In this document: in pieces, positions 1-64,000 of the stretch
How positions within the stretch are numbered: the stretch's first letter is position 1
Layout of the letters: each line of letters opens with the position of its first letter
DNA from: Elusimicrobiota bacterium
GTDB lineage: Bacteria > Elusimicrobiota > Elusimicrobia > UBA1565 > UBA9628
DNA length: 64,000 nt
Direction of reading: 5' to 3'
NCBI GenBank assembly: GCA_016212825.1
Contig: JACRDS010000052.1
Location: 424 to 64,423, forward strand
Position numbers and translations under genes: made by a program
Notes under the pieces: generated by a model
What the model saw: the letters and a program-made list of their open reading frames with translations, nothing else
Told to the model about the DNA's origin: nothing
Database searches by the model: none

Positions 1-1795
1 CGAGGGGGACGCGGAGCTCGATGCCGCGACGCGGCGGTTCGGCAACGTCGTGCATATCTACCGTTTCGACGAGAAGATCGTGGACGTGCCGGGGCATGAG
101 GCCATGCAGGTCATCGAGATGCATGAGCCCGTCCCGCAGCTCAAGAAGGCCGCGCGCCTCCTTGGCTATGCGAGCGTGCAGAACGTGCTCGACCCGGACG
201 GACATCTGCGCAAGACCCAGCTCTTCGACCTGCGCATCCAGGACCCCCGCGACATGAACCAGATGGGCGCGAATATGGACGCGGCATCCGTGACCGCGCT
301 CATGGGCATCCCGCTCGCCGAACTGCAAGCCCGCTACGCCGACCCCAGGCCGCGCCCCCGCTTCCTCCAGTTCCGCCGGCCGGTGGAATGGCTGCGCCAT
401 GAGAAGCGGGACGAGAAAGAGAAGCAGGAAGGTAAGACCGCCAACCTGGCCACCGTGACCTCGGCCTACCGGACCATCTCGGCCCTGGACCTCCTGGACG
501 GTCAGCTGTCCTCGGCCCAGAGGGCCGCCCTGAGGGGTTCCCTGGTGCTCATCGGTTCCACTGCGGTCGGTTACTACGACCATTATCCCAATCCTTTCGA
601 CCCCACCGCGCCCGGCATGGAGTTCCACGCCAATAGTATCGACAACGTCGTCCACGAAGACTTCCTGAACGCCACGCCTCGGCTCGCCATGCTCTGCGTC
701 CTGCTGGCCATGATCTGGCTGCCCCTGCTGCTGCTGCGCTTCCCGCCCGTGACGAGCAACGGCGCCGTGGCCGGCTTCCTGGTTTTCTGGTTCGTCTTCA
801 CCTACTGGACCTTCTGCCGCGGCACGCGCACCGAGTTCGTGGCGCCCGCGGTGGCCCTGGTCCTGTCCTTCCTGGTCCTGACCGTGCGCCGGGTGCTCAC
901 GGAGGGCGCCGAGAAGAAGTTCATCAAGCAGACCTTCGGGCAGTTCGTCTCCCCGGACGTGGTGGACAAGCTCGTCGCAGACCCCAGCCAGATCAAGCTG
1001 GGCGGCGAGAAGCGCGAGATGACCGTGCTCTTCCTGGACATCGCGCACTTCACCACCATCTCCGAGAAGATGAAGCCCGAGGCCCTCATCCAGTTCCTCA
1101 ACAAGTACCTCTCCGCCCTGAGCCAGGTCATCCATGAGCACAAGGGCACGGTGGACAAATATATCGGCGACTGCATCATGGCCTTCTGGAACGCCCCGCT
1201 CGACGACGGGGACCACCGGCTCAACGCCTGCCTGGCCGCGGTGGAGTGCCAGCAGAAGATGTCGGAGCTCAACAAGGACCTCGACCCGACCCTCCCCGAG
1301 GTTCCCGCCATCCGCATCGGCCTCAACGCGGGGGAGATGACCGTGGGCCTGACCGGTTCGGAGAAGAAGCTGGCCTACACGGTCATCGGCGACGAGGTCA
1401 ACCTCGGCTCGCGTCTGGAGGGGGCCAACAAGTTCTTCGGCTCCCATATCATGGTCAGCGAGGCGGTCTATTCCGGCGCCAAAGACGCCGTCGCGGCCAG
1501 GGAGCTGGGCCGCGTGCGCGTGGTGGGCAAGGACATCCCCATCCGCGTCTTCGAACTGCTGGCCCGGCAGGGCGAGCTCTCGGCGCAGTGGCAGCAGGCC
1601 CTGCCCCTCTACGAGGCCGGCCTCAAGCAGTTCCATGCCCGCGAGTTCGAGCAGGCGGCGGTCTCCTTCGAGGGGGTGCTCAAGCTCTTCCCCAAGGACG
1701 GGCCATCCTTCTTCTACTGCAACGCGGCCCGCGACTACGCGGCCATCCCGCCGGACCAGGACTGGGACGGGGTCATCAAACTGACCGCCAAATAG
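1..1795 (+). CDS. CHASE2-type sensor fused to class III adenylate/guanylate cyclase, TPR-like tail; 5' end lies outside the window
   Basis: The frame is open from nt 2 with no stop before the listed ATG at 50, so the gene is 5'-truncated. CHASE2-like segment (GYASVQNVLDPDGHLRK), several hydrophobic helices, then a cyclase core (MTVLFLDIAHFTTISE...VDKYIGDCIMAFWNAP...YTVIGDEVNLGSRLE). Confidence 0.8.
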   Translation, partial: EGDAELDAATRRFGNVVHIYRFDEKIVDVPGHEAMQVIEMHEPVPQLKKAARLLGYASVQNVLDPDGHLRKTQLFDLRIQDPRDMNQMGANMDAASVTALMGIPLAELQARYADPRPRPRFLQFRRPVEWLRHEKRDEKEKQEGKTANLATVTSAYRTISALDLLDGQLSSAQRAALRGSLVLIGSTAVGYYDHYPNPFDPTAPGMEFHANSIDNVVHEDFLNATPRLAMLCVLLAMIWLPLLLLRFPPVTSNGAVAGFLVFWFVFTYWTFCRGTRTEFVAPAVALVLSFLVLTVRRVLTEGAEKKFIKQTFGQFVSPDVVDKLVADPSQIKLGGEKREMTVLFLDIAHFTTISEKMKPEALIQFLNKYLSALSQVIHEHKGTVDKYIGDCIMAFWNAPLDDGDHRLNACLAAVECQQKMSELNKDLDPTLPEVPAIRIGLNAGEMTVGLTGSEKKLAYTVIGDEVNLGSRLEGANKFFGSHIMVSEAVYSGAKDAVAARELGRVRVVGKDIPIRVFELLARQGELSAQWQQALPLYEAGLKQFHAREFEQAAVSFEGVLKLFPKDGPSFFYCNAARDYAAIPPDQDWDGVIKLTAK

Positions 1796-1799
1796 CGCG

Positions 1800-2507
1800 A
1801 TGGACATCTTCTGGCGGCTCCTGCTCGGCCACCTGGTGGCCGACTTCACGCTCCAGACCAACTTCATCAACCGTTGGAAGCGCAGCAGCCCCTGGGGGAT
1901 GCTGGTGCACTGCCTCATCCATCCCGTCTGCTACGTCCTGCTGACCCTCCGCTCGCTGGGCGAGGTCTGGACGGTCTTGGGTTCGGTGTCCCTGCCGGGC
2001 TGGGCCTGCATCGGGCTCCTGTTCGCGGCGCATTTCATCGAGGATGAGTGGCGGGTGACGACCATCTTCCGGTTCAAGACTCCGGACAACACCCTCTACT
2101 TCCTCTGGGACCAGGTCATCCACGCGGCGGTCATCTTCGCCGTGGCGCCCATCGGGCTGTCCAACGGGGAGCCTCTGATCCCCGAGAAGTGGCCGGTCCT
2201 GGGCTGCCTGGCCGTGCTCCTGACGCACATGACCACGGTGACGACCTACTTCCTGGAGAAGGACATCTACGGCGGCTCCTATCCCGGCTTCGACGAGAAG
2301 TACCTGGGGATGGCGGAGCGCTTGGTTCTGGGGCTGTCCTTCCTCCTCCCGCATAACGGCTGGCTGCTGGTGGCTCCGGTCTGGCTGGCCGGCATGGCCC
2401 TGCTGCGCGGCCGGCGCCTCCTGGACCTCTCCTGGTTCAGCTACGGCTTCGGCGGGGCCGTGAGCGTCGCCTGCGGGCTCTTCGCCCGTTCCGTGTATTA
2501 TCTTTGA
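1800..2507 (+). CDS. DUF3307-family membrane protein
   Basis: N-terminal GHLVADFTLQT motif typical of DUF3307; polytopic hydrophobic profile; starts 4 nt after the cyclase stop. Confidence 0.6.
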   Translation: MDIFWRLLLGHLVADFTLQTNFINRWKRSSPWGMLVHCLIHPVCYVLLTLRSLGEVWTVLGSVSLPGWACIGLLFAAHFIEDEWRVTTIFRFKTPDNTLYFLWDQVIHAAVIFAVAPIGLSNGEPLIPEKWPVLGCLAVLLTHMTTVTTYFLEKDIYGGSYPGFDEKYLGMAERLVLGLSFLLPHNGWLLVAPVWLAGMALLRGRRLLDLSWFSYGFGGAVSVACGLFARSVYYL

Positions 2508-2580
2508 ATAAGTCGAGACGGTCCACCGAGCTCTCGTTTGAGCTGGCTGCTTCCGTTCCTCCGTTTATGAAGGAGACCCC

Positions 2581-4254
<1,674 letters not shown>

Positions 4255-4262
4255 GAGGTCTC

Positions 4263-4760
4263 ATGGCACAGGATTTCTCTTTCGACGCGGTCAGCGAGGT
4301 GGACTTGAACCTGGTCAACGAATCCATCCAGGTGGCGATGAAGGAGATCGTCAACCGCTTCGACTTCAAGAACGCCAACGCCTCCATCGAGCTCGACTCC
4401 AAGGCCAAGAAGCTCATCGTGCGCGCCTCGGACGACATGAAGGTCAACAGCGTCCTGGACATCCTCTTCATGCGCATGGCCAAGCGGGGCATCCCGCTGA
4501 AGAACTTCAGCAAGGGCAAGATCGAGCAGGCCCTGGGCCAGACCGCGCGCCTGGACGTGGCCATCCAGTCGGGCATCCCGACCGAGAAGGCCAAGGAGAT
4601 GGTGGCGGCCATCAAGGCGGCCAAGCGCAAGGTCAACGCGACCATCCAGGCCGAGCAGCTGCGCGTGGCCAGCAAGTCCAAAGACGAGCTGCAGGCCGTG
4701 ATGTCGCTGCTGCGCCAGGGCAGCTTCGGCGTGGAGCTGCAGTTCAAGAACTTCCGGTAA
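4263..4760 (+). CDS. yajQ: YajQ-family nucleotide / c-di-GMP-binding protein (UPF0234)
   Basis: 165 aa. SFDAVSEVDLNLVNESIQVAMKEIVNRFDFK is the characteristic YajQ N-terminus. AGGAGG SD 5 nt upstream. Confidence 0.9.
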   Translation: MAQDFSFDAVSEVDLNLVNESIQVAMKEIVNRFDFKNANASIELDSKAKKLIVRASDDMKVNSVLDILFMRMAKRGIPLKNFSKGKIEQALGQTARLDVAIQSGIPTEKAKEMVAAIKAAKRKVNATIQAEQLRVASKSKDELQAVMSLLRQGSFGVELQFKNFR

Positions 4761-4772
4761 CCCCCTCCGCCC

Positions 4773-5627
4773 ATGAAGCGCGCCTGGCCATGCGTCTTAT
4801 CCGGCGCGATGACGGTGCTGCTCGTGGCGGGACCGCCGGAGGTCAGGGCGGTCGGGATGCCCGGAGATTCGGAGATGGGCAAGGCGATATTCGAGGGGAA
4901 TCTCAAAGCGGCGGAGCTTGCGCTGGAGCTAGGCGCGGATATCAACGGCGGGGGTGGGAACCCTCCCCTGCAGGACGCCGCGGGGCGCGGCTACATCGAC
5001 GTGGTCAGGTTCCTGCTGGATAAGGGAGCCGACGTGGATGCCGCGGGCCCGTCCGGTTCCCCGGCCCTCAGCGCGGCGGCAGGGGCCGGCCATCTGGAGG
5101 TGGTCCGGCTCCTGATCAAGCGCGGCGCCAGCGTCCGGGCGCTGGATGCCTTGGGCCGGTCGGCTCTGATGGAAGCCGCGGCCGGGGGCCACCAGGCCGT
5201 GGCGGCCTTCCTGCTGGAGCAGGGCGCCCCGACCGACGTCCTGGAGACCGGCGGGGCGACAATCCTGATGTACGCCGCCGTCTCCTGCAGCACGGGCACC
5301 GTGCGGCTCCTGCTGGAGAGGGGGGCGGATGTCAACGCGGCCTCCAACAGCGGGTGGACCGCCCTGCTCGCGGCTGCGCGGCGCGGCTGCGTGCCGGTGG
5401 CGAAGACGCTTCTGGACCGGGACGCCCTGGTCAACGCGAGCGCGGAGGACGGCAAGACGCCGCTGATCCTAGCCGCGGCCAGCGGCAAGGTCGAGCTGGT
5501 GCGGCTGCTTCTGGACAACGGGGCTGACCCTGCGGCGCGGGACCGGGACGGGGACACGGCGCTCTCCGTCGCCCAGAAGAAGGGGGACGCGGCGATCGTC
5601 AAGCTCCTGAAAGAAGCCCGGCCGTGA
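4773..5627 (+). CDS. secreted ankyrin-repeat protein
   Basis: Signal-peptide-like N-terminus followed by about 7 repeats of the G.TPL..AA..G....V..LL..GAD.NA ankyrin pattern. Confidence 0.85.
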   Translation: MKRAWPCVLSGAMTVLLVAGPPEVRAVGMPGDSEMGKAIFEGNLKAAELALELGADINGGGGNPPLQDAAGRGYIDVVRFLLDKGADVDAAGPSGSPALSAAAGAGHLEVVRLLIKRGASVRALDALGRSALMEAAAGGHQAVAAFLLEQGAPTDVLETGGATILMYAAVSCSTGTVRLLLERGADVNAASNSGWTALLAAARRGCVPVAKTLLDRDALVNASAEDGKTPLILAAASGKVELVRLLLDNGADPAARDRDGDTALSVAQKKGDAAIVKLLKEARP

Positions 5628-5641
5628 CCCTGCCGGCGCGC

Positions 5642-6202
5642 TCAGGCGATGTCGGCCTTGCCGACGTGCTCGATGAGGGGATACCAGGTCCCGTCCGGCA
5701 GCCGCAGCAGCGGCAGCATCTTGGTCTCGAGGTCCGGGACCCCCTTCGGGGCCAGGACCACGGCGGTGGCTTCACGGACCTGCGCGTCCTCCTGATAGAG
5801 GACGCTGAGCTCGAGCTTGGCTTCGGGCAGGGGCCGGCATTGGGTGATGTAGGCCGGGAACAGGAGGGTCCCGGCGAGCTTGGAGAGGCCGGGGCTGCTC
5901 GGCGGTTCTCTCTTGACCCACCAGGCGATGGGCAGGGCGATGAGGAAAAAGACGATCATGACGCCGATGGTCTTGAAGGGATCTGTGTACAGTCCGACCG
6001 GGAAGCGGGCGGGCAGCAGGGCGTAGGCGATGAGCAGGGCCAGGGCGATGAGTCCTATGGTGATGGGCGGGCGGATGGCGGGCTCGAGCCGGCGCAGTTC
6101 TTCAGGCTTGAGCGGGCGAGGGTAGCCCGGAGGGAAGACAGGGCCGCTGGCAGCGGGTGCGGCCGGGTTCTGCGGAATTTGGCCAGGCAGCGGGTCATCC
6201 AT
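5642..6202 (-). CDS. hypothetical membrane protein (Pro-rich N-terminus, 2 TM helices, small C-terminal domain)
   Basis: ORF with coding-like composition and two clear hydrophobic helices. No family recognised. Confidence 0.5.
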   Translation of the reverse strand: MDDPLPGQIPQNPAAPAASGPVFPPGYPRPLKPEELRRLEPAIRPPITIGLIALALLIAYALLPARFPVGLYTDPFKTIGVMIVFFLIALPIAWWVKREPPSSPGLSKLAGTLLFPAYITQCRPLPEAKLELSVLYQEDAQVREATAVVLAPKGVPDLETKMLPLLRLPDGTWYPLIEHVGKADIA

Positions 6203-6242
6203 GCCGGTGCAGGTATAGCGGGTACTATAATACCTATTTTAG

Positions 6243-7364
6243 CTAGCCGTCGGTCACGTAGGCGGCCGCCTTGTCGAGCCGGGCGCCCTTGAGCCCCACC
6301 TCATCGAGCGCCTTGATCCCGCCCTGGCGCCGCGCCGCCAGGATGCGCGCCACGGTCACCGGCCCCAGCCCCGGCACTCGCAGCAAGGCTTCCTTCTCCG
6401 CCGATCTGAGCCGCACCGGGAAGAACTCCGGATGCCTCTGCGCCCAGACCTGCTTGGGGTCCGCGGTCAGGGAGAGGTTTCCGTCCGGCTCCAGGGCGAT
6501 GTCGCCGACGTCCCACTTGTAGAGCCGCATCAGGAATTCGGCCTGATAGAGCCGGTGCTCCCGGGTGAGCAGGTCCTCGGGCTTGACCGCGGAGCGCTCG
6601 CCGGGCAGGCGCGCGTCGCCCAGGCCCCGCTGATACGCGCTGAAATACACGCGGCTGAGGCCCCAGCGCCGGTACAGGCCGAAGGTGGTCTGCAGGATGT
6701 CGGAGTCCTTCTCCTCGGCCGCGCCGACCACGAACTGGGTGGTCTGCTTGACCCGGGCATAAGGGCCGCCGTCCGCGGTGAGCCGGCTGATGAGCTTTAT
6801 GGGCCTGACGATGTCGCGCTCGAAATCCTTCTTCGCGGACAGGGCCCGGAAATAGGAGGCTTTGGGCGCCTCGACGTTGAGGGACACGGCGCTGGCCAGG
6901 CGCACCGCCTGGGCGATGGCCTCGTCCGAGGCTCCAGGGATGACTTTCAAGTGTATGTAGCCGCGGTACTGGTACTGTTTGCGCAGGATGCTGGCGGCGG
7001 CGAGCATGCGGTCCATGGTGTGGTCGGGTGTGCCGATGACGCCGGAACTGAGGAACAGCCCGAAGACGCCATAGCGCCGAACGCAGTCCATGTACACCGA
7101 GGCGACCTCCTCGGGCGTCATGGTGCAGCGGGGCACGTCGCGCTCGGAGCGGAAGGGGCAGTAGCGGCAGTCGTTGGCGCAGGCGTTGGACATGAGCGTC
7201 TTGAGCATGATGGAGGTGCCGCCGCGGGGCAAAGAGACGGGGTAGAGCCAGAGGCCGGCGGCTCCTCTTTTGCGGTGGTCCTCGCCGCCCTTGGTCCCGC
7301 AGGCGCAGGAGAGGTCGTAGCGGGATGCGTCGGCCAGCAGCTCGAGCTTCGCTTGTGTATCCAC
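6243..7364 (-). CDS. putative DNA modification/repair radical SAM protein (HhH C-terminus)
   Basis: CANDCRYCPF CxxxCxxC cluster motif. N-terminal KLELLADASRYD and a C-terminal helix-hairpin-helix-like LLRVPGLGPVTVARIL, as in the family usually paired with a UDG-like protein. Confidence 0.8.
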   Translation of the reverse strand: MDTQAKLELLADASRYDLSCACGTKGGEDHRKRGAAGLWLYPVSLPRGGTSIMLKTLMSNACANDCRYCPFRSERDVPRCTMTPEEVASVYMDCVRRYGVFGLFLSSGVIGTPDHTMDRMLAAASILRKQYQYRGYIHLKVIPGASDEAIAQAVRLASAVSLNVEAPKASYFRALSAKKDFERDIVRPIKLISRLTADGGPYARVKQTTQFVVGAAEEKDSDILQTTFGLYRRWGLSRVYFSAYQRGLGDARLPGERSAVKPEDLLTREHRLYQAEFLMRLYKWDVGDIALEPDGNLSLTADPKQVWAQRHPEFFPVRLRSAEKEALLRVPGLGPVTVARILAARRQGGIKALDEVGLKGARLDKAAAYVTDG

Positions 7365-7410
7365 GGACGGCTCCTCTCGGCGGCAACAGGGTACGCCCGC
7401 AAAGCCTTCC

Positions 7411-7438
7411 TGTCAAGGGCGCCCGTCTTAGGTATAAT
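7411..7438 (+). promoter_or_regulatory. sigma70-like promoter (TGTCAA-16 nt-TATAAT), -10 ends 6 nt before the ATG at 7445
   Basis: TATAAT at 7433-7438 and TGTCAA at 7411-7416. No SD in the 6-nt gap (cggctt), consistent with a leaderless transcript. Confidence 0.5.
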
Positions 7439-7444
7439 CGGCTT

Positions 7445-7816
7445 ATGAGCTTCACATTCGCCCACAACAACCTCAACGTCTTCGACCTGCAGAAGAGCCT
7501 GGGTTTCTACTCCAAGGCTCTGGGCCTCAAGGAGGTCCGGCGCATCAGCGCGCCGGACGGGTCCTTTATCCTGGTCTTCCTCTCCGACGGGGTCATGCCG
7601 CATCAGCTGGAGCTGACCTGGCTGCGCGACCGCCAGTCGAAGTACAACCTGGGCGACAACGAGATCCACCTGGCGTTCCGGGCCAAGGACTACCAGAAGG
7701 CCCACGCGGAGCATAAAGCCATGGGCTGCATCTGCTACGAGAACGAGAAGATGGGCATCTACTTCATCGAGGACCCGGACGGCTACTGGCTCGAGATCCT
7801 GCCGGAGAAGCGCTGA
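7445..7816 (+). CDS. VOC-family protein, glyoxalase I-like
   Basis: FAHNNLNVFDLQKSLGFYSKALGL...ELTW...HLAF...DPDGYWLEIL matches the lactoylglutathione lyase / VOC pattern. Start moved to the ATG at 7445 because the promoter lies inside the longer ORF. Confidence 0.75.
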   Translation: MSFTFAHNNLNVFDLQKSLGFYSKALGLKEVRRISAPDGSFILVFLSDGVMPHQLELTWLRDRQSKYNLGDNEIHLAFRAKDYQKAHAEHKAMGCICYENEKMGIYFIEDPDGYWLEILPEKR

Positions 7817-7819
7817 CCT

Positions 7820-8269
7820 TCAGCTCGGCTTGAACAGGTTGTCGATGGTCAGGCTGGTGAAGCCCGGGGGGTTGTTCCTGGCCCTGAGGTTGAATTCCTT
7901 GAGCTTGAAGATGGCTTCGACCCGCTGATCCGCGGGTATCCTCAGGAGCTCCAGCAGGGCGGATAGGTTTTGCCCGCTTCCCGCGCTCAGGTCGCTGATG
8001 ATCCTGGCGTAATTGGCGGCGATGTACTCCCGGATCTTGACGACCTGGGGGTTGTTGGGGGATATGCCGCCCGTGCGCTTGAGGTCGAGGTCGAGCTTGC
8101 ACACGGTGATCAGGATGAGGTCGGTGCACTTGGCTACGGCGTCGGCGACCACGGTGATGTTGGTGGCTCCTGGCTCCGGGGTGATGACGATGGCCTTGCT
8201 GCGGCGGAAGGAGAAGCAGCCGGCGAGGAGGGGGGCGAGCATGAGGCTGAGCAGAGTGGTTCTTCTCAT
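7820..8269 (-). CDS. hypothetical lipoprotein
   Basis: Lipobox LLAGC after a positively charged, hydrophobic N-terminus. No family recognised. Confidence 0.55.
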   Translation of the reverse strand: MRRTTLLSLMLAPLLAGCFSFRRSKAIVITPEPGATNITVVADAVAKCTDLILITVCKLDLDLKRTGGISPNNPQVVKIREYIAANYARIISDLSAGSGQNLSALLELLRIPADQRVEAIFKLKEFNLRARNNPPGFTSLTIDNLFKPS

Positions 8270-8340
8270 GGGTCACAATTATACATCGGATAGGCGGCCG
8301 GGGGGGACTTCGAAATAGTCTATAATCCCCCTTGCCAGTC

Positions 8341-9603
8341 ATGCGCCACCTCATCGTCAACTCTTCCCAACTCCTCATGATGAACGGCCCGGACAGGGCC
8401 CGCCACGGCAAAGAGATGCAGCCCGTCGGCCTCGTGCGCGAAGGCGCCGTGCTCATCGACGAAGGCAAGATCATCGCGGCCGGCCTCCCCGACCTCGTCC
8501 AAGGCCACGAACTCGCCCAAGACGCCCGCCTCCTCGACGCCGGCGGCCGCGTCATCCTCCCCGGCTTCGTGGACAGCCACACCCACCCAGTCTTCGCCGG
8601 TCCCCGCCTCAAGGATTTTGAGGCCAGGCTCAAAGGAAAGACCTATGCCGACATCGCGGACGAGGGCGGCGGCATCCTGTCAACAGTGAATGGCGTGCGC
8701 GGCGCCAGCCTCAACGCCCTCACTGAGAGCCTGCGCGAAAGAGCCGGCCGCTTCATCGAATGCGGAACAACGACCATAGAAGCCAAATCCGGCTACGGCC
8801 TCGATGTCGAAAACGAGCTCAAGATGCTCCGGGCCATCAAGGCCGTCAACGAAGCCGGCCCACTCGAGCTCATCGCCACCTTCCTCGGCGCCCATGCCGT
8901 GCCCGGCGAGATGAAGCACGATCGCGAAGGCTACATCAGGCGGGTCTGCGAGGAGATGCTCCCAGCCGTAGCCAAGGAGAAGCTGGCCAGCTTCGTAGAC
9001 GCCTTCTGCGAAAAAGGCTTCTTCAGCGTGGAAGAGACGAAGCGTATTTTCGAAGCCGCCGCCAAAGCCGGCCTCAAGCCCAAGATCCACGCCGAACAGC
9101 TCAGCCGCAGCGGCTCAGTGCCCATGTCCGTTACAGCCGGAGCCCTGTCCGCCGACCACCTCGAATGCATAGACGACGCCGATCTCCCCCAGCTGGCCAA
9201 AGGCGGCATCGTCTCCTGCCTCGTGCCCGGCTCCAATTATTTCCTTGCCAAACCCTATCCCCCGGCCCGCCGCCTCATAGACGCCGGCGCCGCCGTGGCT
9301 TTGGCCACCGACTTCAACCCCGGCACCTGCCCCTGCTGGGACATGAGCATGATACTCTCCATCGCGTGCACCCAGATGAAGATGACCCCCGAAGAGGCCC
9401 TGGTCGCGGCCACCATCAACGGCGCCGCTGCCCTCGGGCTCGAGAAGACCCACGGCACCATCGAGCCCGGCAAGACCGCCGACCTGGTCTGCTACGAGGC
9501 CGAGGACTACCGCGAGCTGCCCTACTGGTTCGGCGCCCCCCAGGTGGCCTGGACCATGAAGCGCGGGGTCATGGTCCATTCCCGGCGCGAGTATAGGCTA
9601 TAA
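8341..9603 (+). CDS. hutI: imidazolonepropionase
   Basis: GFVDSHTHPVFAG metal-binding motif, KIHAEQL and ATDFNPG motifs. The start may be the TTG at 8332 or the ATG at 8341; TATAAT at 8321-8326. Confidence 0.9.
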   Translation: MRHLIVNSSQLLMMNGPDRARHGKEMQPVGLVREGAVLIDEGKIIAAGLPDLVQGHELAQDARLLDAGGRVILPGFVDSHTHPVFAGPRLKDFEARLKGKTYADIADEGGGILSTVNGVRGASLNALTESLRERAGRFIECGTTTIEAKSGYGLDVENELKMLRAIKAVNEAGPLELIATFLGAHAVPGEMKHDREGYIRRVCEEMLPAVAKEKLASFVDAFCEKGFFSVEETKRIFEAAAKAGLKPKIHAEQLSRSGSVPMSVTAGALSADHLECIDDADLPQLAKGGIVSCLVPGSNYFLAKPYPPARRLIDAGAAVALATDFNPGTCPCWDMSMILSIACTQMKMTPEEALVAATINGAAALGLEKTHGTIEPGKTADLVCYEAEDYRELPYWFGAPQVAWTMKRGVMVHSRREYRL

Positions 9604-9614
9604 TAGGCACGGAT

Positions 9615-9992
9615 ATGGCCCTGCGCATGGTCGTCGTCGAGGACAACCTCCTCACCCGGGAGCTCATCAAGGAGATGATCGAGTGCCTCGGGCACCAGGT
9701 CGTGGCCGAGACCGATGACCTCGCCACCACTATGGCCGCCTACCAGCAGCACAAGCCCGACGGCCTCACCATCGACCTCTCCTTGCCCAAGGAGGACGGC
9801 CTCACCATCCTCAAGGCCCTGCGCGAGGCCGACCCTAACGTGCGGGCCATCATCGTCTCCGGCAACAGCCAGGCCCGCATCAAGGAGGAGGTCCTCAAGG
9901 CCGGCGCCGTGGACCTTCTGCCCAAGCCCATAGAGATGGCTACCTTGCGCGCCTGCCTCGGCAAGGTCTTCCCAGATGCAGATAACGCCTGA
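9615..9992 (+). CDS. single-domain response regulator (CheY-like receiver)
   Basis: 125 aa. Acidic pocket (VVVEDN), phospho-acceptor context (PDGLTIDLSLP), conserved IIVSG and KPI. Confidence 0.85.
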   Translation: MALRMVVVEDNLLTRELIKEMIECLGHQVVAETDDLATTMAAYQQHKPDGLTIDLSLPKEDGLTILKALREADPNVRAIIVSGNSQARIKEEVLKAGAVDLLPKPIEMATLRACLGKVFPDADNA

Positions 9993-10563
9993 AGACCAAA
10001 AAGCCATACTCGGGCTCCTCGAGTCCGGCATCGAGGCCAGCACGGCCAAGCTCGCCGCCATATCCCGGACCCAGTGGGCCATCAAGACCACGGCGCTCAA
10101 GGCCTACGCCACGGCCGAGGACTTCGCCGAGCTCGGCCAGCCCAGCCAGTACTTCTTCGGCGCCTACTGCACCTCGCCCGGCCGCGTCTTTCTCTCGTAC
10201 TTCAGCTCGCGCGCATCCGCCCTGCTGACCCAGGCCTTCCTCGCCAACAGCAAGCGCGGCCTGGAGGCCACCCCCCAGATGCAGGAAGTCGCGGTGGCCG
10301 AGGTCTCCAACATCGTCATCAACGCCATCGCCGCCAACATCGCGGACCGCTGCGGCATGGCCTTCATCCTCTCCGCGCCCAAGAGCGTGCGCGGCGCGCG
10401 CGCCGACATCGTCACCGCCGCCTTCGGAGCTTTGCAGCCTGTGGGCAAGGTCTTCAGCGCCACCATCAGCCTCTCCTCCAAGGACATCGCCGCCGACTGC
10501 ACCCTGATGATGATGCTAGACGACCTCATCGTCAACTTCATCCTCAACGCCCTGGACCGCTAA
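9976..10563 (+). CDS. CheC/CheX-like CheY-P phosphatase
   Basis: One E-x2-N-x22-P signature (AEVSNIVINAIAANIADRCGMAFILSAP). Overlaps the receiver gene by 17 nt. Confidence 0.6.
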   Translation: MQITPEDQKAILGLLESGIEASTAKLAAISRTQWAIKTTALKAYATAEDFAELGQPSQYFFGAYCTSPGRVFLSYFSSRASALLTQAFLANSKRGLEATPQMQEVAVAEVSNIVINAIAANIADRCGMAFILSAPKSVRGARADIVTAAFGALQPVGKVFSATISLSSKDIAADCTLMMMLDDLIVNFILNALDR

Positions 10564-10569
10564 GTCCCG

Positions 10570-11289
10570 ATGGCTCCCAAGCTCCTCCTCTTCGACATAG
10601 ACGGCACCTTGGTGCGCGCCGGCGGGGCCGGCCGCCGGGCCCTCAACGAGGCCGCCCGCAAGCTCTACGGCAAGGACCACGTGTGCAGCGAATTCTCCCT
10701 GGCCGGCCGCACGGACTTGTGGAACTTCGCTACCGCCTACCGCCTGGCCACCGGCAAGAGGCCCTCGCCGCGCGCGGTAGAGAAGCTCTACCGCGCGTAC
10801 CTGCGCCTGCTGCCCCGCTACGTGAGCAAGGCCGCGCGTGAGAAGACCTACATCCTGCCCCCCGGCATCAAGACCTTGCTCAGGCGCCTCAAGCGCGAGC
10901 CCGGCGTCCTGCTCGGCCTGGGCACCGGCAACCTGGAGGAAGGCGCGCGCATCAAGCTCGGGCCTTCCGGGTTCAACGGCTATTTCCAGTTCGGGGGCTT
11001 CGGCTCCGACTCCTTCCACCGCGACCGCATCCTCAAGAAGGCGGTGTGCCGGGCGGCCCGCTACGCGGGCCGGCGCATCCGGCCCCGCGACGTGTTCGTC
11101 ATCGGCGACACCCCCTTCGACGTGTCCGCCGGCCGTAAGGCCGGCTACAACACCGTGGCCGTGGGCACGGGCTTCGCCACCTGGAAGGAGCTCGTGCGCT
11201 CGCGGCCCGACCGCCTGGCCCGGGATTTCCGCGGCGTGGCCAAGTGGCTCGAGTGGTTCGGCCTGGCCGGGCCACGCAAGGGAGGCTGA
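10570..11289 (+). CDS. HAD-superfamily hydrolase (phosphoglycolate phosphatase-like)
   Basis: LLLFDIDGTLV motif I, GLGTGN motif, VFVIGDTPFDV motif IV. Confidence 0.8.
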   Translation: MAPKLLLFDIDGTLVRAGGAGRRALNEAARKLYGKDHVCSEFSLAGRTDLWNFATAYRLATGKRPSPRAVEKLYRAYLRLLPRYVSKAAREKTYILPPGIKTLLRRLKREPGVLLGLGTGNLEEGARIKLGPSGFNGYFQFGGFGSDSFHRDRILKKAVCRAARYAGRRIRPRDVFVIGDTPFDVSAGRKAGYNTVAVGTGFATWKELVRSRPDRLARDFRGVAKWLEWFGLAGPRKGG

Positions 11290-11290
11290 T

Positions 11291-11797
11291 ATGGATAAAA
11301 CCCAGCTTTATCTGCTCGGCGGGGCCCTGGTCCTGCTGGCCGGGCTGGCCGTGGTGCAGGCTCAGGAAGGCTCGGGCGGGGGCATGCTCTACCTGCGCGG
11401 CCCCGAGGAGAGGCTGGCCCGGCTCGACTCTCTCCTGCACATGAGCGCGGCCCAGAAAGCCAAAGTCCTGCGCGTCTTTCAGCGGGTGGACGCCTCGGTC
11501 AAGGCCGCGGTCAGCAAAGGGGACGACGATATCCGCGCCGCTCTGGACTCCGAGCGGCAGGCGCAGTTCGACGAGCTCAAGCCTGACACCGAGGTGGCCC
11601 CGACCTCCATGGCCGGACGCGGGAATTTCCGGGCCATGCAGCAGCAGATGCAGGGGCAGGGCGGACAAGGACAAGGCGGACAAGGCATGGGCGGGCAGGG
11701 CATGGGCGGCATGCAGGGCGGCCCCGGCGGCCAGCGGGGCGGGCCCGGCGGGCAGCAGGGCCGGCGCATGGGGCCCGGGCCTGGCGGCCGGCATTGA
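11291..11797 (+). CDS. secreted protein with Gly/Gln/Met-rich tail
   Basis: ATG at 11291 follows the HAD stop. Signal-peptide-like N-terminus and a C-terminal QGQGGQGQGGQGMGGQGMGGMQGGPGGQ low-complexity tail. The longer ORF from 10838 is a shadow of the HAD gene. Confidence 0.5.
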   Translation: MDKTQLYLLGGALVLLAGLAVVQAQEGSGGGMLYLRGPEERLARLDSLLHMSAAQKAKVLRVFQRVDASVKAAVSKGDDDIRAALDSERQAQFDELKPDTEVAPTSMAGRGNFRAMQQQMQGQGGQGQGGQGMGGQGMGGMQGGPGGQRGGPGGQQGRRMGPGPGGRH

Positions 11798-11856
11798 CGG
11801 GCAGAGTAAGTTAAGAAAGTCAATCCCTGTCACCGGCTTCGGGAAAGCCCGATAAG

Positions 11857-11886
11857 TTGAGGCCTGACATCGGGAAATCGTATCCT
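11857..11886 (+). promoter_or_regulatory. sigma70-like promoter (TTGAGG-18 nt-TATCCT), -10 ends 6 nt before the proS ATG
   Basis: TTGAGG at 11857-11862, TATCCT at 11881-11886, ATG at 11893. No SD in the gap. Confidence 0.45.
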
Positions 11887-11892
11887 ATCTCC

Positions 11893-13455
11893 ATGGCACA
11901 ACCGACACCCGCCCAGCAGCCCAAGACCGCCGAAGACGGCATCACCACCCGCGCCGCGGATTACGGGCAGTGGTACCTCGACGTGGTCAAGCGCGCGCAA
12001 TTGGCCGAGCACTCGGTCGTGCGCGGTTGCATGGTCATCCGTCCCCACGGCTACGCCATCTGGGAGAAGCTCCAGCGCGAGCTCGACGACCGCTTCAAGT
12101 TCACCGGCCACCAGAACGCCTATTTTCCCATGTTCATCCCGCTCTCCCTGATGGCCAAGGAGGAGGCGCACGCGGCCGGCTTCGCCAAGGAATGCGCGGT
12201 GGTCACGCACTACCGGCTCAAGTCCAAGGACGGCAAGGTCATCCCGGACCCCGACTCCCAGCTCGACGAGCCCCTGATCGTGCGCCCCACCAGCGAGACC
12301 ATCATCTGGGAGACCTTCAAGGGCTGGATCCAGAGCTACCGCGACCTGCCCATACTCGTCAACCAATGGTGCAACATCGTGCGCTGGGAGATGCGCACGC
12401 GGCTCTTTTTGCGCACGGCCGAGTTCCTCTGGCAGGAAGGCCACACCGCCCATGCCACGGCTCAGGAGGCCATCGAGGAGACCGAGCGCATGCTCGGCGT
12501 CTACGCGGACGTGGCCGAGAACGTCATGGCCGTGCCCGTGATCCGCGGCCGCAAGACCCCGGGCGAGCGCTTCGCCGGCGCCTTGGACACCATGTGCATC
12601 GAAGGCATGATGCAGGACGGCAAGGCTTTGCAGATGGGCACCAGCCACTACCTGGGCCAGAACTTCGCCAAGTCCGCGGACGTCAAGTTCCTCGACGCCA
12701 ACGGCAAGCTCGACTACGTCTACGCCTCCTCCTGGGGCGTCTCCACGCGCCTGATCGGCGCCTTGATCATGGCGCACAGCGACGACACCGGCCTGGTCCT
12801 GCCGCCGAAACTTGCGCCCATCCACGTCGCAATCGTGCCCATCTACAAGACCCCGGAGGAGAAGATCAAGGTCATGGCCGAGGCGCGTACCACCATGGCT
12901 GAACTCAAGGCTCAGGGCCTGGCGGTCAAGCTCGACGGGCGCGAAGGCCTTTCGCCCGGAGCCAAGTACTACGAGTGGGAGGGCAAGGGCGTGCCCCTGC
13001 GCGTCGAGATCGGGCCCAAGGACCTGGAGAAAGGCACCTTGTGCCTGGTGCGCCGTTTCGTCCTGGAACAGGCCGGCGAGGATGACAAGGCCAGGCGCAA
13101 GCGCGCCAAGTCCTTCCTGCCGCGGGCTGAGGCCATCGCCTCGGTCAAGCCCTTCTTGGACGGGATGCAGAAGGAGCTCCTGGAGCGCGCCCGCGCCTTC
13201 CGGGAGAAGCGCACCCGCGTCATCGACGACCTTCCCGCATTCGAGAAGTTCTTCAAGGACGAGGGCGGAGGCTTCGCCTGGGTGCACTGGGCCGGCGACG
13301 CGGCGCAGGAAGAGGAGCTGGCCAAGCGCTTCGAGACCTCCATCCGCTGCATCCCGCTGGCCGACGACATCCCGGCTGCGGCGCGGGGAGCGGGCAAGTG
13401 CATCCTCACGGGCAAGCCCTCGGCCCAGCGCGTCGTCATGTCCAAGGCGTACTGA
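11893..13455 (+). CDS. proS: prolyl-tRNA synthetase (archaeal/eukaryote-like class II type)
   Basis: DYGQWYLDVVKRAQL..., RPTSETIIW, FLRTAEFLWQEGHTAH, HGDDxGL-like SDDTGLVLPP, and a C-terminal zinc-type tail ending SKAY. Confidence 0.93.
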   Translation: MAQPTPAQQPKTAEDGITTRAADYGQWYLDVVKRAQLAEHSVVRGCMVIRPHGYAIWEKLQRELDDRFKFTGHQNAYFPMFIPLSLMAKEEAHAAGFAKECAVVTHYRLKSKDGKVIPDPDSQLDEPLIVRPTSETIIWETFKGWIQSYRDLPILVNQWCNIVRWEMRTRLFLRTAEFLWQEGHTAHATAQEAIEETERMLGVYADVAENVMAVPVIRGRKTPGERFAGALDTMCIEGMMQDGKALQMGTSHYLGQNFAKSADVKFLDANGKLDYVYASSWGVSTRLIGALIMAHSDDTGLVLPPKLAPIHVAIVPIYKTPEEKIKVMAEARTTMAELKAQGLAVKLDGREGLSPGAKYYEWEGKGVPLRVEIGPKDLEKGTLCLVRRFVLEQAGEDDKARRKRAKSFLPRAEAIASVKPFLDGMQKELLERARAFREKRTRVIDDLPAFEKFFKDEGGGFAWVHWAGDAAQEEELAKRFETSIRCIPLADDIPAAARGAGKCILTGKPSAQRVVMSKAY

Positions 13456-13457
13456 TC

Positions 13458-13504
13458 CGGGGACACCTCACTTAATTCGCCGGCAATTGAGTAAGGTGTC
13501 CCCG
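13458..13504. terminator. palindromic hairpin (family 2) between convergent stops; likely a bidirectional terminator
   Basis: CGGGGACACCT (13458-13468) pairs with AGGTGTCCCCG (13494-13504), and the inner AATT segments also pair. It sits 2 nt after the proS stop and 2 nt before the stop of the minus-strand gene. Confidence 0.55.
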
Positions 13505-13506
13505 AA

Positions 13507-13914
13507 TTAATGCAGCGGGCCGCGCCAGCGGGACAACGCGCCCGTGGGCCCCACGTTCTCGTGGAGCGCCAGCCACAGCCAGTCCGGGAACAGCCAGACG
13601 GCGAGGGCAAAGACCGCGGCGTAGGCGATGAGGATGCGGACGAGCCCGCGCCGGCCGCCCGAGACGATGCAGCGGCGTGAGGCGCAATGCGCCATGTAGC
13701 CGATTCCGGCGCAGAAAAGGAGAGGGGTCAGCCAACCCCAGCCGGCCCAGGCCGTTCCCACATAGTCGCCCAACAGGGACCAGAGCACGCTCGAACTGCC
13801 GGCCAGCCATAGGGCCTTGCGCCCGGCGCGCGGATTGTCCTGCTGCCGGGACCAGCGCAGGGATTCCAGTCCCAGCAAGGGCAGGCCGGCCAGGAGCAGC
13901 AGAAGTATCAGCAT
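13507..13914 (-). CDS. hypothetical 4-TM membrane protein (paralogue A)
   Basis: Four hydrophobic helices. Shares WGW and HC...RRC motifs with the adjacent ORF. TATAAT (minus strand) at 13929-13934. Confidence 0.55.
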   Translation of the reverse strand: MLILLLLLAGLPLLGLESLRWSRQQDNPRAGRKALWLAGSSSVLWSLLGDYVGTAWAGWGWLTPLLFCAGIGYMAHCASRRCIVSGGRRGLVRILIAYAAVFALAVWLFPDWLWLALHENVGPTGALSRWRGPLH

Positions 13915-13951
13915 GGTGACCTGTTCCCATTATACAACCCTGGGAGCGGTC

Positions 13952-14356
13952 TCAGCGCAGGCTGTGGAGGCGCGACAGGGACGAGACCGCCTGTCCGCGG
14001 GAGAAGAGACCGTCGGCGGCCGAGGCCGGGATAACCCACTGCGTGGCCAGGAAGAGCGCGCAGAAGCCGGCCAGGACGGCCCCGGTCTTGAAGCAGCGGC
14101 GGCGTCCCTCGCAGTGTAGCCACTCGCAGAAGCCGCAGAGAAAGGCTCCCAGGGCCAGCAGGGGATAGGGGAACCAGCCCCAATCCGGACGGATCAGGAC
14201 CACGTAGGCGCTGAACATCCCCCAGAGGACGCTGCCCGAGAACGAGAGACAGACGGCTTTCGACAGGCAGTAGCGCGCCCCCGTGGTCGCGTACCAGTGC
14301 AGGGGCACAAGGCTCAACAAGGGGACTACGGCCAATAAAGCGAAGATCAGCGCCAT
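13952..14356 (-). CDS. hypothetical 4-TM membrane protein (paralogue B)
   Basis: Same length and topology as 13507-13914; conserved DWGW and HCEGRRRC segments. Confidence 0.55.
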   Translation of the reverse strand: MALIFALLAVVPLLSLVPLHWYATTGARYCLSKAVCLSFSGSVLWGMFSAYVVLIRPDWGWFPYPLLALGAFLCGFCEWLHCEGRRRCFKTGAVLAGFCALFLATQWVIPASAADGLFSRGQAVSSLSRLHSLR

Positions 14357-14472
14357 CGAGAACTCCCACCCTAGTATGCGCCGCCGCGGTCAAACGCCTG
14401 TCAAATACGGGGCGGATACCTCCGCGCGAGGTTTGGTATCATACCCGGACAGCAGGCTGTCCAGGAGGCATC

Positions 14473-16155
14473 ATGAGCGTTTTGGTCGAGTGCGTGCCGA
14501 ATTTCAGCGAAGGCCGCGACCGCAAGGTCATCGACGCCATCGCCGACACGGTCAAGGCCGTGCCCGGCGTGGCCCTGCTTGACGTGGACCCGGGAGCGGC
14601 CACCAACCGCACGGTCTACACCTTCGCCGGCGCCCCGGAAGACGTCCTGGAGGCGGCCTTCCAGGCCATCCGCAAGGGCGTGGAGCTCATCGACATGCGG
14701 CGGCACAAGGGCGAGCACGCGCGCCAGGGCGCCTGCGACGTCTGCCCCTTCATCCCCATCGACGGCGCGACCATGAAGGACTGCGTGGAACTCGCCCGCA
14801 GGCTCGGCGAGCGCGTGGGCAAGGAGCTCGAAGTGCCGGTCTACCTCTACGCCGAAGCCGCCTCCCGGCCCGCGCGCCGGCGCCTGCCCGACATCCGCGC
14901 CGGCGAGTACGAGGCCCTGGAGGAGAAGCTCAAGAAGCCCGAATGGAAGCCCGATTTCGGGCCGGCGAAGTTCAACGCCAAGGCCGGCGCCGCGGCCGTG
15001 GGCGCGCGCAATTTCCTTATCGCCTACAACGTCAACCTCAATACCCAGAGCGTGGCTCTGGCCAAGGACATCGCCTTCGCCATACGCGAGTCCGGCCGCC
15101 TCAAGCGCGACGAGAAGGGGAACAAGGTCCAGGACCCGGACGGCAAGGACCTGCGCGAGCCCGGCCTGTTCAAAGGAGTGCAGGCCACGGGCTGGCTCAT
15201 CCCGGAGTACCGCCGCGCGCAGGTCACTATAAACATCCTGGATCTCGAGGCCGCTCCCGTGCATAAGGTCTACGACGCCTGCTGCGAGCTCGCCGCACGG
15301 AAGGGCCTGCGCGTCACCGGCAGCGAGGTGGTGGGCATGGTGCCGCGCCGCGTCCTGCTGGAGGCCGGCCGATACTTCCTGAAGAAGCAGGGGCAGAGCG
15401 CGGGCGTTTCCGACGAGGAACTGGTGGAGGCCGCAGCCCAGTCTTTGGGGCTTTCCGACGTGGCTCCTTTCGACCCGGCCGCCAAGGTCATCGAAGAGCG
15501 CTTCCGCAAGCCTACGCCTTTGGCTGATGCCTCCCTCGGAAGATTCCTGCGCGAGCTCGCCTCCCGCGCCCCGGCCCCGGGGGGAGGCTCGGTGGCGGCC
15601 CTTTCCGGAGCCCTGGCTGCGGCCCTGTGCTCCATGGTCTCGGCGCTGACCCACGAGAAGAAGGGCTACGAGGCGGTGCGCGACGATATGGAGGCCATGG
15701 CCGTGAAGGCCCAGGGCCTGCTCAAGTCCATGGTCCGGGCCGTGGATGAGGACACCGAGGCCTTCAACAAGCTCATGGCCGCCCTGGGATTGCCCAAGGC
15801 CGACGAGGCGCAGGCCGCGGCGCGCAAGGCCGCCATCGCCTCCGCCACCAAGGCCGCCACTCTGGAGCCCCTTGGGGTGCTGGAGCAGCAGGTGGCGGTG
15901 CTGGACTGCGCCATGCTCGCGGACGAGTACGGCAACCCCAACGCGGTCTCCGACGCGGGCGTAGCCGGCCTCATGGCGCGCGCCGCGGCTCTGGGCGCCT
16001 ACTACAACGTCCTCATCAACCTGGCCGGGATCAAGGAGAAGGCTTGGCGCACCAAGACCCTGAAGCGCGCCGAAACGGCCGTGGCGCAGGTCAACAGGAA
16101 GGCGTCAGCCCTGGAAGCGTCCATGCGCCGGAAGCTGCGCCAACCCCTCAAGTAG
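14473..16155 (+). CDS. ftcD: bifunctional glutamate formimidoyltransferase / formimidoyl-THF cyclodeaminase
   Basis: N-terminal ECVPNFSEGRD transferase signature. C-terminal cyclodeaminase-like helical domain (PAPGGGSVAALSGALAAAL). GGAGG SD upstream. Confidence 0.88.
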   Translation: MSVLVECVPNFSEGRDRKVIDAIADTVKAVPGVALLDVDPGAATNRTVYTFAGAPEDVLEAAFQAIRKGVELIDMRRHKGEHARQGACDVCPFIPIDGATMKDCVELARRLGERVGKELEVPVYLYAEAASRPARRRLPDIRAGEYEALEEKLKKPEWKPDFGPAKFNAKAGAAAVGARNFLIAYNVNLNTQSVALAKDIAFAIRESGRLKRDEKGNKVQDPDGKDLREPGLFKGVQATGWLIPEYRRAQVTINILDLEAAPVHKVYDACCELAARKGLRVTGSEVVGMVPRRVLLEAGRYFLKKQGQSAGVSDEELVEAAAQSLGLSDVAPFDPAAKVIEERFRKPTPLADASLGRFLRELASRAPAPGGGSVAALSGALAAALCSMVSALTHEKKGYEAVRDDMEAMAVKAQGLLKSMVRAVDEDTEAFNKLMAALGLPKADEAQAAARKAAIASATKAATLEPLGVLEQQVAVLDCAMLADEYGNPNAVSDAGVAGLMARAAALGAYYNVLINLAGIKEKAWRTKTLKRAETAVAQVNRKASALEASMRRKLRQPLK

Positions 16156-16266
16156 CGGCCGTTGGCGTTACCTGGTTTTCACGATTTTGGCCTAGGCCGC
16201 TTGGACCTGTTTTTATAGGGCTACCGGCTCATGCGCGAGCGGGAGCATTCTGGTATCTTCTCTTCC

Positions 16267-16875
16267 ATGAGAAAACTCGCGCTCCTCGTCTTCGCTCTGG
16301 CCATGGCCGTGCCCTGCCGCACCCAATCCATCCAGGAACTCTTCGGGGCCGACCCAGGGCCGCTCCTCCAGGAGGCGTACCGCCAGCAGGCCGAGTACGA
16401 GGCGCGTCTGGCCAGGGAGCGCGCCAAGAGGGCCAAGGGAGACTGGCTGGGAGAGCTCACCGGCGCCGTCCTGGCTCCCAAGCAGGACGAGCGCTGCGTC
16501 CTGGCGGTCGTGGCGGCCCGCTTGGGCGTGGCCCTGCCCGCGGGCGAGCCCCCGGCCGTGTACCGAGCCAGCCGGGTGATCCTTGAGGACTATCAGTCCT
16601 ACTACTACTCCGAGTTCGGCATCCAGGAGACCCCGCGCGCCGTCGCCACGCTCTATTGCCCGTCCAACAACGTGATCTTCCTCGACGACTCCGCCAAGTC
16701 CTACGGCCCCGGGCGGGGCGTGGACGGCGCCCTGGCCGGGCAGTACGCGCTCTATCTGCAGCACCGCGTCCTGGGCCGGGCGCCCGGCTCGGCCCAGGCC
16801 CAGGCCGTGGCCGCGGAAGTCGCGGCCTGGTTCCAAACCGCCTACACCGCGCGCAAAGCCTCGGCCTGCCGCTGA
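16267..16875 (+). CDS. hypothetical secreted protein
   Basis: Signal peptide MRKLALLVFALAMAVP from the ATG at 16267. TATCTT -10 box at 16254-16259. Confidence 0.5.
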   Translation: MRKLALLVFALAMAVPCRTQSIQELFGADPGPLLQEAYRQQAEYEARLARERAKRAKGDWLGELTGAVLAPKQDERCVLAVVAARLGVALPAGEPPAVYRASRVILEDYQSYYYSEFGIQETPRAVATLYCPSNNVIFLDDSAKSYGPGRGVDGALAGQYALYLQHRVLGRAPGSAQAQAVAAEVAAWFQTAYTARKASACR

Positions 16876-16914
16876 CGCCGCCCGGACGGCGCGCCTTGTG
16901 CTATCATAGGCGCC

Positions 16915-18618
16915 TTGAGACTACGGGCCTCTGACCAGCCGATCCTCTCTTCCCAGGTCGCCGGTCTGCTGCTCTTCTGCGGGCTCTGCAGCGGGCTCTT
17001 CTCGGGCGGCCTGCGCGACGCGGCGCTCGCCGCCCCGGTCCTCGTCTGCATCGCCCTGACCGCCTGGCTCGGCCCCCTTCCGAGCGGAGGACTGCTCAGA
17101 CCCTGGCTCCTCTTCCTGGGTTGGGCCGCGCTGTCCTTGTGCGCCGGGCCCCAGCCCCTCATGGGGCTGGCGACCGTATCCCGATGGACCGTCCTGGTGA
17201 TATTCCTCTGCTCGGCTTCTTCCCATTGGGGGGAGGCGGGGAGGCGGCGTTGGTTCTGGGGTCTGGGCTTGTGCGGCGCGGTGCTGGCCGCGGCCGCCGT
17301 CCTCGTGGACCGGCCCGGCTATCCGCGCGTCGGCATACTGCCGCCGTACTACAACTACACCTGCTTCGTCGAAGCCGCGCTCTTCGGCGCGGCCCTGGCC
17401 GCGGCCCTGTGCCGGGACGGGCCGCGGGGGCCGTGGCGCTGGGCCGCGGCGGGCCTGGCCGCCATGGCGTTGGCGGAGGTCGTCTGGGCCCGCTCCCGGG
17501 GCGGCCTGCTGGCGGCCGGGACCGGCGCCGCGGTCCTCGCCTGGCGGCATATTCCCCGAAGATGGCTGGGGCCCGCGGTCCTGGCCCTGGGTCTGGCCTG
17601 CCTGGCGGCCATGGCTGTGGCGACCAGGGCTAAGCTCGATGTGATGAGGGATTTCAAGAGGCCGCAGATCTGGCGGGCCGCCCTGGCCGTCGCCGCGGAG
17701 CACCCCGTCCTCGGCGCCGGGCCCGGGGAGTTCGCCAACGCGTTCTTGAAGCATAATTTCCCGGCCGGCTACGGGACCGGCGTGTACCGCGCCCGGGCCG
17801 AGCATGCCCACAGCGAGGTCATGGAAGCCCTGGCGCAGTTCGGGGTCCCCGGGACCCTCCTGCTCCTGGCGGCGCTCTGGGCCAGCTTCGCGCCGGGCCC
17901 CCCGGAGAGCTCGTCCTGGACTCGGGAAGCCGGACTCGCCGCCGCCTCGGCCATGGCGGCCCAATGTCTGATAGACAACATGCTGCACCTGCCGGCCCTC
18001 GGCCTGCTCTTCTTCTCCGCGCTGGCCGTCGCGCGGGCTCCGGAGGCGCGGTCCGCCGCGGCTGAGGGTCCGCTTTGGCGGGGTTTCGTGTGGGCGGGAC
18101 TGCTCTCGGCCGCGGTCGCCTGGGTTCCCGGCGTCCTGGTCGAGCGCTGGCGCGCGCAAGGCGGGACGGAGCCGCTCCTGCGGGCGGTGCGCCTGGCTCC
18201 GGCGGACGCCTATCTGCGGGAGGCGCTCGCCTGGGCCTGGCTGGCCGGAAAGCCCGCGCGCGCGGATGCGGCGGCGGCCCAACTGGCCCAAGCCGAGTCG
18301 CTGAGCCCCTATAATGCGGTCTACCCGGCCGAGGGCGCCAGGCTGGAGAAGCTCCAGGGGGACTGGCCCCGGGTCCTGGAGCGCGCGCAGCGCGCCGTGG
18401 AGCTGGAGCCTGACTGTCTGGGGGCCAGGCTCCTGCGCGCCGAGGCCCTGCTGCTTCTGGACCGCCGCGGGGAGGCCCGGGCCGAGCTTTCCGAGATCGG
18501 GCGCAGGAGCGCGGCCCTGGGAGGACAGCTCAACACCGGGACCGGCTACGAGGGCTTCATCCTGAGATTCGACCAGGTCCTCTACGAACGGCTGGAGCGG
18601 GCGGTCCGCTCAGGCTGA
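16915..18618 (+). CDS. O-antigen ligase (Wzy_C) family membrane protein with C-terminal TPR-like region
   Basis: Polytopic. RSRGGLLAAGTG loop and AHSEVMEALAQFG motif typical of O-antigen ligase-like proteins, then a helical-repeat tail. The start (TTG at 16915) is uncertain. Confidence 0.7.
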   Translation: MRLRASDQPILSSQVAGLLLFCGLCSGLFSGGLRDAALAAPVLVCIALTAWLGPLPSGGLLRPWLLFLGWAALSLCAGPQPLMGLATVSRWTVLVIFLCSASSHWGEAGRRRWFWGLGLCGAVLAAAAVLVDRPGYPRVGILPPYYNYTCFVEAALFGAALAAALCRDGPRGPWRWAAAGLAAMALAEVVWARSRGGLLAAGTGAAVLAWRHIPRRWLGPAVLALGLACLAAMAVATRAKLDVMRDFKRPQIWRAALAVAAEHPVLGAGPGEFANAFLKHNFPAGYGTGVYRARAEHAHSEVMEALAQFGVPGTLLLLAALWASFAPGPPESSSWTREAGLAAASAMAAQCLIDNMLHLPALGLLFFSALAVARAPEARSAAAEGPLWRGFVWAGLLSAAVAWVPGVLVERWRAQGGTEPLLRAVRLAPADAYLREALAWAWLAGKPARADAAAAQLAQAESLSPYNAVYPAEGARLEKLQGDWPRVLERAQRAVELEPDCLGARLLRAEALLLLDRRGEARAELSEIGRRSAALGGQLNTGTGYEGFILRFDQVLYERLERAVRSG

Positions 18619-19086
18619 GGCGGCCTGCCCGCCTGCGGGGGCCGCGGGGCCGCCCGCGGGAGCCGCGGGCAGGGGCAGGAAGTCGATCTCGATGCGGCAC
18701 TTGGCCTGGCAGCCGCAGGTCTGGGAGGCGCCCGCGAAGATCGGCTGCGGGCAGACGCCGCCGCTCTCGCTCAGGTTCCGCCGCCGGGTCACCGCGTTGG
18801 CGACCGCCTCGGAGAAGTCGAAATGGCCGTTGCCGCAGCGTCCGGGGCAGTCCGCGTCGAAGCGGTACGGGTCGTTGGCCTTGATGTCCATGACCTTCTC
18901 ATCGAGGAGCGTCTGCTGGGGGCTGAAGAACTGCAGGGTGATCTTGAGGCGCTTGACGAAGGGGTAGCGGGCCCCGAGGACCCCCCCGGAGGATTCGCGG
19001 CTCAGGGCGTCGGCCGCGCGCTGGACCTTCTCCTCGTTCTTGTTGGGCCCGGCGTTCTTGCGGCGCTTCTTGAAGAATCTAGCCAT
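18610..19086 (-). CDS. hypothetical basic/Cys-rich protein trailing the AmmeMemoRadiSam genes
   Basis: ATG at 19086, 25 nt after the radical SAM stop. Lys/Arg-rich N-terminus, six Cys (DADCPGRCGNG, GVCPQ, QTCGCQAKC) and a PAAPAGG repeat tail. The longer ORF to 19275 overlaps the radical SAM gene. Confidence 0.45.
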   Translation of the reverse strand: MARFFKKRRKNAGPNKNEEKVQRAADALSRESSGGVLGARYPFVKRLKITLQFFSPQQTLLDEKVMDIKANDPYRFDADCPGRCGNGHFDFSEAVANAVTRRRNLSESGGVCPQPIFAGASQTCGCQAKCRIEIDFLPLPAAPAGGPAAPAGGQAASA

Positions 19087-19111
19087 GGCCCAGTATAGCG
19101 CTTTTGAAAGA

Positions 19112-20164
19112 CTAGCTCCAGACCCCCGGGACGGCGGCCGAGCACCCCGGGCATTTGCCGTCCTGGAGCCGGTCGGCCAGGACCGTGAAGCCGCGCCGTT
19201 CGATGACGCGGGCCCCGCAGGAGGGGCACAAGGTGTCCTCGAGGCCTTCCAGGCGGCCCGGGATGTTCCCGGCATAGACGAAGCGCAGGCCCTCGGCGCG
19301 GCCGATCTCCGCGGCGCGGCGCAGGGTCTCGGCCGGGGTGTCCCGCTCGCCCAGCCGATAGTCCTGGTGGTAGGCGGTGACGTGCCAGGGGATGTCCTTG
19401 GACACCCCCGCCACGAAGGCGGCCATGGCGCGCAACTCCGCGTCCGAATCGTTCCAGCCCGGGATGACCAAGGTCACGACCTCGACCCAGTAGCCCAGCG
19501 CCTTGAGGCCCTCGATGGAGCGCAGGACATGGCGCATGGCCCCGCCGGTCATGTCCCGGTACTTGGCGTGGTCGAAGCACTTGAGGTCCACCTTGTACAG
19601 GCTCATGCGCGGCCGCAGGTACTCGAGGACCTTGCGGGTGGCGTGGCCGTTGGAGACGTAGGCGCAGCGCAGGCCGCGGGCCCGGGCCTCATCGAAGATG
19701 GCGGCCGCCCACTCCGAGGTTATGAGAGGCTCGTTGTAGGTGGAGACCACTACCTGGGCCTGCGCCGCAAGAGCCTGGTCCACAATCGCGGACGGGGTGC
19801 ATTCGCGCACCACCGCCTCGGCCTGCGGGTCGCGCAGGACCTGGCTGGTGAGCCAGTTCTGGCAGAACTTGCATGAGAAGTTGCAGCCCAGCATGCCGAA
19901 GGAGAGGGTCGCGGCGCCGGGCAGGACATGGAAGAAGGGCTTCTTCTCGATGGGGTCCGCGCGCAAGCCGGAGACGTAGCCCCAGGGCACGAAGAGCTTC
20001 CCGCCGCGGTTGAAGCGCATGCGGCACGCTCCGGCCTTGCCCTCGGCGATGAGGCACTCGTGGCCGCAGGCGTGGCAGCGCGCCAGCCCGTCGCCCTGCC
20101 GCTCATAGAGCTCCCCTTCGCGCGAGAGCCTGCGCAGGTGAGCTTCCAGGCTCTCTGGCGGCAT
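19112..20164 (-). CDS. amrS: AmmeMemoRadiSam system radical SAM enzyme
   Basis: The start ATG shares one nt with the upstream stop (TGATG). Zinc-ribbon-like CHACGHEC...C, radical SAM cluster CNFSCKFCQN, and a C-terminal CPSCG...CPGC. Confidence 0.85.
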   Translation of the reverse strand: MPPESLEAHLRRLSREGELYERQGDGLARCHACGHECLIAEGKAGACRMRFNRGGKLFVPWGYVSGLRADPIEKKPFFHVLPGAATLSFGMLGCNFSCKFCQNWLTSQVLRDPQAEAVVRECTPSAIVDQALAAQAQVVVSTYNEPLITSEWAAAIFDEARARGLRCAYVSNGHATRKVLEYLRPRMSLYKVDLKCFDHAKYRDMTGGAMRHVLRSIEGLKALGYWVEVVTLVIPGWNDSDAELRAMAAFVAGVSKDIPWHVTAYHQDYRLGERDTPAETLRRAAEIGRAEGLRFVYAGNIPGRLEGLEDTLCPSCGARVIERRGFTVLADRLQDGKCPGCSAAVPGVWS

Positions 20165-21579
20165 CAGAGAGGCTCCTGGAACGCCGTGACCGAGAAGACG
20201 GAGAGCCCCACTCCCGCCTCCTGCCACGCGCGCGGGGGCAGGCCGGCTTTGTGCTCGCAGAGGTGGGCCATGAACTCCTCCCGGTCCGGGAGCTGCTCCC
20301 AGACCTGGGGCAGGAAGAGCCCCTGCCGGGCGCCTCTCCCCACGATGACCCCCAGGCCGGTCTGGATGTCCTCGGGCTTGGCCGGCCGCGGCGCGGAGAG
20401 GATGGAGATCTCGGCGCGCAGGCCGGCGAGCTCGTCTTCGCCGACCGCCGCGAAGCGCGGGTCGTCGTTCGCGCTGCAGACCGCGAAGCGCGCCACCATG
20501 TTGCCCAAGGTGCCGCGGGGCTGGGTCGTGCCGAGGCAGCCGCGCAGCTCGCCGTTCCTGCGGGTCCAGGTCACGAAGACCGCGGCCGGGAGGTTGAAGA
20601 GCGGGCGGTCGAAGATCCGCGCAGAGGCGCGGCGCCCTTGGAGATGGTCCCGGACGCTTGAGCGCGCCAGGGCGAGGAGCTCGGTCTTCTCGGCCGCGGT
20701 GATCCCTTCCATGGGCCAGGGCCGGCGCCGTCCTTTGGCGAGCAGGATGCCCGCGCCGTAGCCCACGGTGCGGTCCTCGTCGCCGCCCCGGTCCGCGGAG
20801 TTGGTGCAGGCCAGGGCCTGGCCCCAGTCCGCTCCCAGGCGCGCGGCCGCCTCCTGGACCGCGGCCGCGGCCGCCTTGCCGCACCAGGTGCCGTGCAGCT
20901 CCGGAGCGTCGAGGGCCATGAGCGTCTCTTCCGTGCGCCAGAGGTAATCCGGGTCCAAGGTCAGGAAGCTCTCCAGGGAGGCGGGGTCCACCTGCCGCGC
21001 CACTTCCCGGGCCGGATAATGCGAGAGATCGCTGGCCGCGATGACCACCGCCTTGCGGCCCTTGAGGACCCCGGCCAGGGCTCCTCCGAAGCGCTCCGCT
21101 TCGGTGAGGCTCCGGGAGTTGCTCACCACAGGCAGGACGCGGAAGTCCTTCCAGATGCGCTGCAGGAAGGGCAGGACCACCTCCACGGAATGCTCCTGCG
21201 CGTGGGCAGCGGCCGAGACCGCGGCGCCGGCGGACTTGGCGAGTTGGGCCGCCTCCTTCTCGGCGATGGGCACGTCGCCTAGAGGGGTGCGCAGGGCCGC
21301 GCTGTCGGCCAGGAAGAAGCCTTCCCGGTCCGCGAAGTGCGCGGTGCCCACCACAGCCACGAGCTCGGGTTTGAGGCTGGCCAGGGCCTTGCAGACCTGG
21401 GCCGTGGGCGGGCCGGAGAAATCATAGCCCGCATGGGGGCACAGGGCGCCCACCAGGCGCCCCGCGACTTTTGGCGCGGGAGCCTCCGCCAGCAGGCGGT
21501 CCACGGTCTCGCGCAGCTTCGCCGGGTCGGCGGGATAGAAGCGGCCCGCGGCAGCGGGCGGGCGGACCTCGGCTGGCAT
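20164..21579 (-). CDS. fused Memo-like (AmrB) and AMMECR1 (AmrA) protein
   Basis: N-terminal half: AGRFYPADP, CPHAGY and HSVEV, which are Memo motifs. C-terminal half: LRGCLGT and NDDPRF, which are AMMECR1 motifs. Confidence 0.85.
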   Translation of the reverse strand: MPAEVRPPAAAGRFYPADPAKLRETVDRLLAEAPAPKVAGRLVGALCPHAGYDFSGPPTAQVCKALASLKPELVAVVGTAHFADREGFFLADSAALRTPLGDVPIAEKEAAQLAKSAGAAVSAAAHAQEHSVEVVLPFLQRIWKDFRVLPVVSNSRSLTEAERFGGALAGVLKGRKAVVIAASDLSHYPAREVARQVDPASLESFLTLDPDYLWRTEETLMALDAPELHGTWCGKAAAAAVQEAAARLGADWGQALACTNSADRGGDEDRTVGYGAGILLAKGRRRPWPMEGITAAEKTELLALARSSVRDHLQGRRASARIFDRPLFNLPAAVFVTWTRRNGELRGCLGTTQPRGTLGNMVARFAVCSANDDPRFAAVGEDELAGLRAEISILSAPRPAKPEDIQTGLGVIVGRGARQGLFLPQVWEQLPDREEFMAHLCEHKAGLPPRAWQEAGVGLSVFSVTAFQEPL

Positions 21580-21592
21580 AGGCCCGATTCTA

Positions 21593-22315
21593 TTAAACGG
21601 GGAGGCCTTTCTCCAGGGCGCGGTGCTGCACCTCGGCCAGCTTTCCCGCGTCGCCGATGTCGTTGTAGTAGCGGTCGTCCGTGCGGAAGGGCCTGATGGC
21701 TGCTCCCTCGCCGGCCAGGCGCAGGTAGGTCTGAATGATGGGGAATACGCCGCTCTCGCTCATGCGGGGAAGGAGTTCTGGTGAGATGACGTGGATCCCG
21801 TTGAAGGCCAGGCGCAGGTAGGTCTGGACGGGCCCCGCGGCCCAGGTGAAGCCTTCCTTCAAGGAATGCCGGCCGCAGAGCCGGCCGGCCGCGTCGAAGA
21901 GGAGGTGGCGCGCCGTCGGCCGGTCGGAGACGGCCAAGGTGGCCAGGCCGCCGCCTTCCAGATGCGCCTGGTACATCTCGGCCAGGTCCAGCTCGCAGTA
22001 CACGTCGCTGTTGTGCACGAAGAAGGGCTTCCCGTCGTCGAGCAGCGGGGCGGCCTGCTTGAGCCCGCCGCCGGTGTCGAGCAGCACGGCCTCGCGCGAG
22101 ACCGACACCGGGACGCCCAGATCCCGGCCCTTCAGGAACGCTTCGACCTGGTCCGCCAGGTGGAAGGCGTTGACGACGATCCCGTCCGCCCCGGCCTTGA
22201 CCAGGCGGCGGACCACCAGCTCGAGCATGGGCATGCCCCCGACCGCCATCAGGGCTTTCGGGGTATCTTCGGTGAGGGGGCGCAGCCGGCGGCCCTCGCC
22301 GGCCGCCAGGACCAT
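21593..22315 (-). CDS. sugar-1-phosphate nucleotidyltransferase (MurU-like)
   Basis: MVLAAGEGRRLRPLTEDTPKALMAVGG is the G-x-G-x-R-L NTP-transferase signature. 240 aa. Starts 5 nt after the kinase stop. Confidence 0.7.
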   Translation of the reverse strand: MVLAAGEGRRLRPLTEDTPKALMAVGGMPMLELVVRRLVKAGADGIVVNAFHLADQVEAFLKGRDLGVPVSVSREAVLLDTGGGLKQAAPLLDDGKPFFVHNSDVYCELDLAEMYQAHLEGGGLATLAVSDRPTARHLLFDAAGRLCGRHSLKEGFTWAAGPVQTYLRLAFNGIHVISPELLPRMSESGVFPIIQTYLRLAGEGAAIRPFRTDDRYYNDIGDAGKLAEVQHRALEKGLPV

Positions 22316-22320
22316 GGCCT

Positions 22321-23772
22321 TCACGTGACGGGGACGGACGACTCTTCCTTCTCGAGTTCCCGGTGGCGCAGCTCGACCTGGACGTCGTACTTCTCGCGCA
22401 AGTGGCGGGCCAGGGTCTCGGCGCAATAGACGGAGCGGTGCTGGCCCCCGGTGCAGCCGAAGGCGGCCATGAGGTCCGTGAAGTTGCGGCTCCGGTAGTT
22501 CTCCACGGACTGGCCGACGAGGGCGCAGACGTGTTCGAGGAAGCGCGCCACGGCTGCCTCCTTCTCCAGGAAGGAGATGACCGCGGCGTCGCGGCCGTTG
22601 AGCTTGGCGTATTCGGCGTGCTTGCCGGGGTTGGGCAGGGCCCGGCAGTCGAAGACGAAGCCGCCGCCGTGCCCCTTCTCGTCCGCGGGCAGGCCGTTGC
22701 GATAGGAGAAGCTCTGGATGCGCACGATGAGCCGCAGCGAGGCGCTGCCGTATTGGCGCAGCTTGGAGGAGCCCACCATGCTGCGGAACACTCCCATGAG
22801 GGCAGGGAGCTTGACCGGCATTTCCGTGGTGCGCAGGAGGTATTCCAGGTTGCGGATGGCGTAGGGGATGCTCTGCAGGAAGTGGGTCTTGCGCTCGTAG
22901 AATCCGCGCAGCCCGTAGGCGCCCATGGCCTGCATGATGCGGATGTAGACGAAGGCGGGATAGAGCCGCAGGAACTTGGGCCGGTCGATCTTGGCCAGCT
23001 CGCAGGCGCTGTCGAGGTAGAGCTGCAGGAACTCCTCGCGCAGGGCGAAGGGGAGGTCGGCCTTGGCGTCGAAGAGTAGGGAGGCGATGTCGTACTGCAG
23101 GGCGCCCTTGCGGCCGCCCTGGTAGTCGATGAGCCAGGGGTCGCCTTCGCGCACCATGACGTTGCGGGACTGGAAATCGCGGTAGAGGAAGTACTCCCGG
23201 TCGGCGTCGAGCAGGAGTTCGGTGAAGCGCTTGAAATCGTCCTCCAGGGCCTGCTCGTGGAAGGGCACGTCGGCGAGCTGGAGGAAGTAGTATTTGAAGT
23301 GGTTGAGGTCCCACATCATGGACTGACGGTCGAAGCTGGCGCGCGGGTAGCAGACCTTGTAGTCGAGGGTCCTGCCGGCGGTGATCTGGATGCGCGGCAG
23401 GAGCTTGACCAGTCTGCGGTAGACCGCGAGCACGCCGGGGGCGAGCACGGCCCCGGCGCGGTTGGCGCTGAGGTACTGGAAGAGGTTCGTGTCGCCCAGG
23501 TCCTCCTCGAGGTAGACGCCTTTGTCGAGCTCCTCGGCGTAGATCTCCGGCACGGGCAGGCCGGCTGAGCGGAACTGCCGGGAGAAAGAGAGGAAAGCCT
23601 GGTTTTCCAGGCGGTCGGTGTTGGCCGCGCCGATGAGGCTGCGCCCGCCGCCCTGCAGGCGGAACAGGCGCCGGCTGGAGCCGTCGCCCTTGAGGGGGGA
23701 GCAGGTCTCGGCCGGCCTGCCGACGTGCTTCTGGAACAGCTGTCTGAGGGCCTCTTCCATGGCGCCTGCCAT
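22321..23772 (-). CDS. aminoglycoside-phosphotransferase-fold kinase (AmgK-like) fused to a RapZ C-terminal domain
   Basis: The N-terminal ~330 aa have APH/ChoK-type motifs (HRDFQSRNVMV, IDYQG). The C-terminal ~150 aa match RapZ-C (SFSYRNGLP...FVFDCRALPNP...GCTGGQHRSVY...RHRELEK). Start is the ATG at 23772 or 23760. Confidence 0.75.
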   Translation of the reverse strand: MAGAMEEALRQLFQKHVGRPAETCSPLKGDGSSRRLFRLQGGGRSLIGAANTDRLENQAFLSFSRQFRSAGLPVPEIYAEELDKGVYLEEDLGDTNLFQYLSANRAGAVLAPGVLAVYRRLVKLLPRIQITAGRTLDYKVCYPRASFDRQSMMWDLNHFKYYFLQLADVPFHEQALEDDFKRFTELLLDADREYFLYRDFQSRNVMVREGDPWLIDYQGGRKGALQYDIASLLFDAKADLPFALREEFLQLYLDSACELAKIDRPKFLRLYPAFVYIRIMQAMGAYGLRGFYERKTHFLQSIPYAIRNLEYLLRTTEMPVKLPALMGVFRSMVGSSKLRQYGSASLRLIVRIQSFSYRNGLPADEKGHGGGFVFDCRALPNPGKHAEYAKLNGRDAAVISFLEKEAAVARFLEHVCALVGQSVENYRSRNFTDLMAAFGCTGGQHRSVYCAETLARHLREKYDVQVELRHRELEKEESSVPVT

Positions 23773-23827
23773 TGTACCATACGAAAATGTATGATAGGAG
23801 CACCCCCGCTTTATAAGGAGAACTAAT

Positions 23828-24757
23828 ATGAAATTCAAGGATTTCGACGAGCTCGTCAGGATGGTGAAGGGCAAGTCCAACCGCATCGTGTCCCCGGGCG
23901 CCAACAACGCGGAGGTCATCGAGGCCATCAAGATCGCCGACGGCTACGGCCTCATCTCCGGCGGCGTGCTCATCGGCGTCAAGTCCGAGATCGAGTCCCT
24001 GGCCGCCTCGGCCAAGCTCGACCTCAAGAAGTTCGAGCTGGCGGACTGCGCGGACAAGGCCGAGATGTGCAGGAAGGCCGTGGCCCTCATCAAGGAGGGC
24101 AAGGGCGACTTTTTGGTCAAGGGCGGCGTGGACACCGCGCTCTACGCCAAGGCCATCCTGGACAAGGAGGCCAAGCTGGTCCCGGAGGGCGGGACCCTGA
24201 GCCACTTCGTGCTCTTCCAGACCGCCCACTACCACAAGCTCTTCGGCGTGACCGACGCGGCGCTGCTCATCTCTCCGACCTTGGAACAGAAGAAGAAGAT
24301 CATCGAGAACGCGGTGGCCCTCATGCGCACCTTGGGCGTGGAGAGGCCCAAGGTCGCCATGGTCTGCCCGGTGGAGAAGGTCAACCCCAAGGTGCCCAGC
24401 ACGGTGGACGCCGACGAACTCTCCAAGATGAGCAAAGACGGCCGCATCAAGGACTGCGTGGTGGAGGGCCCCTACGACATCTACATCACCGTGGACCGCA
24501 AGCTCGCCGACGAGAAGGGCGTCAAGGGCGGCGAGGTGCCGGGCCAGGTGGACATCATGGTGCTGCCGGACCTCGACGCGGCCAACCCGGTCTACAAGTG
24601 CCTCACCTACTTCGCCGAGGGCATGAAGTCCGCCGCGGTGGTGGCCGGGGCCAAGGTCCCGGTTATCCTGCCCTCGCGCACGGACCCGCCCCTGACCAAG
24701 GCGCTCTCCATCGCTTTGGCCTCCTTCATGAAGGACCAGAAGCGGGTCGCGGCCTAG
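23828..24757 (+). CDS. ptb: phosphate butyryl/acetyltransferase (PTA_PTB family)
   Basis: 309 aa with Ptb-like sequence throughout (GANNAEVIEAIK..., DILVLPDLDAANPVYK-type segment, PVILPSRTD). AAGGAGA SD upstream. Confidence 0.85.
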   Translation: MKFKDFDELVRMVKGKSNRIVSPGANNAEVIEAIKIADGYGLISGGVLIGVKSEIESLAASAKLDLKKFELADCADKAEMCRKAVALIKEGKGDFLVKGGVDTALYAKAILDKEAKLVPEGGTLSHFVLFQTAHYHKLFGVTDAALLISPTLEQKKKIIENAVALMRTLGVERPKVAMVCPVEKVNPKVPSTVDADELSKMSKDGRIKDCVVEGPYDIYITVDRKLADEKGVKGGEVPGQVDIMVLPDLDAANPVYKCLTYFAEGMKSAAVVAGAKVPVILPSRTDPPLTKALSIALASFMKDQKRVAA

Positions 24758-24868
24758 ACCCGGCAGGCGCGACCTTTGCGCCGCAGGATGTCGGAACGGA
24801 GTGCTTGAGCTTCATTTGATGCAGGCATGCTAAAATTCAAATATTAGATGGCCTGCAAAAGGAAGCCT

Positions 24869-25348
24869 ATGAGAAAAACGATAGGGCTTGCTGCCGTGGT
24901 CTTGGGCGTGGCCGTGCTCCGCCCCGCCCTGTGCCGGGCGCAGGAAGAACCCAATCAACTCGGGGTCGGCGCCTACATAGGAACGCCGTTCGGGTTCTCG
25001 GCCAAGTATCTCATCGACAAGCGCAACGCCGTGGATCTCGCCTTCGGGGCGCAGGGCGGGGACCTGGACTTCCACTTCGACGTGCTGACCCATTTCCGCG
25101 ACCTGCCCAAGCAGCCGCCCAAGGGCAAGCTGGCGCCCTATGTGGGGCTGGGGCTCAAGGTCAAGGATGAGCGCGAGGCGCTCTGGGGCATGCGCTTCCT
25201 GGGGGGCTGCGCCTATCTGATCAAGGACACCCCGCTGGAGGCCTTCGCCGAGATCGCCCCGGTGCTGCGCCTGGCCCCGAGCGTGGGCAGCAACCTCGAC
25301 GGCGGCGTGGGTCTGCGCTACTACTTCGGCCTGGGCGCCAAGAAGTAG
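24869..25348 (+). CDS. small secreted beta-rich protein (outer-membrane-barrel-like)
   Basis: Signal peptide from the ATG at 24869, alternating hydrophobic pattern, aromatic-rich C-terminus (GLRYYFGLG). Confidence 0.45.
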   Translation: MRKTIGLAAVVLGVAVLRPALCRAQEEPNQLGVGAYIGTPFGFSAKYLIDKRNAVDLAFGAQGGDLDFHFDVLTHFRDLPKQPPKGKLAPYVGLGLKVKDEREALWGMRFLGGCAYLIKDTPLEAFAEIAPVLRLAPSVGSNLDGGVGLRYYFGLGAKK

Positions 25349-25412
25349 CCCGGGATCCCAGCCCCCCCGGATGGGGCCGCGGCGCGATTGTGATATCATA
25401 GCGGCCGCGACG

Positions 25413-26498
25413 ATGAGTATGCCATCCCTCCAGGCCCCCGGGCGCATAATCATGCACGCGGACATGGACTGCTTCTTCGCGGCCGTGGAGGAGCGCGAGG
25501 ACCCGGCCCTGAAGGGCAAGCCGGTCATCATAGGCGCGGATCCCAAGGGCGGGCTGGGCCGCGGCATCGTGGCCACCTGCAACTACGAGGCCCGGCGCTA
25601 CGGCCTGCACAGCGCCATGCCCATCTCCAGCGCCTACCGGAGATGTCCCAAGGGAGTGTACCTGAGGCCGCGCTTCTCCCTCTACAGCCAAGCCAGCCGC
25701 AAGGTCATGGACATCCTGCGCCGCAGTGCCGACGTCCTGGAAGTCGCCGGCATCGACGAGGCCTATCTGGACGTGAGCTCCCAGGGCAGTTTCCTGACGG
25801 CCCGGGACCTGGCCCTGGGGATACAGAAGGCCATACGGGAGGAGGAGCGGCTCTCCGCGTCGGTCGGCATCGGTCCCAACAAGCTCATCGCCAAGATCGC
25901 CAGCGACCACCGCAAGCCCGGCGGCCTGACCGTGGTCATCCCCCGACGCGTGGCCGAGTTCCTGGGGCCCAAGCCCGTGGGCGCCCTGCGCGGGGTGGGG
26001 CCCAAGACCAAGGAGCACCTCGAGGGGCTGGGCTATAAGACCGTGGCCGAACTCCTGGAGGCCTCGGAGGAGCGGCTGGTGCGGGAGTTCGGAAAGTTCG
26101 GCTCCTTCCTCTGGCGCGAGGCGCGCGGTATCGACGAGCGGCCCGTGGACGCGGACTGGGTGCAGAAGTCCATCGGCCGGGAGCACACCTTCGAAACCGA
26201 CACCGGCGACCTCGACGAGGTCCACGCGGCCCTGCTGGCCTGCGTGCGCCGGGTGCACCGGGATATGGCCGCGGAGGGGCATTGGTGCCTGACCTTGACC
26301 ATCAAGGCCCGCTACGAAGGCTACGAGACCCATTCCCGGCAGAAGACCCTCAAGCTCGCGGCCGGCAGCCTGGCCGAGCTGGAGGCCGGGGCCCTGTCCT
26401 TGCTGGAACCCTTCGAGAAGAAGGGCAAGCGCTTCAGGCTGGTGGGATTCTCGGTCTCGAACCTGGTCCCGCCCGAGGATCTTCTGCCGCTCACATAA
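25413..26498 (+). CDS. dinB: DNA polymerase IV
   Basis: IMHADMDCFFAAVEERE, SIDEAYLDV-like GIDEAYLDV, SVGIGPNKLIAKIASD. Start chosen after the TG-n-TATCAT box at 25391-25399. Confidence 0.9.
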   Translation: MSMPSLQAPGRIIMHADMDCFFAAVEEREDPALKGKPVIIGADPKGGLGRGIVATCNYEARRYGLHSAMPISSAYRRCPKGVYLRPRFSLYSQASRKVMDILRRSADVLEVAGIDEAYLDVSSQGSFLTARDLALGIQKAIREEERLSASVGIGPNKLIAKIASDHRKPGGLTVVIPRRVAEFLGPKPVGALRGVGPKTKEHLEGLGYKTVAELLEASEERLVREFGKFGSFLWREARGIDERPVDADWVQKSIGREHTFETDTGDLDEVHAALLACVRRVHRDMAAEGHWCLTLTIKARYEGYETHSRQKTLKLAAGSLAELEAGALSLLEPFEKKGKRFRLVGFSVSNLVPPEDLLPLT

Positions 26499-26590
26499 TT
26501 CGGCATAATTCGGGACACAATACCTATTTATTCCAGCGGGAATGGATTAGGTATTGTGTCCCGAATTACCTAAGTATTGTGTCCCCGAAC
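26494..26590. repeat. family-2 palindromic element: perfect 20-bp inverted repeat plus an extra half-copy and a duplicated flank
   Basis: AATTCGGGACACAATACCTA (26507-26526) is the exact reverse complement of 26548-26567. A third arm-like copy (TAAGTATTGTGTCCCCGAA) follows, and CATAATTCGG is tandemly duplicated at 26494-26513. The element lies between the convergent dinB and 26592-gene stops. Confidence 0.65.
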
Positions 26591-26591
26591 T

Positions 26592-28418
26592 CTATTTCTT
26601 GTCCTTGATGAGGCCGTAGAGCTTCTTGGCCAGCCAGACGAAGGGCTTGACGAAGGGCAGGTCGAGCAGGTTCTTGAGGGCCTGCCGGATGGGGGAGGGC
26701 TGGATGATGGGCTCGGGGCCCACGGGGTAGCTTCCCTGGAATTCCGCGCTGGCGGCCACGGCTTCGTCGGCCATGTACATGATGGGGCGGCGCTTGGCCT
26801 TGATGCTGACGAGGTAGATGAGCAGGTCGAGGGTCTGCTGCACGGCGAAGGTGGCCCAGAACATGGGCATGCCGCCGGAGCCGAAGAACACGCCGGTCAA
26901 AGTGAAGAAGAGGTCGCGGACCTGCTGGATGGCGGAGCGCTGCCAGCGCGAGATGCGGCCGTTGTCGTAGAGGGTGTTGAGCCCCTGATAGCCCAGAGAG
27001 CCGAAGAAGGAGCCGATCACCGTGGACATGCCCATGTCCTTCCAGTACTGCAGGGACCACGGGGGCACGGTGTTGGGCAGGGCGGTCCAGGCGATGAAGC
27101 GGAACAGCGCGCCCCAGAACTGGCCGTAGACCAGGTTGAAGATGGACTGGTAGTTGAGGCCCTTTTCGCGGCCGAGCTTGTTCTGGAAGTTGGACCAGGT
27201 GTTAATCCAGAGGCCGTGGAAGACGTTGAGTCCGATGCTCACGGCCAGGGCCGCGGCCAGGGCGATGGGGTGGCCGGTGTACATGGCGCCCCAGACCCCG
27301 ATGGTCATGATGGTGGGGACGGTCTTGGAGACCACGCCGCCGATGAGCTCGGAGGTCGTGGGCGCGGTGTATGCGTTGTAAAGGGTCTTGGCGAGGTAGC
27401 CGAGCTGGCGGAAAGGCCAGGTGACGGGGCCTAGCAGGTAGCGCCAGAGTCGGCTAGAGACCACCGCGGCCTTCTGCTCACCGGCCGAGGGGGCCGGAGC
27501 CGCCGGCTCCGCTTTCGGGGCGGGCTTGGCCTCGATGTGGATCTTCTCGACCTCGAACTTGGCCGTGACGCCCATGCCGCGCAAAGACTCATTGACCTGC
27601 TTGGCGTCGGCTTCGGTCAGGTTGCCGGCGGAGGCGTTCTTGGCGACGATGAGGCGCACGCGGCCGAGCTGGTTGAGACTGTCCTTGAGCGAGGGGTCGG
27701 CGGCCAGGGCCTGCGGCAGTTCGGCCAGGGTCGTGACCACCGGCGCCAGGTCGGCGCGGGTGAGGTAGATCCTGGTCTTGGCCAGGGCGGAGACGCTCTG
27801 GGCTCGGGGCACCCGGAAGGGGTTGACGAACTCAGGGGAGGCGGGCTTGAGGCCGGAGCGGATGATCTGGTCCGGCGCGCCGGGGGCCACGATGTCCGCG
27901 GACTCAGCCTTGATCTTGGAGCCGGTGAAGACCGTGTCGAGGACCCGGGCTTTGCCCGTTGGATCCTTGGCTTGGGAGATCTTCTCGACGCCGGCCTGGA
28001 GGACGATCTGCGCGGAGACCATCGCGACTGGGGTCTCGGTCTTGTCGGCCTGGGGCGCGGCCAGGAGGATGGAGGAGGCGATCGGGGTCGGGGCAGCGGC
28101 CAGGACGATCTGTCCGGCGGAGGGGATGGCGATGGGCGCGGTCTTGCCCGCCTCGCTCACCGCGGGCGCGGCGGACATGACCTTGAGGGAGCCGGAGAGG
28201 CTGGCGGGGGAGAGTTGGATCGCGTTGGGGCTGACCTGGATGAGGGAGACGCCGGAGACCCCGGTTTTGCCTGCGGTCGGGGAGCCGGTCTCGGAGGTCG
28301 GGGTGTTGACCGATGCGCTGGCGCCAGCGTAGCACTCCCGGCCTGGAGAAACAAGAACGAGCGCGAGGCTGAGCATCGCGCCCGTCGAGGCCTTGATAAA
28401 TCTTCGGGTCCTGGCCAT
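26592..28418 (-). CDS. hypothetical signal-peptide protein with Ala/Pro/Ser-rich exported region and C-terminal polytopic membrane domain
   Basis: 608 aa. N-terminal signal-like sequence, low-complexity region, then about 6 hydrophobic helices in the last ~270 aa. No family recognised. Confidence 0.6.
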   Translation of the reverse strand: MARTRRFIKASTGAMLSLALVLVSPGRECYAGASASVNTPTSETGSPTAGKTGVSGVSLIQVSPNAIQLSPASLSGSLKVMSAAPAVSEAGKTAPIAIPSAGQIVLAAAPTPIASSILLAAPQADKTETPVAMVSAQIVLQAGVEKISQAKDPTGKARVLDTVFTGSKIKAESADIVAPGAPDQIIRSGLKPASPEFVNPFRVPRAQSVSALAKTRIYLTRADLAPVVTTLAELPQALAADPSLKDSLNQLGRVRLIVAKNASAGNLTEADAKQVNESLRGMGVTAKFEVEKIHIEAKPAPKAEPAAPAPSAGEQKAAVVSSRLWRYLLGPVTWPFRQLGYLAKTLYNAYTAPTTSELIGGVVSKTVPTIMTIGVWGAMYTGHPIALAAALAVSIGLNVFHGLWINTWSNFQNKLGREKGLNYQSIFNLVYGQFWGALFRFIAWTALPNTVPPWSLQYWKDMGMSTVIGSFFGSLGYQGLNTLYDNGRISRWQRSAIQQVRDLFFTLTGVFFGSGGMPMFWATFAVQQTLDLLIYLVSIKAKRRPIMYMADEAVAASAEFQGSYPVGPEPIIQPSPIRQALKNLLDLPFVKPFVWLAKKLYGLIKDKK

Positions 28419-28606
28419 CGTGTTTCCCTTCGCCTGCGATAGTATAGATTCGCGAGAAAAAGAAAGGCTGGGCCCAAGGGGCAGGGGGACCTGGATTTAG
28501 GGCCCTATGCGCTTTGGGTCCTTTGCCGGACTCTCCGAGTCAGCTTAGCCCCAAAAGCCGGAATTGGCAAGGTCTTGTCCAGGGGGTGCAGGGGGTGTTT
28601 GCAGGG

Positions 28607-28665
28607 GGTGTCAGGCTTTCACGAATTTCACTGCCCATCCGTGAAGTTTGTGAAAGCCTGACACC
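28607..28665. repeat. family-1 palindromic element, copy A
   Basis: GGTGTCAGGCTTTCACGAA...TTTGTGAAAGCCTGACACC. The arms are complementary except for one G:T pair. Located between divergent genes. Confidence 0.8.
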
Positions 28666-28679
28666 GATATTTCTTTTCC

Positions 28680-28708
28680 TTGACCCTCGGCAAGACAGTG
28701 ACTATAAT
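28680..28708 (+). promoter_or_regulatory. near-consensus sigma70 promoter (TTGACC-17 nt-TATAAT) for the DUF2339 operon
   Basis: TTGACC at 28680-28685 and TATAAT at 28703-28708. AAAGGA SD and the ATG at 28727 follow. Confidence 0.7.
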
Positions 28709-28726
28709 GGCCCAAAGGACACCGAA

Positions 28727-31723
28727 ATGTCTGATACCCCCGAAGAAGCCAGGAACCGCGAAGCGATAAAGGCCCTTTGGCAGGAGATGGGTCTGCTGAG
28801 GTCTGAGATCACCTCGCTCAGAGACACCATCCGCGAGCTCTCTCAGGCTGGTCCTCGTGAGCAAGCTGGGAAGATCGTCGCCCCTCCGCCGCCCGCAACG
28901 CCTCTCCGGCAGCCGGCACAAAACCGCGTCACTTGTCCGCGCTGCAATGCCGAGTGCGACAGGGATTCATCGTTCTGCGACAGCTGCGGGACGCCATTCC
29001 TCAAGCTCCCGGCCGGCCGGCCCGAGCCGCTTCCCAAGCATGAGAAGGCGCCGGTCCCATCGGCTCCTCCGGCTCCCGTCATGGGGCGGAAGGCTCCCGC
29101 GCCCCCCGCCGCCCGGACTCTGGACATCGACTGGGAGCAGTTCATGGGGGTGAAGCTTTTCGCCTGGCTGGGGGGGTTCGCGCTCTTCCTGGGCGTGGTA
29201 TTCTTCGTGAAGTACGCCATCGACCGGGACCTCATCAGCCCTTGGATGCGCGTGCTCATCGGTTTCATCACCGGGGCCGGCGCCATCGTCGGCGGCCTTG
29301 TCCTGCGCGCGAAAGAAGAAAAATATCGGACCACGGTGGAGACCCTCTGCGCGGCCGGCGTCGCCATCCTCTACGCTGACGTCTACGCCTGCCGAGCCTT
29401 CTACGGGTTCTTCTCCACGGAGACCGCCTTCTTCTTCATGGCCCTGGTCACCGCCGCCGCCTTCCTGCTCGCGGTTCGGCTGGATTCGCGGTATGTCGCC
29501 ATCCTGGGCCTGGTCGGCGGCTTCCTGACGCCCCCCTTGCTCTCCACCGGAGTGGACCGGCCCATCGCGCTATTCTTCTACATCGCGATGCTCGACGCCG
29601 GCCTGGCCGCCGTAGCCCTCAACCGGCGCTGGGGATTCCTCATGGCCATGTCCGCCGCGGCCACCCTCCTCATGGAGGCCGCCTGGACCGCCAAGTTCTT
29701 CACGGTGGGCAAAGCCGGTCTGGCCATGGGCATCGAGCTGGGCTTCTGCGTGTTCTTCCTGGCCGCGCGCGAACTGGCGCAGAGACGGCGGGATGAGGAC
29801 CCCTGGCAGCATCGGCCGGCCGCGCTCATGGCGCTCATCTCCATGGGATTCTGCGCGCACATGCTCACGTTCAAGACGCTGGCCGCCGGGCCGGGGCTTG
29901 TCCTCACCTATCTCCTCCTGCTCAACATCCCCCTGGTCTATCTGGCCATGAAACGGGAGGACCTGGAGCCCGCCTACATCGCGGGCGGGCTCGGGACCTT
30001 CGCGCTCCTCCTCTTCTGGACCGTCGCCCATCTGAAAGCGGACCTGCTCTTGTGGGGGTTGAGCTATTTCATGGCCTTCGCCATCCTCCATGGCGCGACG
30101 CCGCCGCTGCTCCAGCAGTGGCGGCCGGGCAGGGCTCCCTTGCTCTGGGGCTACGCCGCGCCTTTGGCCATGCTCTTGCTGGTCCTGGTGAGCCTGTCGC
30201 TCCTGAGCGCGGCCTCTTTCCTGGTCTGGCCTTTCGTGCTGCTGCTGGGGCTCCTGGCCATCGCCGCGGCCGCCCTGCTGTCATCGCTGGCGGTCGCCGC
30301 GCTGGCGGTCGGCCTGGTGATGGCCTGCTTCGGCATCTGGATGTTCCGGCTCCCCGACCTCGCAGGGCTCGATCCCATCCTCCTCATCCTGGCGCTGTTC
30401 ACCTTGGTCTTCTTCGCCGCGGGACTCTTGGTCTCCCGCAAGGCTTTCTCAGCCCTGCGGCCGTCCCTGCCGGCGGCCGGAGAAGCCTTCGATCCGGCGC
30501 AGTTGCCCGCGTTGGCTGCGCTCATGCCGTTCTTCCTGTTGGCCATGGTCTGCGCCAAGCTCCCCTTGCGGGATCCTTCCGAGGTCTTCGCCTTCATGGT
30601 CCTGCTCAATGCCTTGCTGGCGGGCCTCGTGGTCTGCCGCGGCGTGCCGGCGCTGACCGGGATCATGCTCGGCGCGACGGTGTTCGTCGAGGCGGTCTGG
30701 CATCTCAACCATTTTGACCCGACTCGATTCGCCGGCCCCTTGGCTTGGTACCTGGGGTCCTTCGGCTTCTTCGCGGCCTTCCCCTTCCTGTTCTCGGGAC
30801 GGGTCAAGGGGCGTTCTCCATGGCTGGCGGCCGCCCTGTCCGGGCTGGCGCATTTCCCGCTGGTCCACCAGGCTTTCGTCGCGGCCGCGGGCAAGTCCTA
30901 TGTCGGCGTGGTGCCGGCCTTCTTCGCGCTGCCGTCTTTGCTCGGCCTGTGGGGCGTGCTGCAGTCCTTCGCCCGGGAGGACGAGAGACGCCTCGGGCTT
31001 CTGGCCGTCTTCGGAGGGGTGGGGCTCTTCTTCATCACTTTGATCGTCCCCCTGCAGTTCGACAAGGAGTGGATCACGCTGGGCTGGGCCCTGGAAGGCG
31101 CCGCCCTGGTCTGGCTCTTCCGGCGCGTGCCGCACCAGGGGCTCAAGGCCTGGGGCACGGCCCTGCTGGGCATCGCCTTCGTGAGGCTGGCCATGAACCC
31201 GGCCGTCCTGTCCTATCATGCGCGGGCGGCCACGCCCGTGTGGAACTGGTACCTTTTCGTCTACGGCGCGGTCATCGCCTGCCTCTTCTTCGCCGCCGCG
31301 CGCCTGAAGCCTCCGGAGCACGAGGTCCTGGGCTTCGCAGCGCCCCCGATCCTCGACTCCCTGGGCACGGTCCTGGCGTTCCTGCTGCTCAACATCGAGA
31401 TCGCCGACTATTTCAGCACCGGCACCGGCATCACCTTCAACTTCTCTGGGAGCTTCGGGCAGGATATGACCTATTCCCTAGGCTGGTGCGCCTTCGCCAT
31501 CGCCCTGCTGGCGGCGGGCATCCGCCGGAAGTCCTCCGGTGCGCGCCTGGCGAGTCTGGCCCTGCTCTCCGCCACCATCCTGAAGGTCTTCTTCCACGAC
31601 CTCTGGCGGCTGGGCCAGCTCTACCGCGTCGCTTCGGTGATCGGCCTGGCCGTCATCCTCATCCTGGTCTCGTTCCTCTACCAGCGCTTCATCGTGACGG
31701 ACAAGCGGGAGGTCGCCCCATGA
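28727..31723 (+). CDS. DUF2339-type giant polytopic membrane protein with N-terminal coiled coil and zinc ribbon
   Basis: CPRCNAECDRDSSFCDSCGT zinc ribbon followed by more than 20 hydrophobic helices. Start set at the ATG at 28727, downstream of the promoter rather than the TTG at 28514. Confidence 0.7.
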   Translation: MSDTPEEARNREAIKALWQEMGLLRSEITSLRDTIRELSQAGPREQAGKIVAPPPPATPLRQPAQNRVTCPRCNAECDRDSSFCDSCGTPFLKLPAGRPEPLPKHEKAPVPSAPPAPVMGRKAPAPPAARTLDIDWEQFMGVKLFAWLGGFALFLGVVFFVKYAIDRDLISPWMRVLIGFITGAGAIVGGLVLRAKEEKYRTTVETLCAAGVAILYADVYACRAFYGFFSTETAFFFMALVTAAAFLLAVRLDSRYVAILGLVGGFLTPPLLSTGVDRPIALFFYIAMLDAGLAAVALNRRWGFLMAMSAAATLLMEAAWTAKFFTVGKAGLAMGIELGFCVFFLAARELAQRRRDEDPWQHRPAALMALISMGFCAHMLTFKTLAAGPGLVLTYLLLLNIPLVYLAMKREDLEPAYIAGGLGTFALLLFWTVAHLKADLLLWGLSYFMAFAILHGATPPLLQQWRPGRAPLLWGYAAPLAMLLLVLVSLSLLSAASFLVWPFVLLLGLLAIAAAALLSSLAVAALAVGLVMACFGIWMFRLPDLAGLDPILLILALFTLVFFAAGLLVSRKAFSALRPSLPAAGEAFDPAQLPALAALMPFFLLAMVCAKLPLRDPSEVFAFMVLLNALLAGLVVCRGVPALTGIMLGATVFVEAVWHLNHFDPTRFAGPLAWYLGSFGFFAAFPFLFSGRVKGRSPWLAAALSGLAHFPLVHQAFVAAAGKSYVGVVPAFFALPSLLGLWGVLQSFAREDERRLGLLAVFGGVGLFFITLIVPLQFDKEWITLGWALEGAALVWLFRRVPHQGLKAWGTALLGIAFVRLAMNPAVLSYHARAATPVWNWYLFVYGAVIACLFFAAARLKPPEHEVLGFAAPPILDSLGTVLAFLLLNIEIADYFSTGTGITFNFSGSFGQDMTYSLGWCAFAIALLAAGIRRKSSGARLASLALLSATILKVFFHDLWRLGQLYRVASVIGLAVILILVSFLYQRFIVTDKREVAP

Positions 31724-33714
31724 AATCAGCGCTCCTGGCCCTGCTTGCGGCGGCCGCCGCGCCGTGCGCGGCGCAGCCCAGCCCGGCGGAATGGGCCTTC
31801 ACCATGCCGCTGCGGGTCGAGTCCCCGGGCTTGGTGAAGGTCCGGCTGCCCATGCCTCTGGTCTCCGAGGCGCAGCCCTCCCTCGGGGACCTGCGCCTCC
31901 TCGACTCTTCCGGGCAGGAGGCGGCCTTCCTGACCCAGAGCCCGGCGCGCACCGACGCCGTGACAGTCGCGCTGGAGTCGTTCCAGAGCAGCCTCTCCGC
32001 CGGCCGGACGAACGCGTCGGGGCAGGTCTCCCGGTCCCAGCGGGAGCTCGTCTTCGACGGGCTCCGGCTCCAGACCCCGGCCCCGGATTTCCTGAAGGCC
32101 GCGACCGTGGAGGTCTCGCCGGACTGCGCCGTCTGGCGCACCGCGGCCCGCAGCCAGCCTCTGTTCCGCACGCGCGAAGGCGCCGAGAAGCTGGAGGTCT
32201 CTTTCCCGCCCAGCCGTGCCGCCTGCGCGCGCCTGTCTTTGGACGACATCAAGAGCCAGCCCATACCGGTGCAGGGCCTGGAGTTGCGGGCCCAGGCCGC
32301 GGAACCGGCCGGGCTCGACAGAGTCTCGGGCGAGCTGCTCGACGATTCCAGCGACGCCAGCCAGACCCGGATACGCCTGCAGCTGCCGGCCGCGAACCTG
32401 AAGCTGGCTTCCGTCCGCCTGGAGACGAGCCAGCCCATGTTCATGCGCCGGGTGAGCCTATTGTCGCGGGTCTATCGGGACGGGAACATCCAGGAAGACA
32501 CCCTGGGCGAAGGGACGATCTATCGCATGGCCGCGGCTGGGGCCGGCTCGGCCGAGTCCCTGCGCATCCCGCTTATGGCCCAAGTCCCTGGACGGGAGGT
32601 CGTGGTCCGGATAGCGAACGGGGACAGCCGTCCTTTGAGCGTGAAGCGTGTGGAGTTTGAGGTCGTTCCCACGGAGCTGATATTCTTCTCCCAGCAGGCG
32701 GGCGACTATACCTTGCTCGCCGGCAATCCGGCCGCTCCCGCCAGGAACTACGACGTAGGATCCTTCGCAGACCGCATGAAGCTGGCCAGCTTCGAGACCG
32801 CGCGGCTCGGGCCGCTGGCAAGCAATCCGGGCTTCCAGCCCGCCGAGCCTCTCCCGGGCGTCCCGGAGGCGGGCAGCCCCCTCTATGTCTCGGCCTGGAG
32901 GTTCCGCAAGCGCGTCGTGCTGGCCCAGGGGGGGCTCCAAAGCCTGGAGCTCGACCTGGAAGCCCTGTCCCATGACCAGAACCGATTCGCGGACCTGCGC
33001 CTCATGCGGGAAGGGCTCCAGGTTCCCTACATCATGGACAACACGGGCGTGCTGCGCAGTTTCTCTCCCCAGCTCGAGAGGCTCAAGGACGTCAAGCGCG
33101 CGAGCCTGTGGCAGGTCGCGCTGCCCTACGCGGACCTGCCGGTCACGCACCTGCGCTGTTCGGCGAACCAATCCCTGTTCCAGAGGAGCGTGCGTCTCTA
33201 CGGCGAACGGCAGGACTCCCGGGGCGACCTGGAGCGGGAACTGCTGGGCTCGGCGAGCTGGACCCGGACCCTGTACCAGTCCATGGACGACCTGGTCCTG
33301 CCCCTGAGCCGATATCCGGCGCAGCCGAGGCTGGTGCTGGAGATAGACAACGGGGACAACCCGCCCCTGCGCCTGCAGTCCTGCCAGTGCTTCTATCGCA
33401 GCGCCAAGATGCTCTTCAAAGCGTCTCCAGGCCGGGACCTCTTCCTGTATTATGGCCAGCCCGAGGCCGGGGCGCCCAGCTATGACCTCAGCTTGGCCTC
33501 CCGCGAGTTGCTCTCGGCTCAGCCCGCCAAGGCCTCGCTGTCATCGGAGGAGGCTCTCAAGGTGAAGCCCTGGTGGGAGGCTCCCAAGCCGACCGGCATG
33601 ATGCGTTACGCGTTCTGGGGCGTGATGCTCCTGGTCGTGGCGGTGCTGCTCGGCGTCATCGCCAGGCTGCTGCCGTCGGAAGCGGCTTCGACTCCGGGTC
33701 AGCCGAAGGGCTAG
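31720..33714 (+). CDS. DUF3999-type exported protein with C-terminal TM anchor
   Basis: ATGA overlap with the upstream gene. Signal peptide MKSALLALLAAAAAPCAAQ and one C-terminal helix (YAFWGVMLLVVAVLLGVI). This is the usual partner gene of DUF2339. Confidence 0.6.
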   Translation: MKSALLALLAAAAAPCAAQPSPAEWAFTMPLRVESPGLVKVRLPMPLVSEAQPSLGDLRLLDSSGQEAAFLTQSPARTDAVTVALESFQSSLSAGRTNASGQVSRSQRELVFDGLRLQTPAPDFLKAATVEVSPDCAVWRTAARSQPLFRTREGAEKLEVSFPPSRAACARLSLDDIKSQPIPVQGLELRAQAAEPAGLDRVSGELLDDSSDASQTRIRLQLPAANLKLASVRLETSQPMFMRRVSLLSRVYRDGNIQEDTLGEGTIYRMAAAGAGSAESLRIPLMAQVPGREVVVRIANGDSRPLSVKRVEFEVVPTELIFFSQQAGDYTLLAGNPAAPARNYDVGSFADRMKLASFETARLGPLASNPGFQPAEPLPGVPEAGSPLYVSAWRFRKRVVLAQGGLQSLELDLEALSHDQNRFADLRLMREGLQVPYIMDNTGVLRSFSPQLERLKDVKRASLWQVALPYADLPVTHLRCSANQSLFQRSVRLYGERQDSRGDLERELLGSASWTRTLYQSMDDLVLPLSRYPAQPRLVLEIDNGDNPPLRLQSCQCFYRSAKMLFKASPGRDLFLYYGQPEAGAPSYDLSLASRELLSAQPAKASLSSEEALKVKPWWEAPKPTGMMRYAFWGVMLLVVAVLLGVIARLLPSEAASTPGQPKG

Positions 33715-33718
33715 CCGT

Positions 33719-34204
33719 ATGGGACCTGGGAAGCCGGCCATCGCGGCGATCCTCATGCTCGCCGTCAACGCGGCCTTCCTGCTGGGAGTGCTCCTGGCGA
33801 GTCGGCCGCAGGAGCCCGGTTTCTCCGGGCCGGAGTGGGGCGTGACCGGAGGCGCGGTCAGGGCCGAGGATATCCCCGGCTATCTGGCCGGCCTGGCGGC
33901 GATGCGGAGCCTCCCGGAGGACGCTGCGATCCAGCTGCGGTTCTACAGGGCGGCGCCGGGGATGCGCGTGCAGGAGAAGAGCTACGTCATCGGCCGGGAC
34001 GTGGCCGAGGGGGAGGCGCCGGACGCCGACCTCGAAGTCCTGCTCGATGCGAGATACGTGGCGGAGCTTGGCGGGGGGATCTGCCCGGCGATCCAGAGGG
34101 CCAGGGCGGAGAAGGGGCTGGAGTTCAAGGTCCGCAAGAACGCCGGGGCCCTGCTTTGGAAATACCGCGACATCGCGAGATATAAGGCCTGCTTCGGCTT
34201 CTAG
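33719..34204 (+). CDS. hypothetical N-terminally anchored protein
   Basis: Starts 4 nt after the DUF3999 stop. Single N-terminal helix and coding-like composition. Confidence 0.5.
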   Translation: MGPGKPAIAAILMLAVNAAFLLGVLLASRPQEPGFSGPEWGVTGGAVRAEDIPGYLAGLAAMRSLPEDAAIQLRFYRAAPGMRVQEKSYVIGRDVAEGEAPDADLEVLLDARYVAELGGGICPAIQRARAEKGLEFKVRKNAGALLWKYRDIARYKACFGF

Positions 34205-34265
34205 GTGTCAGGCTTTCACGAACTTCACGAACTTGAGGACGTGAACTTCGTGAAAGCCTGACACC
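34204..34265. repeat. family-1 palindromic element, copy B (perfect arms)
   Basis: GGTGTCAGGCTTTCACGAACTTCAC...GTGAACTTCGTGAAAGCCTGACACC. It begins at the last base of the 33719-34204 stop codon and ends 15 nt before the convergent stop. Confidence 0.8.
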
Positions 34266-34280
34266 AACTAAAGACACCAA

Positions 34281-35483
34281 CTAAAAGCAGCGCGCGGCCA
34301 GGCTATCGAGGCGGGCCAGGGCGGCTTTGTCGGAAAGGCGTACGAACTCGGGGTCCCGGAAGAACGTCGTGAAGACGGCGTAGGAGCCCCAGGCCAGCAC
34401 CAGCACCGAGGTGGTCAGGATGGTGTAGAACCTCTGGTAGCCGAAGCTCGCGAAGAGGCCGAACTGCATGGTGAGGCTCGAGAGCTGGTAGAGGTGCATC
34501 ATGGTGTTGTGGCTGATGGCCCCGACCTTGCGCATCTGGTTGATGGCCGGGATGAGCGGCCCGCCCGAGAGCATGCCCTGCATGATGTTGAGGAAGATCA
34601 GGCCGATGCCCGACCAGGTGTAGACCAGGGGGTTCTCGCCCAAAGGCCCCAGCACCAGGCGGTTGAGGAACTCGAAGCCGCAGAGCTGGAAGTAGACGAA
34701 GAACAGGTCGCCGAAGTATGCCTTGTAGACGCGCAGAAGCCCGGTCATCTTGCCCAGGAATTTCATGTAGGTCTGCCCGAAGACCGTGAAGACCGCGTCC
34801 TGCAGCTGGTACCAGGAGGTCGACAGCACGGCGCGGACCATGGGCAACTCGCCCTTCTGAACGCTGGTGATCATGAAGCCCAGGCGCACCACGAGGTTGA
34901 GGCCGAAGGTCTTGTAGTAGAGGTAGCGGAAGTCCTGCTGGTTGGGCTTGGTCATGCAGGACTTGAAGATGGCCTTGATGTTGCGGAAGAAGTCCAGGTC
35001 GAACTCGACGAGCCCGCCCTTCTTCTTCGGGGGCTTGTCGTGCGCCTCGGCCTTGGCATGCTTCTCCTTCTGGTACTGCTTCTTCTCGTGGTCGTTGAGG
35101 AAATAGTCCTTCAAGCCGTCGAAGAAGGCCGTCTCGTGCAAGGAGACCTTGCAGCAGACCGCCTCCTGGAAGCGGCTGCGCACCGCGCGGATGAAGCTGC
35201 GGTCCTCGGGGGAGAGCTCGGAGAGCAGGTTGCCGCCTATGCCCTCGGAATAGGTGCGCGTGGGGTAGACCACCACGAGCACCTTCTCCGCCCCGGAGAG
35301 CAGCTTCTGGTTCTCCTCGGAGAAGAGCGTGGCCGGGCAGACCTTGCGCAGGGTCCCGTTGCCTTGATGCCCCAGGTCTTCGCCCCGGCAGAGATAATAG
35401 GCCCGCTCGAAATGCGTCGCGTCGTCCTTCTTGACCGCCGTGTCCACGGCCAGGATCACGGCACTCTTGGCGAGCTTGTCCAT
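34281..35483 (-). CDS. hypothetical protein: soluble N-terminal domain plus polytopic C-terminal membrane domain
   Basis: 400 aa with a Lys-rich linker (HAKAEAHDKPPKKKGG) and about 6 helices. TATAAT (minus strand) at 35495-35500. Confidence 0.6.
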   Translation of the reverse strand: MDKLAKSAVILAVDTAVKKDDATHFERAYYLCRGEDLGHQGNGTLRKVCPATLFSEENQKLLSGAEKVLVVVYPTRTYSEGIGGNLLSELSPEDRSFIRAVRSRFQEAVCCKVSLHETAFFDGLKDYFLNDHEKKQYQKEKHAKAEAHDKPPKKKGGLVEFDLDFFRNIKAIFKSCMTKPNQQDFRYLYYKTFGLNLVVRLGFMITSVQKGELPMVRAVLSTSWYQLQDAVFTVFGQTYMKFLGKMTGLLRVYKAYFGDLFFVYFQLCGFEFLNRLVLGPLGENPLVYTWSGIGLIFLNIMQGMLSGGPLIPAINQMRKVGAISHNTMMHLYQLSSLTMQFGLFASFGYQRFYTILTTSVLVLAWGSYAVFTTFFRDPEFVRLSDKAALARLDSLAARCF

Positions 35484-35501
35484 GTAGCCTCTACATTATA
35501 G

Positions 35502-37934
35502 CTATAGTTCGAACAGCACGTGGTCGAAGATCTTGGGCAGGTCCGCTCCGGGCTGGTCGTCGAGCGCGAAGAAGCTCCAGTCCTCCTTCTTGTCCGCGAC
35601 GGCGCGCGGCTCGCCCAGGTAGCCGTCCCAGGTGGAGACGAAGACCTTCACGCCGGAGAAGGTCTCCAGCGAGTCGAAGAAGCGGTTGGAGAAAGTGAAG
35701 GTGATGAGGTTCTTCTTCGGGTCCGCCTTGTCCGTCACGTCGCCCAAGAGCGGCGCGCCGTAGGCGTCGGGGGTGGAGTCCTCGGCCCCGAATGAGCGGA
35801 TGCCCCAGCCGTAGAGCAGGAAGCCCGCGTTGAACTCGAAGTCGTCGCGGGAGTAGCCCAGCTTCGGGAAGAACCTGCGGCCCGGCTGGCCCGGGAAATC
35901 GAAGAGCACGTTGAAATACACGTGGTCGTAGCCGTGCGGCGGGTTCCAGTCGTCGGTGACCTGCTCCATGCGCAGCCGCAGCTGCAGGTCGCGGCCGCTG
36001 GTGTAGGCGGCCACGGATTCGAGCGACAGCTGCCCGCCGTAGCTTGGGTCCGCCGGGGCATGGACCTTGCGGGCCAAGCCTCCCTGCTGCTCCGGTGGCA
36101 CCATGGCCTTGGCCAGGAGCTCATAGGGGTTGCGGACCTTCAGCGGCACGGCCGGGGAGAGGATATGTCCGCCCGTCTTGGTCGCGGCGAGCAGGGCCAC
36201 GGTGTGCGGCCCGTTGCCTAAGGCCGCGGTGTCCAAAGGGAACCCTTTGGCGCCGGACTCCAGCTGGATGCGGCGGCCGTAGTTGTCGTCGGCCAGCAGC
36301 GCGAGCTCCGAGACTTCGCCCGGCTCGGCCAGCTCCACGCCCAGCGCCAGCATCCCTTTGGCCGCGCCGGGCGGGCAGCCTGTCAGTCCCAGCCCGGGCG
36401 CCGCCCGGGCCGGGGCCTCGACCCGCCGGCCCGTGATGAGCAGGTAGGATCCCGGCGCCAGGGCCAAGGACCGCGGCGCGGTCGTCCGGCCTTCGGAGGA
36501 GAGCAGGACCTCTCCCGGCTCGAAGTGCGCGGGCAGCTCGCAGAACATGGCGTCCGGAGCCGTGTTGAACACGGCCAGGACGGTCTCGCCGCGCCAGGTC
36601 ATGGAGTAGGCGAAGAGCCCGCAGCCGGGGGAGACGCGCTCTACCGCGCACTCGCCGCGGGAGAAGACGGGATTCTGCTTGCGCAGCGAAAGGAGCTTGG
36701 CCAAGAACGCGGCCTCGGGCGAGGTTCGGTCGCAGAACTTCTCGTCGAACATCTTCTGGCGCGAGAGCGTGAAGCCGGCTTCCGTGCCGTAGGTCAGGCA
36801 GGGGATGCCCGGCAAGGTGAACAGGGCGAGCAGGGCCTGCTGCACCGCGGCCGGGGAGCCCCGGCTGCAGATGCGCTCCACGTCGTGGTTGTCCAGGAAA
36901 TTGACCCAGAGATGGCGGTTGTGGCGCCGGGCGCGAAGCGCCCGGCCCAGGCGTTCGGTCGGCAGCTTGCGGAAGAAGACCTGGGTGAGGGCTTCGTTCA
37001 AAGGCAGGTCTATGGCCGAGTCGAGCCGGCGAATCTTGCCCTCCTTGACGTATCGGTTGATGGCCTTGTAGTCGTAGGACCAGACCTCGCCGAAGACGAA
37101 GAAGTCGTCCTTCCCCAGTCTCTCGGCGAAACGCTTGACCCCGAACTCGCCGACCGTCTCATCGTAAAGAAATCGTTCGTAGAAGTCCTCGGGCGTGTAG
37201 TAGACGGTGTCCACGCGGAAGCCGTCCACGCCCGCGGCCTCGATCCAGTAGCGGTAGATCTCCTTGAAGCGCGCGATCACCGCGGGGTTCTTGAGGTTGA
37301 TGTCGTCGAGGTCGCCCATCGCGTAGGTGAGCGTCTGCTCGCGGCTGTTGAAGTCCGTGATGTTGGGGGTGAAGTTGTAGACCGCTGCGGCCTTGTGCTC
37401 CGGGATGTTGGGGTTGTTGAGGCGGAAGAGCGGGTCGTTGGGCGCCTTGGGCGGCAGGTCGGGCGGGTAGGAGCCGTCGAGGGAGCGCCAGCTCTTCTCC
37501 GGCTGGGCGGGGTCGTAGTCCTTGGCGTCCACTGTGAAGTAGTTGCCGGTGTGGTTGACCACGATGTCCTGGATGACCTTGAGCCCCAGCTTGTGCGCTT
37601 CCTTCACCAGCTCCTGATAATCCTCCAGCGTGCCGAAATGGGGGTCGATCTTGGTGAAGTCGTAGGCCCAGTAGCCGTGGAAGCCGCGGGTCTTGATGTA
37701 GGGGTTGACCCACTGGTTGTGCACGGGCGGGGTGAGCCATATGGCGTCGAAGCCCAGGGCTTTTATGTGGTGCAGCCGGCTGGTCAGGCCCTTGAGATCC
37801 CCGCCCTGGAAGCAGTCGTCGTCGTCCGGGCTGTACTCGCCCTTGCCGAAGTCGTCGATGGTCTTGTCCCCGTTGCAGAAGCGGTCGAGGAGGACGAAGT
37901 AGATGGTCCGGCCCTGCCAGGCTTTGAGGCTCAT
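35502..37934 (-). CDS. GH13 alpha-amylase-family enzyme with ~330-aa C-terminal extension, no signal peptide
   Basis: YFVLLDRFCNGD, GFDAIWLTPP, GFRVDTV, FGEVW and FLDNHD are the GH13 conserved regions I-IV. Confidence 0.85.
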   Translation of the reverse strand: MSLKAWQGRTIYFVLLDRFCNGDKTIDDFGKGEYSPDDDDCFQGGDLKGLTSRLHHIKALGFDAIWLTPPVHNQWVNPYIKTRGFHGYWAYDFTKIDPHFGTLEDYQELVKEAHKLGLKVIQDIVVNHTGNYFTVDAKDYDPAQPEKSWRSLDGSYPPDLPPKAPNDPLFRLNNPNIPEHKAAAVYNFTPNITDFNSREQTLTYAMGDLDDINLKNPAVIARFKEIYRYWIEAAGVDGFRVDTVYYTPEDFYERFLYDETVGEFGVKRFAERLGKDDFFVFGEVWSYDYKAINRYVKEGKIRRLDSAIDLPLNEALTQVFFRKLPTERLGRALRARRHNRHLWVNFLDNHDVERICSRGSPAAVQQALLALFTLPGIPCLTYGTEAGFTLSRQKMFDEKFCDRTSPEAAFLAKLLSLRKQNPVFSRGECAVERVSPGCGLFAYSMTWRGETVLAVFNTAPDAMFCELPAHFEPGEVLLSSEGRTTAPRSLALAPGSYLLITGRRVEAPARAAPGLGLTGCPPGAAKGMLALGVELAEPGEVSELALLADDNYGRRIQLESGAKGFPLDTAALGNGPHTVALLAATKTGGHILSPAVPLKVRNPYELLAKAMVPPEQQGGLARKVHAPADPSYGGQLSLESVAAYTSGRDLQLRLRMEQVTDDWNPPHGYDHVYFNVLFDFPGQPGRRFFPKLGYSRDDFEFNAGFLLYGWGIRSFGAEDSTPDAYGAPLLGDVTDKADPKKNLITFTFSNRFFDSLETFSGVKVFVSTWDGYLGEPRAVADKKEDWSFFALDDQPGADLPKIFDHVLFEL

Positions 37935-37950
37935 GGACAGTGAGAATGTA

Positions 37951-39363
37951 TCAATTTGACGGATGATGATATATCACATCGTAGCTCGTATGGTCGACGA
38001 AGAACAGCCGGGTGGCAAGGACCCTGCCGCCGGTCGGGCGGGGGGGCGCGGCGTAGAGATGGATCGTCCCGCTGCTCTGGGACGGGCCCTCCCCTTTCGT
38101 GAAGGAATATCCCCTTCCGGGGGAGAGATACTTCAGACAGAAGAAGGAATTGTCGCTTCCGCCGGCGATGCGCACCTCGACTCCGTCCCGCATGCCGGCG
38201 AGGCGCGCGGCGAGTTCCGTATCCTGTCTGACCTTGTCAGCCCACGGCCGACGTGCCTCGGAGACCGCCGCGCTCAGCATGGCCTGCTTGACGATGATCA
38301 GGGCGACCAGAGCCACGAGGGCGCGGCGTAAGGCAGGCCGGGTCGCCTGCGCCAGGACCGAGGCGAGAAAGGCCCATTGCAGCGGAAGGAAGGCGATCAT
38401 GTGCCGTTGACCGAGGCTGCCGGGGGATTGGACCAGCCCGGCGGCCAGCAGCCCCAGTCCGAGGCCGACAGCCCATCTTCGGCTCTCGGCGGCCGCAAGG
38501 CTGGCGATGAAGGCTGCGGACCATGCCAGGACAACCCAGGACCAGGAGACTGGGCCCGGCCAGGGCCCCCATCTATGGTGCAATGCGAGCGCGGCGGACC
38601 ACTGGGTCCAGAGGGACGACAGGAGCGCGGCGGGATGTCGCCACTGCTGCAGGTTGGTCCGCAGGAATTCCCCGCCCCAGTGCGCGGCTCCGAAATGGCC
38701 GTATGACGCGCCGATGACCAGGAACTTCCATGCCAGCAGGCTCAGCCCGCCAAGAAATAGGCCGGTGCCGAGCAGGGTTTCGCGGCGGTCCAGACCCTGG
38801 GTCTTGCCCGGGGAGCGTCCTGCGCACCAAAGGTAGGCCGCAAAGGGGAATATGATATAGGCGGCGGAGCATGCGAAGACGCCGGCTGCCGCCAAGGAGA
38901 GGCGGCGCACGGCTCTCGATTGCCAGGTCCTGAGCAGCATGATGGTCCCCAACAGGAGGGGGATGTTCATCTCCGCATTCACCGTGAGGTGAGAAAGCAG
39001 CGACGGGGCCGTCGTATAGAGGCTGCCCACGCAGAGAGCCGGCAGCAGGCCGAAGGTCCGTCTCAGCCACGCGTAGAGCACGAGGACGGTGGTGCAGCCC
39101 ACGCCAAGCGCGGCGGCCTGGAGCGCGAGGATGGTGTTCCCGAAGAGCTTTATGAACGGGATGTAGAGCAGCGAGAAGTGCCCGCTCTCGTAGGCCGAGC
39201 TGAATTCGTATGAGAAGCGGCCCGTCCGCAGGAATTCGACGGCCCGGGCGGCATCGCGGGTCGTGTCGCCTCCCAGATACAGGGTCTCGGCGGCGGCCAC
39301 TCTAAAGGCCAGGACGAGGTATAGAGAGAGGAGGAGTCCTGCCGCGGCCGCTTCGACGGCCAT
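37951..39363 (-). CDS. polytopic membrane protein, GT-C (ArnT/PMT)-like
   Basis: About 11 helices and a C-terminal soluble domain. ATG at 39363 is preceded by a GGAGG SD; an alternative GTG at 39414 overlaps the upstream stop. Confidence 0.45.
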   Translation of the reverse strand: MAVEAAAAGLLLSLYLVLAFRVAAAETLYLGGDTTRDAARAVEFLRTGRFSYEFSSAYESGHFSLLYIPFIKLFGNTILALQAAALGVGCTTVLVLYAWLRRTFGLLPALCVGSLYTTAPSLLSHLTVNAEMNIPLLLGTIMLLRTWQSRAVRRLSLAAAGVFACSAAYIIFPFAAYLWCAGRSPGKTQGLDRRETLLGTGLFLGGLSLLAWKFLVIGASYGHFGAAHWGGEFLRTNLQQWRHPAALLSSLWTQWSAALALHHRWGPWPGPVSWSWVVLAWSAAFIASLAAAESRRWAVGLGLGLLAAGLVQSPGSLGQRHMIAFLPLQWAFLASVLAQATRPALRRALVALVALIIVKQAMLSAAVSEARRPWADKVRQDTELAARLAGMRDGVEVRIAGGSDNSFFCLKYLSPGRGYSFTKGEGPSQSSGTIHLYAAPPRPTGGRVLATRLFFVDHTSYDVIYHHPSN

Positions 39364-39410
39364 GGGGGACCTCCGCAACGCAGCCTGAATCCCAAGTAGA
39401 GGGAGGCGAT

Positions 39411-41630
39411 TCACTTCGCCTTGGACCTGACGAAGACGCGCACGCCGTGGGGCGGCACCTGCACCCAGACCTTGGCGCCGCCTTCCTGCGGGGAGTAGGC
39501 CTTGGCCTTGTTGGCCGGGTCCACCGCGTCCGTGAGCACAGTGCCGGCCGGGGTGAGCCCGCCGTCCACGTACATGTCCGCTGAGCGGGCCTCGGCCGCG
39601 GTGTTGAGCACGACCAGGACCTCCTCGCCCTTGTAGATGCGGCTGAAAGCGTAGATGCCGGGTCCGTTGGAGTCGGACCAGCGCACGTGCTGCTCGCCGC
39701 GCGACAGGGCCGGATGCGCCTTGCGCAGGTCGGCCAGCTTCCTGAGCCAGAGGTAGGTGGGCGCTCGGGCGTCGAACTTGTCGCCCGCAGAGCTGGGGAA
39801 CTTGTACTGCCCCTCGGCGAACATGTCCGGCCGGTTCTCCGGGTCGGCCGGGAACCGCGGTCCCTCCGGGTCGAGGCGGTCGGTCATCTGCGCGAAGGCC
39901 TGCTCCGTGCCGTAGTAGATCAGCGGGATGCCGGTGCTGAACATCAGGAAGGCCATGGCCATCTTGAGTATGCTCACCGGCTCGCCGTGGCGCAGGAAGC
40001 GGTAGGTGTCGTGCAGGTCGAGGAAGCGCAGCAGGCGGCTCACCGAGTCGCCCAGCACCGAGGCGGCCTTGTTCACGCTGTCTTCCAGAACGCGGGTCGG
40101 CGCCTTGCCGTGCAGGGCCCAGTTGTTGCGGCGGTATTCGGGATAGGCGTAGGCGGAGTCAAGGCCGGCTTTCCAGAGGTCGCGGGCGACCTCCACGTCC
40201 ACGCCGGTCGAGTTCTCGCCCAGGATGAAGAGGTTCTTCTTGCCGAGCTTGGCCGCGTAAGCCCGGATCTCCTTAGCGAAGCGCACGCGGAACTCCGGGT
40301 TGATGTGGCGGATGGCGTCGATGCGGAAGCCGTCGATGTCCGTCTCCTTGAGCCACCATTTTGCCATGTGGATGAGTTTGGCCTGCACCTCGGGCTTCTC
40401 CGAGGCCCAGTGCCGGTAGTTCGGTGGGAAATCGCCGTTGACGGCCTGTTCGTAGTCATCCCAGTTCTCGATGACCCCGTGCCGGGTGAAGTTCTCCGGC
40501 GCGGTCAGTTCGGCGGGGAAGAGCTTGTGGTTCCAGGCCCCGATCTCCTTGGCCGGGTGGAACATGTCCCGCCAGCGGGAGCCGTCCTGGTACTCGAAGA
40601 CCGGGCCCACGTGGTTGATGAGCAGGTCGAAGATCACGCGCAGGCCGCGCTTGTGGGCCTCGACGACCAGCTCCTTGAAATCGGCCATGGTGCCCAACTG
40701 CGGGTCCACGGCCAGCAGGTGCAGGGGCGCGTAGCCGTGATAGGCTTCGGGTATGCCCAGCACCACCGGGTTGAGGATGATGGTGGTCACGCCCGAGCCC
40801 TGGATGTAATCGAGCTTATCGATGAGGCCGCGCAGGTCGCCGCCGTGGCGGGTGTCGCCGCGCTTGGGATCGCCCATGGGCTTGCCCTTGGAGCTGCGCG
40901 CGAAGCGGTCCAGGAACACCGAGTACATGATCTCGTCGCGCCAGTCTTCGGGCGAGGGTGTGTACTCCCGGTCCGGGTTGATGGCCAAGGACGCCTCGGC
41001 CAAGGACTTGGGTGCGTCGGCCGGGAACTCGGGTTCCGTGCCGATGGCCGGGTCCACCTCCTTCTTCTCGAAGGGGGCGGCGAGTCGGGACGGGAGAGCG
41101 GCGGAGACCTTGCGCAGGGACTTGCCCGGTTCGGGGGAGACGAGCGGGGCCGGGCCCGTGAGACTGGCGTTCGCGGCGAACTGGCCGACGCCGGCTGAAG
41201 GGGTCTCGGCTGGCGCCGCGTGGCTCTGGACGACCGGGACCGCGAAGGTCTGCGTCTTGGCCTGGACCGGCGCCGCGATCGGCGTCGGCAGGACGGGGGC
41301 CGCAGAGCCGACGACCGAGGAGGCCAGGCCGGTCTTGACCGCCGGCGCCGCAGAGACGCCGCTCAGGGAGCCGGAGAGGTCGGCGGGGGCGCTGAGCCCG
41401 ACCTCGAGCTTGGGCAGGGCGAGGGGGGAATTGCTGCCGACCGCGCCGGAGGCGCTGCCGCTCCGACCGCCTTCCGTGGCGATCTGGCCGGAGGTCACGT
41501 TGCCCGCGGAGGCGAAGCCCGGCTGGGAAGCGAGCAGGGCCGTGATGAGGGCCAGGGCCAGGCGCCTGCGGAGGGTCTCGAGCTTCACACTCTCATTGTA
41601 GAGCGCCGGGCTCCGGAATGCCTGAGCCAT
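39411..41630 (-). CDS. secreted GH13 alpha-amylase-family enzyme with Ala/Pro/Ser-rich N-terminal module
   Basis: Signal-like N-terminus followed by GH13 regions (VFLDRF, GVTTIILNPV, GFRIDAIRH, LGENS, FLDLHD). Confidence 0.85.
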   Translation of the reverse strand: MAQAFRSPALYNESVKLETLRRRLALALITALLASQPGFASAGNVTSGQIATEGGRSGSASGAVGSNSPLALPKLEVGLSAPADLSGSLSGVSAAPAVKTGLASSVVGSAAPVLPTPIAAPVQAKTQTFAVPVVQSHAAPAETPSAGVGQFAANASLTGPAPLVSPEPGKSLRKVSAALPSRLAAPFEKKEVDPAIGTEPEFPADAPKSLAEASLAINPDREYTPSPEDWRDEIMYSVFLDRFARSSKGKPMGDPKRGDTRHGGDLRGLIDKLDYIQGSGVTTIILNPVVLGIPEAYHGYAPLHLLAVDPQLGTMADFKELVVEAHKRGLRVIFDLLINHVGPVFEYQDGSRWRDMFHPAKEIGAWNHKLFPAELTAPENFTRHGVIENWDDYEQAVNGDFPPNYRHWASEKPEVQAKLIHMAKWWLKETDIDGFRIDAIRHINPEFRVRFAKEIRAYAAKLGKKNLFILGENSTGVDVEVARDLWKAGLDSAYAYPEYRRNNWALHGKAPTRVLEDSVNKAASVLGDSVSRLLRFLDLHDTYRFLRHGEPVSILKMAMAFLMFSTGIPLIYYGTEQAFAQMTDRLDPEGPRFPADPENRPDMFAEGQYKFPSSAGDKFDARAPTYLWLRKLADLRKAHPALSRGEQHVRWSDSNGPGIYAFSRIYKGEEVLVVLNTAAEARSADMYVDGGLTPAGTVLTDAVDPANKAKAYSPQEGGAKVWVQVPPHGVRVFVRSKAK

Positions 41631-41730
41631 CCGGTCCCGTCTTATCGGAGGGTGGGCCCAGCTGGATCTGGGCCTTTAGGACCAGCGCCCAGCAACCTCG
41701 CGAAAGGTATTTTCGATATTCCCGGAAATA

Positions 41731-42495
41731 TCAAGGCCCAGGAGTCTTCTTGAAGACCAGCTTGGTCCCGATGAAGGTCTCCAGGTAGAGCTTCTTGGCC
41801 GCGGCCAGGGGGAGCCCGGCGCAGTGGTGGGGGAAGGCGGCGTGGTCCGCAAGATTCCTGGCCGGGCCGTGCAGGACCAGGCCGCCCGTGAAGAACATGA
41901 CGAACTCGCCCAGCGCGTTGGCCCGCACCGAAGTGCCCACCTGGGGCGGCTCGTACTGCAGCTGGCCGTCCTTCTGCTCGGAGACGCCGCGCTCCGGGTG
42001 GGCGAAGCGCTCCTTGGATACGATCCAGACGGCTTGCGGCAGGGGCGCGACCAGGCCGCCCAGGGCCGCTGAGGAATAGGACAGGGCGAAGCTCTTGAGG
42101 GACTGGTCGCCGCGCATGAGGTGGATCTTGCGCTCGGGCAGGTCGATGAGCAGGTAGGTGGTCATGATCTCCCATTGCTTCTCGAGCAGACGCTTCTCCT
42201 CCTGCAGGGCCAGGCCGGCCTCGAACGCGGCGCGCCGCGAGTCCGTCAGCCCCGCGAGGCTGGCCTTGAGCCGCGCCACGTCCTCCGCCTTGAGGTCGCG
42301 CAGGGACTGCAGGTCCGCCGCGGCGGCCGCCGCTTTCTCGCGCTCCTTGGCCAGGAGCAGCCATTCCGACCGGCGCGGCTCGGCGTTGGCGAGCACCCAG
42401 GAGCCGGTCATGTGCCCGGCGGCCAGGACCGCGAGCCCGGCCGCGGCCACCAGGACGGGGTGGGCGCGGCGCGAGAGGCTCCGGGAGAGGTCCAT
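41731..42495 (-). CDS. L,D-transpeptidase-like protein with variant active-site motif
   Basis: Same length and architecture as the neighbour (TM, coiled coil, YkuD-like C-terminus), but carries LHGP...HHCAGL in place of HG...SHGCVRL. Confidence 0.5.
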   Translation of the reverse strand: MDLSRSLSRRAHPVLVAAAGLAVLAAGHMTGSWVLANAEPRRSEWLLLAKEREKAAAAAADLQSLRDLKAEDVARLKASLAGLTDSRRAAFEAGLALQEEKRLLEKQWEIMTTYLLIDLPERKIHLMRGDQSLKSFALSYSSAALGGLVAPLPQAVWIVSKERFAHPERGVSEQKDGQLQYEPPQVGTSVRANALGEFVMFFTGGLVLHGPARNLADHAAFPHHCAGLPLAAAKKLYLETFIGTKLVFKKTPGP

Positions 42496-42496
42496 G

Positions 42497-43261
42497 TCAG
42501 TAGATGATGGCCTTGGTGTTCACCGGCACCGAGTCGTAGAGTTTCTTGAGGTCCGCGGCGCCCAGGCGCACGCAGCCATGGGACGCGGGCTGGCCCAGGA
42601 GGTCCTCGCGCTTGGTCCCGTGGATGAGGTAGCCGTCGCCCAGGTTGAACACGTAGGCGCCCAGCTCGCCCGCGACCTTGCGGACCGGGTCCTCCGGCGG
42701 CGGGACGGGCTCCTTTGACTCGACGTAGGCCCAGTCGGGCTTGACCCATTCCGGGTTCTCGGTCTTGCCGATGACCTTGAACTCGCCGCGCGGGGTCACG
42801 AACTCCCAGCGCCGCCCCGTCTTCGGGTCCACCAAAGTGCCGCCGCGCCCCGCCGAGCAGTCGGCCTTCCAGAGGAGCTTGAGGCCCTTCTTGAGGTAGA
42901 GCTTGTTGGCCTTGGCGTCGACCACGATGTGCAGGCTGCCGCGCAGGCGCTGTCCCACCTTGCGCCGCAGGTCCGCCACCTCGCCCGCGATGACGTGCTG
43001 GGTGCGCAGGAAGCTGCGGTCCTGGGGCAGGAAGTTGGGGAGGCGGTTGAGGAACTCGCTCTCCTCGGAATCGGAGCGGATCTGCTTGGCCAGGCCCACG
43101 ATCTCGCGAGAGCGCCCGTCGAGCGTCCGGGCCGCGGCCTCCAGGCGGTCGTTGGTTCTGTAGAGGCTCACCACGGCGTGCGCCAGGCGCAGGGACTCGG
43201 CGCCGAACGCCAGCGCCCAGCAGACGAACGCGGCGACGGAGAGTCTCTGCCAGTCCTTCAT
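42497..43261 (-). CDS. L,D-transpeptidase (YkuD family)
   Basis: YLIHGT...SHGCVRL catalytic motif. N-terminal TM helix and coiled coil. Confidence 0.85.
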   Translation of the reverse strand: MKDWQRLSVAAFVCWALAFGAESLRLAHAVVSLYRTNDRLEAAARTLDGRSREIVGLAKQIRSDSEESEFLNRLPNFLPQDRSFLRTQHVIAGEVADLRRKVGQRLRGSLHIVVDAKANKLYLKKGLKLLWKADCSAGRGGTLVDPKTGRRWEFVTPRGEFKVIGKTENPEWVKPDWAYVESKEPVPPPEDPVRKVAGELGAYVFNLGDGYLIHGTKREDLLGQPASHGCVRLGAADLKKLYDSVPVNTKAIIY

Positions 43262-43269
43262 GCGGTGAT

Positions 43270-43298
43270 ATTATAGCTTGTGCGGGTCCGGCCGTCAG
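43270..43298 (-). promoter_or_regulatory. promoter on the minus strand (CTGACG-17 nt-TATAAT), -10 ends 8 nt before the ATG at 43261
   Basis: Reverse complement of 43270-43275 is TATAAT; reverse complement of 43293-43298 is CTGACG. No SD in the gap. Confidence 0.45.
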
Positions 43299-45619
43299 CG
43301 CGGCGTGGGCGTCCCCGCCAGGGCCTCCCGGAGTCGGCGGCTGGCGGGAACGTCCTTCCGGATACCGGACTGGGTCAGGCCCGCGGCGTAGGCGCGCCGG
43401 GCGCCCTTGACGTCGCCCATGCCCGCGCGCAGGGCTCCCAGGGTCAGGTAGGCGTCGCCCTGGTCCGGGTCCAAGGCGATGGCGCGCTCCAGGGCGGCCT
43501 GGGCCTGCCAGGGGCGGCCCGCGAGGGCCGCCAGGACCCCCTTGTTCTTGAGGAGCCCGGGGTCGCGGGGGGCGAGGGCGAGGGCCTCGTCGAACAGGGC
43601 CAGCGCCTCGTCGATGCGCCCCAGGCGCCGCAGGGCGTCGGCCACGAGCGCCAGGCGGCGGGGGGGAAGCCTCCGGCCCCGGGCGCGGGCCACGCACTCC
43701 TGGATCAGGGGCCGGTCTCCGATGGCCAGCGCGACGCGCAGGGTCGTGAGGAGCAGGGAGTCCTCGATCTCCTCGCGGCGCAGAGCCGGACGCAGGACCG
43801 CCAGGGCCTCTCGGATGCGGCCCGCGGTCTCCAGGTCCTCGGCGTTCCTTTGCGCGAGGAAGTCCGCGGTGAGCGCGGCCGGCGGCGGGCCGGCCGGGGG
43901 CGCTGGCGCGAGCTCGTAGTCGGTGGAGGCCGCCTGCGGCCGTGACAGGAAGGCAGCGACCTCGGGGAGGCGCGGCTGGGCGGCGGCGAGGTTCGCGAGG
44001 AGACGGTCCGCTTCCACGCGCCGACCGAGGCCGCGCAGGGCCAGGGCCTTGTAGAGGTTCCAGGAGCGCATCTCCGGCACGCCGCGCAGGGCCTCGTCGA
44101 AGAGCATCAGGGCGCGGCCCAACTCTCCGGCCCGGCGGTAAGTCTCGGCGGCGTGCGCCAGGCCGAAGGCCCAACGGCGGTCGAACTCGCCGGCGCTGGC
44201 CCGGGTCCAGGCGTTATCCTGGACGAGCTTCCGGGAGGCTTCCTTGCGCAGGGGCATGGCGGCGAACTCCGCGGGGTCGAGCCGGCGCAGGTCATCGAGC
44301 GCCGTGAGCCAGGATTCGCAGAGGAGCGGGGAGCATTTGCCGCTCTCCCAGACGGCCCAGTTGAGCCGTTTTTCCCAGTCATCTCTCAACTCCTTCCGAT
44401 CGGGCCGTGGAACTCCCAGGGAGGAGCCCTCGCGCGCGAGCCAGCCTGCGTCGATGGGGCCCTTGGCCGCCGCGGGGCTGGAGACCAGGGCCCGGGCGAT
44501 GGCGTGCGAGACCAGGGGGTCGAGGTAGCGGTTCCAATGCGTGGAGTCCTGGTAGATGAGGCCGCCTTCCAGGGCGTAGGGCAGACCGTCGAACGCTGCC
44601 TCCAGGTCGGCGAGAGGCGCACCCAGCTGCGCCGCGGTCTCGCGGATGACGGGGTTGGCGTCCCAGGGCGCGCGGCAGACCTTCGCGGCCGCGAACTCGC
44701 GCCGGGCCCCGGAGGCGTCCCCCAACTCCCGCAGGCTGCGCGCCAGGTGGAAGTGTCCGAGGTCGTCAGACCGTTGCGCGATGTGGCCTCGCCAGAAACC
44801 GGCGGCCGCGGCCATCTCCCGCTTTCCGGAGAAGTCCCAGATCTTGAGGTTCTCGGGGCGCCACAGCCAGGCCGGGATGGCGTCGGGCGGCGGGTTGTCC
44901 AGCCGTCGGGGCAGCGTGCACAGCACCGTGGCGGCGCCCGCGCGCCGCGCCGCGCGGACCATGGCGCGCAGGTTCTGAGCGAAAGAGGGCGGCAGGGTGG
45001 CGGGCAGCCGGGCGGCGCGATCGGGCGCTCGCGGCGGGTAGGGACGGCCCAGCCAGCGGCGCAGGCGCAGGGCCAGGATGAGCCGCGCCGAAGGCGGAGC
45101 GGCGTCGGTGCGCATCTCGTTGTTGCCGCTCATGAGCACGAAGAGGTCGGGGGCGTAGCGCACGATCTCATCGGCCACCAGCTTCTCGCGGTAGCTGTCG
45201 TATGCGCCCATCCCGCAATGGACCACTTCGACCTGACGGCCGGGGAGGAGCCGGCCCAGGACGTCCTGCAAGGTCCGGCCGGGGATGCGCGCCGGGGCGG
45301 AGTCGTACTGGGCCGCCACGGAGCCGCCGATGACGAAGACGCGGAAGGTGTCCGAGGATTTCTCGACCGGGAAGCTGGTGCGCCGGGCGAAGGGGCGCCG
45401 GGTGACGTAGCGGGCCCGCCCGTCCGGCCCGGTCTCCCGGGCGAAGAAGGGGTCGTAGATGTCGAGGTACCAGTAGCCGGTGTCCGTGAACGCGGGCTGG
45501 GAGGGGGGCGGGGCCGGGGCGCGGCGCCGCAGCAGCGGGAGGGCGAACAGGACCGCCGCCAGGAGGGCCAGGGCGGCGACAATCAGAGGCCGGAACGGCG
45601 TCCGGGGAGAGGCCTGCAT
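43295..45619 (-). CDS. membrane-anchored SGNH/GDSL-like hydrolase domain fused to TPR repeats
   Basis: N-terminal TM helix. FVIGGS (block I), MSGNNE (block III) and QDSTHW (block V) motifs. The C-terminal ~300 aa are TPR-like. Confidence 0.6.
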   Translation of the reverse strand: MQASPRTPFRPLIVAALALLAAVLFALPLLRRRAPAPPPSQPAFTDTGYWYLDIYDPFFARETGPDGRARYVTRRPFARRTSFPVEKSSDTFRVFVIGGSVAAQYDSAPARIPGRTLQDVLGRLLPGRQVEVVHCGMGAYDSYREKLVADEIVRYAPDLFVLMSGNNEMRTDAAPPSARLILALRLRRWLGRPYPPRAPDRAARLPATLPPSFAQNLRAMVRAARRAGAATVLCTLPRRLDNPPPDAIPAWLWRPENLKIWDFSGKREMAAAAGFWRGHIAQRSDDLGHFHLARSLRELGDASGARREFAAAKVCRAPWDANPVIRETAAQLGAPLADLEAAFDGLPYALEGGLIYQDSTHWNRYLDPLVSHAIARALVSSPAAAKGPIDAGWLAREGSSLGVPRPDRKELRDDWEKRLNWAVWESGKCSPLLCESWLTALDDLRRLDPAEFAAMPLRKEASRKLVQDNAWTRASAGEFDRRWAFGLAHAAETYRRAGELGRALMLFDEALRGVPEMRSWNLYKALALRGLGRRVEADRLLANLAAAQPRLPEVAAFLSRPQAASTDYELAPAPPAGPPPAALTADFLAQRNAEDLETAGRIREALAVLRPALRREEIEDSLLLTTLRVALAIGDRPLIQECVARARGRRLPPRRLALVADALRRLGRIDEALALFDEALALAPRDPGLLKNKGVLAALAGRPWQAQAALERAIALDPDQGDAYLTLGALRAGMGDVKGARRAYAAGLTQSGIRKDVPASRRLREALAGTPTPR

Positions 45620-45665
45620 CCAGCTGATATTATAGCCTCTCTAGGACCGTGCCGGCGGGAGAAGC

Positions 45666-45694
45666 GGCATGGGGCGATTCAAGGGCCCCATGCC
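45666..45694 (-). terminator. 10-bp perfect GC-rich hairpin after the pilin gene
   Basis: GGCATGGGGC (45666-45675) pairs with GCCCCATGCC (45685-45694), 15 nt past the stop at 45709. No U-tract. Confidence 0.5.
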
Positions 45695-45708
45695 GTCTCC
45701 CGAGTTGT

Positions 45709-45894
45709 TCAGCTGGCGCCCAACTGGTTCACGGCTCCCAGGATAAGGATACTGACCTTATCGAATATATTCGGCATGAACCTCTTCATGGCGACGCCGG
45801 AGATGAGGACGACCCCGACGACCACGCTCAGCATGAGAAGATATTCGACCGTGTTTTGGCCCTTGCGGCGGGTGAGTAAGCCTTTCCAGTACAT
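45709..45894 (-). CDS. Flp/Fap-type pilin-like protein
   Basis: 61 aa. Basic leader then G-QNTVEY-LLMLSVVVGVVLI, matching the Flp G/xxxxEY processing motif plus hydrophobic helix. GGAGG SD upstream. Confidence 0.6.
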   Translation of the reverse strand: MYWKGLLTRRKGQNTVEYLLMLSVVVGVVLISGVAMKRFMPNIFDKVSILILGAVNQLGAS

Positions 45895-45981
45895 GAGACC
45901 TCCAGAGCGGCTGTCTCGCTCGTCGACTCAGACACAGACCAGCCTGGAAAGGTTCTTGGAGAATGGTAAATTTTTGGTTAC

Positions 45982-46371
45982 TTAATGGCCCTGCCCAAGC
46001 GATCCTGCCGCGCCAGAGATCATGGTTTGAATCTGGCTGAAGAGCCCAGGCATGAACCGCTTGAGCGCTACTCCTGAGACCAATACGACGCCGACCACCA
46101 TGGCAATAGCGAGCACATACTCCAACGGGTGCAGTGGCTCGAATCGCCTGACTGCGGGCCGCAGGCGGCGGAGGGCTTTTCCCAGCAGGCTGGGGGGAAG
46201 CGGTTCGAGGGCATGCCTCCGGAAGGCGGCGCTAGCTCTCTTGAGCCGTTCCAACTCTTTGGTGCAGGCGGCGCAGGAGCCCAGATGCGCGGCGACCTGA
46301 GCCCGGCGTTCAGCCGGCAGTTCTCCGTCGAGGAAGGCGGAGAGGTCTTCTACGCTGAAATCATGCGCCAT
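45982..46371 (-). CDS. zinc-binding anti-sigma factor (zf-HC2) with Flp-pilin-like C-terminal segment
   Basis: H-x3-C-x2-C motif (HLGSCAAC) near the N-terminus. The last ~50 aa are paralogous to the pilin at 45709-45894. Start overlaps the sigma gene by 11 nt. Confidence 0.7.
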   Translation of the reverse strand: MAHDFSVEDLSAFLDGELPAERRAQVAAHLGSCAACTKELERLKRASAAFRRHALEPLPPSLLGKALRRLRPAVRRFEPLHPLEYVLAIAMVVGVVLVSGVALKRFMPGLFSQIQTMISGAAGSLGQGH

Positions 46372-46894
46372 CCATCCCTCCCTCGAGCCGCTCGGCCAAT
46401 AAGGCGCGCGCCCTCACCAGGCGCGACTTGACTGTTCCCAAAGGGATGCCCAAAGACTCCGCTATCTCGGCGTAGCTGCGGCCGTCGAGCTCGCGTAAGA
46501 CCAAGACAGCCCTTTCTTCCGGCGTCAGTTCTGCCAAGGCCGATTCGATGCGGGCCTTCAGGTCCGCGGCTTCGGCCTGGGCTTCTGGCCCCGGAATAGC
46601 TTCCGGGCAGTCGACCGGCTCGGAGGCCACTGACTCGGGGTCGTCGTCTGTCCCGAAGAACCTCAAGAAGCGCCATCTCGCCTTGGCGCGCAGGAGGTTC
46701 TTCCAGGCGTTCACGGTGATCCGGTAGACCCAGGTGCCGGGATCGGCTTCGCCGCGGAAGCCGGGCAGGCCCTGCACCGCCTTGAGCAGCGACTCCTGGG
46801 TCAGGTCCTCGGCCTCCGTGCGGTCGCCGGTCAGGCGCAGGGCCAGGTTGTAGACCATGGCCGCGTAGCGCTCGACCAGCTCTTCCGGCGTCAT
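46361..46894 (-). CDS. ECF (group IV) sigma-70 factor
   Basis: Region 2 (MVYNLALRLTGDRTEAEDLTQESLLKA) and region 4 (GRSYAEIAESLGIPLGTVKSRL). Confidence 0.9.
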   Translation of the reverse strand: MTPEELVERYAAMVYNLALRLTGDRTEAEDLTQESLLKAVQGLPGFRGEADPGTWVYRITVNAWKNLLRAKARWRFLRFFGTDDDPESVASEPVDCPEAIPGPEAQAEAADLKARIESALAELTPEERAVLVLRELDGRSYAEIAESLGIPLGTVKSRLVRARALLAERLEGGMDGA

Positions 46895-46929
46895 CTCAGA
46901 CCCGGCTGAAGGGAGGAAAGTTCTCGGGC

Positions 46930-47091
46930 CTAGCTCTCCGGCTCGAACATGTCCTTGCCCACGCCGCAGACGGGGCAGGTCCAGTCCTCGGGGAGCTTCT
47001 CGAAGGGCGTGCCGGGGGCGATGCCGTGCTCCGGGTCGCCCGCCGCCGGGTCGTAGACGTAGCCGCAGGGGGTGCAGACGTATTTCTTCAT
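46930..47091 (-). CDS. rd: rubredoxin
   Basis: 53 aa with two CxxC pairs ([10 protein letters not shown]...WTCPVCG). ATGA overlap with fprA. Confidence 0.92.
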
Positions 47092-48284
47092 CTCAAGGCC
47101 TCCTTCAGTTTGGCCGCGACCTTCTGGCCGAGCCCGCGGGCGGCTTCCAGGGCCGCCGCGTCCGGGACATATTGGCATTTCAGGGGCTCCACCGTCGCCA
47201 CCCCCATCTCGGTCAGCGCGTCCTGCACCAGCTTGACCGATTCCCCGGCCCAGCCGTAGGAGGCGAAGGCCGCGCCCACCAGGTTCTTGCGGCGCAGGCC
47301 CTTGAGGTAGCTCAGGCAGTCGGCCACGGTCGGGAACATCTGCTTGTTGATGGTGGGCGAGCCGACCAGCAGGGCTCCGGCTTCCAGCAGCTCCGTGGCC
47401 ACGTCGCTGCGGTGGCTGCCGCGCAGGGGCATGACCACCGTGTGCACGCCGGCTTCGATGAGGCTGTCGGCGATGGTGCGCGCCAGCTTGTCGGTCGAGC
47501 CCCACATGGTGTCGAAGACCACCACGGCCTTGTTGGCAGGCTTCTGCCGGGCCCAGCCCTCCCAGAGCGAGACGATCCTGGCCATGTCCTTGCGGTAGAT
47601 GGGGCCGTGGTCCGGGGCGATCATCCTCGGCTTGATGCCGGACTTGGCCACCTTGTCGAGCACGGCCAGCACGATGTCCGAGAAAGGCAGCAGGATGTTG
47701 GCGTAGTACTTGGCCGCCTCGTACCGCCAGTCCGGGGTCTCGTCGTCGAAGCGAAGGTCCGAGGCGAGGTGCATGCCGAAGCCGTCGTTGGAGAAGAGGA
47801 TGCCGGCTCCCTCCAGGTAGGAGAACATGCTGTCCGGCCAGTGCACCATGCGCGTCTCCATGAAGCGCAGGCTCTCGCCGCCCAGATCCAGGACCTCGCC
47901 CTCCTTCACCGCCTGGACCTGCGTGTCCCAATGGAAGTGCGCCTGCAGCGCCTTGACCCCCATGGCCGAGGCGAAGACCTTCTCCGGCTTGACCAGCTCC
48001 AGCAGCTGGGGCAGGCAGCCCGAGTGGTCCATCTCCGAGTGGTCGGACACGACGTACTTGATGGACTTCGGGTCGCAGACCGAGGCGATGCGGGCCATCA
48101 GCTCGTCGTGGAACTGGGCCTTGACCGTGTCGATGAGGGTCGGCTTGTCCGCCATGACCAGATAGGCGTTGTAGGTGGTGCCGCGGCTGGTGGCGTAGCC
48201 GTGGAAGTCGCGGATGTCCCAGTCGATGGCTCCCACCCAGTAGACCTTGTCCGTCACCTTCACGGCTTGGAACGGGCCTTTCAT
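47088..48284 (-). CDS. fprA: flavodiiron protein (FprA / rubredoxin:oxygen oxidoreductase type)
   Basis: Metallo-beta-lactamase-like diiron motif (DHSEMDHSG) followed by a flavodoxin-like domain ([15 protein letters not shown]). AGGAGA SD upstream. Confidence 0.9.
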
Positions 48285-48292
48285 AGCTTCTC

Positions 48293-49189
48293 CTATTTGA
48301 AACCCAGGGGGATCTGCTCGAGCTCCAGGGCTACCCCGGTCTTGGCGCGCACGGCCTCGCGCACCTTCTCGATGAGCGTCATCACGTCGGCGGCCGTGGC
48401 GCCGCCGAGGTTGACGATGAAGCCCGCGTGCTTGGGGGAGACCTGCGCCCGGCCGACGGTGAGCCCCTTGAGCCCGCAGGAATCGATGAGCCGCGAGGCG
48501 AAATCCCCCGGCGGGCGCTTGAACACGCTGCCGGCCGAGGGGTATTCCAGGGGCTGCTTCTCGGCCCGGGCGCGCAGGGTCTGCTCGCGCGTCTGGCGCA
48601 GGCGGCCCTGGTCGTCCGGCGACAATCCCCATTCGGCGGACAGGAAGACCAGCCCCTCGACGCCTTCCACCCGGCGGTAGCCGAAGCGGGTCTCGGCCTT
48701 GGAGCGGCGCACCAGGCGGCCCTCCGGGTCCAGGGCCGAGTAGGAGACCAGATGCTCGTAGGTCTCCTGGCCGAAGGCCCCGGCGTTGATCCAGAGCGCG
48801 CCGCCCACGGTGCCGGGGATGCCGGACATCTTCTCCATGCCGCCCAGCCCGGCATCCACCGCTTTCGACACGACCATGTCGAGGCTGGCGCCGGCCTCGG
48901 ACCTCACCCGCGTCCCGGAGATGGAGCAGGTCTCCATCCGGAGCGTGCAGGCGGTGATCCCAGGCAGGCCGATATCGCTCACGATGACGTTGGCGCCGTG
49001 GCCCAGGACCGTCAGCGGCAGGCCGCGGCGCCGCACGAAGGCCAGCAGCCAGGCCCACTCCTCCTGGGAGACGGGGAAGACGAGGCTTTCCGCCGGTCCG
49101 CCCAGCCGGAACGTGGTGTGGCGCGACAGCGGCTCGCCGGGCAGGCAGCGGTCCTGGTACCGTCCCTTGAGTTCGCCGAGCCAGTCCAT
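48293..49189 (-). CDS. murB: UDP-N-acetylenolpyruvoylglucosamine reductase
   Basis: [36 protein letters not shown] and GSVFKRP motifs. Confidence 0.9.
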
Positions 49190-49216
49190 GCCTCCAGTCT
49201 ATAAAATCGGCGATTC

Positions 49217-49309
49217 GGTGTCAGGCTTTCACGAAGTTCACACTCTATCTGTTAAGTTTGTGAAAGCCTGACACCGCTTCAGTCGTGAGGTCCGTGAAAG
49301 CCTGACACC
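49217..49309. repeat. family-1 palindromic element, copy C, plus an additional right-arm half-copy
   Basis: Full palindrome at 49217-49275. A second GTGAAAGCCTGACACC at 49294-49309. Located between divergent genes. Confidence 0.8.
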
Positions 49310-49335
49310 ATCATTGTGGTAAGATAGTCATCGTC

Positions 49336-49770
49336 ATGCTTGAGACGAGGCTGGGGGTCCTGATCCTGGGCGGCCTCCTGCCCCTGCTGGCCGGGTGCTC
49401 CACGGCTCCCGTTCCTTCCGAGTTCGGCGACGTCCCGGCCCCGCGCGTCCGTCCGGTGGTGAAGAAGCGCCTCAACTGCAGGGACGAGCGCTCCATACGC
49501 GACTTCAAGGATTTCACTCTCTCCGAGGTCCAGGGGGACGCGGACGAGGTGGAGCGCTGGGCCCTGTGCCTGTGCGGGGACGCCTCCCGCAGGGCCGGGG
49601 TCAACGGCATCCGGCCCCGCCCCGCGGACGGCGCCTCCGGCTTCCCTTCCTATGACCTGAGCCGTCCGGAACAGAGCCTGGCGGGCATCCGGGACTGGCT
49701 CAAGGCGCACCTGCCTCTCGATGAAGCTCAGGCCGCCAGGCTCGCCGAGTGCCTCTATGGCCGTCCCTAG
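49336..49770 (+). CDS. hypothetical lipoprotein
   Basis: LLAGC lipobox. TG-n-TAAGAT box at 49317-49325, 10 nt before the ATG. Confidence 0.55.
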   Translation: MLETRLGVLILGGLLPLLAGCSTAPVPSEFGDVPAPRVRPVVKKRLNCRDERSIRDFKDFTLSEVQGDADEVERWALCLCGDASRRAGVNGIRPRPADGASGFPSYDLSRPEQSLAGIRDWLKAHLPLDEAQAARLAECLYGRP

Positions 49771-49778
49771 GCTCCAGG

Positions 49779-51020
49779 ATGCCTGAGGGGGGTCGTTCTC
49801 CGTCCGGGCTGGCGCCCGCCATGGCCTGCATCTCCCTCTCCGCCGCCTTCCTGGTCGGCGGCTACGAGTTCGCCCGCAGCACCGTGGCCTCCCTGTTCAT
49901 CGAGGCCTTCGGCTCCGGCCCCATGCCCTACGCCATGACCCTGGTGCCCGTGCTCATGGCCGCGCTCATCTACTGCTACGGCCGCGTCCTCACCCGCCTG
50001 GGCAGCCTCTGGACCCTGCAGGCCTCTCTGGGCCTCTCGGCCGCGGCCTTCCTGGCCGGCTACGCGGCCCTGCGCACGGGCTGGAAGCCGGTCGTGGCCG
50101 TGCTCTACGTGTTCACCGAGGCCTACATCGTCATCCTGGTCGAGCAGTTCTGGTCGTTCATCAACAGCACCTTGGACCAGGCCCGCGCCAAGACCTTCAA
50201 CGGACCGATACTGGGAGGGGCCTCGGTGGGGCCCGTGCTCGCAGGCCTGGCGGTCAACCGCTACGCGGCCCGCCTGGGCTCCGAGCAGTTCGTCCTGCTG
50301 ACCGGCATGGCCCTCATCCCCGCGGCCGCCCTTTCCTTCGCCGCCTACCGGCTGGCCGGAGAGCCCCGGCCTTCGGCCGCGGAGCGCGGCGTCGGTCCAG
50401 GCCCCCTGCGCCTGCGCCTCATCCTCGAGCACAAGGTCCTGCTCTACATCGCCGGGGTCGTGGCGCTCTCCCAGTTCTTCGCGGCCGCCGCCAACCTGCG
50501 GCTCTATTCGCTGCTGGAGGCGGCCATGCCGGGCAAGGACGCGCGCAGCGCCTACCTGGGGACCTTCTGGGCCTCGGTCAACGGCCTGGCTTTCCTCATG
50601 CAGTTCGTGGCCACGCCCCTGGTCCTGCGGAGGCTGCCGCTGTCCATTATCCTGGTGGGCATACCGCTGGTGCACGTCTGCACCGCGGGACTGATGCTCG
50701 CCCATCCCAGCCTGGCCGTGGCCGCCGCGGCCCTGCTCCTGTTCAAAGGCATCGACTATTCGGTTTTCCGCGCCAGCAAGGAACTGCTCTACATCCCCCT
50801 GCCCTTCGACGCGCGCTACCGCGCCAAGCAGGTGGTGGACGCCTTCAACTACCGCTTCTCCAAGGGCCTGGCCGCGGGCGGGATTTCCTTGGCCAAGGGC
50901 CTGGGTGGCGTCCTGCCCGGCTGGGCCTATCCGGCCATCAGCCTGGCCGCGGCCGGGGCCTGGGTCGCTGCGGCCGTGCCCCTGGCCAGGAAGGCCAGAG
51001 AAGAGTCGGAGAGGAAGTGA
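49779..51020 (+). CDS. 12-TM transporter, TLC (ATP/ADP or NAD exchanger)-like MFS-type
   Basis: About 12 helices. EAYIVILVEQFWSFINS resembles the TLC-family FW.FAN segment. The assignment is tentative. Confidence 0.45.
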   Translation: MPEGGRSPSGLAPAMACISLSAAFLVGGYEFARSTVASLFIEAFGSGPMPYAMTLVPVLMAALIYCYGRVLTRLGSLWTLQASLGLSAAAFLAGYAALRTGWKPVVAVLYVFTEAYIVILVEQFWSFINSTLDQARAKTFNGPILGGASVGPVLAGLAVNRYAARLGSEQFVLLTGMALIPAAALSFAAYRLAGEPRPSAAERGVGPGPLRLRLILEHKVLLYIAGVVALSQFFAAAANLRLYSLLEAAMPGKDARSAYLGTFWASVNGLAFLMQFVATPLVLRRLPLSIILVGIPLVHVCTAGLMLAHPSLAVAAAALLLFKGIDYSVFRASKELLYIPLPFDARYRAKQVVDAFNYRFSKGLAAGGISLAKGLGGVLPGWAYPAISLAAAGAWVAAAVPLARKAREESERK

Positions 51021-52269
51021 CGGCCGCCTGGCTGCTGGTCCTTGGGGCGGTCTCCGCCGCGACCGGCGGGGACACGCTCAAGGGCCTGGATCTGGCCCTC
51101 TACCACGGCCAGGGCATGCGCGACTCCATGCGCTTCCTCATGGACTACTACCGCGACGAGGCGCCCTATCTCGTCCGGCCGGACGTGGACAACGCGGCGC
51201 GCTTCCTCTTGGCCGCCGATGCGGCGGTCTCGCGGCCGTTCGGCTCCGCGAAGAACCTGGAGAGCGTGGAGGAGGCGGCCCGGGCCGGCGCGGACCTGGT
51301 CGCGGTGCTCGACGCCCAGGCTGGCTTCAAGAGGGACCTCCGCCTCGAGAAGCGCGCCCGCGTGGCGCTGCGGGCCGAGTTCCGGGACCTTTCCGGCAAA
51401 CGCCTCGTGGCCCTGGAGGCGGAGAACGTCCAGGCTCCTTTGGTGGACGCCCGGGTGCGGGTGCGCCGCGACCTGTACCGGGAGTTCGCGGCGGCGCTCG
51501 ACGCGGCCGCGGCGGACCTCGAGTCGCGGGTGCGCGCCTCCCCGGAGCTGGCCCTCTTCGCCGCGGTCCGGAGCAGCGGCGCCGCGGCGGGGCCGGGGAC
51601 GGCCGCGCGCGCCCTGAGCTCCGAGGTGGACAACGCATCCTTCCGCCTGCCGGTTGAGCCCACGGCCGTGGCCTGGGTGGCGGGAGTGGAGCGCTACGAG
51701 GACGGCGGCCTGGCTCCGCACGCGGAGCGCGACGCCCTGGCCGTGCGCAACCAGCTCATCGGCCTGGGCTGGCCGGACCGCAACGTGCTCTGGTTCTCCG
51801 GCAGGCGCGCGGAGCGCGCCCAACTGCGCCAGGGCCTGGAGGCCTTCCGTCGCCGCGGCGCGGCCGCGGCCAAGACGTTCCTCTATTTCGCGGGTCGCGC
51901 GGTCACCGACCCTGGGACCGGGCGGACTTCCCTGCTGGCCTGGGACGGCGGCCGGATCCCTCTCGACGATGTCTTGGACGCGGCGCCGGGTGCGGGGGCG
52001 GCGGTGGCCGTGTTCGAGGCCCCGGCCGCCCTGGGCCCGGCGAGACCAGGGGCGTCGATGAAGGGGCGGGCCACGGGACCTTCACCCTGGAACTGCTCAG
52101 GGCCCTGACCGGGGCCGCCGACAAGAAAGGCAGGGTCTCGGCGCGCGCGGCCTTCGACCGTGCCGCGGCCCGGGTGCGCGAGGCTTCGGGCGGGAGCCAG
52201 GGCCCTTCCTGGTCCGCCGGCGCGGGCGCGGACCCTGTGCTGATCGAGGGCTCAGTCCGGGATCGCTGA
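51017..52269 (+). pseudogene. exported caspase-fold (peptidase C14-like) protein lacking the His/Cys dyad; reading frame broken near 52030-52075
   Basis: GTGA-coupled start. The annotated frame stops at 52108. The frame offset by +2 from 52051 continues as GHGTFTLELLRALTGAADKKGRVSARAAFDRAAARV...QGPSW up to the TGA at 52267-52269, which is the canonical caspase C-terminal segment. Confidence 0.55.
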
Positions 52270-52270
52270 G

Positions 52271-53002
52271 GTGGAGCGGGAAGACGGGCTGGCGCAGGGC
52301 CGAAAGCTGGTAGCCGGGGCGCGCCGCGTCGCGGTCCTGACCGGAGCGGGGATCTCCGCCGAGAGCGGACTGGCCACCTTCCGCGACTCGGGCGGCTTGT
52401 GGGAGAACCACCGCGTCGAGGACGTGGCCACGCCCCAGGCCTTCGCGCGCGACCCGGTTTTGGTGTGGGAGTTCTACAATGCTCGGCGCCGGGCGGGCGC
52501 CCAGGCCCGGCCCAATCCGGGGCATCTGGCCCTCGCCGCCCTGGAGCAACGCAAGGAATCCGTGGTCATCATCACCCAGAACGTGGACGGCCTGCACCAG
52601 AAGGCGGGCAGCACGCGCGTCGTCGAACTGCACGGCAACATCTGGCGGGCGCGGTGCGCGCGCTGCGGCCGAGCCGCCGCGGACCTGCCGGTCGAGGTCC
52701 CCTTCCTTTCATATTGCGCTTCCTGCCCAGGGCTGCTGCGGCCGGACATCGTATGGTTCGGAGAGGCTCTCGCCCCGCGCGACCTGGAGGCTGCCGCGGC
52801 CGCCCTGCAGGACTGCGGCCTGTTCATGGTGGTTGGGACCTCGGCCCAGGTCCAGCCCGCCGCCTCCTTCGCTTTCGCCGCGGTCGGGAGGGGCGTCGGC
52901 GTCATCGAGGTCAATAAGGAAGAGACCCCCTTGTCAAGCCTGGTCTCCGTCTCCCTGCGGGGCGAGGCGGGGGAAGTCCTGCCCGCTCTTCTTTTCGTAT
53001 AG
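52271..53002 (+). CDS. cobB: NAD-dependent protein deacylase (sirtuin, CobB type)
   Basis: [24 protein letters not shown], and Zn-ribbon cysteines CARCG...CASCPG. GTG start. Confidence 0.9.
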
Positions 53003-53125
53003 GTCTTTAGGCCCATAGAGGACTAGGCCCAATGCCCTATATGGGAAGTGGGCCCTTGATGGTAGAATATGGGCCAGAGGACCCAGGTGCAGGATGGGTT
53101 CTCCCAGTACCATCATAACTCAGAG

Positions 53126-53509
53126 ATGAAAACGGCAGGCCGGTACCGGAAGGCGTTGATCCTCGCCTTGCTCCTGCTCAACACGAGCGGGGCGCGCGTC
53201 GTCTCCGTGACCGACGTCTGCCAGAGCAGCCGGGTCTATTTCAGCCCGGCGCGCAGCCTGCGGGCCATCGTCAAGCTGGTCAGCCGCCGGGAGAGCAGGC
53301 CGCGGACTCCTCGAGCCTTCGGGTCGGCGAAGAGCCGCTACTCTTCCCTTGAGATCGAGCGGCTCTGCCGCGATGACCGGCTGGCCATGGTCGTCATCCT
53401 GCCGCCGGTCCATGTCGTGCTCCCGGACGAGAGTTCCCGCCTGCGGCCCGTCTATGCCTGGCAGGCGCCCAAGGACCGCAGTCCCGTCGGCCCGCCCCTG
53501 CTGGTCTGA
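53126..53509 (+). CDS. hypothetical exported protein
   Basis: ATG at 53126 gives a signal-like N-terminus (KALILALLLLNTSGA). TAGAAT box at 53062-53067. Weak support. Confidence 0.4.
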   Translation: MKTAGRYRKALILALLLLNTSGARVVSVTDVCQSSRVYFSPARSLRAIVKLVSRRESRPRTPRAFGSAKSRYSSLEIERLCRDDRLAMVVILPPVHVVLPDESSRLRPVYAWQAPKDRSPVGPPLLV

Positions 53510-53607
53510 TCCCCTCCTCCCTGGCTCCCTGAGCCAGGCGCAGTCGTCCTACCCTTAGTATCCGTCCAGTTCCAGACAAGCCGCATCACCATAACGTGAG
53601 AGGTGTC

Positions 53608-55209
53608 ATGATGATTCAGTGGAAAAAGCCGTTAGCGGTCCTGGCCGCTCTGCTGTGGCAGAATTCGCTCGTCGCTCCTGCCGTGGCCCAGAACTTCAAG
53701 AGGCCTGACAGGCCTTCGTTCGGGCAGCGGCCGCAGCAGCCGGCGCCTCGCCCGCAGCCGCGTCCCGAGAACCCGAGACCGCAGCCTCAGCCGCAGCCGC
53801 GCCCCGAGAACCCGAGACCGCAGCCCCAGCCCCAACCGCAGCCTCGACCCCAGCCGCGTCCTGAGAACCCGAGACCGCAGCCTCAGCCCCAGCCGCGCCC
53901 CGAGAACCCGCGGCCGCAGCCTCGGCCGGAGAACCCGAGACCGCAGCCTCAGCCCCAGCCGCGCCCCGAGAACCCGAGACCGCAGCCTCAGCCGCAGCCG
54001 CGCCCCGAGAACCCGAGACCGCAGCCCCAGCCCCAACCGCAGCCTCGGCCCCAGCCGCGTCCTGAGAACCCGAGACCGCAGCCCCAGCCCCAACCGCAGC
54101 CTCGGCCCCAGCCGCGCCCTGAGAACCCGAGACCGCATCCCCAGCCGCTGCCCCGGCCTCAGCCTCGCCCCGAGAACCCGAGGCCGCAGCCTCAGCCCCG
54201 GCCGCCGCACCAGCAGCCCGCGCCCAGACCGCGGCCGCCTGTCATCGTCAGGCCGCAGCCGACGCATCCGGGACAGCCGGGGACCAGACCGACCCTGCCC
54301 AAGCCGCAGCCCATCGACCGGCACATGGACCCGCGCCACGGCGGCTCGTTCCAGCACCCGACCGTGGGGCCTGACCGCCGGCCGATCAGCCAGAGGCCGT
54401 GGGAAGGCCGCAACCACCGGGTGATCCCGCCCGGCCGCGACCACATCACGATCATAAACCACACGACCGTGATCAACAACATCCGGGACATCCACAACCG
54501 CTGGGACCGCAACGACCGCGGCTACTACTGGCACGAGTGGAACGGCCATCGCATAAGCCATCACTACGACGGGTCCTACTTCTGGTGGGGCTTCTATGTC
54601 GGCGATTACTACTTCTGGACCCGCTACTGGAACGACTACTACTGGTGGTACGACCCGTACTGGCACCGCTGGTGCTATATGCGGGAGAACCAATGGTGGT
54701 GGCAGGATCCGGCCCGCCCGACGGTTATCTTCATCTATCGGGACGGCTCCTATTACCAGTACGGCAACACGGTCGGCGGCGTGGTCTTGAATCCCGACCC
54801 CACGCCTCCGGTCGAGGCGCCGCCCGCGGACCCCGAACCGGCCCCGGCTCCCGCGCCGGAGAGCAAGTCCTTCTACAGCGCGGACGGGACCCGGATCGTG
54901 CAGGTCTTCGGGGAGCAGAAGGACGCGTTCCTCTACGACGCGGCCGAGACGCCCGCCTTCGAGCCCCAATGGCTCGATTCCGGAGTGACGGAAGTGCGCT
55001 TCAAGCTCGACGAACAGGAGAACCTCACCACCATCATGACGCTCAAGGATGACGGCGGCTTCAACCTGTTCGACCAGGACGGCAAACCCTTGACCCTCGC
55101 GCCGGCCCCGGCGCCGGTGGACGGGGGGGAGACTGGCTCCACGGTCGGCTCGAGCCTGCAGGAGTCCAAGCTCTTCGGCTCCCTGCAGACCGGCGCCGTG
55201 GCCTGGTAG
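53608..55209 (+). CDS. secreted protein: Pro-rich RPENPRPQPQPQP repeats plus Trp/Tyr/His-rich domain plus C-terminal globular region
   Basis: Signal peptide (LAVLAALLWQNSLVAPAVAQ). About 150 aa of PQ/RPENP repeats, then YYWHEWNGHRISHHYDGSYFWWGFYVGDYYFWTRYWNDYYWWYDPYWHRW. Confidence 0.7.
   Translation: MMIQWKKPLAVLAALLWQNSLVAPAVAQNFKRPDRPSFGQRPQQPAPRPQPRPENPRPQPQPQPRPENPRPQPQPQPQPRPQPRPENPRPQPQPQPRPENPRPQPRPENPRPQPQPQPRPENPRPQPQPQPRPENPRPQPQPQPQPRPQPRPENPRPQPQPQPQPRPQPRPENPRPHPQPLPRPQPRPENPRPQPQPRPPHQQPAPRPRPPVIVRPQPTHPGQPGTRPTLPKPQPIDRHMDPRHGGSFQHPTVGPDRRPISQRPWEGRNHRVIPPGRDHITIINHTTVINNIRDIHNRWDRNDRGYYWHEWNGHRISHHYDGSYFWWGFYVGDYYFWTRYWNDYYWWYDPYWHRWCYMRENQWWWQDPARPTVIFIYRDGSYYQYGNTVGGVVLNPDPTPPVEAPPADPEPAPAPAPESKSFYSADGTRIVQVFGEQKDAFLYDAAETPAFEPQWLDSGVTEVRFKLDEQENLTTIMTLKDDGGFNLFDQDGKPLTLAPAPAPVDGGETGSTVGSSLQESKLFGSLQTGAVAW
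53767..54200 (+). repeat. in-frame tandem coding repeats
   Basis: GAGAACCCG-core units start at 53767, 53806, 53863, 53902, 53929, 53968, 54007, 54064, 54121 and 54172. The spacings (39, 57, 39, 27, 39, 39, 57, 57, 51) are all multiples of 3. Confidence 0.85.
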
Positions 55210-55229
55210 ACGTCCGAAGCATCTGGAAA

Positions 55230-55257
55230 GGGCCCGGACCCGCGAGGGTCCGGGCCC
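55230..55257. terminator. bidirectional terminator hairpin (12-bp perfect stem, GCGA loop)
   Basis: GGGCCCGGACCC-gcga-GGGTCCGGGCCC between convergent genes, followed by ggtCTTTg. Confidence 0.65.
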
Positions 55258-55288
55258 GGTCTTTGATAGAATCCCGGGGCCGCCGGGC

Positions 55289-56041
55289 TCAGGACTCGGC
55301 GATGCGGGCCCGGACCTTTGCCCAGGAAGCGGTGATGAGGAAGCTCTCCTCCATGTCTCCCGCCATGCGCGCCAGCAGGGCCATGGGGACAGCGAAGGAG
55401 AGCGTCCGTTCCGGCACGGAGGGCCGCGCCGAGACGTCGAACATGCCCAGCACGGCGCGAGGCTCGGGACTCCGGGCCTCCAGGCAGGGGTACTGGGCGA
55501 TGGCGGCGCAGCCGGCGCCGAAAGGACAGATGACGCTCTCCCGGCGCCGGTCCGCGTAGCCGGCCAAGGTGAAGAGTCCGGAGAGCACGTCCGGCGGCGC
55601 GAAGAAGACCGCCGTCTCGGGCCGGTCCGCGGCCGACAGCCTGTCCCAGCGCTTGAATACGGCGTACTTCCCGGGAGCCCGCAGGAAGGGGGCTCCCTGC
55701 ATGAACTCCTGGACCAGCTCCGGGCTCTTCTTGTAGCGCTCCCCCTCGAGCTTTCCCGGGATGCCGCAGGAGAGGAAATGCTCGAAGCCGGGCATGAGCT
55801 CGTCGCTGAAGCCCAGGTAGCGCCGGCCGCCCGGGCAGCCGATGGTCCCATCCGTGAAGGCGATGTCCTCGCCGCGCCGAACCGCGGCGAGCTGGCCGAT
55901 CATGCAGACATGGCCTTTGACCGGACGCAGCAGGGCCGCGTAGGCCTGGTCGTCAGAGTAGAATAGGCAGATGGGCAGCTCCGCCTTGTCGAAGTGCTTC
56001 GCCCAGAGCTCGATGAAGCGGTCCCGCAGCGCCATGTCCAT
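55289..56041 (-). CDS. DUF169-family protein
   Basis: ATG at 56041 with an AAGGAGG SD. IGCPGGRRYLGF-type motif and ~250 aa size fit DUF169. The longer ORF to 56170 lacks support. Confidence 0.65.
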   Translation of the reverse strand: MDMALRDRFIELWAKHFDKAELPICLFYSDDQAYAALLRPVKGHVCMIGQLAAVRRGEDIAFTDGTIGCPGGRRYLGFSDELMPGFEHFLSCGIPGKLEGERYKKSPELVQEFMQGAPFLRAPGKYAVFKRWDRLSAADRPETAVFFAPPDVLSGLFTLAGYADRRRESVICPFGAGCAAIAQYPCLEARSPEPRAVLGMFDVSARPSVPERTLSFAVPMALLARMAGDMEESFLITASWAKVRARIAES

Positions 56042-56133
56042 GCGTCCTCCTTTGCGGCCTGGCCCGGATTCTAGCAAAGCGCGTCCGATGGCGGCGATGC
56101 GACAAAACCTCCGGCGCCCCGGGGCCGCTGGCG

Positions 56134-56580
56134 CTAGAGTTGGGTGTCGATGACGATGTGCACGCGCCAATCGCCGGGGTAGGCCGTGCTGGGATATCGG
56201 CCCATGAGGTCGCCTTTCTGCGGCTGGCCGAGCCTGCCGTGGGTGTTCATCTCGACCGTGACGTCGAGCGGAGCGCCGGGCGGGAGATCCGGCATGAGCA
56301 GGTCCTCCGTGCGGAGGGTGAACTTGACCGGGAACTGCGGGTTGACGATGCGCTGCACGGCCACGGGCACTCCGCCGTGGTTGCGCGCGATGACGAACAA
56401 GACCGCGTTGTCGCGCGGGGCCCGGCGCTGGAGCGCCGAGGCGATGGTGACGGCGCCGGAGAGGCGGAACTCGCCCCGCCGGCAGGCCCCGCCCAGGACG
56501 GCCAGGGCCAGTGCCCCGGCGAGCAGGGCTAGGCGGCGGGCTGGGGGGGCGGGGGAGAGAGCTTCTTGATGGCCAGCCAT
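56134..56580 (-). CDS. lipoprotein with CcmI C-terminal-like domain
   Basis: LGGAC lipobox. VLFVIARNHGGVPVAVQRI...FPVKFTLRTEDLLMP...VTVEMNTHGRLGQPQKGDLMG resembles the C-terminal domain of CcmI/CycH. The start ATG at 56580 overlaps the upstream gene by 52 nt. Confidence 0.4.
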   Translation of the reverse strand: MAGHQEALSPAPPARRLALLAGALALAVLGGACRRGEFRLSGAVTIASALQRRAPRDNAVLFVIARNHGGVPVAVQRIVNPQFPVKFTLRTEDLLMPDLPPGAPLDVTVEMNTHGRLGQPQKGDLMGRYPSTAYPGDWRVHIVIDTQL

Positions 56581-57323
56581 AGGTAGATGGTGGTGGCGAC
56601 GGCGCAGAGCAGGGTGAGCTGCGGCACTTGGGCCGGGACCAGGAGGAGGATGCACTGGATCGCGATGACCAAAGTCTGGGCGTAGACGCTCAGGTTGAAG
56701 AGCGGCACGAACTCGAGCCCCGCCTCGGCCACGCCGTTGACGATCAAGGCGATGAGCGAGTAGAAGAGCGAGGCGACCAGCTTCCAGGCCATGAACACGG
56801 CGAACGCGGCCGCGAAGCCCAGGGGATAGAGGATCAGGCGGAGGCTGCGCGCCAGCTCGCGGTAGAACTTGGCGTCGAAGACCCGGGTCTCCGCCGTGGG
56901 CACCTTGGAGAAATCGTAGGCTTCCACCTTGCCGCCCGGCTGCAGGACGTAGAGGGCGCCTCCGGTCAGGTAGGCCGTGGCCTTCTCCTCGTTGAGGACC
57001 TGGGCGGTGACCGGCTCGACGCGGAGGGTGTCGATGACCACCGCGACCTCGCTGACCCGCGGATGGCGCACCGTGACCTTCTCGTCGGTCGGCGTGGACA
57101 TGCGTCCTTTGGAGAACGTGATGGCCGGGACGCTCGTCTCCAGCCACTGGAAGGTCTCTTGAAGCGAAGGCCAGACGTGCGTCTTCAGGAAGACGGTGAA
57201 GACGATGGAGAAGAGGACCCCCAGGTAGGCCAGGTACAGGAAGGTCCGGCCCAGGGTCTGGACCGCCACCTTCCTGTAGAATTCGATGCTGGTGATGCTG
57301 TTGACGGGATCTAGCAGGATCAT
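56529..57323 (-). CDS. DUF1189-like polytopic membrane protein
   Basis: N-terminal IEFYRKVAVQTLGRTFLYLAYLGVLFSIVF pattern and topology resemble DUF1189 (YvdJ-like). Confidence 0.5.
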   Translation of the reverse strand: MILLDPVNSITSIEFYRKVAVQTLGRTFLYLAYLGVLFSIVFTVFLKTHVWPSLQETFQWLETSVPAITFSKGRMSTPTDEKVTVRHPRVSEVAVVIDTLRVEPVTAQVLNEEKATAYLTGGALYVLQPGGKVEAYDFSKVPTAETRVFDAKFYRELARSLRLILYPLGFAAAFAVFMAWKLVASLFYSLIALIVNGVAEAGLEFVPLFNLSVYAQTLVIAIQCILLLVPAQVPQLTLLCAVATTIYLWLAIKKLSPPPPQPAA

Positions 57324-57362
57324 GGAGCGCTCCTCTCGCCGCGAGAGTATATCAAAAGGGCC

Positions 57363-58448
57363 TCAGAGCCGGGGGCCGGTGAGGCGGTGGCGGGCTTCGA
57401 GCTTGCGGCGCCAGGTCCCGCGCAGGGGCGTGTCGGGGAACAGGCGCGCCGCTTGGAGCAGCAGCTCCACGCAGCCCGCCGCGTCCGAGGCCCGCACCCT
57501 CTCCGGCGCGATGCGGCGGCCTCCGATGCCGTTGTGGTAGTTGACCAGGGGCAGGGCCACCCCGGCGGTCTCGTAGCCGAAGCTCTGGTAGGCCGTGGCC
57601 TCGCAGGTGCCGCCGGTGAGGCGCCGGCGCTGGACCGGCAGGCGCCGCTTCTTGAGAGCAAGCGCGGCTTGGTCGAGCAGGGCCGTCAGGTTGGCGTCGA
57701 AGAGCACGGCCTTGTCTCCCACGCGGATGACCGGCCCGCGGCCCGGCCGGGCCCCGGGCAGGGACCGGGAGGCTTCGATGGAGACGATGGAGTCCATGGG
57801 CGAGGCCAGGCCGCGGCGCGCGAATTCCAGGGCGCCCACGAAGCCGACCTCCTCGGCCCGGTGCAGGAAGACCGTGAGGTTGGCCTTGAGCCGGGCCTGG
57901 GCCGCGCGCCGCAGGACTTCCAGGGCGATGGCGCAGCCCAGCAGGTCGTCTATGGAGCGCGACAGCACCCAGCCGTCCTTGAGTTCCAGAGGCGTCAGGG
58001 CCAGCACGCCGAAGGCCAGGCGCGTCTTCGGCCGCGGCGGCTCGGTCCAGGTCAGGGCGAAGGCGTCGCCTTCCTTCGGGGCGGGCCCCAGCACTCCCGC
58101 GGCTGCGGGCCGGTTGTCCCGGGGCCGGGCCGGGAAGGCTTCCACGGAGCATCCTTCCAGGAGTTCGCGGGGGTGCCCGCCCTGCAGGATCGCCCGGGCC
58201 CCGCGTCGGGTGACTTGCCGGATGTGGAAGCCGGGATGGTCCATGTGCGCGGCCAGGACCAGGGCCGGGCCGGTGCCGCGGCCGCGGTAGGAGACTACGA
58301 GCCCGCCGCGATGGCGGCGCAGGCGCGCGCGGCGGCCCAGCTCGCGGCCCAGCCAGGCCCGGACCGCCTGCGCCACCGCGGCTTCGTAGAAGGGCGCGGT
58401 GGGCACGGAGGTGAGGCGGCGGAACAGCTCGAGGACGGGGCTGGCCAT
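57363..58448 (-). CDS. M42-family metallopeptidase (glutamyl aminopeptidase / cellulase-like)
   Basis: LLxxLTSVPTAPFYE, LAAHMDHPGF, SRSIDDLLGC and EEVGFVGA motifs. Confidence 0.8.
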   Translation of the reverse strand: MASPVLELFRRLTSVPTAPFYEAAVAQAVRAWLGRELGRRARLRRHRGGLVVSYRGRGTGPALVLAAHMDHPGFHIRQVTRRGARAILQGGHPRELLEGCSVEAFPARPRDNRPAAAGVLGPAPKEGDAFALTWTEPPRPKTRLAFGVLALTPLELKDGWVLSRSIDDLLGCAIALEVLRRAAQARLKANLTVFLHRAEEVGFVGALEFARRGLASPMDSIVSIEASRSLPGARPGRGPVIRVGDKAVLFDANLTALLDQAALALKKRRLPVQRRRLTGGTCEATAYQSFGYETAGVALPLVNYHNGIGGRRIAPERVRASDAAGCVELLLQAARLFPDTPLRGTWRRKLEARHRLTGPRL

Positions 58449-58453
58449 GGAGA

Positions 58454-58789
58454 TCAGAGTCCCGCGGGCAGCTGGCCCTGCAGGAGGCCGGCCGCGGCGT
58501 TGTTGAGGAGCTGGTAGACGCGGATGCATCCCATCACCAGCTCGTAGGTCATGAGGGCGGCCAGGGCCGTGTAGGCCCACTTCGACGCTTTCGAGATGAC
58601 CGGGGAGCGCCAGGCCAGGGCCAGGCTGAACGGTCCCAGCGCGAAGAAGGTGAGCACGAGTATGCCCCAGTGCTGGTAGTACCAGGGGAAGTGGGTCAGA
58701 TGGGAGCCGCAGAACCGGCAGAAGTTGTCCTCCTCCGCGACGAACCTGCGGCAGCGCCAGCAGGCCCCGCCTTCCTTGGGATTCTTCAT
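58454..58789 (-). CDS. zinc-ribbon membrane protein
   Basis: CWRC...CRFCG ribbon followed by 3 hydrophobic helices. Confidence 0.55.
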   Translation of the reverse strand: MKNPKEGGACWRCRRFVAEEDNFCRFCGSHLTHFPWYYQHWGILVLTFFALGPFSLALAWRSPVISKASKWAYTALAALMTYELVMGCIRVYQLLNNAAAGLLQGQLPAGL

Positions 58790-60783
58790 CGCGCGTGTAT
58801 TATACCAGTCCCGGAAAGGGCGGCGCGCAGGCGGCCCGCTTCCTCCCGGACCGCGGGGTCCGGGGGCCAGGCCGCGAAGGAGGCGGCGTAGGCGGCGAGG
58901 GCTTCCTCGCCGCGGCCCATCCGGACCAGGATGCGGGCCAGGAGCAGCGCCCGGCGGGCGCCGGCCATGCTCCCGTTGACGCCGGCGACGTCGAGGGACA
59001 GGAAGCCGCCCTCCAACTGGGGCGCGTAGCGCGAGATGTCGTAGATGGGGTCGCGCGAGGCCGGGGCTTTGCCGGGAGCGCCGACCGCGAAGACCCGGAA
59101 GCCGGCGTTCTCATAGCGGAGGGAGAAGCCCTTGAGCCTCTCCGGATGGAACTGGAACAGGACCGCGGCCGCGTCGGCCCGGAGGCGCAGGCTCCCGGAG
59201 GCGTAGCGCGGCCCGTCCGGGGTCTCGTCGAGAATGGCGTCCACGGAGTGGACGTAGAGCGCGGCCCCGTAGCGGCGGCAGAAGGAGGTGAAGTCCGCTT
59301 CGCCCCCGTACAGGGCGCGGAGGAACTCCAGGGTCTTGGCGCGGATGGCCGGGGCCTCGAACTTGGGCTGGAGCAGGATGGGGGAGCCGGCGTAGGTCAG
59401 CAGGGAGGAGGAGAGCCCGTAGCCGGCGAGCACGGGCTGGTCCGGGCCGCCGTTCCTGGCCAGCCAGCGGATCAGAGCCAGCTCGTCTGCGAAGGAGCCT
59501 GCGGGCCGGCGCTCCGGTGCGGTGGCGGCCGCGGAGAGCATGAGGAAGGGGTTGAGGCGCGAGGCCGGGGCCAGCGACTTGGCGCCTTCCAGGAGCGCGA
59601 CCGCGAGGAAGAAAGCGGGCAGCCACGCGCCGCGCAGCCAGCGCGGGGGAAGGCGGCAGGCCGCGGCGCAGAGCAGGAAGGCCAGGATCGGGGTCAGGCG
59701 CGCCACCAGGGCTGTGCCGGCCAGATAGAGGAGCAGGAGGGCGCTCACCAGCGATGAGGAGGCCTCCGCAGGAGCCTCCTTCCTGCCCAGCAGCGCGGCC
59801 AGGCGGGGCAGAGCCAGCGCGGCCAGGGGCAGGAACGAGACGAGCAGGAAGCCCGGTTCCGGGGAGCGGAAGGGGCCCGACCAGAGCAGGCGCGCGTGCG
59901 GGTTCAACTGCGCCGGGTCGGCGGGCTGGACCAAGCCGTGGCGCAGCTTCTCCCAGAGCAGGCCGTAGACGTGGCCGTAGGCTCCCGCGGGCGCCCGGAG
60001 CGCCTCGCGCAGATGCGCGCAGAGTAGAACCGCGGCCAGAGCCCCGAGCCCCAGCGCGGCGGCGGCCTCCGCCAGGCGGCGCAGGTCCTGCGCGTCGCGG
60101 CGCCGCCGCCACGCGGCCCAGCCCAGGGCCAGGAAGACCGCGGCCAGATGGAAGCTCGAGAAATGCCAGCTGGCCAAAGCCGCGGCCATGAGCAGCCCGG
60201 CTGCGGCGGCAGGGAGCCGGGGGCGCGCCGTCTCCCGGTCCAGGGCGTGGAGCAGGAAGGCCAGGCTGCCCAGGAGCATGGGCAGGGCGAAGCTCTCGAA
60301 GCCGTAGGTGCCGATGCCGTTGGACATCCCGGCCCAGGACAGGGCGAAGGCCGCGGCCGCGGCCAGGGCCAGGGGCGGGGAGCGGGAGAGGCTCAGGGCC
60401 GCGGCGTAGAGGGCCGGGATGGTGAGGCTGGCCAGGACCGCGGCCCAGACCAGCACGAACCAGCGCAGGTCGCGCAGGGGGGTGAAGAGGTTCAGGACGC
60501 GCCAGGTCCAGCCCGTGGCCCGCTCCATGGCGAGGGTTATCTCCCGGCGGGTCCGGATGCCCTCCGGGTGCTGCGCGTCGCGGTCGAGCTCGGGGATGGC
60601 GGCGCCGGAAGCGGCCAGGCGGGCGTAACGGTACTGGAGCGCGCTCTCGGCCCGGAAGTAGGCGGTCTCGTCGTCCGGGTCATAGCGCGGCAGGGCCACG
60701 CTCTGGCGCAGCTTGAGGTGGACGTTGGCCGCGGCCAGCACGGCCAGCAGGGACAGGGCGAGGCGGAGGCCGGCGGTCCTCAT
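58786..60783 (-). CDS. large polytopic membrane protein, GT-C fold (STT3/ArnT-like) with helical-repeat C-terminus
   Basis: YDPDDETAYFR in the first periplasmic loop resembles the acidic DxD loop of GT-C enzymes. More than 12 helices and a soluble C-terminal domain. Confidence 0.45.
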   Translation of the reverse strand: MRTAGLRLALSLLAVLAAANVHLKLRQSVALPRYDPDDETAYFRAESALQYRYARLAASGAAIPELDRDAQHPEGIRTRREITLAMERATGWTWRVLNLFTPLRDLRWFVLVWAAVLASLTIPALYAAALSLSRSPPLALAAAAAFALSWAGMSNGIGTYGFESFALPMLLGSLAFLLHALDRETARPRLPAAAAGLLMAAALASWHFSSFHLAAVFLALGWAAWRRRRDAQDLRRLAEAAAALGLGALAAVLLCAHLREALRAPAGAYGHVYGLLWEKLRHGLVQPADPAQLNPHARLLWSGPFRSPEPGFLLVSFLPLAALALPRLAALLGRKEAPAEASSSLVSALLLLYLAGTALVARLTPILAFLLCAAACRLPPRWLRGAWLPAFFLAVALLEGAKSLAPASRLNPFLMLSAAATAPERRPAGSFADELALIRWLARNGGPDQPVLAGYGLSSSLLTYAGSPILLQPKFEAPAIRAKTLEFLRALYGGEADFTSFCRRYGAALYVHSVDAILDETPDGPRYASGSLRLRADAAAVLFQFHPERLKGFSLRYENAGFRVFAVGAPGKAPASRDPIYDISRYAPQLEGGFLSLDVAGVNGSMAGARRALLLARILVRMGRGEEALAAYAASFAAWPPDPAVREEAGRLRAALSGTGIIHAR

Positions 60784-60791
60784 CGTCGCAT

Positions 60792-60820
60792 TTGCCAGCG
60801 GGAACCTAAACTGGTAGAAT
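60792..60820 (+). promoter_or_regulatory. sigma70 promoter (TTGCCA-17 nt-TAGAAT) for tRNA-Glu
   Basis: TTGCCA at 60792-60797 and TAGAAT at 60815-60820, 27 nt before the tRNA 5' end. Confidence 0.6.
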
Positions 60821-60847
60821 GGCTTCCTTGCCGCTCCGGGTCCGGGT

Positions 60848-60924
60848 GGCGCGTTCGTCTAGCGGCCTAGGACGCTGCCCTCTCAAGGCAGAGATCAGGG
60901 GTTCAAATCCCCTACGCGCCACCA
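60848..60924 (+). tRNA. tRNA-Glu (anticodon CUC), CCA encoded
   Basis: Hand-folded cloverleaf. Acceptor GGCGCGT/ACGCGCC, D arm GTCT-AGCGGCCTA-GGAC, anticodon arm CTGCC-CTCTCAA-GGCAG, T arm AGGGG-TTCAAAT-CCCCT, discriminator A, then CCA. Confidence 0.93.
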
Positions 60925-61073
60925 GGCCTCGGAGCATTTTTTTGCCGGCAGTCCCGAAGCCTCGACCCATCGTAGCATTTCCGGATTTGGCCTTTATTTG
61001 ATGCCGGTCTGCTATTATTCTTCCCGGCAGGCGTCATCGGCGTGGCGCCCCGCCGGGGCGATGGTCTCGCCTT

Positions 61074-61643
61074 CTACCGCATGGGCAGGAAGGTTAGCCC
61101 CTGCAGATAAGGAGAGACCTTGCCCGCCGTCCGCAGCCGCAAGGCTCTCTCATAGGCGTCCCGCGCCTCCTGCGGGGTCCGGACGCCCCGCACGATCTCG
61201 CTGGCCAGGTTGAGCGCCAGCATGGCCTCGGCCTGGCTCTCGGCCCGAGCGAAGATCTCTTTGCGGTCCTGGGAGACCGTGATCTTGTCGCTGAAGGCGT
61301 CCAACTGGGGGAGCGCCTCCTCCGGGACGGCATAGGCCACGGCCGCCTCGATGATGTCCGTCCCCGACTCGTCGCCCGGGATCTGGTCCCAGACCGCCAC
61401 CTTGTCGAGGAGATGCTTGTCCAGCCAGACCAGCCGGCTGGAGTCGGCCCGGTCCGGCGCGCCGAACTCGTCGAGCAGAGCCGCGGCCGCCATCCGCGAA
61501 TCGGCGGACCAGCCCTGGATGATCGACTCCGCGTCCGCGCGGCGCTGGTCCGCGCTCATCCGCGGCGCCGTCGCGCAGCCCGACATCACGCCCGCGATTG
61601 CTGCCATTGCCATCGCTGCCTGCCATGCATAGCGGATACTCAT
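61074..61643 (-). CDS. hypothetical lipoprotein
   Basis: ATG at 61643 with an AGGAGG SD. Lipobox VMSGC. Confidence 0.55.
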   Translation of the reverse strand: MSIRYAWQAAMAMAAIAGVMSGCATAPRMSADQRRADAESIIQGWSADSRMAAAALLDEFGAPDRADSSRLVWLDKHLLDKVAVWDQIPGDESGTDIIEAAVAYAVPEEALPQLDAFSDKITVSQDRKEIFARAESQAEAMLALNLASEIVRGVRTPQEARDAYERALRLRTAGKVSPYLQGLTFLPMR

Positions 61644-61919
61644 GTTCGTGCACCCTCCTGACACTTCCAGTCTACCAGCGCGGGGTCAGGAAAGGGTCAA
61701 GCCTCGCCGTCCTGTTTGATATTTTATTGACCTTCGCGGGCTGGCCGCGCTCCCCAGGCGCCGCGGGAACGTGCTGCTCCCGCCGCTTCCTGCGGGAGGC
61801 CGTGCGGGGCCGAGACCAGGCCGGGTGCGGCGACCTGAGCGCCGTGCCCGTCTGAAGAGCAAACCGTGACGCCGGCCGGGCGGCCGGCGCCACGTCTCGC
61901 CTGATCCGGGGGTGCGGGG

Positions 61920-62165
61920 CTAGCTGAGGTGCTTGCTGACGAGCTTGGTCATCTCGAACATGTTGACCGTGCCCTTCCCGAAGACGGCCTTCAGGGTCTC
62001 GTCGGCGTTGATGTTGCGCTTGTTCTTGCTGTCCTGCAGCTTGTTCTTCTTGATGTACGCCCAGAGCTTCTTGACCACTTCGGTGCGGGGCAGGGGCTTG
62101 CTGCCGACGACCTTGGCGAGTTCGCTGCTCGGGGTGAGGTCCTTCATGAAAGCGCTCTTGGCCAT
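61920..62165 (-). CDS. SWIB/MDM2-domain protein
   Basis: LAKVVGSKPLPRTEVVKKLWAYIKKNKLQD...INADETLKAVFG is a canonical SWIB domain. AAGGAGAG SD before the ATG at 62165. Confidence 0.85.
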   Translation of the reverse strand: MAKSAFMKDLTPSSELAKVVGSKPLPRTEVVKKLWAYIKKNKLQDSKNKRNINADETLKAVFGKGTVNMFEMTKLVSKHLS

Positions 62166-62247
62166 TGTTGTTCTCTCCTTTAGGTCCGGTCTGAGCATCC
62201 ATTGTGCCTGATTTCTCGTCTTAGGTCAAGGCCGCGGACCTTCCGGA

Positions 62248-62700
62248 CTATTGGTGGGACGACTCGAACTGGCGGCGGGCCGCGATGCGCTCCATCTCGG
62301 CCTTGGCCGCGGGGTTCTGCTTGAGCACGAAATCGAAGTCGGCCGCCACCAAGGTGAAGAGCTGGGCGGGCTCCAGGGCCTTGATGGTGGCGTTGCGCGG
62401 AGTGCGCGAGACCAGGGCGATCTCGCCGAAGAAGCTGCCGGGGCCGAGGGTGGCCACGGTCTTCTTGAAGAACAGGCTCTTGCGCACCTGCACCGCGACC
62501 TGGCCCGTGTGCACGATGTAGAAGGCGTCGCCGACCTCGCCCTGGCGGAACACGGTCTCGCCGGAATCGTAACCGTAGAGGGAGATGTACGGGAGGACCA
62601 TCTCCAGCTGGCCGACGGTCAGGGGGGAGAAGAACTCCACCTTGTGCAAAGTGCGGGCCAGGACGCCCATCTCCGCCTCGCCGACCCTCAGCTTGACCAT
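62248..62700 (-). CDS. cyclic-nucleotide-binding domain protein
   Basis: GEVGDAFYIVHTGQV...FFGEIALVSRTPRNATIKA is a cNMP-binding beta-barrel with a phosphate-binding cassette. Confidence 0.88.
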   Translation of the reverse strand: MVKLRVGEAEMGVLARTLHKVEFFSPLTVGQLEMVLPYISLYGYDSGETVFRQGEVGDAFYIVHTGQVAVQVRKSLFFKKTVATLGPGSFFGEIALVSRTPRNATIKALEPAQLFTLVAADFDFVLKQNPAAKAEMERIAARRQFESSHQ

Positions 62701-62720
62701 TATCCCGATACTACCTTATT

Positions 62721-63641
62721 TCAAGGCCGGAGGTTCTTGAAGCGGCGGTGGATCCAGAGCCACTGGGAGGGGTTGTCCCGGATCATGTCCTCGATGACGC
62801 CCACCAGGCGGGCGTTGGCGCAATCCGGGTCGTCGAGCACGTCCTGGAGGTCCAGCTCCGGGGAGAGGATGATGCGGATCCTCCCGTCGTCGGCGCGCTT
62901 CTGGGTCGCCGGCACCACGGCGGCGCCCGTGCGCACGACCAGGGGGGCGACCGCGGCCAAAGTGTCCACCATGGTCCCGAAGAAGGGGGTGGGGCTGCCC
63001 ATGGGCGGGGGCATGTACTGGTCCATGGCGAAGCCCACGGACTCGCCATGGCGCAGGGCCCGGAGGACCGCGGGCAAAGTCCGGGGCTGGTAGATGCCCC
63101 GGCAGCCGACCGAGTCGCGTCCGGCCTCGATCTGCAGGTGCAGCCATTCGGGCTTGAGGTGCCGGGTCACCAGGAGCAGCGGGATGCCGTGGAGCCCGCC
63201 GATGGCCAGCATCAGCTCCCAGTTGGCGAAGTGCCCGGAGATGAACATCACGCCCTTGCCGCGGGCGGCGGCCTTCTGCCAGTGCTCGAAACCCTCTAGG
63301 ACCGTGATGCGCTTGGCGTAGGTCCGATAGTGGCCCGGGAAGGGGGAGAAGTAGTGCATGAGCTCCAGGGCCAGGGTGCCGTAGTGGCGGTAGTTCTCCT
63401 GCAGGAGCTCCTCGCGCTTCTTTTGGGGGAGCTCGGTCAGGCAGCGGGCCATGTTGTCTCGGCCGACGCGCTTGCGCTTCCAGTCCAACAGGAACAGGAA
63501 GCTCCCCAGAATCCGGCCCAGGGCGATTTCCAGGCCGCGGGGCAGGAAAGAGACGGCTGTCCCGGCGCAGAAGAGGACGACGCGCAGGAAAGCCGAGAGG
63601 ACGGGGCTCACGGGGAGATTATCGCAAATTCGGATGGCCAC
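62721..63641 (-). CDS. lipid A biosynthesis (LpxL/HtrB-type) lysophospholipid acyltransferase
   Basis: N-terminal TM helix, SGHFANWE (HX4D/E-type) motif, C-terminal PSQWLWIHRRFK. GTG start. Confidence 0.8.
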   Translation of the reverse strand: MAIRICDNLPVSPVLSAFLRVVLFCAGTAVSFLPRGLEIALGRILGSFLFLLDWKRKRVGRDNMARCLTELPQKKREELLQENYRHYGTLALELMHYFSPFPGHYRTYAKRITVLEGFEHWQKAAARGKGVMFISGHFANWELMLAIGGLHGIPLLLVTRHLKPEWLHLQIEAGRDSVGCRGIYQPRTLPAVLRALRHGESVGFAMDQYMPPPMGSPTPFFGTMVDTLAAVAPLVVRTGAAVVPATQKRADDGRIRIILSPELDLQDVLDDPDCANARLVGVIEDMIRDNPSQWLWIHRRFKNLRP

Positions 63642-63649
63642 CCCAACGG

Positions 63650-63705
63650 AACCCGCGCCCCCCTCGTAGGGGGGCGCGGGTTGCGCGCGACCTCCGGTCG
63701 CGCGC
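63650..63705 (-). terminator. two abutting GC-rich hairpins between the EF-like gene and the acyltransferase gene
   Basis: AACCCGCGCCCCCC-tcgta-GGGGGGCGCGGGTT (63650-63682) and GCGCGCGACC-tcc-GGTCGCGCGC (63683-63705). No U-tract. The function (terminator or attenuator) is inferred. Confidence 0.45.
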
Positions 63706-63731
63706 CAGTCAACGGCAAGCTTCCCGTTATA

Positions 63732-63986
63732 TCAAGGCACGACCTTGAACACCTTGTCGTGCGGATGGACCTTGGCGGACACCTTGATGCCGACCTGGTC
63801 GCCGGGCTTGGCCTCGGCGACTGGCTTGTGGTCCACCTGCATGGAGTCCACGGCCTGGGTGATGTCGTCGTGGGCGCCCCGGATGTGGATGGTGTCGCCG
63901 ACCTTGAGGGTGTCGGTGAGCGCCACGATGCCGGCGGAGACGTGCGCGAAGTAGTGCGTGATCTTGCCGATCTCTTTTTCGGCCAT
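63732..63986 (-). CDS. small translation-elongation-factor-like (EF-Tu domain 2-like) protein
   Basis: 84 aa. GKITHYFAHVSAGIVALTDTLKVGDTIHIRG...MQVDHKPVAEAKPGDQVGIKV resembles the widespread stand-alone EF-like beta-barrel protein. Confidence 0.65.
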   Translation of the reverse strand: MAEKEIGKITHYFAHVSAGIVALTDTLKVGDTIHIRGAHDDITQAVDSMQVDHKPVAEAKPGDQVGIKVSAKVHPHDKVFKVVP

Positions 63987-64000
63987 AATGCCTCCTGAAT

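Follow-up and report, generated by a model that had tools for sequence, protein, structure and literature searches.

Three palindromic copies in a 64,000-nucleotide stretch of an Elusimicrobiota bacterium genome, hereafter the window, raised the question of what kind of element they belong to. An earlier note on this DNA had proposed either a REP/MITE-like mobile or recombinogenic element or a binding site for a dimeric protein. The window is part of contig C184 of a MAG of 3.56 Mb (186 contigs, 69% GC, 86% complete). The copies and the features next to them are as follows.

28607..28665, no strand assigned: copy A, inverted F1 dimer; left arm 28607-28631, 9-nt loop, right arm 28641-28665.
28680..28708, plus strand: promoter of the DUF2339 gene, of the sigma-70 type and near consensus (TTGACC-17-TATAAT), 15 nt past the end of copy A.
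34204..34265, no strand assigned: copy B, inverted F1 dimer; the first G of the arm overlaps the stop codon TAG of the upstream 161-aa ORF.
49209..49216, plus strand: 8 nt (GGCGATTC) separating the left arm of copy C from the region upstream of murB, missing from the orthologous site of the congener G002.
49217..49275, no strand assigned: copy C, inverted F1 dimer between murB (minus) and a 144-aa ORF (plus).
49284..49309, minus strand: extra solo F1 arm (GGTGTCAGGCTTTCACGGACCTCACG; nhmmer E 5.6e-6), oriented the same way as the right arm of copy C, at a distance of 8 nt.

The F1 arm GGTGTCAGGCTTTCACGAA, searched with at most one mismatch, had seven matches in the window, against 0.03 expected from shuffles. 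Copy A held arms at 28607-28625 (plus) and 28647-28665 (minus), copy B at 34204-34222 (plus) and 34247-34265 (minus), and copy C at 49217-49235 (plus) and 49257-49275 (minus); a further arm lay at 49291-49309 (minus). The extents of the three copies in the earlier note, 28607-28665, 34204-34265 and 49217-49275, were all verified. The right-arm half-copy that it had placed at 49294-49309 was also present, as a full arm of about 26 nt (49284-49309) and not as a half. As single-stranded DNA, copies A, B and C formed stems of 24-30 bp, with dG of -24.5, -28.5 and -25.3 kcal/mol and z of -9.8, -9.9 and -6.1, respectively; the stem of copy A had mismatches at positions 17 and 20. Comparison of the three loops bore out that they are mutually unrelated.

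Copies A and C are located between divergent genes (a 608-aa ORF on the minus strand and the DUF2339 gene on the plus strand for copy A; murB, minus, and the 144-aa ORF, plus, for copy C) and copy B between convergent ORFs, as had been described. No T-run follows the stem at any of the three copies and no terminator-like call was obtained, so the copies are not simply terminators, as the earlier note had held. At the gathering score of Rfam 15 none of the three copies was matched, and the sole match in the window was a tRNA at 60848-60921. An independent Logan assembly of run SRR12113407 reproduced copy C and the extra arm without a single base difference; copy C is thus not an artefact of a contig join, an origin that the earlier note had considered. 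This cross-check covers copy C only: exact-protein look-ups of the neighbours of copies A and B gave no match or a contig ending inside an arm.

The family extends far beyond the three sites to which it might have been restricted. A profile search of the whole genome found 32 F1 arms, almost all of them intergenic, in nine inverted dimers, 12 solo arms and two arms bracketing one gene. A few of the solo arms adjoin contig ends. The true length of the arm is about 25 nt (GGTGTCAGGC TTTCACGAA STTCAY), and its design is a head, GGTGTCAGGC, followed by two or three tandem motifs of 8-9 nt (TTTCACGAA / STTCACG). Single arms had a dG of 0 to -0.6 kcal/mol, no better than shuffles. Because they do not fold, we regard them as terminal inverted repeats (TIRs) and not as classical REP hairpins.

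At least four sister arm families are present in the genome, and three bracket a paralog of their own. F2 (GGTGTCAGGC CTCAACTTRTYGGA) has about 26 arms, F3 (GGGGTCAGGT CTTGAAATTTGA) about 20, mainly in tight dimers, and F4 (GGTRCCTGG TTTTCACGATTTTACG) about 21, mainly solo or in tandem. One of the F4 arms lies in the window.

16167..16190, plus strand: solo F4 arm (GTTACCTGGTTTTCACGATTTTGG; C184:16590 is window position 16167), whose cognate F4 paralog lies at C186:3214-4005.

When the four families were pooled, 86 of 108 arms lay strictly within the roughly 15% of the genome that is non-coding, as counted with crude gene calls covering 85% of the genome; most arms outside this strict set touch only the edge of an over-extended ORF call. 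F1-like arms were found in five of eight congeners, each species having its own variant; 32 genomes belonging to other genera of this family and order had none. Exact 19-mer matches in unrelated phyla were rejected as relatives, since their number was about that given by chance for 596 Gb; only the Elusimicrobia record L043 (Elusimicrobia bacterium UBA9628), a congener about 78% identical to this genome, was real.

A RAYT/IS200-like cognate gene, which the earlier note had suggested looking for, was found outside the window at C53:24496-25371. It encodes a 292-aa protein and is flanked by 26-nt inverted F1 arms, 59 nt before the start and 21 nt after the stop. The gene occurs in one copy according to tblastn, the next paralogs being at most 41% identical, and its closest cross-species relative has 45% identity. 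The protein matched Pfam Y1_Tnp with 42 bits (cut-off 23) and NCBIfam REP_Tyr_transpos (REP-associated tyrosine transposase) with 75.6 bits, just below the cut-off of 80. A profile of 16 paralogs had its best PDB match in 4ER8 (E. coli TnpA-REP/RAYT; E 1e-6), in an alignment spanning the HUH motif (PNHxHLL) and the catalytic-tyrosine motif (RYIHLNP), both of which are conserved in the arm-flanked paralogs.

The AlphaFold (AF2) model of the protein (pLDDT 83) comprises two folded domains with a disordered linker between them. Foldseek placed 4er8_A first for the N-terminal domain (E 6e-7, TM 0.71), followed by IS608, ISDra2 and IS200 TnpA. The C-terminal domain superposed on the complex of the DnaA DBD with the DnaA box (3pvp_B) with an rmsd of 1.4 A over 72 columns and a TM of 0.68. 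Weak matches to Bac_DnaA_C were obtained in 7 of 16 paralogs and to HTH_23 in 4 of 16; an HTH_23 match had 24.3 bits. The C53 protein is a predicted HUH/Y1 transposase with a C-terminal domain that, in the model, has the fold of DnaA domain IV. Apart from the Y1 gene, no transposase-like ORF was found inside solo arms.

The pairing of enzyme and arm recurs across paralogs and species. There are six paralogs in the genome, among them a gene on C16 bracketed by F2 arms and the C186 gene bracketed by F4 arms, and in the set of eight congeners all genomes but one have 1-8 paralogs. About 15 full-length paralogs in eight genomes are bracketed by inverted arms of a common design, a head of the GGTG(T/C)C.GG type followed by 2-3 tandem motifs of 7-9 nt that are specific to the paralog. 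Arm type agrees with the enzyme tree in its resolved parts (F4 clade 100/98, F3 clade 97/91). The F1-type enzymes form an unresolved polytomy with long branches and not one clade, and the closest relative of the C53 protein is as distant as stated above, so strict co-divergence of enzyme and arm is demonstrated for F4 and F3 only. In the clade of the C24 gene both HUH histidines are lost (CLLPGRALVLL) and there are no flanking arms. The MAG, which is 86% complete, yielded no F3-type enzyme gene despite its roughly 20 F3 arms.

Mean identity across the paralogs was 75% for the arm head and 48% for the catalytic domain, and 51% for the inner motifs and 34% for the DnaA-like domain. In a comparison of covariation between the HTH domain and the inner motifs, the four pairwise correlations were similar and confounded by phylogeny. 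As a qualitative reading of these identities, we infer that the catalytic domain would act on the conserved head, and that the tandem 9-mers specific to each paralog are candidate docking sites of the DnaA-like domain. The tandem 8-9-mers lying next to the head on its inner side (F1: TTTCACGAAGTTCACG; others in F2, F3 and F4) are the obvious candidate for its target.

TIRtrons encoding TIRYTs are RAYT-like genes flanked by long TIRs, many of which carry the motif GGGGWSAS (Di Nocera et al. 2013, PMC3733652); the motif is found in some TIRs and not in all (PMC3733652). The arm heads described here fit it exactly in F3 (GGGGTCAG), with one change in F1 and F2 (GGTGTCAG) and with at least three changes in F4 (GGTRCCTG). 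Given a RAYT-like gene with non-hairpin TIRs, and heads that fit GGGGWSAS in F3 and nearly so in F1 and F2, we filed the element as a TIRtron and its enzyme as a TIRYT. The palindromes are probably inverted dimers of the F1 TIR unit of about 25 nt, multiplied as non-autonomous passengers of the C53 TIRtron. We base this on the distribution of the F1 family, the one-to-one pairing of arm families with enzymes across the genus, the fold and motifs of the enzyme, and the gain and loss of arms described below. By analogy with IS608 TnpA and E. coli TnpA-REP, the TIRYT would nick a single strand of the arm DNA and rejoin it, probably while that DNA is in single-stranded form with the dimer extruded into a hairpin; arms, alone or as dimers, would thereby be copied to new intergenic sites.

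The dimers have a regular asymmetry. In all but one of 15 F1 dimers, position 20 is not the same in the two arms, and a G-type arm is paired with a C-, T- or A-type arm; F2 dimers have an equivalent asymmetry at position 19. The difference at position 20 places a G.G mismatch in the hairpin of one strand and a C.C mismatch in that of the other. Such a difference is what a single-strand enzyme would need for telling the strands apart. An origin of dimers by fold-back copying of a solo arm was rejected, because a fold-back copy is perfectly complementary and 14 of the 15 F1 dimers share the mismatch. Loop length in the dimers ranges from 2 to 28 nt.

The comparison of presence and absence in related genomes, which the earlier note had proposed, was made with metagenome contigs 72-94% identical to this genome, and it gave filled and empty sites in two cases. 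In L038 a complete F1 dimer occupies a position at which this genome keeps an intact overlapping stop/start (CTCT CATGAG CATGAAC); with the dimer in place the sequence is CATGA tg[dimer]ATGAG AGGCAACC CATGAG. L028 has a solo arm between two copies of GCCGGCC, a sequence present once at that place in this genome. Both comparable insertion sites thus have short target duplications, CATGA and GCCGGCC. Classical Y1 'peel-and-paste' transposition makes no target duplications, which is a point against the TIRtron reading. No consistent direct repeat or target duplication was found around the nine dimers of this genome. Same-genus orthologous intergenic alignments contained no clean empty sites; coding DNA there is only about 77% identical.

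Arms of different families occupy the same spot in different sequences (F1 in L020 and F3 in C156; F1 in L031 and F4 in C77), and hybrid dimers of two families occur in L024 and in L101 and L108 (G003). The congener G008 contains 19 copies of a sharply bounded 31-nt solo arm without a partner, which indicates that a single arm can multiply. Two ideas about the target were rejected. GGTGTC as a pre-existing target, in the way that TTAC is the target of IS608, is missing from both empty sites, and the loop as captured target DNA does not hold for L038, whose loop is absent from its empty site.

The outer ends of the copies carry a further feature, which the earlier note had seen at two of them and had described as a tendency to tandem duplication.

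28580..28610, plus strand: tandem stutter of flank and element end (CAGGGGGTG, then CAGGGGGTGtttg, then CAGGG running directly into GGTG...), three units, the last of which continues as the left arm of copy A; the period is 13, with 7 nt of flank and 5 nt of element.
34261..34287, plus strand: perfect tandem duplication with a period of 13 nt (ACACC followed by AACTAAAG, twice), straddling the outer boundary of the G-type right arm of copy B; 7 nt come from the flank and 6 nt from the element, and the end falls precisely at GGTGTC^A.

Both can be read directly in the sequence, as CAGGGGGTG three times in the first and ACACCAACTAAA(A)G twice in the second. The outer unit at copy B provides the stop codon of a 400-aa ORF on the minus strand. 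We searched every F1 and F2 arm for exact tandem duplications with a period of 6-16 that straddled the outer boundary with at least 8 matched bases. Duplications were present at 16 of 56 arms, compared with 0.8% of 200,000 random positions and 0.24% of GGTGTC sites outside the elements (binomial P 8e-21), so the tendency is real. The unit was 7-14 nt long; its flank part was always 4-7 nt and its element part 2-7 nt, most often ending exactly after GGTGTC (GGTGTC^A). Several sites had three nested units of unequal length, and some units were mutated. Duplicated junctions outside the window include C53:24450-24480 and C161:20890-20990. Among F1 arms the duplications were found at 8 of 16 G/T-type arms versus 0 of 14 C-type arms (Fisher p 0.003), and they were rare in F3 and F4 (2 of 40 arms).

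Outside this genome the duplications nearly disappear: four congeners have 1 among 42 arms, and metagenome contigs from closer relatives have 0 among 27. They were therefore rejected as a general property of the family. Single duplication events were seen in G003 and L038. At orthologous sites, L032 is unduplicated and reads ...agcATTCC up to GGTGTC, whereas C53:24472 reads ...agcATTCCGGTGATTCC before GGTGTC; L026 is likewise unduplicated at the site that is duplicated at C53:26116. From their near-absence in relatives and the unduplicated orthologous sites we conclude that the duplications are derived and arose after insertion, in this lineage. Beside copy C, the 8 nt GGCGATTC (49209..49216), an insertion confirmed here by the Logan assembly, looks like an older, mutated boundary duplication of AAATCGG; at the orthologous boundary L111 reads ...tataaaatc and then GGTGTC.

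How the duplications were made can be explained in more than one way. They may be in-vivo scars of the nick-extend-reseal activity of the HUH enzyme, the explanation that we favour, though only tentatively. The enzyme would nick 4-7 nt outside the arm, on the strand reading GGTGTC...; a polymerase would then add a few bases to the free 3' end, running into the arm and usually stopping at GGTGTC^A; and the displaced 5' end, held by the enzyme, would be resealed onto the new 3' end to leave a tandem of flank and arm tip. The fixed outer boundary of the duplication would then be the nick site and the variable inner boundary the stop of repair synthesis. The wider proposal, in which the stutters are TIRYT scars and the DnaA-like domain also reads the paralog-specific tandem 9-mers, so that each enzyme has a private arm family on a shared catalytic head, is likewise put forward with considerable reserve.

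Another explanation is that the duplications result from replication slippage, at a stable hairpin or a bound protein, or from errors of this MAG assembly, and we consider it possible though somewhat doubtful. Their near-confinement to this assembly (16 of 56 arms, against 1 of 42 and 0 of 27 elsewhere) is what this account would lead one to expect, and once two units are present a third is easily added by slippage. However, solo arms incapable of forming a hairpin are duplicated too (C182, C53:26116 and C134), and the duplications are limited to one subtype of F1 arm and to the two families with the GGTGTCAGGC head (16 of 56 arms, versus 2 of 40 for F3 and F4). As to assembly error, unit lengths of 7 to 14 nt do not fit a fixed k-mer overlap, several units are mutated or unequal, which implies age, the insertion at the boundary of copy C was reproduced in an independent assembly, and the single events in G003 and L038 lie in other sequences. 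An assembly artefact seems unlikely because unit lengths vary, units are mutated, and the duplications are specific to subtype and family and occur on solo arms as well. A staggered break followed by Ku end-joining was rejected because none of the nine genomes of the genus has Ku; for the same reason end-joining of the Ku type cannot explain the difference between lineages.

It has also to be considered whether the arms are mainly sites of host function (operators of dimeric regulators, outward promoter pieces or hairpins at transcript ends), with spread being secondary and the duplications tuning the spacing between -35 and -10 hexamers. The arm end read outward is CTGACA, which is -35-like, and at 6 of 73 arms it is followed by a -10-like hexamer at a distance of exactly 17 nt, as against about 1.1 for each of the other spacings; of the eight cases with a spacing of 16-18 nt, four owe that spacing to a duplication, as at C53:24472 and at copy C upstream of murB. 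Against these points, six arms with a duplication face gene starts and 10 face gene ends, compared with 26 and 14 for arms without one, and the duplication of copy B faces a gene end. An adjustment of promoter spacing found no support as the origin of the duplications, as there is no preference for arms facing gene starts despite the small peak at 17 nt. Transcript-end hairpins do not agree with stems that lack a T-run, nor an operator with a loop that varies from 2 to 28 nt, and the sites are gained and lost between close relatives. The promoter at 28680..28708 is host DNA outside the copy A element. We therefore hold a host function as the main role to be improbable, and the dimeric-protein binding site proposed in the earlier note found no support beyond the palindromy itself.

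Last, the dimers could be MITEs of a conventional DDE insertion sequence with the same TIRs, the association with the Y1 gene being incidental, and such an origin is suggested by arms that resemble IS TIRs, do not fold on themselves and carry subterminal direct repeats, and by short target duplications at two insertion sites of the kind that DDE elements make, but it is largely refuted and very improbable, given that solo arms contain no transposase-like ORF apart from the Y1 gene, that some 15 Y1 paralogs in eight genomes are bracketed by arms of the same design whose type follows the enzyme tree, that the HUH-dead clade is without arms, and that the nine dimers have no consistent target duplication.

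Among RAYT-like enzymes, TIRYTs (RAYT group 1, TnpAY1 subclass 2.1) form the largest branch and the one with the widest distribution. To our knowledge, transposition or cleavage by a TIRYT has never been demonstrated, nor has any activity, substrate or role been established for these enzymes. If the duplications are TIRYT scars, they would be the first natural record of where and on which strand an enzyme of this group cuts, and boundary duplications may represent a new signature of its activity. The genus can be seen as a natural experiment, with many paralogs that each have their own arm family on a shared head and a dead clade without arms; it also includes a bare 31-nt arm multiplied in one species and ordered, subtype-specific end duplications that possibly mark cleavage sites. 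The question of TIRYT recognition and function becomes testable with defined oligonucleotides and a protein of 292 aa. For the annotation of Elusimicrobia MAGs, the element accounts for one class of intergenic palindromes and of contig breaks.

Comparison with known systems places the element closest to TIRtrons. The C53 protein is like a TIRYT in being a RAYT-like HUH/Y1 protein, longer than a RAYT, with a C-terminal domain of the Bac_DnaA_C/HTH_23 type. Its gene is bracketed at a roughly fixed distance by long non-hairpin TIRs, the TIR copies are dispersed as singles, dimers and clusters, and there are several TIRYT genes per genome, all as in TIRtrons. TIR families have been described as moderately abundant and organized like REPs in dimers and clusters (PMC3733652). 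TIRYTs correspond to TnpAY1 subclass 2.1, with a C-terminus like Bac_DnaA_C, HTH_23 or HTH_28 (Quentin et al. 2018, PMC6006769), and subclass 2.1 has been equated with RAYT Group 1 (PMC6006769; Bertels et al. 2017, PMC5581495). The C-terminal resemblance to Bac_DnaA_C and HTH_23 is shared with subclass 2.1.2 (Quentin 2018), a likeness by domain and fold and not by tree placement. The same survey noted that GGGGWSAS is unlike the DnaA box and left the target of the C-terminal domain open (Quentin et al., PMC6006769).

The element differs from the published TIRYTs in several respects. The radiation in Elusimicrobiota, with up to eight paralogs per genome and four arm families of about 20-32 copies in one genome, is unmentioned in the published accounts (PMC3733652, PMC6006769, PMC5581495). 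The survey of subclass 2.1 found no REP-like repeats near its genes (PMC6006769), whereas here every catalytically intact arm-flanked paralog has repeats. Paralog-specific tandem 8-9-mers, the one-base asymmetry of dimers, hybrid dimers and boundary stutters are undescribed for TIRYTs (PMC3733652, PMC6006769, PMC5581495).

As in the REPIN-RAYT system (PMC3116915, PMC3337134) and the E. coli REP/BIME with TnpA-REP (4ER8), the Y1 gene is present once and has its own repeats on either side. Further points in common with REPIN-RAYT are inverted doublets able to form long hairpins in ssDNA, an intergenic location and lineage-specific families. No two REPINs are identical in their spacers (PMC3337134), and spacers likewise differ between all copies here; the pairing of two arm subtypes in each dimer recalls the Y and Z REP types of BIMEs. 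Unlike REP/REPIN-RAYT (Nunvar 2010; Bertels & Rainey 2011), the arms start with GGTGTC and have no imperfect palindrome headed by GT[AG]G, and the enzyme has an additional domain of a dsDNA-binding type. Solo arms also spread alone, as the 31-nt solos of G008 do, and hybrid dimers are present (L024, L101 and L108) that do not occur among the REPINs of SBW25 (PMC3337134).

With IS200/IS605 (IS608 and ISDra2 TnpA) the enzyme shares the catalytic fold and the HUH and Tyr motifs, and 'peel-and-paste' chemistry is presumed for it. IS200/IS605 elements have no TIRs but subterminal hairpins; they move as complete units that include the gene, are present in multiple near-identical copies and leave no target duplication. 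In contrast, TIRs are present here, the gene is single-copy and only the ends multiply.

Of the REP/MITE-like mobile element proposed earlier, mobility stands, on the evidence of the cognate gene and of gain and loss, and the classical REP does not, single arms being unfolded and lacking a GT[AG]G head. The element is a new member of the TIRtron/TIRYT kind, REPIN-RAYT-like in its working and not a classical REP.

The outward end of the arms in families F1, F2 and F3, sister families of terminal inverted repeats (about 25 nt long in F1), reads CTGACA and resembles a −35 hexamer (n = 73 arms genome-wide). A −10-like hexamer was located at exactly 17 nt from the arm end in 6 of the 73 arms, whereas every other spacing accounts for roughly 1.1; these are all small numbers. 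Two examples among the 73, the only Rfam match in the 64-kb window and a gene outside the window are as follows:

Window 49196-49224, (−) strand: arm end with −10-like hexamer
C53:24440-24480: arm end with −10-like hexamer
Window 60848-60921, (+) strand: tRNA gene (Rfam match)
C53:25412-26116, outside the window: 217-aa gene between two directly oriented F1 arms, adjoining a TIRYT gene

As far as such small numbers go, the sequence fits hybrid promoters composed of the arm CTGACA and a −10-like hexamer, for example upstream of murB.

A common leader, TCGTATGAATA or TCGTATAAGTA, was found directly 5' of the start codon in all paralogs of TIRYT, the RAYT-like HUH/Y1 transposase (contigs C53, C186, C16, C136 and C158). 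Because a −10-like TATGAAT is located inside this leader, whose 3' end is 2-4 nt before the ATG, TIRYT mRNAs may be leaderless or nearly so. The 217-aa gene next to the TIRYT gene on C53 has an N-terminal DxDGV motif, by which its product is a putative HAD-like phosphatase. The same arm-bracketed arrangement is kept in a metagenome relative (orthologue L026), and therefore arms can enclose host genes.

In the TIRYT-like paralog at C24:50640-51524, also outside the window, both HUH histidines are gone and the motif is replaced by CLLPGRALVLL or CLLPPRALLLL across a conserved clade (orthologues L066, L069 and L072). Its members still carry a C-terminal HTH and the region of the Tyr motif, and no inverted arms flank these genes. 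The clade may represent a domesticated derivative that binds DNA.

G000, the MAG containing the window, has about 20 F3 arms. Its assembly, 86% complete, yielded no F3-type TIRYT gene resembling L065/L068 of the congener G008; either the gene falls within the unassembled remainder or the genome no longer has it, in which case the F3 arms would be orphans. G008 itself carries 19 near-identical 31-nt solo arms with sharp ends, GGTGTCAGGCTTTCTCGTATTTTCCGTATTT, none with an inverted partner (loci L076-L094). TA directly precedes the arm in 8 of these loci, and several arms directly adjoin start or stop codons.

Two intergenic spots hold different families in two related lineages: F3 arms at C156:29806-29866 versus F1 at L020:1737-1807, and an F4 arm at C77:~37134 versus F1 at L031:1352. 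Such spots are either insertion hot spots or cases of in-place replacement of one family by another. Hybrid dimers or tandems of arms from two families occur at L024:625-705, at L101 and L108 in the congener G003, and at C74:9520-9584, which suggests that arms draw insertions of other arms via the shared head. In contrast, hybrid dimers of different families are reported absent from Pseudomonas SBW25 REPINs (PMC3337134).

Follow-up and report, generated by a model that had tools for sequence, protein, structure and literature searches.

We identified a putative signalling module in a 64,000-nucleotide stretch of an Elusimicrobiota genome (hereafter the window), which would comprise three genes, whose products are an ECF sigma factor, an anti-sigma factor with a single membrane pass and an alternative prepilin (Table 1). 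The transmembrane helix and the ~25-residue periplasmic tail of the anti-sigma factor appear to derive from the major Tad pilin of the same genome (pilin A), and the tail seems to have been held identical to that of pilin A, which is encoded far from the small pilin of the sigma operon (pilin B). From these comparisons, we give a probability of about 0.55 to the reading that the anti-sigma factor is a pilin mimic that senses the major Tad pilin and controls the alternative pilin. The co-variation of the two tails among these uncultivated Elusimicrobia suggests an undescribed way to couple gene expression to the state of the pilus.

Table 1. Coordinates in the window of the sigma operon, its predicted regulatory motifs and its hairpins.
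Feature	Position	Strand	Basis
ECF (group 4) sigma-70 family sigma factor, 177 aa	46361..46894	(-)	Pfam, NCBIfam
Anti-sigma residues 1-70, cytoplasmic class-I anti-sigma domain with zinc-binding motif	46162..46371	(-)	zf-HC2
Anti-sigma residues 83-100, N-half of pilin-derived TM helix (LEYVLAIAMVVGVVLVSG)	46072..46125	(-)	hhalign
Anti-sigma residues 101-129 and stop, periplasmic pilin tail (VALKRFMPGLFSQIQTMISGAAGSLGQGH)	45982..46071	(-)	Identity to P0016
61-aa prepilin of the sigma operon (pilin B)	45709..45894	(-)	Class_IIIsignal / Flp1_like, processing site
ECF-type promoter motif (putative), sigma-proximal copy (GAGAACTT, 17 nt, GGTCTGA)	46896..46923	(-)	Motif scan; ends 1 nt 5' of sigma ATG
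ECF-type promoter motif (putative), second copy (AAGAACCTT, 15 nt, GTGTCTGA)	45928..45955	(-)	Anti-sigma/pilin spacer
Short hairpin between predicted -10 and small-pilin Shine-Dalgarno	45905..45921	(-)	RNAalifold
GC-rich hairpin 3' of pilin gene	45657..45701	(-)	MFE and shuffles

All three open reading frames lie on the minus strand where the preliminary description of the locus had placed them (the anti-sigma gene running from 46371 to 45982), and the 11-nt overlap of the sigma and anti-sigma genes, the HLGSCAAC motif and the RRKG/QNTVEY processing site that it had read in them are all present. The sigma factor matched the Pfam domains Sigma70_r2 (3.5e-18, residues 6-73) and Sigma70_r4_2 (6.2e-20, residues 115-166) and the NCBIfam family sigma70-ECF (TIGR02937, 7e-34), with no match to region 1 or region 3 and to no NCBIfam equivalog at its cut-off; it thus consists of sigma-2 and sigma-4 domains only, as is characteristic of ECF (group 4) sigma factors. 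The anti-sigma gene was paired with a sigma gene in all related loci, as for a cognate, co-transcribed partner. No record matched the anti-sigma factor or the pilin of the window exactly, so their context was drawn from relatives. A whole-window Pfam survey identified no Tad genes, peptidase A24/prepilin peptidase or site-2 protease in the 64 kb, and there are no pilus genes within 20 kb of pilin B.

The N-terminal domain of the anti-sigma factor matched Pfam zf-HC2 at 4.5e-10, bearing out the zinc-binding domain suggested from its motif, and the zf-HC2/ZAS ligand set (H3 and H29-x3-C33-x2-C36) was invariant among 15 relatives. In a PDB profile search, the protein retrieved the cytoplasmic domain of RsiW (5wuq, 6.3e-5), DdvA (1.4e-4), RsrA (4e-3) and RslA (0.036), which are anti-sigma domains with solved sigma complexes, placing it with the class-I anti-sigma factors. 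An AF2 model contained four helices in the N-domain (7-15, 20-32, 34-54 and 60-70) and a further helix at 82-106. The overlapping operon, the N-terminal zf-HC2 domain, the single TM helix and an AAC/GTC-type motif are shared with the RsiW-SigW pair of Bacillus subtilis and with other zinc-binding class-I pairs (RslA, RsrA, ChrR and DdvA). In contrast to these, the extracytoplasmic part is a replica of a ~25-residue pilin tail, which co-varies with a distant structural gene, and there is no stress-sensing or protease-gated domain. We identified no PrsW-type or DegS-type partner for the anti-sigma factor.

Over its C-terminal ~47 residues, the anti-sigma factor is a homologue of a mature pilin, as the preliminary description had noticed. 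BLASTP aligned this part with pilin B at 24/46 identities (52%), 78% positives and E 2e-17, and hhalign aligned fusion positions 83-129 with pilin positions 26-72 at 99.8% (E 1.8e-27). The similarity extends beyond generic transmembrane hydrophobicity, since shuffles that kept the leader, TM and tail blocks in place gave z=20.3 (range 20-27), with 0/5000 reaching the observed score, and the periplasmic tail alone gave z=14. The likeness of the anti-sigma tail to the pilin B gene, noted at the outset for the DNA, was weak, at 54% overall and 37% at third codon positions. The fusion recurs in many genomes and metagenomes: a word-index search yielded 15 relatives, the best 150 matches of an exhaustive search fell into ~45 clusters at 50% identity, and a scan of metagenome contigs added one further full-length fusion (L084). 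An assembly artefact was rejected, as dozens of different sequences share a consistent length and have an N-half of their own. All named members were from Elusimicrobia or an unclassified bacterium, with distant cluster representatives carrying no taxon names, and an HMM of the mature pilin identified no other host architecture in 163 loci and the window.

The fusions and the free pilins showed inverse patterns of conservation. Among 30 free pilins, the segment RKG/QNTVEYLLML.VVVGVVL was invariant, and a basic leader, G(-1), E(+5) and hydrophobic helix, characteristic of prepilins, were all present. In contrast, G(-1) was absent from every fusion and E5 was gone in many, and the mean pairwise identity of the N-half of the TM helix was 0.39 in fusions versus 0.93 in free pilins. 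The tail was the most conserved region of the fusions, at 0.76 versus 0.57-0.67 in free pilins and 0.54 in the anti-sigma domain. Thus, the prepilin cleavage site has been lost from the fusion and the N-half of its helix has relaxed; moreover, the module lies C-terminal to a cytoplasmic domain and so is not N-terminally processable. Three couplings of sigma release had been proposed at the outset, to the inner-membrane pilin pool, to extraction by a Tad-type machine and to prepilin-peptidase action. With G(-1) missing throughout the family and E5 often lost, cleavage of the anti-sigma factor by the peptidase was rejected, and the relaxed N-half weakens the case for canonical Tad extraction; a coupling through the periplasmic tail is the favoured version.

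Pilin B retains an intact RKG/QNTVEY site and N-terminal helix, its first 30 residues are identical to those of Tad pilins, and its tail is diverged and fast-evolving, with pN of 0.30-0.53 between orthologues. The window pilin scored just under the cut-off for Class_IIIsignal (PF04021; 1e-4, 22.6 bits, cut-off 23.7) and under that for Flp1_like (PF16982; 6e-4, 19.6 bits, cut-off 33.5), and all 30 of 30 pilin relatives matched both families at E<=0.01 (best E 2.4e-6). The expected membership of Flp_Fap (PF04964) did not hold, as neither the window pilin at E<=10 nor the 30 relatives at E<=0.01 matched this family. A PDB profile search with the pilin returned chance-level matches only (photosystem II PsbY, E 0.13). 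In their length of 60-75 aa and G/QNTVEY site, the free pilins resemble both Tad/Flp (type IVc) pilins and archaeal-type pilins with class III signal peptides; they differ from Tad/Flp pilins in lacking a PF04964 match, as does the fusion module in its position C-terminal to a cytoplasmic domain. Tad systems in Elusimicrobia have been noted previously (Denise et al. 2019; PMC6668835). In 9/9 loci with downstream sequence, the fusion was followed by such a small pilin. Pilin B sits in a sigma operon, not beside the genes of a Tad machine.

The closest relative of the anti-sigma tail was not pilin B (52%) but the major pilin P0016 (HY926_02615) of the same MAG, to which it is identical over 29 residues, from G100 to G128 (GVALKRFMPGLFSQIQTMISGAAGSLGQG). 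This pilin, pilin A, is the first gene of pilin-TadE-RcpC-secretin Tad loci, where it is followed by TadE, RcpC, secretin, a T2SSE ATPase and two T2SSF genes, and the orthologous Tad locus L082 is a complete one that also encodes a TadZ/A ATPase, TadB, TadC and a TPR protein. The anti-sigma tail matched the Tad pilin of its own genome in five genome-linked pairs (HY926, GCA_964650655.1, GCA_026388095.1, CAZEAE01 and GCA_004322435.1), which were linked by MAG binning and agree across five independent assemblies. These pairs span two pilin/fusion subfamilies with very different tails, KRFMPGLFSQIQ... versus KMFKPQISGIFNQ... (KRFMPGLFSQIQTMISGAAGSLG and KMFKPQISGIFNQIMGMISGAASTVG). The variant-tail fusions (FKPQI..FNQIMGMISGAAS) predicted free prepilins with the same tail, and such prepilins were found, including one within a Tad locus of the same genome as the fusion. 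The first reading of the membrane and periplasmic part of the anti-sigma factor as a pilin paralogue stands and is strengthened; the relevant pilin is the distant one of the Tad locus and not the adjacent one.

At the DNA level, the four same-assembly pairs showed pN of 0.03-0.08 and pS of 0.36-0.66, which indicates that the sequences have not been homogenised; the HY926 pair was matched at protein level only, and its DNA comparison used the pilin DNA of an orthologue (L001). When three main-subfamily genomes were compared with one another (3x3), with the HY926 row again using the orthologue's pilin DNA, pN was 0.03-0.07 within genomes versus 0.12-0.25 between them, at pS of 0.57-0.73. Each anti-sigma tail was nearer to the pilin of its genome than to its orthologues among the anti-sigma tails, which differ among themselves at pN of 0.135-0.24; with only ~30 codons in each pair and pS close to saturation, an old conversion limited to the tail and co-evolution by point mutation are inseparable.

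The motif GAAC-N16-21-GTCTGA has only two matches in the 64-kb window, at the sigma start and ahead of pilin B. The sigma-proximal copy was conserved in L006, L007, L008 (within the 3' end of an unrelated upstream gene) and L164, and L170 carries a co-diverged version at this position (GAACAAA, N14, TTGTCC). The copy in the anti-sigma/pilin spacer was found in every locus for which the spacer was available (L006, L007, L008, L084, L164/165 and L166), with variants in L168/169 (GTGTCCGT) and L170 (GAGAACAAA, N14, TGTCC). Both copies are conserved and diverge in step with the sigma subfamily; we infer that they function as promoters, and the transcription start is likewise predicted. The adjacent pilin is the diverged copy, and it looks like an output of sigma since a conserved ECF-type promoter motif lies ahead of its gene. 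Autoregulation is uncertain: the sigma-proximal motif lies so close to the ATG that transcription from a canonical ECF start would begin within the sigma ORF. An ECF motif was looked for upstream of the Tad pilin operons and was absent; the Tad operon promoter is of sigma-70 type (TTGACA-N17-TACACT), and a simple feedback in which sigma drives pilin A was dropped.

Two hairpins flank the pilin B gene. The upstream one possibly forms a 5'-terminal stem-loop of the sigma-dependent transcript, with modest evidence from RNAalifold across 8 loci (6 pairs, 3 with compensatory changes). The downstream hairpin, already noted in the preliminary description, is real (-37 kcal/mol, z -4.26, 0/200 shuffles as stable, with its inner stem at 45666-45694); it has no T-run and a consensus terminator scan made no call, and it is probably a transcript end of a kind that lacks a U-tract.

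In the mechanism that we propose, the zinc-binding N-domain would keep sigma at the membrane, and the tail would make the anti-sigma factor resemble membrane-embedded mature pilin A on the periplasmic side, so that it might pair with pilin A itself or be bound by whatever binds the pilin A tail. The occupancy of this interaction would be set by the inner-membrane pilin pool and by pilus assembly and retraction, and would decide the stability of the anti-sigma factor. We prefer a version in which the unpartnered anti-sigma factor would be a direct substrate of intramembrane proteolysis, because its periplasmic stub is already as short as that of a site-1-trimmed anti-sigma factor; depletion of pilin A would then free sigma. 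Free sigma would transcribe its own operon and pilin B from the two cognate promoters, supplying a pilin that has an intact processing site and assembly helix and another surface tail. The analysis shows the homology, the co-variation, the conservation by region, the conserved motifs and the Tad setting of pilin A; sigma binding, the partner of the tail, its proteolysis and the regulon are inferred, and the signal could have either polarity.

Homotypic pairing, or recognition of both proteins by some third factor, would each account equally for the identity of the tail to pilin A. A possible, if unlikely, alternative is that a periplasmic or intramembrane factor handling the pilin A tail (a protease, a chaperone, TadE, RcpC or TadB/C) recognises the anti-sigma tail and pilin A competes for it, with the pilin load setting the rate of cleavage as in regulated intramembrane proteolysis. 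The co-variation data suit a shared recogniser too, and the N-domain is nearest to that of RsiW, an anti-sigma factor under regulated intramembrane proteolysis; near-exact identity, as opposed to a short degron, nevertheless exceeds what most proteases need for recognition. Rce1-like/CPBP intramembrane protease genes lie directly 3' of the small pilin in 3 of ~8 loci, although the window, L164/165, L008 and L170 have no such cassette, and no protease is consistently linked to the module across loci. The Pseudomonas aeruginosa strain PAO579, in which a truncated PilA activates AlgW-MucA-AlgU (PMC3684759), shows that a pilin C-terminus can trigger such a cascade. As proposed for the Elusimicrobia module, a pilin C-terminus there feeds an ECF sigma/anti-sigma cascade, proteolytic in PAO579; it does so, however, because a mutation in the pilin happens to uncover a C-terminal motif that activates the protease, and not through an evolved anti-sigma factor with a pilin module.

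A more doubtful extension would make the anti-sigma factor a genuine molecular mimic of the major Tad pilin, incorporated or handled at the assembly site. Sigma release would then report, mechanically or through occupancy, how far the pilus is extended or retracted, as a counterpart in pili of the FlgM checkpoint, and would bring in a pilin whose surface differs. Were this correct, the circuit could not do without the co-evolution of mimic and pilin, and further periplasmic inputs would come from the long-form relatives.

FlgM is a soluble anti-sigma factor exported through the flagellar type III apparatus in the FlgM-sigma28 checkpoint. The fate of the anti-sigma factor described here may similarly depend on an apparatus whose subunit genes its sigma controls; it differs from FlgM in being membrane-anchored and in lacking the determinants of pilin processing and assembly. 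A checkpoint of this kind, in which the Tad machine would pull on or extract the anti-sigma factor as a pseudo-substrate, so that sigma is freed only by an active machine and pilin B follows as a late subunit, would suit a module that is a near-complete mature pilin of the same N-in/C-out topology, and a pilin B that retains all assembly determinants as the apparent output. We consider it improbable, as G(-1), Q1, E5-Y6 and LLML.VVVGVVL, invariant in the 30 free pilins, are lost or variable in the fusions, and a cytoplasmic domain of 80 residues that is not cleaved off would stand in the way of canonical extraction.

It is still less probable that the pilin segment is a mere membrane anchor acquired by duplication, with a cytoplasmic input (thiol or zinc chemistry at the HxxxCxxC motif, or some other signal), perhaps linked to fprA-rubredoxin. 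The fprA-rubredoxin genes lie directly upstream in the window, L006, L007 and L164, and had been taken to point to redox control; synteny does not support this, as the three-gene module of L008 and L170 sits among unrelated genes, with no redox neighbours. Relatives of the RsrA type are redox switches, although zinc in most zf-HC2 domains is structural. The tail is better conserved than the anti-sigma domain itself and tracks its cognate pilin in two subfamilies, as an inert anchor would not. Given that H3, H29, C33 and C36 are invariant, thiol or zinc may act as an input to the anti-sigma factor. Finally, the identity of the tails is very unlikely to be a functionless by-product of recurrent gene conversion: paralogues more alike within a genome than orthologues are the classical signature of concerted evolution, but conversion would also restore the diverged N-half and cleavage site, the two genes lie on different contigs, and the four same-assembly pairs, which combine a high within-genome pS with hardly any non-synonymous change, indicate that purifying selection has held the tails identical since any conversion.

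Sensing of the major pilin by the anti-sigma factor, the reading that we prefer, has parallels among histidine kinases, which sense the inner-membrane pilin pool in the PilA-PleC system of Caulobacter and the PilA-PilS system of P. aeruginosa, by binding the conserved hydrophobic N-terminal segment of the pilin (PMC7196804). In both, as proposed here, the state of the pilus is read from inner-membrane pilin by a membrane-embedded regulator, and the Caulobacter pilin, like those described here, is a short Tad/type IVc pilin. In contrast, PilS and PleC are kinases unrelated to pilins, and the sensor described here would be an anti-sigma factor with a pilin paralogue as part of its own chain; it therefore falls outside the PilS/PleC type and may work similarly. 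Moreover, it is the N-terminal segment that has drifted in the anti-sigma module, as its least conserved part (0.39), and the periplasmic tail that has been kept. We found no precedent for an anti-sigma factor with a pilin module, in line with the preliminary description, which knew of none.

Few signalling systems of bacteria are as abundant as ECF sigma/anti-sigma pairs, and the input is unknown for most groups. For the Elusimicrobia module, the input would be readable from sequence, as the presumed sensor copies a defined structural protein and varies together with it. If our reading is true, the module would join PilS and PleC as a third reader of the inner-membrane pilin pool, independent of them in evolution and dependent on mimicry rather than on a receptor, and a natural case of a regulator in sequence lock-step with its ligand. 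The two tail subfamilies would constitute a built-in specificity-swap experiment, and the whole would be a candidate circuit for switching between pilins that share a common assembly helix and differ in their surface.

The preliminary description's order and coordinates of a three-gene operon were recovered exactly, as ORFs on the minus strand. We identified the first product as an ECF sigma factor (Sigma70_r2, 3.5e-18; Sigma70_r4_2, 6.2e-20; TIGR02937, 7e-34). The second contains the zf-HC2 anti-sigma motif proposed for it (4.5e-10), and its family profile matches solved anti-sigma domains, of RsiW (6.3e-5) and also of DdvA, RsrA and RslA. AF2 (pLDDT 72) models this protein with four helices at the N-terminus; further on, a break at MPG separates the TM helix (82-106) from a tail helix (110-124). 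The third, pilin B, has a basic leader, an RKG/QNTVEY site and a hydrophobic helix, and its scores fall slightly short of the Pfam thresholds for both Class_IIIsignal and Flp1_like; its earlier assignment to Flp_Fap was not upheld, as the Pfam search returned no match to that family. The hairpin noted 3' of the pilin B gene is stable (-37 kcal/mol, z -4.3), but has no U-tract. The GC3 of the operon (sigma 0.84, anti-sigma 0.71, pilin 0.79) lies well under that of flanking genes (0.92-0.96).

Coordinates of features in the window and in related loci (L numbers)
Feature	Position	Strand	Remarks
ECF sigma factor gene	46894-46361	minus	177 aa
Anti-sigma gene	46371-45982	minus	129 aa; 11-nt overlap with sigma gene
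Pilin B gene	45894-45709	minus	61 aa; 87-nt spacer after anti-sigma gene
Candidate ECF promoter, sigma-proximal	46923-46896	minus	abuts sigma ATG
Candidate ECF promoter, second copy	45955-45928	minus	spacer between anti-sigma gene and pilin B
Short hairpin	45905-45921	minus	between predicted -10 and Shine-Dalgarno of pilin B
ATTTACC element	within 45957-45981		spacer
CHASE2-adenylate/guanylate cyclase	2-1792
Ankyrin-repeat protein	4761-5624
DUF2339 membrane protein	28448-31720		~1090 aa
Protein with partial TLC ATP/ADP-transporter match	49725-51017		5e-8
CPBP cassette	L007:4661-6296; L166:853-2527		CPBP1, ~54-aa TM protein, CPBP2
CPBP cassette, partial	L006:11000-12030		small TM protein and CPBP2 only
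Second Flp-like gene	L003:725-913; L014:5794-5976; L018:5685-5867; L171:3148-3333		Tad loci
Sigma-70-type promoter	L001:~920-974; L014; L018		upstream of first Flp gene

The C-terminal module of the anti-sigma factor is paralogous to pilin, as previously proposed. BLASTP against pilin B gave 24/46 identities (E 2e-17), and a profile-profile comparison of 15 such fusions with 30 pilins gave 99.8% probability (E 1.8e-27) over fusion positions 83-129. Generic TM hydrophobicity does not account for this similarity: shuffling the pilin inside its leader, TM and tail blocks gave z=20.3, with 0/5000 shuffles matching the observed score, and the periplasmic tail alone gave z=14. The similarity claimed at the DNA level is weak (54% overall, 37% for third codon positions). 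A mature-pilin HMM, searched over all ORFs of 163 loci and the window, found the module in prepilins and zf-HC2 fusions only.

Mean pairwise identity was calculated per segment. For the processing site and N-terminal half of the helix it was 0.93 in free pilins and 0.39 in fusions; for the tail it was 0.57-0.67 and 0.76, respectively, and the anti-sigma domain of the fusions reached 0.54. G(-1) is kept in no fusion, and many also carry a substitution of E5 (VGY, LVY, LEW and others). Thus, the determinants of prepilin-peptidase cleavage and polymerisation have been freed from constraint, and the periplasmic face is retained as the most conserved part of the fusion protein.

The nearest relative of the anti-sigma tail is not the neighbouring pilin B, but a pilin of a Tad locus, pilin A. 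Database names assign the window's contig to an Elusimicrobia MAG whose locus tags have the prefix HY926. A homology search with the anti-sigma factor identified 72-aa pilins ~80% identical to its C-terminal third, one of which (P0016) belongs to the window's own MAG, as indicated by its tag HY926_02615, and is identical to the anti-sigma factor across 29 residues, GVALKRFMPGLFSQIQTMISGAAGSLGQG. In contigs with the exact P0016 pilin, this gene heads a pilin-TadE-RcpC-secretin locus, and in another MAG the orthologous locus also has, further along, genes for a TadZ/TadA-type ATPase, two T2SSF platform proteins and a TPR protein. Directly upstream of the major pilin, Tad loci contain a second, unrelated Flp-like gene (60-62 aa, ...GQAAVEYILTT...KKILTTYY), preceded by a gene of 322-328 aa without annotation, whose product in L018 has a hydrophobic, signal-peptide-like N-terminus.

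We paired anti-sigma factors with pilin A through shared locus-tag prefixes, assembly accessions or contig accession prefixes. Anti-sigma and pilin A tails read SQIQTMISGAAGSLGQGH and SQIQTMISGAAGSLGQGN in HY926, ...GSLGQGQ and ...GSLGQGN in GCA_964650655.1 (P0003 / P0016; core identical to that of the HY926 pair), SSIQQMISGAATSLGQGK and SSIQQMISGAATSLGQGN in GCA_026388095.1, and SQIQGMISGAANEMGK in both proteins of CAZEAE01. By Nei-Gojobori counts over about 30 codons per pair, anti-sigma tails differ from pilin A of their own genome by pN 0.028-0.073 (pS 0.54-0.73), from pilin A of other genomes by pN 0.12-0.25 (pS 0.43-0.67), and from each other between genomes by pN 0.135-0.24 (pS 0.47-0.63); the HY926 figure (pS 0.73) uses an orthologue's pilin gene, the remaining pairs being strictly same-assembly. 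Each anti-sigma tail is therefore nearer to its own pilin A than to orthologous anti-sigma tails. Synonymous sites are close to saturation, indicating that there has been no recent DNA homogenisation and that tail identity is held at the protein level by selection. Over ~30 codons, co-evolution by point mutation and an old, tail-limited conversion with subsequent purifying selection would both fit.

An exhaustive profile search revealed a far larger fusion family than initially seen, with ~45 of the top 150 representatives being 105-135 aa long with end-to-end coverage. One subfamily has a very different tail, (L/M)FKPQIxG(V/I)FNQ(I/V)MGM(I/V)SGAAS(T/S)VGSG. Were tails copies of a cognate pilin, free prepilins with this variant tail would be expected; such prepilins were found. 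In GCA_004322435.1, the tails of the fusion, GKMFKPQISGIFNQVMGMISGAASTVGSGN, and of the Tad-locus prepilin, GKMFKPQISGIFNQIMGMISGAASTVGSGN, agree at 29/30 positions, and the last 32 codons encode 29/32 identical residues (pN 0.081, pS 0.36). Its sigma locus, in the order sigma, fusion, small Flp1_like pilin, is flanked by glyoxylate-shunt genes and not by fprA and rubredoxin. We additionally identified long-form relatives (P0155, P0162, P0187 and P0223; 317-390 aa) with an anti-sigma domain, TM helix and QGMISGAAG pilin-like tail, beyond which a C-terminal region of ~190-260 residues has no Pfam match, and two proteins (P0165, P0184) whose pilin-like tail is followed instead by another TM helix and a terminal RRRR.

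The window neighbours of the operon are housekeeping genes, and the pilus and peptidase genes sought following the preliminary description were not found there: the window has neither pilus genes nor genes for a peptidase A24 or a site-2 protease. The fprA-rubredoxin-sigma adjacency holds in close relatives, but not in L008 or L170. An Rce1-like/CPBP intramembrane protease gene cassette occurs 3' of the sigma-operon small pilin in some loci, is missing from the window, L164/165, L008 and L170, and might provide an accessory protease acting on the anti-sigma factor or the pilin.

In the 64-kb window, there are exactly two occurrences of the motif AGAAC(T/C)T, 15-16 nt, G(G/T)GTCTGA. Both copies are kept in L006, L007, L008 (where the sigma-proximal copy sits within an unrelated upstream gene) and L164, and all loci having a spacer contain the spacer copy. 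The motif reads GAGAACTT, N15, GTGTCCGT in a deep-branching member and, at both positions, GAACAAA, 13-14 nt, T(T)GTCCAAGCTC in the variant subfamily; such co-divergence with the sigma factor is how cognate ECF promoters should behave. The sigma-proximal copy ends 0-1 nt upstream of the start codon in the window, L006, L007, L008, L164 and L170 (overlapping the annotated TTG in the last), and a canonical transcription start would therefore lie inside the sigma ORF, whose N-terminus is nonetheless conserved as protein. The position of this copy could reflect a leaderless mRNA, unusual spacing, or a transcript encoding the anti-sigma factor and pilin only. The short hairpin starts 5-6 nt past the -10 of the spacer copy and shows compensatory changes at 3/6 pairs across eight loci. 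The ATTTACC element, located ~12 nt 5' of the -35-like GAAC, is kept in L006, L007 and L084, is not conserved in L008, and may be an additional regulatory site. The Tad pilin operon lacks the ECF motif; it has a near-consensus promoter of sigma-70 type, TTGACA-N17-TACACT, separated by only 2 nt from the ATG annotated as the start of the first Flp gene, so that the start may be misannotated or the transcript leaderless. From this distribution, the visible regulon comprises pilin B together with the rest of the sigma operon. Such a small pilin follows the fusion in 9/9 loci with downstream sequence; the processing and assembly segment stays invariant in pilin B, whereas its tail is fast-evolving (pN 0.30-0.53 between orthologues).

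We favour a reading in which the anti-sigma factor would be a pilin-mimic sensor. It would show the same periplasmic surface as membrane-embedded mature pilin A, and its stability, hence sigma activity, would be set by pilin A or by a binder of pilin A's tail. Homotypic pairing best fits the exact tail identity, because a self-complementary interface needs the mimic to follow each change in the pilin. At about 25 residues, the periplasmic stub is comparable to a site-1-protease-trimmed anti-sigma factor (RseA/RseP); being already so short, it favours shielding by a partner, and intramembrane cleavage if unpartnered. Sigma release would then induce pilin B. We infer the signal polarity, the tail partner and the protease alike.

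Foremost among the alternatives, although unlikely, is a shared third-party recogniser of the tail with proteolytic competition. FlgM-like engagement of the anti-sigma factor by the Tad machine is quite improbable; the fact that the fusions have lost assembly determinants counts against it. Tail conservation and co-variation contradict an inert membrane anchor with redox or zinc input, which we rate lower still. Least credible is meaningless gene conversion, contradicted by the pS/pN pattern.

The proposed pilin-mimic system combines an ECF sigma factor with a class-I zinc-binding anti-sigma domain and Tad-type pilins, all of which are of known kinds. The presence of Tad systems in Elusimicrobia has been noted (PMC6668835), and in a Pseudomonas mutant the pilin C-terminus can set off an ECF cascade (PMC3684759). 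The inner-membrane pilin pool is read by the histidine kinases PleC and PilS, which bind the pilin's N-terminal hydrophobic segment (PMC7196804), whereas exactly that segment has drifted in the fusion. Our full-text literature searches returned no report of an anti-sigma factor built from a pilin. The standout feature is the lock-step between the sequences of the proposed sensor and its proposed ligand.
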